NCBI GenBank assembly: GCA_965648905.1
Contig: CBFGIT010000046.1
Coordinates: 1-17,228 of the forward strand
From: a candidate division WOR-3 bacterium
Lineage (GTDB): Bacteria; Hydrothermota; Tepidihabitantia; Tepidihabitantales; Tepidihabitantaceae
Reading direction: 5' to 3'
Length of the DNA: 17,228 bases
The translations under genes and the position numbers were made by a program. Under the pieces are notes generated by a model that saw only the letters and a list, made by a program, of their open reading frames with translations, was not told the DNA's origin and did no database searches. How positions within the stretch are numbered: position 1 is the stretch's first letter; every line of letters begins with the position of its first letter. Positions 1 through 17,228 of the stretch are shown here, one piece after another.

Positions 1-263
1 TTGTAACTGCCGGTCCGGTAGCCGGTCCGTGTCTCGGTCCGCTCACCCGGCTTGGCCTGCAGGTGGCCGACCAGCTGGGCCAGCATCACCCCTTCCATGA
101 GCCGTTTCAGGGCCTGGCGCATCGGGGTCATCATCGGCTCGGCCTCATCGTCGGCAAAGAAGTCCTTGTACTCCTGCCAGTGGTCGATGTAGTGTTGCTG
201 CTAGCCTGCCGCTTCGCGCTGGGTGGTGCGGCTCAGGGTGTAGATGTAGTTATTGTCGGGCAT
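1..263 (-). pseudogene. IS256-family (mutator-type) transposase N-terminus, with an in-frame TAG at codon 21; possibly restarts at ATG 134
   Basis: Manual translation from ATG 263 (SD AAGGAGA 7 nt upstream): MPDNNYIYTLSRTTQREAAG*QQHYIDHWQEYKDFFADDEAEPMMTPMRQALKRLMEGVMLAQLVGHLQAKPGERTETRTGYRTGSY. The segment L..HL.A.P.ERTE.R.GYR.GSY matches the conserved IS256 N-terminal motif (E...HLG...YER...R..YRNG.Y). Not in the ORF track. Confidence 0.72.
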
Positions 264-334
264 GGGCTATTCTCCTTTGGTTTACTGATATACGGCCTAA
301 GAGAGGATACGCCCTGCCCGGCACTTTTCCAGTC

Positions 335-361
335 AATTTACACACAATCAAGGATACTACC
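335..361 (-). repeat. Putative left terminal inverted repeat of the IS256-family element
   Basis: AT-rich GGTAGTATCCTTGATTGTGTGTAAATT (minus strand) about 70-100 nt upstream of the transposase start. The partner IR is outside the window. Confidence 0.55.
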
Positions 362-382
362 GATCCGAATCCCCGGCGTGCC

Positions 383-411
383 TTGACATGCGGCGCGGTT
401 CGGGCTATGTT
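383..411 (+). promoter_or_regulatory. sigma70-type promoter for the 465..3911 gene
   Basis: Perfect TTGACA (383-388), 17-nt spacer, TATGTT (406-411). SD GGAGG at 456-460 precedes ATG 465. Confidence 0.7.
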
Positions 412-464
412 ATCCTGCTCATGAGCAGCAGGTTGACGACTTCAAGAAGACGATTGGAGGAACG

Positions 465-3400
465 ATGTCTCTAACCCGGTTGTGTCTGGTTACAATGATT
501 GTGCCGGCGATAGCCGCTGCCGGCCTGGTTGATTCTCTCTGGTCGGCGCAATATGTTGGTTCGACACGCACCCAGTTCAACTCTGCGGCTGACGTTCTTG
601 TTGACCCGGGCACCGGCCACATCTACGTCTGCGGCTCGGGTGAACGCGAGTACAGCAACCAGACCGACATGCTGCTCGTCAAGTTCAACGAGAACGGCGA
701 CACGCTCTGGTCGCGAATTATCGGCGGCAATACCTGGAGTCAAGACGACATGGCTCATGCAATGGTCGCCGACTCAGCGGGCAACATCTACGTCGCCGGG
801 TTGACCGGCAACGTCGCTCCGCGCGGCCTCGATGCCACTTGGGCCAAGTACGCACCGGACGGAACCTTGCTCTGGATCAAGAAGAGCCTATGGCGGGACG
901 ACGATGCGGCATTCGACATCACGTTCGGCCCGGGCTCGGACCTGTACATCTGCGGTGCGCGCACCGACACCCTGCTCGGGCTGTCCGCGTTCATGGTGAT
1001 GCGCGTCAACCCGGACAGCGGCACCATCGTCTGGGCACGCTCATACGTCCTCGATACGCTGGCCGAGTCCCGCCGTAACCGGCCCCGTCGCGACCTGCAC
1101 CCGGATTTCTACGACGATTTCGACTATTGGGATAATTGCGCGAGCGCACTCGTTCCGACCCCGGCTGGCAACATCGCGGTCACCGGATTTGGTCTGTCTT
1201 ATGACTACGAGCGCGAGTGGTGGACCATGACTCTGACCCCGGCGGGCAACCAGATGTGGGCCACGACCCACCATCATCCGAATACGATTGACCACGACGA
1301 CGACGTGGCGTTCGACCTCGCAGTCGCCCGCACCGGCGAGGTGTATGTTGCCGGATTTGACTTCTTTCAGACTACAATCAGCGAGCAGGGATACAATTTT
1401 GCTGTGGCCAAGTACGACCTCGCCGGTCAGGAGGTCGCCCATCGCAGCATGAACGTTAGTGCTGAGAATGGTGATGACTATGCGTTCAGTCTCGCGCTTG
1501 ACGACTCGACACCGCAGAACGTCTATGTCACCGGCGTGCTTGCTTATCCGAGTCCACTGGACGAGCAGAACACGACGTTCAAGCTGAACGCTGACCTTCA
1601 GAACCGCTGGGGTGCGCTGGGCGCCAGCTACGGCACCAGCGGCGACGACCGGGGACTCAAGGTCATCCACCGCGACGGCAGAATCTACGTGGCCGGCCGC
1701 CGTGACCTGGACATGTCTCTCATCTGCTACACTACGGCCAATCCGGAGCTGGGCCAGTCCAAGGACACGTTGTGGACATTCACCAGCAGCGGCCCGGGCA
1801 ATCTCGAAGACGTTGGTGCGGCAGTGGCGGTGGTCGATACTGACCATGTCTATCTTGCCGGCCACAATCTGAACTACGGTACTCAGTACTGGACAAATCT
1901 CGTGCTAACTCGGCTGGCCCACGGAAACCGGGATCTGCTGGTGAGGCGCATCGTCACTCCCCGGGGCACGGTCAGCGAGGGCGATACGATTGCACCCGAG
2001 GCAGTGGTTGCGAACCAAGGCAGCCTTTCTGGCCGGTTCAAGGCTTTCATGTTGATCGGCTCCGGCTATGCCGACAGCGTCGCTGCCCAGCTTGCGCCAG
2101 GTGAGAGCTTGACCGTTCGGTTCCGCGACTGGGTCGCCCGTCCGATCGGCCGGTTTGCGGTTCGTTGCAGTGTCGGTGCCAGTTCGGACATCAACCCGGC
2201 CAACAACGTGCGGGTTGAAACCGTGCTCGTTGCCGGCCGTGACGTCGCCTGCCCGCGCATCGTTGCGCCGCTGGGCACGCTTGATTCCGGCGAAGTCGTC
2301 GTGCCGCGCGCCTGGGTCTGTAGCTACAGCAGTACGCCTGAGGCATTCCCGGTTCGGTTCACCGTCGGGTACGAATACGCCGACACGCAGTTGGTCAACC
2401 TGGCTCCCTTCGACAGCATACTGATTGGATTCCGGCCTTGGACGGCTCAGAACGTCGGACGCTGGGCTGTGACCTGTTCGACGATGCTGGGCGGCGACGT
2501 GAACCCGGCCAATGACCGTGCCGTTGATTCGGTGCGGGTCATGCAGGTAGAGGTGCGGGACGTTGGTGCGATTCGGGTGCTGGCTCCGGCTGAGACCACA
2601 CAACTTGGCAGCGCGGTCGTGCCGCGCGCCGTTTTCCGCAACTTCGGCAACGTGGCTGCATCATGTCCGGTGACGATGATGATTGAACCCGGCTACTTCG
2701 ACATACAGCACATAAGCGAGTTGCCGCCGGGAGAGTCAACCCTGGTCGAGTTCACTCCCTGGACGGCAGAGCCTCCGGGTCCGCTCGCGACCGCCACGTT
2801 CAGCGAGCTTCCGGGCGACGTCAATCCCGGGAACGACACTGCCGCCGGTTCGGTTTTCGTTCGGGTACGGGACGCCGCGGTCCGCAGCATCGTCGCCCCG
2901 CGTGGTGCGGTGGACTCAGGGACTCTCGTCACGCCCACCTCGACAGTCGCCAATTACGGCAACGCGACCGAGCGCATCCTGGTCCGGTTCCGAATCCATC
3001 GCTTGTCGTCCGATATCTCAGCTTCCGCGCCAGTCCTGTTTCATCGTTCCGCCCTCCTTCGTCCCCCTTCGTCTGTCCTTTTTGAGACGAGTCAGGACCA
3101 GGTGTACGAGGACAGTGCCGAAGTGACACTCGCACCGGGGGAGACGCTTGCCACCGGCTTCCGACAATGGTCCGCAAGTCCCTCGGGCAGCTACCGGGCC
3201 GAGTCGTTCTCGCTCCTTGACGAAGACATGAATCCGGCAAACGATACCGCAACGGGCAGTTTCACCGTAGTTCGTCGGCTGCATGACGTCGGGGTGACTG
3301 CAATCCTTGCTCCGCCCGATACACTGGACACCGGCGCAACCGTAGTCCCCGCGGCCGTGGTCCGGAATTCGGGTACCGACCCGGAGTCCTTCCGGGTACG

Positions 3401-3911
3401 GTTCACCATCGGTGCGTTCTACCAGGCTGAACGTGACATCATGCTCTATCCAGGAATGAGCGATACGATCGAGTTCGACCCCTGGGTTGCCGGTCCGGTC
3501 GGGATTCATGCTGCTCGTTGCTCGACCATGCTATCGGGCGATGCCAACCCGGCTAACGACACCATGAGCCGACGAGTGGTCGTTCTACCGCCGCAGGGCA
3601 GCGCTGAGCCCAACGCGGCACTCGGCGTTCCATCCGACTTCCTGCTTGACCGGGGTCGGCCTAACCCGTTCCGCGGCAGCACATCGGTTCGCTTCGGGCT
3701 GCCTGCGACCGCCATCGTAACCGTGCGGGTTTACTCGTCGTCCGGCCGTCTGGTCAGGACTCTGGTTTGCGGAACCTGCCGTCCAGGCTACTACCACGCG
3801 GTCTGGAACGGCAGAGACAACGATGGCGTTCCGGCTCCGCCGGGCATGTACTTCTGCCGAATGGAGTCGGACGGTCGCCGGTATGTGACACCGCTGGTCA
3901 TGACAAGGTAG
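465..3911 (+). CDS. Secreted modular protein: signal peptide, SBBP-like beta-propeller, five CARDB/Ig-like repeats, C-terminal FlgD-Ig/T9SS type A-like sorting domain
   Basis: 1148-aa ORF with a hydrophobic N-terminus. Eight blades of the form DD.A..(I/L)..D..GN(I/V)YV.G....D....K(Y/F)...G..LW. Five repeats of D(V/L/A)...I.AP.G....G..V.P.A.V.N.G....F.VRF.IG..Y....LAPGE...F..W......CS....D.NP.ND. C-terminus PNPF..STSVRFGL....V.V.VYSSSGRLVRTL......G.....WNGRD.DG...PPGMYF.R. Confidence 0.85.
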   Translation: MSLTRLCLVTMIVPAIAAAGLVDSLWSAQYVGSTRTQFNSAADVLVDPGTGHIYVCGSGEREYSNQTDMLLVKFNENGDTLWSRIIGGNTWSQDDMAHAMVADSAGNIYVAGLTGNVAPRGLDATWAKYAPDGTLLWIKKSLWRDDDAAFDITFGPGSDLYICGARTDTLLGLSAFMVMRVNPDSGTIVWARSYVLDTLAESRRNRPRRDLHPDFYDDFDYWDNCASALVPTPAGNIAVTGFGLSYDYEREWWTMTLTPAGNQMWATTHHHPNTIDHDDDVAFDLAVARTGEVYVAGFDFFQTTISEQGYNFAVAKYDLAGQEVAHRSMNVSAENGDDYAFSLALDDSTPQNVYVTGVLAYPSPLDEQNTTFKLNADLQNRWGALGASYGTSGDDRGLKVIHRDGRIYVAGRRDLDMSLICYTTANPELGQSKDTLWTFTSSGPGNLEDVGAAVAVVDTDHVYLAGHNLNYGTQYWTNLVLTRLAHGNRDLLVRRIVTPRGTVSEGDTIAPEAVVANQGSLSGRFKAFMLIGSGYADSVAAQLAPGESLTVRFRDWVARPIGRFAVRCSVGASSDINPANNVRVETVLVAGRDVACPRIVAPLGTLDSGEVVVPRAWVCSYSSTPEAFPVRFTVGYEYADTQLVNLAPFDSILIGFRPWTAQNVGRWAVTCSTMLGGDVNPANDRAVDSVRVMQVEVRDVGAIRVLAPAETTQLGSAVVPRAVFRNFGNVAASCPVTMMIEPGYFDIQHISELPPGESTLVEFTPWTAEPPGPLATATFSELPGDVNPGNDTAAGSVFVRVRDAAVRSIVAPRGAVDSGTLVTPTSTVANYGNATERILVRFRIHRLSSDISASAPVLFHRSALLRPPSSVLFETSQDQVYEDSAEVTLAPGETLATGFRQWSASPSGSYRAESFSLLDEDMNPANDTATGSFTVVRRLHDVGVTAILAPPDTLDTGATVVPAAVVRNSGTDPESFRVRFTIGAFYQAERDIMLYPGMSDTIEFDPWVAGPVGIHAARCSTMLSGDANPANDTMSRRVVVLPPQGSAEPNAALGVPSDFLLDRGRPNPFRGSTSVRFGLPATAIVTVRVYSSSGRLVRTLVCGTCRPGYYHAVWNGRDNDGVPAPPGMYFCRMESDGRRYVTPLVMTR
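1932..3580 (+). repeat. Five tandem ~103-106-aa CARDB/Ig-like domain repeats (starts ~1932, 2241, 2559, 2871, 3285)
   Basis: Units begin DLLV/DVAC/DVGA/DAAV/DVGV and end D.NP.N(D/N). Spacings are 309, 318, 312 and 414 nt, so the fourth unit carries an insertion. Confidence 0.8.
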
Positions 3912-3918
3912 CTTCCGG

Positions 3919-3944
3919 GCGGCACGGCGCTGCCGCTGGTCTTT
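3919..3944 (+). terminator. Possible weak intrinsic terminator hairpin
   Basis: GCGGCA-CGGCGC-TGCCGC stem-loop 7 nt after the stop codon, followed by TGGTCTTT (poor U-tract). Confidence 0.3.
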
Positions 3945-3957
3945 GGTCGGACAAAGG

Positions 3958-3985
3958 TTGACAGCCCGGTCAGTTTCGGTATCTT
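3958..3985 (+). promoter_or_regulatory. sigma70-type promoter of the rpsP operon
   Basis: TTGACA (3958-3963), 16-nt spacer, TATCTT (3980-3985). SD AAGGAG precedes the TTG start at 4008. Confidence 0.6.
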
Positions 3986-4007
3986 GTAGCTGTAAAAGGA
4001 GTATCTG

Positions 4008-4364
4008 TTGGTAAAGATTCGACTCAGGCGCATGGGACATCGCAGTCGGCCGACCTACCGCGTGATTGCCATTGACTCCCGGCGCGCGCGTGATGGAGAG
4101 TATCTTGAATCGGTCGGCAGCTATGACCCGCGCACAAAGGCGCTCGACCTCAAGTCGGAGCGCGTGGATTTCTGGCTTGCCCGTGGGGCCAAGCCGTCCG
4201 AGACGGTCGGGCGGTTGATCCGGCGCTGGTCCAGGCAGCATGCACCAGTTGCGCCGCCCCCCGAACCCGCGTCTCCGGTTGTAGTTGAGGAGGTCCCGGT
4301 GACCACCCCGGACGATTCAGCTCAAGACGCCAACCAAGGAGTGAGCCGTGAAGGAACTGATTGA
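4008..4364 (+). CDS. rpsP: 30S ribosomal protein S16 with Pro/acidic C-terminal extension
   Basis: MVKIRLRRMG....P.YRVIAIDSRRARDGEYLESVGSYDP...W L..GAKPSETV is the canonical S16 signature. TTG start with a strong SD. Confidence 0.97.
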   Translation: MVKIRLRRMGHRSRPTYRVIAIDSRRARDGEYLESVGSYDPRTKALDLKSERVDFWLARGAKPSETVGRLIRRWSRQHAPVAPPPEPASPVVVEEVPVTTPDDSAQDANQGVSREGTD

Positions 4365-4575
4365 GTACATGGCCCGGGCGCTGGTCGACCACCCGGACCA
4401 GGTCGAGGTCAAGGAAATCGCCGGAGAGAAGTCGATCATGTATGAGCTCAAACTCGCACCCGGCGACAAGGGCAAGGTGATCGGCAAGGATGGCCGCACG
4501 GTCAGGGCAATCCGCGCCATCGTTGCTGCCGCGGGGATGAAGATCGGCAAGCGCGTCCAGTTCGACATAATTTAG
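4348..4575 (+). CDS. khpA: KH-domain RNA-binding protein KhpA (YlqC/UPF0109)
   Basis: MKELIEYMARALVDHPDQV...GKVIGKDGRTVRAIR with the GxxG KH loop. Canonical position after rpsP. GTG start with AAGGAG SD. Confidence 0.95.
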   Translation: MKELIEYMARALVDHPDQVEVKEIAGEKSIMYELKLAPGDKGKVIGKDGRTVRAIRAIVAAAGMKIGKRVQFDII

Positions 4576-4614
4576 CCAGGTCGAAGCGGTACGACACCAG
4601 CGGTTGAGGAGCAC

Positions 4615-5358
4615 ATGCGGGTAAGCATTGTTTCGCTCTTTCCCGAATACTTCGCCGGTCCGTTCCGGTGTGGACCGAGTCGCATCGCGCAGAGCGCGGG
4701 CGTGCTGTCCATCAGTTTCACGAACCCGCGTGAGTTCACGTCTGATGCCCACCGGACCGTTGACGACTACCCGTTTGGCGGCGGCGCCGGCATGGTCATG
4801 AAGCCGGAGCCGCTGGCGCAGGCAATTGAAGCTGCCCGCGGCACGGATGGACGGGTCGTGCTGCTTGCTGCACGGGGCAGGACGTTCTCCCAGACGGTTG
4901 CCCGGGAATACAGCGCCCTTTCCCATCTTGTGCTGGTCTGCGGCCGATACAAAGGCGTGGACGAGCGTATTGCGACGCTCGCTGACGAGGAGTTGTCAAT
5001 TGGTGATTTCATCATCGCTGGTGGCGAGGCGGCCGCGGTCGTGGTCGTGGAGGCGGTGGCACGACTGCTGCCTGGTGCGGTCGGGCACGAGGAGTCAGTC
5101 GCGACCGACTCGTTCTCCCCGGCACTGCTGGACGCGCCTTGGTACACCCGACCGAGGGAGTTTCGGGGGATGGAGGTGCCGGACGTCCTGGTGACCGGGG
5201 ACCACGCTGCGGTGTCGGCCTGGCGGCGAAGACAGGCACTGCTCGCTACTGCCCGGCGCCGGCCCGAGCTGCTGCGTCGCGAAGTTCTTACCGAGGAGGA
5301 GCGTACCGTGCTTTCTCGCGAAATCGAAAAGGAGATTCTCAATGGCAAAGACAACTGA
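4615..5358 (+). CDS. trmD: tRNA (guanine37-N1)-methyltransferase
   Basis: SLFPE, HRTVDDYPFGGGAGMVMKPEP, CGRYKGVDER, SIGDFIIAGGE, DSF, YTRP, VPDVL.GDH..V..WR, RRPELL. Confidence 0.97.
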   Translation: MRVSIVSLFPEYFAGPFRCGPSRIAQSAGVLSISFTNPREFTSDAHRTVDDYPFGGGAGMVMKPEPLAQAIEAARGTDGRVVLLAARGRTFSQTVAREYSALSHLVLVCGRYKGVDERIATLADEELSIGDFIIAGGEAAAVVVVEAVARLLPGAVGHEESVATDSFSPALLDAPWYTRPREFRGMEVPDVLVTGDHAAVSAWRRRQALLATARRRPELLRREVLTEEERTVLSREIEKEILNGKDN

Positions 5359-5740
5359 ACGTACGTCGGCCGAGAAGAAACCAGCCGTCCCGCGCGCCGC
5401 GGCTGAGATACCCCCACTGCGTCCCGGTGACACGGTCAACGTCCAACTGCGCATCACCGAAGGTGACAAGGAGCGCATTCAATCATTTCAAGGTACGGTT
5501 ATCGCCATCCGCGGCGCCGGTCGCAACCGATCGTTCACGGTCCGCAAGGTGAGTCGCGGCTTCGGCATCGAACGGATTTTCCCATACATCACTCCGAGTA
5601 TTGTCGGAGTAGAGGTCAAACGCCACGCCAAGGTCCGACGCGCCCGGCTCTACTACTTGAGGAATCGGAGTGGCCGCGAGGCGATGCTCAGAGAGCGCCG
5701 AATTGAGGGAGAATCTCGACCGAACGCTGTGGAAAGCTGA
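5342..5740 (+). CDS. rplS: 50S ribosomal protein L19
   Basis: P.LRPGDTV.V...I.EGDKERIQ.FQG.VI......FTVRK.S.G.GIERIFP....I..VEV.R..KVRRARLYYLR. SD AAGGAG. Confidence 0.97.
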   Translation: MAKTTERTSAEKKPAVPRAAAEIPPLRPGDTVNVQLRITEGDKERIQSFQGTVIAIRGAGRNRSFTVRKVSRGFGIERIFPYITPSIVGVEVKRHAKVRRARLYYLRNRSGREAMLRERRIEGESRPNAVES

Positions 5741-6311
5741 GGCCCTTTTCTGCGGCGTTGATGAAGTCGGCCGTGGGGCGCTGGCCGGTCCGGTGGTCGC
5801 GGCCGCGGTTGTTTTCGCGCCCGGTGCCGCGGTCCGTGGTGCGGACGATTCCAAGCTGCTGTCCGGGCGGCAGCGACTGCGTCTCGAACGACTCATCCGG
5901 CAGCGCTGTTTGACCTGTGCGGTCGGTGCGGCCGGTCCTCGTTTCATTGAACGTCACAACATCGCACAGGCCACCTGCCGCGCGATGAGTCTCGCCGTGC
6001 GCCGGTTGAGCATCCGGCCGGCGTTTGCTTTGGTCGACGGCCGGCCGGTCAGCGGTCTCGATGTCCCCTGCAATGGCGTGGTTCGCGGCGACCGGCGCAG
6101 CCTTTCGATTGCGTGTGCGTCCATCATTGCCAAGGTCTTTCGTGACCGGCTGATGACCCGCCTTGCAGCCCGATATCCCGGCTATGGCCTGGAGCGCCAC
6201 GTCGGCTATGGCACGGCCGAACACCTGGCCGCACTGCAGCAACTCGGGCCGACACCGATTCATCGCCGGACATTCGCCCCGATAAATAGACTGGCGCCGG
6301 CCTCCTCCTGA
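5703..6311 (+). CDS. rnhB: Ribonuclease HII (start uncertain: TTG 5703 or GTG 5670)
   Basis: GVDEVGRGALAGPVVAAAV, DSK, VDG, GD..SLSIACASIIAKV.RD, GYGT..H, GP.PIHRRTF. Canonical position after rplS. Confidence 0.95.
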   Translation: MRENLDRTLWKAEALFCGVDEVGRGALAGPVVAAAVVFAPGAAVRGADDSKLLSGRQRLRLERLIRQRCLTCAVGAAGPRFIERHNIAQATCRAMSLAVRRLSIRPAFALVDGRPVSGLDVPCNGVVRGDRRSLSIACASIIAKVFRDRLMTRLAARYPGYGLERHVGYGTAEHLAALQQLGPTPIHRRTFAPINRLAPASS

Positions 6312-6661
6312 TGAACCGCACCGTTGTTGGCCGCCGGGGCGAGGAGGTCGCGACCGCGTACCTACGCCGGTCCGGCCTGCGAATTATCGAGCAGAATCAT
6401 CGCTCCCGACTGGGCGAAATCGACATCATCTGCCAGGACCACGACACGATCGTGTTCGTCGAAGTCAAGGCCCGGACCGCAACGGGCTTTGCCGAACCTT
6501 GGGCGTCGGTCGGCCCGGTGAAACAGCGGCGGCTGCGCCGGCTTGCCGAGCAGTACGTCATCGACCACCGACTGGAGTCGGTGTCGGTCCGGTTCGACGT
6601 TGTCTCGGTGGTACTGGGCAGTGGGCGGCCTGCGGTCGAGCATATCGCCGGAGCATTCTAG
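6311..6661 (+). CDS. yraN: YraN family (UPF0102) PD-(D/E)xK nuclease
   Basis: G..GE..A..YL...G..I...N......GEIDII......VFVEVKAR.....RFDVV. TGATG overlap with rnhB. Confidence 0.93.
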   Translation: MNRTVVGRRGEEVATAYLRRSGLRIIEQNHRSRLGEIDIICQDHDTIVFVEVKARTATGFAEPWASVGPVKQRRLRRLAEQYVIDHRLESVSVRFDVVSVVLGSGRPAVEHIAGAF

Positions 6662-8202
6662 TGCTGTCAAGAGCCCAGTCGGCTGCGGTCTACGGGGTTG
6701 ACGGTTTCATCGTCTCGGTCGAGACTGACCTGGCCATGGGACTGCCGGCGTTCAACATCGTCGGGCTGCCCGATGCTGCGGTCCGGGAGTCACAGCACCG
6801 CGTTCAGGCCGCGCTCAAGAACTCCGGTTTTGCCTTTCCCAACCGGCACATCACCGTCAATCTTGCTCCGGCCGACGTCAAGAAGGAAGGAGCGGCATTT
6901 GACCTCCCGATTGCGGTCGGCATCCTCGCGGCCGCGGGCGCGATTCCGCCCGCGATTCTGAGTCGGACCATGCTCGTCGGCGAGCTCTCGCTCGATGGCT
7001 CGCTGCGGCCGGTCAAGGGTGCGGTCTCAATGGCGGTAGCGGCCCGGAACGCCGGACTCAGCGCTCTGGTTCTGCCTCAGGTCAATACGACCGAAGCAGC
7101 GATGGTCGTGGACCTGCCGGTGTTTGGTGTTGTCTCGCTCGTCGAGACGGTCGGCTTCCTGAAAGGGACGACCCATCTCGAACCGGCCCGGGTCGACGTC
7201 GACGAGGTCTTCCGCCAGGCATCAGTCCAACCCGTGGACCTGGCCGACGTCCGTGGTCACGAACACGCCAAGCGGGCGCTTGAGATTGCGGCGGCCGGCG
7301 GACACAATCTGCTGATGGTCGGCCCGCCCGGCTCGGGCAAGACCATGCTCGCCCGCCGGCTGCCAACGATTCTGCCGCCGCTGACCTTGGACGAGGCGCT
7401 GGAGACAACCCGGATTCATTCGGTGGTCGGCGCCTTGACGCCGGACCGTCCGCTGGTTGCCGCGCGACCATTCCGAGCGCCGCACCACAACGTCTCGGAG
7501 TCGGGCATCATTGGCGGCGGCAGCGTGCCCAGGCCGGGCGAGGCCTCGCTCGCGCACAACGGCGTTCTGTTCCTGGATGAGCTGCCCGAGTTTCGCCGTG
7601 ACGTCCTTGAGGCTCTGCGCCAGCCTCTTGAGGATGGCCAGGTGACAATCGGCCGGGCCCGCTCAAGCTTTACGTTCCCGGCCCGGTTCATGCTTGTCTG
7701 CGCGATGAACCCATGTCCGTGCGGGTTCTACGGCGACACCCGGCATGCCTGCACCTGTTCTTCCCAGCGCATCCGGCACTACCGGACCAAGATCTCCGGC
7801 CCGCTGCTCGACCGCATCGACATTCATGTCGAGGTGCCGGCACTGCGCTATGACGACCTCGCCTGCCGGCAGAGTGGCGAAGATTCGGCCTCGGTAGGCC
7901 GGCGGGTGGTTCGGGCACGCCAGACTCAGCTCGAGCGGTTCGTCTCGGCCGGGCTGCGCCACCCGGTCTACGCCAACGCCCAGATGAGCCCGCAGCACGT
8001 CAAGAGGTTCTGCCCGGTCAGCAGCCAGTGTGACGATATTCTGCGCGCGGCCATTGACCGGCTCGGCCTGTCGGCTCGGGCCTATCACCGGGTGCTTAAG
8101 GTTGCCCGTACCATCGCCGACATCGAGAGCGAATCGGAAATCAGACCAGCGCACGTTACTGAGGCGGTTCAGTACCGCAGCCTCGACCGTACCGCATGGT
8201 GA
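6661..8202 (+). CDS. comM: YifB/ComM family Mg-chelatase-like AAA+ ATPase (helicase)
   Basis: Likely start is GTG 6661, overlapping the yraN TAG (MLSRAQSAAVYGVDG). Motifs: VGLPDAAVRES, TVNLAPAD.KKEG..FDL, Walker A GPPGSGKT, PFRAPHH, GVLFLDELPEF, AMNPCPCG, SGPLLDRID, SARAYHRVLKVARTIAD. Confidence 0.93.
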   Translation: MLSRAQSAAVYGVDGFIVSVETDLAMGLPAFNIVGLPDAAVRESQHRVQAALKNSGFAFPNRHITVNLAPADVKKEGAAFDLPIAVGILAAAGAIPPAILSRTMLVGELSLDGSLRPVKGAVSMAVAARNAGLSALVLPQVNTTEAAMVVDLPVFGVVSLVETVGFLKGTTHLEPARVDVDEVFRQASVQPVDLADVRGHEHAKRALEIAAAGGHNLLMVGPPGSGKTMLARRLPTILPPLTLDEALETTRIHSVVGALTPDRPLVAARPFRAPHHNVSESGIIGGGSVPRPGEASLAHNGVLFLDELPEFRRDVLEALRQPLEDGQVTIGRARSSFTFPARFMLVCAMNPCPCGFYGDTRHACTCSSQRIRHYRTKISGPLLDRIDIHVEVPALRYDDLACRQSGEDSASVGRRVVRARQTQLERFVSAGLRHPVYANAQMSPQHVKRFCPVSSQCDDILRAAIDRLGLSARAYHRVLKVARTIADIESESEIRPAHVTEAVQYRSLDRTAW

Positions 8203-8223
8203 CACCGAACAGAAGGAGAACTC

Positions 8224-9543
8224 ATGAGCCAAGCCAAGAGGATCACTGACCGCAGGACCCGCGTCGCCGTCATCGGCATCGGCTATGTCGGGTTGCCCTT
8301 GAGCATCGAGATTGCCCGGGCCGGTTACGATTGTGTCGGGATTGACGTTGACCCGGCCAAGGTCAAGGCGGTCAATCGCGGTAAGAGCTTCATCGGCGAC
8401 GTGCCGGCCGAGGAAGTCGCCCAGGTTGTCCGTTCGGGTCGGTTCCGGGCTACCACGGACTTCGGCGCACTGGCCGCATGCGAGGTCATCAACATCTGTG
8501 TGCCGACGCCATTTACACCGAGCAAAGACCCGGACGTGAGCTTCATTGAGGACGCTGGTCGCCGGGTCGCCGAACACCTCAAGCCCGGCCGGCTGGTGAT
8601 CCTTCGGTCAACCACTTATCCGGAGACAACCGAGAAGGTCCTTCAGCCGATACTCGACCGGACCGGACTGAAGGTCGGCCGCGATTACTACCTCTCCTTC
8701 GTCCCCGAGCGGATCGACCCGGGCAACAAGCGGTTCACGACCCGGACGACTCCGGTTGTTGTTGGAGGAGTGACCCGGACCTGCACCCGGCTGAGTGCTT
8801 TGTTCTACCGTCAGTTCGTCGAACAGGTCGTGCCGGTCTCCTCGCCCCGGGTTGCCGAGATGTCGAAGCTGCTGGAAAACATCTTTCGGAGCGTCAACAT
8901 CGCGCTGGTCAACGAGATGGCGGTGATGTGTGAGCGTATGGGGAACATCGACATCTGGGAGGTGATTGCTGCCGCCGCGACCAAGCCGTTCGGATTCATG
9001 CCTTTCTATCCTGGCCCGGGTATCGGCGGCCACTGCATTCTGATTGACCCGTACTATCTGGCCTGGAAGGCCCGGGAGTACGACTTCCATTCCAACTTCA
9101 TCGAGCTGGCTGCCCAGACCAATGAGTCGATGCCGTTCTATGTCAGCGACCGGCTGCTTGAACTGCTCGGGGTGCACGGTGTCCCATCATCCCGGGCGCG
9201 GGTGTTGGTCCTGGGCGCGGCCTTCAAGCGCGACGTCGAGGATACGCGCCACTCGCCGGCGCTAAAAGTCATGGAGTTGCTGCTGGGCAAGGTCGGCCAC
9301 ATTGCCTACCATGACCCCTATGTCCCGGAGGTTTCGGTTGGCGGACGTCGGTTCCGCTCGCTGCCTCTGACGACCGCGGCTCTGCGCCGAGCCGACTGTG
9401 TCGTCATCCTTACCGACCACTCCTGTTTTGATTACGAGCGCATCTTCGAGCAGAGCCGGCTGATCCTCGATGCCCGTAACGCCGTCAAGCGTCGCGGTTC
9501 GTCCCGACTCTACACCATGGGCAACCGACCGAACGCGCGCTAG
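8224..9543 (+). CDS. Nucleotide-sugar dehydrogenase (UDP-N-acetyl-D-glucosamine/mannosamine 6-dehydrogenase, WbpA/WecC-like)
   Basis: Rossmann GIGYVGLP, ICVPTP, STTYP, PERIDPG, KLLEN, catalytic GPGIGGHC, AFKRDVEDTRHSP, DP, TDH, DARN. SD AAGGAG. Confidence 0.92.
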   Translation: MSQAKRITDRRTRVAVIGIGYVGLPLSIEIARAGYDCVGIDVDPAKVKAVNRGKSFIGDVPAEEVAQVVRSGRFRATTDFGALAACEVINICVPTPFTPSKDPDVSFIEDAGRRVAEHLKPGRLVILRSTTYPETTEKVLQPILDRTGLKVGRDYYLSFVPERIDPGNKRFTTRTTPVVVGGVTRTCTRLSALFYRQFVEQVVPVSSPRVAEMSKLLENIFRSVNIALVNEMAVMCERMGNIDIWEVIAAAATKPFGFMPFYPGPGIGGHCILIDPYYLAWKAREYDFHSNFIELAAQTNESMPFYVSDRLLELLGVHGVPSSRARVLVLGAAFKRDVEDTRHSPALKVMELLLGKVGHIAYHDPYVPEVSVGGRRFRSLPLTTAALRRADCVVILTDHSCFDYERIFEQSRLILDARNAVKRRGSSRLYTMGNRPNAR

Positions 9544-10019
9544 CCCTCGGCCCAGCGTCTGACGAACTCAGCCAGTGCGGGCAGCGCGTCGCGTACCGGC
9601 TCAGAGAGGCCGGTGCCGAACTCAATGCCTGCCGGTTGCACCCCAAGAAGAGAAACCTCGGCTCCGGTCTGGTGCGCCAGCATTTCAACCGTGAGACTCA
9701 GTGGTAACGTGTGAGTCGAAAGCAGACCGTAGGCCAACTGCTCGATCTGGGCACGGTCGAACAGCCGGAACTCGCCCGGCCTCCCGCCGAAGTCACAGGC
9801 GTCAACGACCAGAATCCGACCGGGCGTAAGCCGCGCAACCGGCAGGATGAAGTTCTCCGGAGTGCTTCCGACGTCGAACCGGTGGACCTGTTCCAACCCG
9901 GCAAGTGCGTCGACCAAAGCCGGCCCGACTCCGTCGTCGCCGCGCAGACGGTTGCCGACTCCGACAACAGCTACCGGCCGCGTATTGCCCGCGCCTGGCG
10001 CAGATATGTTCTCAGCCAT
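9540..10019 (-). CDS. Hydrogenase maturation protease (HycI-like, peptidase A31)
   Basis: VVGVGNRLRGDDGVG, DVGSTPEN, VVDA, STHTLPL, GVQP, LSEPV. ATG 10019 is preceded by GGGGAG, so the longer start in the ORF track is probably spurious. Confidence 0.9.
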   Translation of the reverse strand: MAENISAPGAGNTRPVAVVGVGNRLRGDDGVGPALVDALAGLEQVHRFDVGSTPENFILPVARLTPGRILVVDACDFGGRPGEFRLFDRAQIEQLAYGLLSTHTLPLSLTVEMLAHQTGAEVSLLGVQPAGIEFGTGLSEPVRDALPALAEFVRRWAEG

Positions 10020-10960
10020 GGTATCTCCCCGGCCTGTATCTCGTGGGCAAGCACACTGTCGGCATAGACGCGGGCGCTTTCCGGTCGAGCGAGACCCTGC
10101 CAGGCTTTGGCCGTAACGAGCCAATTCTCGCTCAATCCGTAGAGATTGTTCGGGAATGACGTGCGGATCAGGCGGTCAACGGTTCGACCGGTTCTCACGG
10201 CCCTGGCGTAATTGCCGGCCTGAAAGTGATTGTCACGCATCGTCCGCAGCGCCGACCGGTTATCCGGGTAGTTTCGGAGCAGCTCGAGACAGAGCGACTC
10301 TGCGCCGGCGTAGTCTCCGTCTTCCTTCATCATGAACGCAAGCGAGAAACGGGCGGCGGTCTCGAGCACGCCTTGTCCTTCAATTGTCCTCTTGACCATT
10401 TCCCGGGCAGCCCGGCGCGAGCCCAGAACCGGCAGACCCAGCGTGTAACGACTCGACAACGCCCGGAAATACTCAACCATGCCTAAGCCAAACCAGGCGT
10501 CAACCAGGGTTGAGTCGTCGGACAGCGCCTGTCTCAGTTCCGGCCCGACCCCGAGCATGGACTTGAACGCAGCGCCGGTCTGACCGAGCCATGCCTGATA
10601 CCGTGCTCGAGTGAGTAAAGTCATCCCGAGGTAGAAACGAGCCGACGCGTCGTGCGCATCCTTGCGCAGTTGCTGTCGACTGAGGTCCGCGGCCCGGTCA
10701 CATGTTGAATAGAACGAGTCGCTCAGCGACGAGTTGCCTGAGTCGTAGATCAGCAGTTGCAGCAGTGTCGCCAGCCAGAAGGCCGCGGCCGGGTCGCGCG
10801 GGTCGCGAGCGGCGAGTTGGCGAACCAGTTGGCCGGCTGAGTCGTACTGCTGAAGATAGCCATACTCAACAACCAGACGGTGTTCAGGCAGAACAACCGG
10901 CCGGGTTGCTGCGCCAGTCAGGCAGAACGCCAGCAGGGCACAGAGGCTAGACTTCGGCAA
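9971..10960 (-). CDS. Secreted/periplasmic TPR-like helical repeat protein
   Basis: Probable TTG start at 10960 (GAGG upstream) giving a signal-like MPKSSLCALLAFCLTGA. TPR-like segments: DPAAAFWLA, DASARFYLG, DAWFGLG..EY, AARFSLA......GDYAGA, YPDN. Confidence 0.7.
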   Translation of the reverse strand: MPKSSLCALLAFCLTGAATRPVVLPEHRLVVEYGYLQQYDSAGQLVRQLAARDPRDPAAAFWLATLLQLLIYDSGNSSLSDSFYSTCDRAADLSRQQLRKDAHDASARFYLGMTLLTRARYQAWLGQTGAAFKSMLGVGPELRQALSDDSTLVDAWFGLGMVEYFRALSSRYTLGLPVLGSRRAAREMVKRTIEGQGVLETAARFSLAFMMKEDGDYAGAESLCLELLRNYPDNRSALRTMRDNHFQAGNYARAVRTGRTVDRLIRTSFPNNLYGLSENWLVTAKAWQGLARPESARVYADSVLAHEIQAGEIPWLRTYLRQARAIRGR

Positions 10961-11330
10961 CCGCCTCGATCTCGACCGCGGCGCCCTTGGGCAGGGCCGC
11001 AACCTGAAATGCCGAACGAGCTGGAGCCGGTCCAGGGAAGTACCGGCTGTAGACTTCGTTCACCCGGACAAAGTCGGCCATGCTGGCAAGAAACACCGTC
11101 ACTTTGACCACCCGGTCCATGCTGCTGCCCGCGGCCTCAAGTACTGCCGCAAGATTGCGCAGTACCTGTTCGGTCTCCGGAACGATACCGCCTGACACGA
11201 GCACGCCGGTCTCAGGGTCTATCCCCAATTGCCCGGACGTGAATACGAATCCCCGGGATCTGATTGCCTGGCTGTACGGTCCAATCGGCGGCGGTGCCTT
11301 ATCGGTCAGTATCGGAGTCCGCTTGTCCAT
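10947..11330 (-). CDS. ridA: RidA (YjgF/YER057c/UK114) enamine/imine deaminase
   Basis: AP.PIGPYSQA, FTSGQLG.DP, QVL.NL.AVL.AAG, VVKVTVFL, N.VY..YF, PARS (catalytic Arg), LPKGA.VEIEA. ATG 11330 has SD AAGGAG. Confidence 0.95.
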   Translation of the reverse strand: MDKRTPILTDKAPPPIGPYSQAIRSRGFVFTSGQLGIDPETGVLVSGGIVPETEQVLRNLAAVLEAAGSSMDRVVKVTVFLASMADFVRVNEVYSRYFPGPAPARSAFQVAALPKGAAVEIEAVAEV

Positions 11331-11362
11331 TTTCGCTCCTTGATTCGACATTCACATTCTCA

Positions 11363-12274
11363 CTAGGACGCCAGATTGCCGAGCGCGATTGAATAAAGCT
11401 TGGTACCCGGCGTATCGGCCCGTGAGAGCATGACAACCGGTTTGCGCGCACCGACCACGATGCCCGCTACCTTTGCCCCGCCCAGGTATTGCAGCCCCTT
11501 GGCCAGGATGTTGCCCGTGGCCAGCGTCGGCACAACCAGGACATCAACGTCGCCTGACACCTGGCTGGCGACCCGTTTGATGCGTGCTGACTCCGGCGAG
11601 AACGCGATGTCCAGCGCCAGCGGTCCTTCAACGACCGCCTCGCCGAACTCGCCCTGGTCGCCCATCCGGGCGACAATCGCCCAGTCCAGGGTTTCGGCAA
11701 TGCCCAGGTTTATCTTCTCAACTGCGGAAAGCAGTGCCACCTTCGGCCGGGCAATACCCATCTGGTGGGCCAGGCCGACTGCATTGCGCACGATGTCAAT
11801 CTTGCGGCGCAGGTCCAGCTCGGTATTGATGCCACCGTCGGTGACAAACAGCGGCTTGTGATAGGTCGGCAGCTCCATTACCGCCACATGCGAAAGGATG
11901 CGGTCGCCCCGCAGCCCGAGGTCCTCGTCCAGAACGCCGCGCAGGAAAACGGCCGTCTCGACCTGGCCTTTCATCAGAAAGTCGCCGGACGCGGCCACAT
12001 CCCTGACCGCGGCCCGGATTGATTCCTCGGTCGAGTTGGTACTTGTGACCGAGAACAGCCCTGTCGGCAGCTTGAGACTCGCCGCAATTGTGCTGATGCG
12101 CTGCTCATCACCGTAGAGGACCGGCTCGGCAATGCCTTCGGCCTTGGCTGCGGCCAGCGCTTCAATCGTGGCACAATCCTCGGCACAGGCCACAACGCAG
12201 CGTCTTGCTCCCCGGGTCCGGGCCAGAGCGAGCAGGTGGTCAAAGTCACGAAAGTTGCCGGTGCTAGCAGCCAT
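11363..12274 (-). CDS. ptb: Phosphate butyryltransferase / phosphate acyltransferase (PTA_PTB family)
   Basis: LMKGQVET..FL..VL, LSHV, TDGGIN, PKVALLSAVE, EGPLALDIA, GDVDVLVVP, GNILAK, GARKPVV..SRAD. Start ATG 12274 overlaps the glnA stop. Confidence 0.85.
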   Translation of the reverse strand: MAASTGNFRDFDHLLALARTRGARRCVVACAEDCATIEALAAAKAEGIAEPVLYGDEQRISTIAASLKLPTGLFSVTSTNSTEESIRAAVRDVAASGDFLMKGQVETAVFLRGVLDEDLGLRGDRILSHVAVMELPTYHKPLFVTDGGINTELDLRRKIDIVRNAVGLAHQMGIARPKVALLSAVEKINLGIAETLDWAIVARMGDQGEFGEAVVEGPLALDIAFSPESARIKRVASQVSGDVDVLVVPTLATGNILAKGLQYLGGAKVAGIVVGARKPVVMLSRADTPGTKLYSIALGNLAS

Positions 12275-13646
12275 AGTACAGATTGAACTCCCAGGGATGA
12301 GGCCGTCGGGCAACATCCTCAACCTCACCCATTTTCAACTCCACCCACTTGGCGACCGTCTCCGTCGAGAACACACCGTCCTGAATCAGGTAGTCATTGT
12401 CCTGTTTTAGATGCTCGAGGGCGCGCACCAGCGAGTACGGCACAGCCCGGACACCCGGATGCTGTTCACGCGAGTCGAGTCGGCCCTGACCCGGCTCGCC
12501 CGGCTCAATTTGACGACGGATTCCGTCAAGTCCAGCGCAGAACACCGCGGCCATTGCCAGGTACGGATTCGCGGTCGCATCCGGCAGCCGGTACTCGATT
12601 GCCATTTCGGCCGGAGATGAGATGTAGGCTGGTATCCTGATTGCTGCGGTTCGGTTGGCGAGTGAAAAGACCGCAACCACCGGTGCTTCATATCCGGGAA
12701 CAAGCCGGCGGTACGAATTCGTGCTTGGATTGGTCAGACCACACAGACTCGGCACGTGGTCAAGCACCCCGCCGATGAAATGCAGTGCGGTCCGGCTCAG
12801 CCCAAGACCGCTCTGGTCGTCGCCAAACATCGAGCGCCGCCCACGTGCCAGATACAGATGCAGATGCATTCCGGAACCTGCCTCCCCGAAGATCGGCTTC
12901 GGCATGAACGTTACGCTCTTGTCATACCGGAACGCCAGATTGCGGGCCAAATACTTCGTGAGCATGATGCCATCACCCGCGCGCAGCGCCGGCAGAAACT
13001 CAGGCTCGACCTCCACCTGTGAATAGCGGCCACCCTCATGATGATGATATTTCACCGGCACACCGCAGCTCTCCATCATCAGAGCGAGCTCGCTTCGAAA
13101 GTCCGAACTCCGGTCAAACGGCGGGGCAACGTGATACGCCGGTCCCTTGAACAAGGCCAGACCGCTCGGGTCGTCGTGACGCAACTCGTCGGTCTCGATA
13201 CGGTACACCGCCGACGACTGGTCGGTCCAGAATTCGGCTTTGTTGAACAGGTAGAACTCGAACTCGGGTCGGACCATTATTTCTTCCGCGCCGCTCTCGG
13301 CTTTGAGTGCCGCAACCGCCCGGGCCAGAACCAGACGCGGGTCCCGCTCATACCGCCGGCCGTCGCCGGTCTCATGAACCTCGGAGAAACACGAGACCGT
13401 CGGCTCGCGGGCGAACGGGTCAACAAACGCTGAATCAAGGTCCGGCCTCAAGACCATGTCACCTGACTCGACCGTTCGAAATCCGGCAACCGACGAACTG
13501 TCAAACCCCACTCCATGCCGCACTGCGTGCTCGAGCCGCTCAATCGGCAAAGTCACGTGCCTCAACCTTCCCGGCAGGTCGGTGTACTTCAGGTCAAGGA
13601 ACCTGATGGCCTTTTCTTTGATGACGGCTGACTCTAGCTTTCTCAC
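12264..13646 (-). CDS. glnA: Type I glutamine synthetase
   Basis: DLKYTDLPGRL.H, FDSSS, DMVL.PD, DPF, DPR, PEFEFY, HHE, Q.E, TFMPKP..G..GSGMH.H, NPSTNSYRRLVPGYEAP, NR...IRIP, EYRLPD..ANPYLA, PHPWEF.LYY. Confidence 0.92.
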   Translation of the reverse strand: MRKLESAVIKEKAIRFLDLKYTDLPGRLRHVTLPIERLEHAVRHGVGFDSSSVAGFRTVESGDMVLRPDLDSAFVDPFAREPTVSCFSEVHETGDGRRYERDPRLVLARAVAALKAESGAEEIMVRPEFEFYLFNKAEFWTDQSSAVYRIETDELRHDDPSGLALFKGPAYHVAPPFDRSSDFRSELALMMESCGVPVKYHHHEGGRYSQVEVEPEFLPALRAGDGIMLTKYLARNLAFRYDKSVTFMPKPIFGEAGSGMHLHLYLARGRRSMFGDDQSGLGLSRTALHFIGGVLDHVPSLCGLTNPSTNSYRRLVPGYEAPVVAVFSLANRTAAIRIPAYISSPAEMAIEYRLPDATANPYLAMAAVFCAGLDGIRRQIEPGEPGQGRLDSREQHPGVRAVPYSLVRALEHLKQDNDYLIQDGVFSTETVAKWVELKMGEVEDVARRPHPWEFNLYYGC

Positions 13647-13653
13647 GCCTCAC

Positions 13654-13681
13654 AGATTGCCAAGGTTTGCCCGATTGTCAA
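13654..13681 (-). promoter_or_regulatory. Putative sigma70 promoter of the glnA operon
   Basis: Minus strand: TTGACA (13681-13676), 16-nt spacer ending in TGG (extended -10 TGn), then CAATCT (13659-13654), 7 nt before the GTG start. Confidence 0.45.
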
Positions 13682-13806
13682 CAGCGGTCGCTTGCTCTTC
13701 GTACTTCGCATTGTGGTGTTACGGTCTGCACCTCGTCCTGTTCCGAACAGACATTAGGCAGTTACCAAGGCCGCAGCGCGGCTGACTCGCTGTGCGTACG
13801 CCGGGG

Positions 13807-16800
13807 TCAGCGGTTGCTGCGCTCGCGGCGATTCTCGTCAAGCGCGGGTGGGCGCGGGATGAGCACAGAGCCCGCATCTGGATGAGACATGACCATGAAT
13901 GACCAGATGGCTTGTTGCAAGTTGGACCAGCCTACTTTGTTCCTTGCCCTGACGCGCCAGTAGTAGGTGGTGTCGTCAAGTTCGGCAACCGGCCGAATCG
14001 TATCTGCGAACGTGGAGTCGTCAAGGAAGAGGTCGGTGAAGCCTGAGTCCCGGGCAAGCTGAATCCAGTAGTGGCGGCACCAGATGCCGGCTCGCCAGAT
14101 AAGGTTGGTGTTGCTCGTGGTGATAACCGTGTCGTCGGGCGGGAACAGGCGGATGACCGTGTCGGGCAGTGAAGTGAGGACGCAGAACCAGCGGGGTGAG
14201 GTGCTCCAGTTGGACCAGCCGGCAAGGTTACGTGCTCGCACCCGCCAATAGGTCCGGGAGTAGTCTGGAAGGCTCTCAGCACGGGTCGTGTCGATGAGGA
14301 GCGAGTCGTTGACAAACGGTGAGCCGAATCCCGGGTCGTCGTCAAGTTGGAGCTGATAGCGGATGACATCGGTACCTTTGTGCCAGGCGAGTGCGACCGG
14401 GTTCGCTGTGACCGTGTCGCCTGGGGCCGGCAAGAGCAGGACAGGCGCAGGTGGAACCTGGGTGAGTATACGTACCGACCAAGCGCTTGCCTGCCAACTA
14501 CCCCAGCCTTTCTTGTTTTGGGCCCGAACCCGCCAGTACCAGGTCGTGTCGGTCAGGCCTGCAGTAAGCCGGGTGGTGTCGGTGATGATGGAGTCGCTCA
14601 AGTAGATGTCGGCGAAGAACGAGTCAACTGCGAGCTGGAGCCAGTACTTTCTAACCCAGGTTGCCGAGCGCCAGCCAAAGCGTACTGAATCGGTGGTCAC
14701 GGTTGTGTCGTCGGGCGGCTCAAGCCGGACGAGAGTCGGCGGGACGGTAGTCAAGACCGCGTAGCTGCGGACTGCGCTCCAACTCGACCAGCCGACCAGG
14801 TTGCGGGCAGCAACGCGCCAGTGAGTCACCGAGTAGTCAGGCCGGGAGTAAGGGAACGTCGTGTCGGTGAGGGTGGAGTCGTCGACAAGAACTGGACTGA
14901 AGCCCGGGTTGTCGGCGAGTTGGACCCGGTAGCGGGATGCGGTTGCGCTCGTGCGCCATGTCATCTGGACCGGGCTGGCAGTGAGTGTGTCGGCTTGAGC
15001 CGGCAGAACCAGGCCTGGAGCAGCCGGGACCTGGGTCTGGGTGTGGAATCGACGCAGTCCGGGCTGCCAGTTGCCCCAGCCTTTCTTGTTCTGGGCCCGA
15101 ACCCGCCAGTAGCAGGTGGTATCGAAGAGCGCGCCGGACAGCCGCTCGGTGTCAGCGAGTGCTGAGTCGCGGACGACAACGGTCGCGAACGTTGAGTCGT
15201 AACCGAGTTCGACCCAGTACTTGCGCGGCCAGGTGATTGACCGCCAGACCAGTTGGGTTGAGCTTGAGGTGATGGTCGTGTCTGGCGGCGGGTAGACCGG
15301 CTGACCCGGGTCAGGCAGCGTCGTCACGACCGCGTACCAGCGGGTTGAACTCCAGCTTGACCAGCCGGCAAGGTTGCGTGAGCGGACCCGCCAGTAGGTG
15401 ACCGAGTAGTCGGGCAGCGAGCGGCTGAAGGTTGTGTCGGTCAGGGTCGAGTCGTCAACGAACGGGTTAGAGAAGCCCGGGTTGTCGGCCAGTTGCACTC
15501 GATAGCGCAGGGCATTGTGCTGGGAACGCCAGACCATCAGAACCGGGTTGTCGGTGAGCGTGTCGCCGAGCGCGGGCAGGACGAGTACGGGTGGCCCGGG
15601 CGGCTGGGTCAGGAGTGTGAATCGACGCAGGGTGGTCTGCCAGTTGGACCAGCCTTTCTTGTTCCGGGCCCGGGTCCGCCAGTACCAGGTCGAGTCGGCC
15701 AGTGACCCGGTCAGCCGGAACGTGTCAGCCACAAGCGAGTCGTTGAGCGCGAGCGAACCGAACAGCGAATCGGCAGAGACCTGGACGTGGTAGGAGCGGA
15801 TCCAGTTGGCGCGGTTCCAGTAGAGCGTGGTCTGGGCCGCGACGATGGTCGTGTCGTGCGGCGGCCAGGTCCGAATGAGCACTGGCGGCACCGTGGTCAC
15901 GACGCCGAACGAACGACTCGAGCTCCAGTTGGACCAGCCCGCGGCATTTCTTGCCGCAACGCGCCACCAGGTGTACGAGTAGTCGGTCAGGCTGCGGCTG
16001 AACAGCGTTTCGGTCACGGTTGAGTCGTCGACAAACGGCGCGAGGAACGACGGGTTGTCGGCCAGTTGGATGCGGTACCGGGTCGCGGTTGCGCTCGTGC
16101 GCCAGTGCATGAGCACCGGGTTGTCGGTCAGGGTGTCGTCGTTGACCGGCAGTACCAGAACCGGGACCGGCGGAACCAGAGTCTGAACGCAAAGGCGCCA
16201 GCCCGAGCTTTGCCAAATGCCCCAGCCTTTGCGGTTCTGGGCTGAGACCCGCCAGTAGTAGGTCGTGTCCGCCAGTCCGGACACGAAACGCGCCGTGTCG
16301 GTTACTCCGGAGTCATTGACGTAGAACACCGTGAAGAGCGAATCGTAGGCCAGTTGGAACCAGTACTTGCGGGCCCAGGGCAGGCTGTGCCAGACAAAGG
16401 TCGGGCTCTGGGTTGCGACTGTGGTGTCATGCGGCGGCGAGATGCGGCTGACCGGACCTGGGACTGAAGTAACCACGCAGAACCAGCGCGGCGAAGCGCT
16501 CCAGTTACTCCAACCGGCAAGGTTGCGTGCCCGTACCCGCCAGTAGGTCATGGAGTAGTCTGGAAGGCTTTCGGCACGGACGGTGTCGGTGACGAGGGAG
16601 TCGTTGACAAACGGCGAGCCGAATCCCGGGTCGTCGTCCAGTTGGACCTGGTAGCGCAGGATACCGGCCATGCTGCGCCAGTACATCCGCACCGGGTTCG
16701 TGGTCAGGGTGTCGCCGGCTGCGGGCAGGGTCAGGGTTGGCGCGGGCGGCACGGTGGTGAGCACACGCAGAATCCACGCCTCGCCTTGCCACTGGCCCCA

Positions 16801-17228
16801 GCCGCGTTTGTTTTCGGCCCGCACCCGCCAGTAGTAGACAGTGTCGGACAATGAAGTAACCAGTCGCTGGGTAGTCGTGATGCTCGTATCGCGCAGGAAA
16901 ATGTGGCTGAACCCGGCATCGTAGGCGATTTCGAGCGCGTAGCGCCGGGCCCACTGGACCGGCAGCCACGTGAACAGGGCCTGGTTCGCGGTGATGGTTG
17001 TGTCGTGCGCTGGTGAAACCAGAGTCACCGGGCCGGGAACCTGGGTGACAACGCCGAACCAGCGCACCGGACTTGACCACGGGCCCCAGTCGAACAGGTT
17101 GCGCGCACACACCCGCCACCAGGTGATAGAGTAATCGGGCAGCGAGCGGAGGAAGTTGGTATCGGTCAGGGTTGAGTCGTCGGCGATGAGCGAGGTGAAA
17201 TCAGGGTCGCTGGCCAGTTGAATCCGGT
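13807..17228 (-). CDS. Large extracellular protein of tandem alternating fibronectin-type-III-like domains (5' partial; start lies beyond the window end)
   Basis: The frame stays open to the window edge (RIQLASDPDFTSLIADDSTLTDTNFLRSLPDYSITWWRVCARN...), so 17112 is not the true start. 11 complete and 1 partial ~95-aa units with pattern P..P.L..P....T......W.......Y..Q...D..F.......T......L.....YWRVRA.N..GW..W. Confidence 0.85.
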   Translation of the reverse strand, partial: RIQLASDPDFTSLIADDSTLTDTNFLRSLPDYSITWWRVCARNLFDWGPWSSPVRWFGVVTQVPGPVTLVSPAHDTTITANQALFTWLPVQWARRYALEIAYDAGFSHIFLRDTSITTTQRLVTSLSDTVYYWRVRAENKRGWGQWQGEAWILRVLTTVPPAPTLTLPAAGDTLTTNPVRMYWRSMAGILRYQVQLDDDPGFGSPFVNDSLVTDTVRAESLPDYSMTYWRVRARNLAGWSNWSASPRWFCVVTSVPGPVSRISPPHDTTVATQSPTFVWHSLPWARKYWFQLAYDSLFTVFYVNDSGVTDTARFVSGLADTTYYWRVSAQNRKGWGIWQSSGWRLCVQTLVPPVPVLVLPVNDDTLTDNPVLMHWRTSATATRYRIQLADNPSFLAPFVDDSTVTETLFSRSLTDYSYTWWRVAARNAAGWSNWSSSRSFGVVTTVPPVLIRTWPPHDTTIVAAQTTLYWNRANWIRSYHVQVSADSLFGSLALNDSLVADTFRLTGSLADSTWYWRTRARNKKGWSNWQTTLRRFTLLTQPPGPPVLVLPALGDTLTDNPVLMVWRSQHNALRYRVQLADNPGFSNPFVDDSTLTDTTFSRSLPDYSVTYWRVRSRNLAGWSSWSSTRWYAVVTTLPDPGQPVYPPPDTTITSSSTQLVWRSITWPRKYWVELGYDSTFATVVVRDSALADTERLSGALFDTTCYWRVRAQNKKGWGNWQPGLRRFHTQTQVPAAPGLVLPAQADTLTASPVQMTWRTSATASRYRVQLADNPGFSPVLVDDSTLTDTTFPYSRPDYSVTHWRVAARNLVGWSSWSAVRSYAVLTTVPPTLVRLEPPDDTTVTTDSVRFGWRSATWVRKYWLQLAVDSFFADIYLSDSIITDTTRLTAGLTDTTWYWRVRAQNKKGWGSWQASAWSVRILTQVPPAPVLLLPAPGDTVTANPVALAWHKGTDVIRYQLQLDDDPGFGSPFVNDSLLIDTTRAESLPDYSRTYWRVRARNLAGWSNWSTSPRWFCVLTSLPDTVIRLFPPDDTVITTSNTNLIWRAGIWCRHYWIQLARDSGFTDLFLDDSTFADTIRPVAELDDTTYYWRVRARNKVGWSNLQQAIWSFMVMSHPDAGSVLIPRPPALDENRRERSNR
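13890..17228 (-). repeat. Alternating A/B intragenic domain repeats (~574 nt per AB pair)
   Basis: A units: GDTLT.NPV.M.WR, QL(A/D)D(N/D)PGF, SLPDYS.TYWRV.ARNLAGWS.WS. B units: PP.DTT, W.RKYW.QL.YDS.F, L.DTT.YWRVRAQNKKGWG.WQ. Confidence 0.85.

Follow-up and report, generated by a model that had tools for sequence, protein, structure and literature searches.

A giant array of alternating FN3-type domains with a putative lipid anchor and dense candidate O-glycosylation motifs in a candidate division WOR-3 bacterium

The window analysed here, a stretch of 17,228 nts, is the whole of contig C46 of genome G000, from a candidate division WOR-3 bacterium. It contains the 3′ part of a gene, the reading frame of which is open at its 5′ side because the gene is cut by the contig end. 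The complete product is best explained as a lipid-tethered, heavily glycosylated and passive surface rod of ~2,600 aa, an explanation which, taken as a whole, has in our judgement an even chance of being right. The gene and its repeat units are arranged as follows:

13807..17226, (-) strand: putative giant lipoprotein gene, 3′ part (1,139 aa), equal to units A9-B20 of the G001 ortholog
17041..17226, (-) strand: unit 1, partial A (62 aa)
16753..17040, (-) strand: unit 2, B
16465..16752, (-) strand: unit 3, A
16177..16464, (-) strand: unit 4, B
15892..16176, (-) strand: unit 5, A
15604..15891, (-) strand: unit 6, B; one AB module hereabouts is absent from the strain protein P0002
15319..15603, (-) strand: unit 7, A
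15031..15318, (-) strand: unit 8, B; like unit 9, without counterpart in P0003
14746..15030, (-) strand: unit 9, A; without counterpart in P0003, as unit 8
14458..14745, (-) strand: unit 10, B
14170..14457, (-) strand: unit 11, A
13882..14169, (-) strand: unit 12, B
13807..13881, (-) strand: Pro/Arg-rich tail (24 aa and stop), unconserved between orthologs and without a T9SS C-terminal domain

The 12 units of 95-96 aa follow the order A(partial)-B-A-B-A-B-A-B-A-B-A-B, form AB modules of 191-192 aa and precede the 24-aa tail. In the window protein, unit identities are 53-77% for A-A, 39-55% for B-B and 27-42% for A-B pairs. Neighbouring units are 24-40% identical, compared with 39-70% for next-but-one units, and identity at lag 2 exceeds that at lag 1 by 0.22 (permutation p=0.002). 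The alternating order of 12 FN3-fold units and the ~191-aa two-domain module, both proposed in an initial annotation of the window, are thus borne out. The annotation had also named a failure of A and B to separate as a result that would count against it. In a tree of 84 units from five sequences (two pieces from the source genome and three orthologs), A and B form separate clades: according to the Newick string, the branch that sets off all 35 A units has a UFBoot support of 94, and the one for all 34 B units a support of 98. The motifs it quoted hold as consensus but not universally, with NPV.M.WR present in 3 of the 5 complete A units, and W.RKYW in 3 of the 6 B units. An assembly collapse or a tandem artefact at the DNA level was rejected, as the longest exact DNA repeat is 23 nt and the units group by position across species. 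No promoter-like site or minus-strand terminator-like site was found downstream of the gene, and Rfam gave no match upstream.

The units have the FN3 fold. The Pfam fn3 model scores 25.4 bits on the window part (cut-off 25) and 69 bits on the G001 protein. Structure prediction gave an all-beta model, and the highest-ranking Foldseek and VIA matches were to tandem FN3 domains, with a Z of 15.6 and, for single domains, an rmsd of 2.3-2.7. Only one of five AlphaFold models is confident (pLDDT 91 vs 60-67; pTM 0.61), and one AB pair modelled from a single sequence reached a pLDDT of 33. Hence, of the rigid extracellular filament first suggested, an elongated, exported and non-catalytic FN3 rod is retained, but not its rigidity. 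The family is uncharacterised in that no named family matched over the full length (no NCBIfam match for 4 proteins) and no description of this protein was found in the literature, but its unit is a very common FN3 subtype. The unit's domain family counts 37,402 representatives, and ESM Atlas returns generic Ig_Rha78A_N/fn3 clusters of low recognition value. Outside the orthologs, the searches turned up neither the A nor the B type, other family units scoring at most ~80 bits.

In the orthologs, the protein begins with a signal peptide II and its Cys; a single Big_7 Ig domain comes next, then five mixed FN3 units and 9-10 AB pairs, and the last FN3 unit is followed by an unconserved tail of 20-45 aa. 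The G001 ortholog, from the same genus, has 2,611 aa and ten AB pairs, and is 76% identical to the window protein across 1,137 aa (dN/dS 0.17). P0002 and P0003 each have nine AB modules and lost different ones; in unit 13 of P0002, units 5 and 7 are fused into a hybrid, which indicates the in-phase loss of a whole AB module. The lipobox, FSA followed by the Cys at residue 27, is conserved in 3 of 3 N-termini, with a non-canonical Phe at -3. A charged n-region, a hydrophobic h-region and the lipobox Cys are all present, and a ribosome-binding site precedes the ATG; the N-terminus of the source genome lies on contig C57, the join of which to C46 is inferred. Since the single ORF P0002 matches both contig ends (91% identity to the C57 ORF over 615 aa, 94% and 91% to parts of the window), C57 and C46 would carry parts of one gene. 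Between them, ~708 aa of the source-genome protein are absent from the assembly; the two ends show no terminal overlap and contigs of three runs do not bridge the gap. Recovery of the full gene, advised in the initial annotation, was therefore achieved through the G001 ortholog, the middle piece being absent from the source assembly.

Close orthologs are limited to two genomes of one genus and two database clusters, and a contig search for relatives gave 9 loci, just one of them above 35% identity. The full-length G001 protein has neither an enzyme domain nor a T9SS signal, and full-length orthologs carry only Big_7 and FN3-type units, without a distal ligand-binding domain. The T9SS C-terminal sorting domain (PF18962 / PF13860) has no match in P0001, the G001 protein or P0003, while PF18962 has 111 matches elsewhere in the source genome. 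The host is a diderm, its genome carrying lpxC, sprA and porV-like genes. The protein would, as far as its sequence tells, be lipidated at its N-terminal Cys and project from the outer membrane. An FN3-type domain is ~3.5-4 nm long, and a rod with 26 domains would measure very roughly 90-100 nm.

The initial annotation saw in the alternating protein the best candidate for novel biology in the window, but the alternation is not special, as many FN3 arrays are ordered with a period of two or three units. Of 109 and 121 other FN3 arrays, 14 and 13, respectively, have period-2 order, a share of roughly one in ten, so that alternation is an ordinary outcome of two-domain duplication. Here, it would have arisen by duplication of a two-domain block. 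When independent and shared origins of alternation were compared by the AU test, the constrained trees gave p=0.22, 0.075 and 0.60 (2,000 replicates only), so that a common origin with the Ignavibacteriales-type pair (p=0.075) is not rejected. The order may persist through recombination restricted to like units, while unlike neighbours (24-40% identical) would limit domain-swap misfolding, in line with the rule given in PMC8201768 and PMC4660218 that low identity between adjacent domains limits misfolding.

Trp makes up 6.1% of the window protein, the highest fraction among 1,221 proteins >300 aa (mean 1.5%, own gene calls), so that the Trp richness noticed in the initial annotation holds. Arg, claimed to be rich as well, is close to the proteome mean (8.3% vs 7.9%), though it is high per unit (7.4 vs a median of 3.2 in homologous arrays). 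Conserved Trp lie mostly at FN3 core positions or in a WSxWS-like motif, hence sugar binding is not required to explain them. All 35 A units carry the relaxed form W[SG]xW[SQT], as do 27 of the 34 B units; the exact WSxWS is present in 19 A units and in no B unit. WxxW occurs in 6% of 2,164 other family units, and another bacterial array, P0025, likewise has a WSxWS-like motif (13 of 14 units). A WSXWS Trp-Arg ladder is described for the FN3 domains of type I cytokine receptors (PMC12990085) and partial WS-xS motifs for bifidobacterial FN3 domains (PMC8430577). By analogy with the cytokine-receptor ladder, the W-[SG]-x-W-[SQT] of strand G, facing Arg of strand F, would stabilise each domain.

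Two features were overlooked in the initial annotation: a lipoprotein anchor encoded beyond the window, and the D-[S/T] motifs, a dense and conserved group of likely glycan-bearing sites that is the most striking trait of the protein. In the window protein, the observed/expected ratio of D[ST] is 5.8 and the motif density ranks second of 1,711 proteins. All 46 D-[S/T] sites are kept in G001, whereas outside the motif 27 of 36 D and 133 of 185 S/T are kept, and S and T swap behind an invariant D. Each A unit has about 3 sites and each B unit about 5, with 74-99 per mature chain depending on the motif definition; one invariant Asp of the A units precedes Tyr and thus is not a sequon. Across the genome, D[ST] enrichment is 2.56 (2.44-2.70) in signal-peptide-like, 3.10 in lipobox-like and 2.42 in T9SS-CTD proteins, 0.91 in P-loop cytoplasmic proteins and 1.3-1.4 in a crude "cytoplasmic-like" class. 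Controls with E, N or the reversed order give ~1 or below, and the motif in exported proteins favours a hydrophobic third residue. Enrichment reaches 2.4-5.9 in four related genomes (small samples), is intermediate in Gemmatirosa (1.78) and is 0.91 in the negative control S. meliloti (small, n=15); loci of Treponema, Cupriavidus, Ignavibacteria and Bacteroidales were too small and were left out of the weighing.

The general O-glycosylation sequon of Bacteroidota is D-(S/T)-(A/L/V/I/M/T) (PMC12871550), and the sites described here would carry O-glycans of this type. It is tentatively suggested, at somewhat below an even chance, that WOR-3 has Bacteroidota-type D-[S/T] O-glycosylation and that this genus builds a ~100-nm, lipid-tethered, mucin-like bottle-brush on a folded scaffold, with ~75-100 glycans at fixed positions of the two-domain repeat and domains braced by WSxWS ladders. 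Such a surface filament would act passively, as a hydrated coat, a spacer or a weak multivalent adhesin, and not as an enzyme. According to the available text of PMC12871550, the Bacteroidota transferase is undiscovered and the metG-wzx-glycosyltransferase (LFG-type) locus lacks phylum-wide conservation; none of the 2025-26 papers listed reports a discovery of the transferase. In the host genome, no wzx or glycosyltransferase gene was recognisable by eye beside metG, where the genes resemble tatD, ksgA and PPIases. PMT_2 has 14 matches, a model which gave no signal in the B. thetaiotaomicron control, and an STT3 search stayed below cut-off. No literature joining WOR-3 and type IX secretion was found, and among the matches listed for WOR-3 and glycosylation all are unrelated by title and abstract.

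The same rod could be unglycosylated, the D-[S/T] pairs reflecting a structural (Asx/ST-turn) habit of the lineage. At three columns, D[ST] is shared with 26-33% of the remaining units of the family, so some positions, common to a third of other members, could be structural. In addition, the intended positive controls are unenriched (signal-peptide-like proteins of a Flammeovirga plasmid, 0.55, n=24, and of a Hymenobacter plasmid, 1.22, n=15), values of 0.11-0.58 show depletion in three named homologs from Bacteroidota, and no glycosylation locus of known type was recognised in the host genome. However, the enrichment is proteome-wide, restricted to exported classes and specific to order and to Asp, with the hydrophobic third residue favoured, while fold-matched homologs of Chloroflexota (0.88, n=4) and Planctomycetota (1.01, n=2) lack it; a purely structural origin is thus unlikely. 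Slightly more weight, though still little, is given to a multivalent carbohydrate- or surface-binding adhesin in which each AB pair forms an aromatic platform, as in surface glycan-binding lipoproteins. The extreme Trp fraction, the lipoprotein anchor, an additional invariant Trp directly before strand C of B units (W126, W317), unexplained by core or ladder, and weak hits to the Pfam models of carbohydrate-enzyme Ig domains (Ig_Rha78A_N, DUF4962) would all fit. The polysaccharide-binding adhesin of the initial annotation is nevertheless weakened by the mostly core or WSxWS-like location of the Trp and by the gene neighbours, which differ between G000 (glnA, a Kelch protein) and G001 (S8 peptidase, cvpA, cobA, meaB, mutase); in both, the genes nearby showed neither a carbohydrate-binding module nor a role in sugar utilisation. 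Furthermore, related arrays are placed as stalks between enzymes and T9SS signals.

A lipoprotein on the inner side of a membrane, tethering or spacing envelope layers, appears improbable, since the inferred length amounts to several periplasm widths, a normal periplasm being several times narrower than the rod. In addition, the ortholog is limited to one of the 15 genera of the host family, and no peptidoglycan-binding domain was found in the full-length ortholog. In favour of such a periplasmic scaffold, most O-glycosylated proteins of Bacteroidota are periplasmic or membrane proteins (PMC12871550). The S-layer or sheath component of the initial annotation, here a subunit self-assembling into a lattice, is very improbable: the regular repeat fits, and the heavy predicted glycosylation recalls Tannerella S-layer proteins (PMC12871550), but the narrow distribution, the varying module number, the role of related arrays as stalks of secreted enzymes and the lack of any SLH or T9SS attachment signal found in the protein all argue against it.

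As an alternating FN3 array, the protein is of little importance, higher-order repeats being frequent in the domain family; the sequon signal is its useful part. If the glycosylated-rod reading is true, the protein is an unusually dense reporter substrate of D-[S/T] glycosylation, and the comparison of motif-enriched genomes (Bacteroidota, Fibrobacterota and WOR-3) could lead to the transferase. If its sites are glycosylated, a system so far studied in Bacteroidota extends to a further uncultured phylum, which would widen the phylogenetic profile for the transferase hunt and provide a clear case of a bacterial surface filament that is both folded and regularly glycosylated.

Among known systems, FN3 tandems of titin and receptor phosphatases are the best PDB matches by both sequence and structure and share with the window protein a super-repeat domain order. 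However, they are eukaryotic and 12-20% identical to it, so the likeness is at the fold level only. The FN3 arrays (PF00041 / PF25788 Ig_Rha78A_N-like) of Ignavibacteria, Bacteroidota, Chloroflexota and other WOR-3-related lineages, with 6-37 units, have the same ~96-aa unit at ~30% identity; a terminal T9SS signal or an enzyme is present in many of them, whereas the window protein has an N-terminal lipid anchor and neither enzyme nor CTD. As in type I cytokine receptors, W-S-x-W-S lies on strand G and Arg residues on strand F (PMC12990085), but here the motif recurs in nearly every A and B unit of a protein without receptor architecture, and the resemblance is probably convergent. The periscope proteins SasG, Rib and Sgo_0707 are also cell-surface rods of tandem domains with a repeat number varying between strains, although the screen described in PMC8201768 used repeats at least 80% identical, above the 77% aa maximum of the window protein, the family of which varies only between 9 and 10 modules and lacks a distal ligand-binding domain. 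The closest parallel to the putative modification is Bacteroidota O-glycosylation, with the same motif, enriched in exported proteins, and the same hydrophobic third residue (PMC12871550). No metG-wzx locus was recognised by eye in the host genome, where the glycosylated sites are predicted ones; the review text names Bacteroidota and Fibrobacterota and not WOR-3, while its Fig. 2A may include WOR-3 genera.

The array of FN3-fold units at the end of the contig is the 3′ portion of a much larger gene:

13807-17226, minus strand: 3′ part of a giant FN3 gene, 1,139 aa, open at the end of contig C46 of the genome under study (G000)

Contig C46 and the window are coextensive. The encoded protein is built of 12 units (95-96 aa) arranged as A(partial)BABABABABAB, with a 24-aa tail behind them. 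Identities are 53-77% between A units, 39-55% between B units and 27-42% between A and B, and the period-2 signal is significant (p=0.002, permutation). The strict alternation described in the initial annotation is borne out. Failure of the A and B units to separate into two clades had been named beforehand as what would refute it; bootstrap support in a maximum-likelihood tree of 84 units is 94 for the split of the A units and 98 for that of the B units, and the claim therefore survived. The proposed structure prediction and structural search were also carried out: the ABAB model, computed from a 13-row alignment, reached a pLDDT of 91 and a pTM of 0.61, with only one of five models confident, and its top structural matches were all FN3 tandems. 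The unit family is very large, with 37,402 representatives at E≤0.001.

The full-length architecture with the N-terminal domains, whose recovery had been suggested, is read from an ortholog in a same-genus genome (G001). This ortholog is complete in a single frame of 2,611 aa and comprises a signal, a Big_7 domain, 5 mixed FN3 units (outside the AB pairs), 10 AB pairs and the tail. In the genome under study, a 3′-open ORF at the end of contig C57 is preceded by a GGAGG ribosome-binding site and encodes a lipoprotein signal (FSA|C) and a Big_7 domain, then five mixed FN3 units and a single A unit. The window protein aligns unit by unit with units A9-B20 of the G001 ortholog, and the last C57 unit with A1. 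We infer that the C57 and C46 ORFs are the two ends of one gene, because the database ortholog P0002, labelled ‘candidate division WOR-3 bacterium’, is 91% identical to the former and 91-94% identical to parts of the latter. The WOR-3 label of the genome rests on the same match. About 708 aa between them are absent from the assembly, and no bridging contig was found among those checked. Upstream of the lipoprotein gene, about 1 kb (L001, 4592-5633) contains no long ORF and has no Rfam match.

Purifying selection acts on the gene (dN/dS 0.17), and close orthologs occur in two of the 44 genomes of the family, both of one genus, in addition to the clusters P0002 and P0003. Gene neighbours are unlike between G000 and G001. 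Elsewhere in the window, 4008-6661 (+) carries rpsP, a KH-domain gene, trmD, rplS, rnhB and a YraN-like gene, named from their translations, in which rimM is absent between the KH-domain gene and trmD. Neither a catalytic domain nor a T9SS C-terminal domain (CTD) was found in the window part or the full-length ortholog. The genome itself carries sprA, porV-like and lpxC genes and 111 CTD matches; a literature search found no publications joining WOR-3 with type IX secretion.

Alternation, for which the protein had been flagged, recurs in other arrays. Among 113 homologous arrays with at least 6 units, period 2 was found in 18 (14 of 109 without this protein and its orthologs, which account for four), period 3 in 13 and period 4 in one; in a second set of 121 arrays, period 2 was found in 13 and period 3 in three. 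Alternation is nothing special: in so common a domain family it is what duplication of segments ordinarily produces. In related genomes, M14 and C1 peptidases (L026, 2941-9282; L027, 3-5159) carry alternating FN3 stalks of another pair type, which link the peptidase to a C-terminus of T9SS type. The A/B pair may share its origin with an Ignavibacteriales-type pair, which an AU test did not reject (p=0.075). One whole AB module is missing from P0002 and a different one from P0003; where the module is lost, P0002 shows an A unit of hybrid sequence, which is what in-phase recombination predicts. Identity is 24-40% between adjacent units and 39-70% between next-but-one units, which would fit the avoidance of similar neighbouring domains described in PMC8201768 and PMC4660218. 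A 15-unit FN3 array in another genome (L025, G033:C407) has few D-[S/T] pairs; its C-terminus resembles that of an Ignavibacteriaceae protein (L062), and the contig may not belong in its bin.

The most conserved columns of the units are D-[S/T] pairs, at 3.0 per A unit and 4.9 per B unit. The mature G001 chain contains 99, of which 74 have A/I/L/V/M/T as the third residue. All 46 pairs of the window protein are kept in G001, versus 27 of the 36 remaining Asp and 133 of the 185 remaining Ser/Thr; retention in three more comparisons was 35/37, 19/22 and 60/68. The general O-glycosylation system of Bacteroidota has D-[S/T] as its motif (PMC12871550). Also in the window, 465-3911 (+) encodes a 1,148-aa secreted protein likewise rich in D-[S/T]; it combines beta-propeller repeats with several CARDB-like Ig units, and its C-terminus is of the FlgD_ig kind (T9SS-type cargo).

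Enrichment extends to the exported proteins of the genome (2,316 own gene calls, heuristic protein classes), with observed/expected ratios of 2.56 for signal-peptide-like (n=524), 3.10 for lipobox-like (n=51) and 2.42 for CTD proteins (n=68), 0.91 for P-loop cytoplasmic (n=79) and 1.43 for crude cytoplasmic-like proteins (n=1,106). Glu, Asn and reversed-order control motifs stayed at about 1 or lower. In small samples of exported proteins from four related genomes (L037-L053), D-[S/T]-[AILVMT] was enriched 2.4-5.9-fold. Ratios for named homologs were 0.88 in Chloroflexota (n=4), 1.01 in Planctomycetota (n=2), 2.2 in Ignavibacteria (n=11, 0.17-3.9) and 2.0 in other Bacteroidota (n=8, 0.11-3.7); an S. 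meliloti negative control of only 15 proteins gave 0.91. Several points count against glycosylation: a third of the whole family also has D-[S/T] at some of the columns, two Bacteroidota plasmid controls show no enrichment (0.55 and 1.22), the negative control is small, and the surroundings of metG contained no recognisable locus of the LFG type. The 3-Mb genome has 14 PMT_2 (GT-C glycosyltransferase) matches. In homologous arrays from Adhaeribacter and Ignavibacteriales (P0049, P0068, P0106), D-[S/T] is strongly depleted (0.11-0.39 of expected), which may reflect sequon avoidance.

The favoured reading of the protein, to which we give an even chance, is a genus-restricted, lipid-anchored, non-catalytic FN3 rod, probably densely O-glycosylated, whose role at the surface would be passive: a coat, a spacer or a weakly binding adhesin.

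The reported richness in Trp and Arg stands for Trp, whose fraction (6.1%) is at the top of the proteome, and not for Arg, which is ordinary for this genome. All 35 A units have the motif W-[SG]-x-W-[SQT] on strand G, 19 of them as exact WSxWS; it recurs in 27 of 34 B units and in 0 of 15 mixed units. WxxW occurs in 6% of 2,164 other family units, and one other array carries the motif throughout. If a Trp serves in binding or at an interface, the strongest candidate is one invariant B-specific Trp that is otherwise unexplained. An excerpt of PMC12990085 describes a Trp-Arg ladder in the FN3 domains of cytokine receptors, which the strand-G Trp motif and the strand-F Arg of the A and B units appear to resemble.
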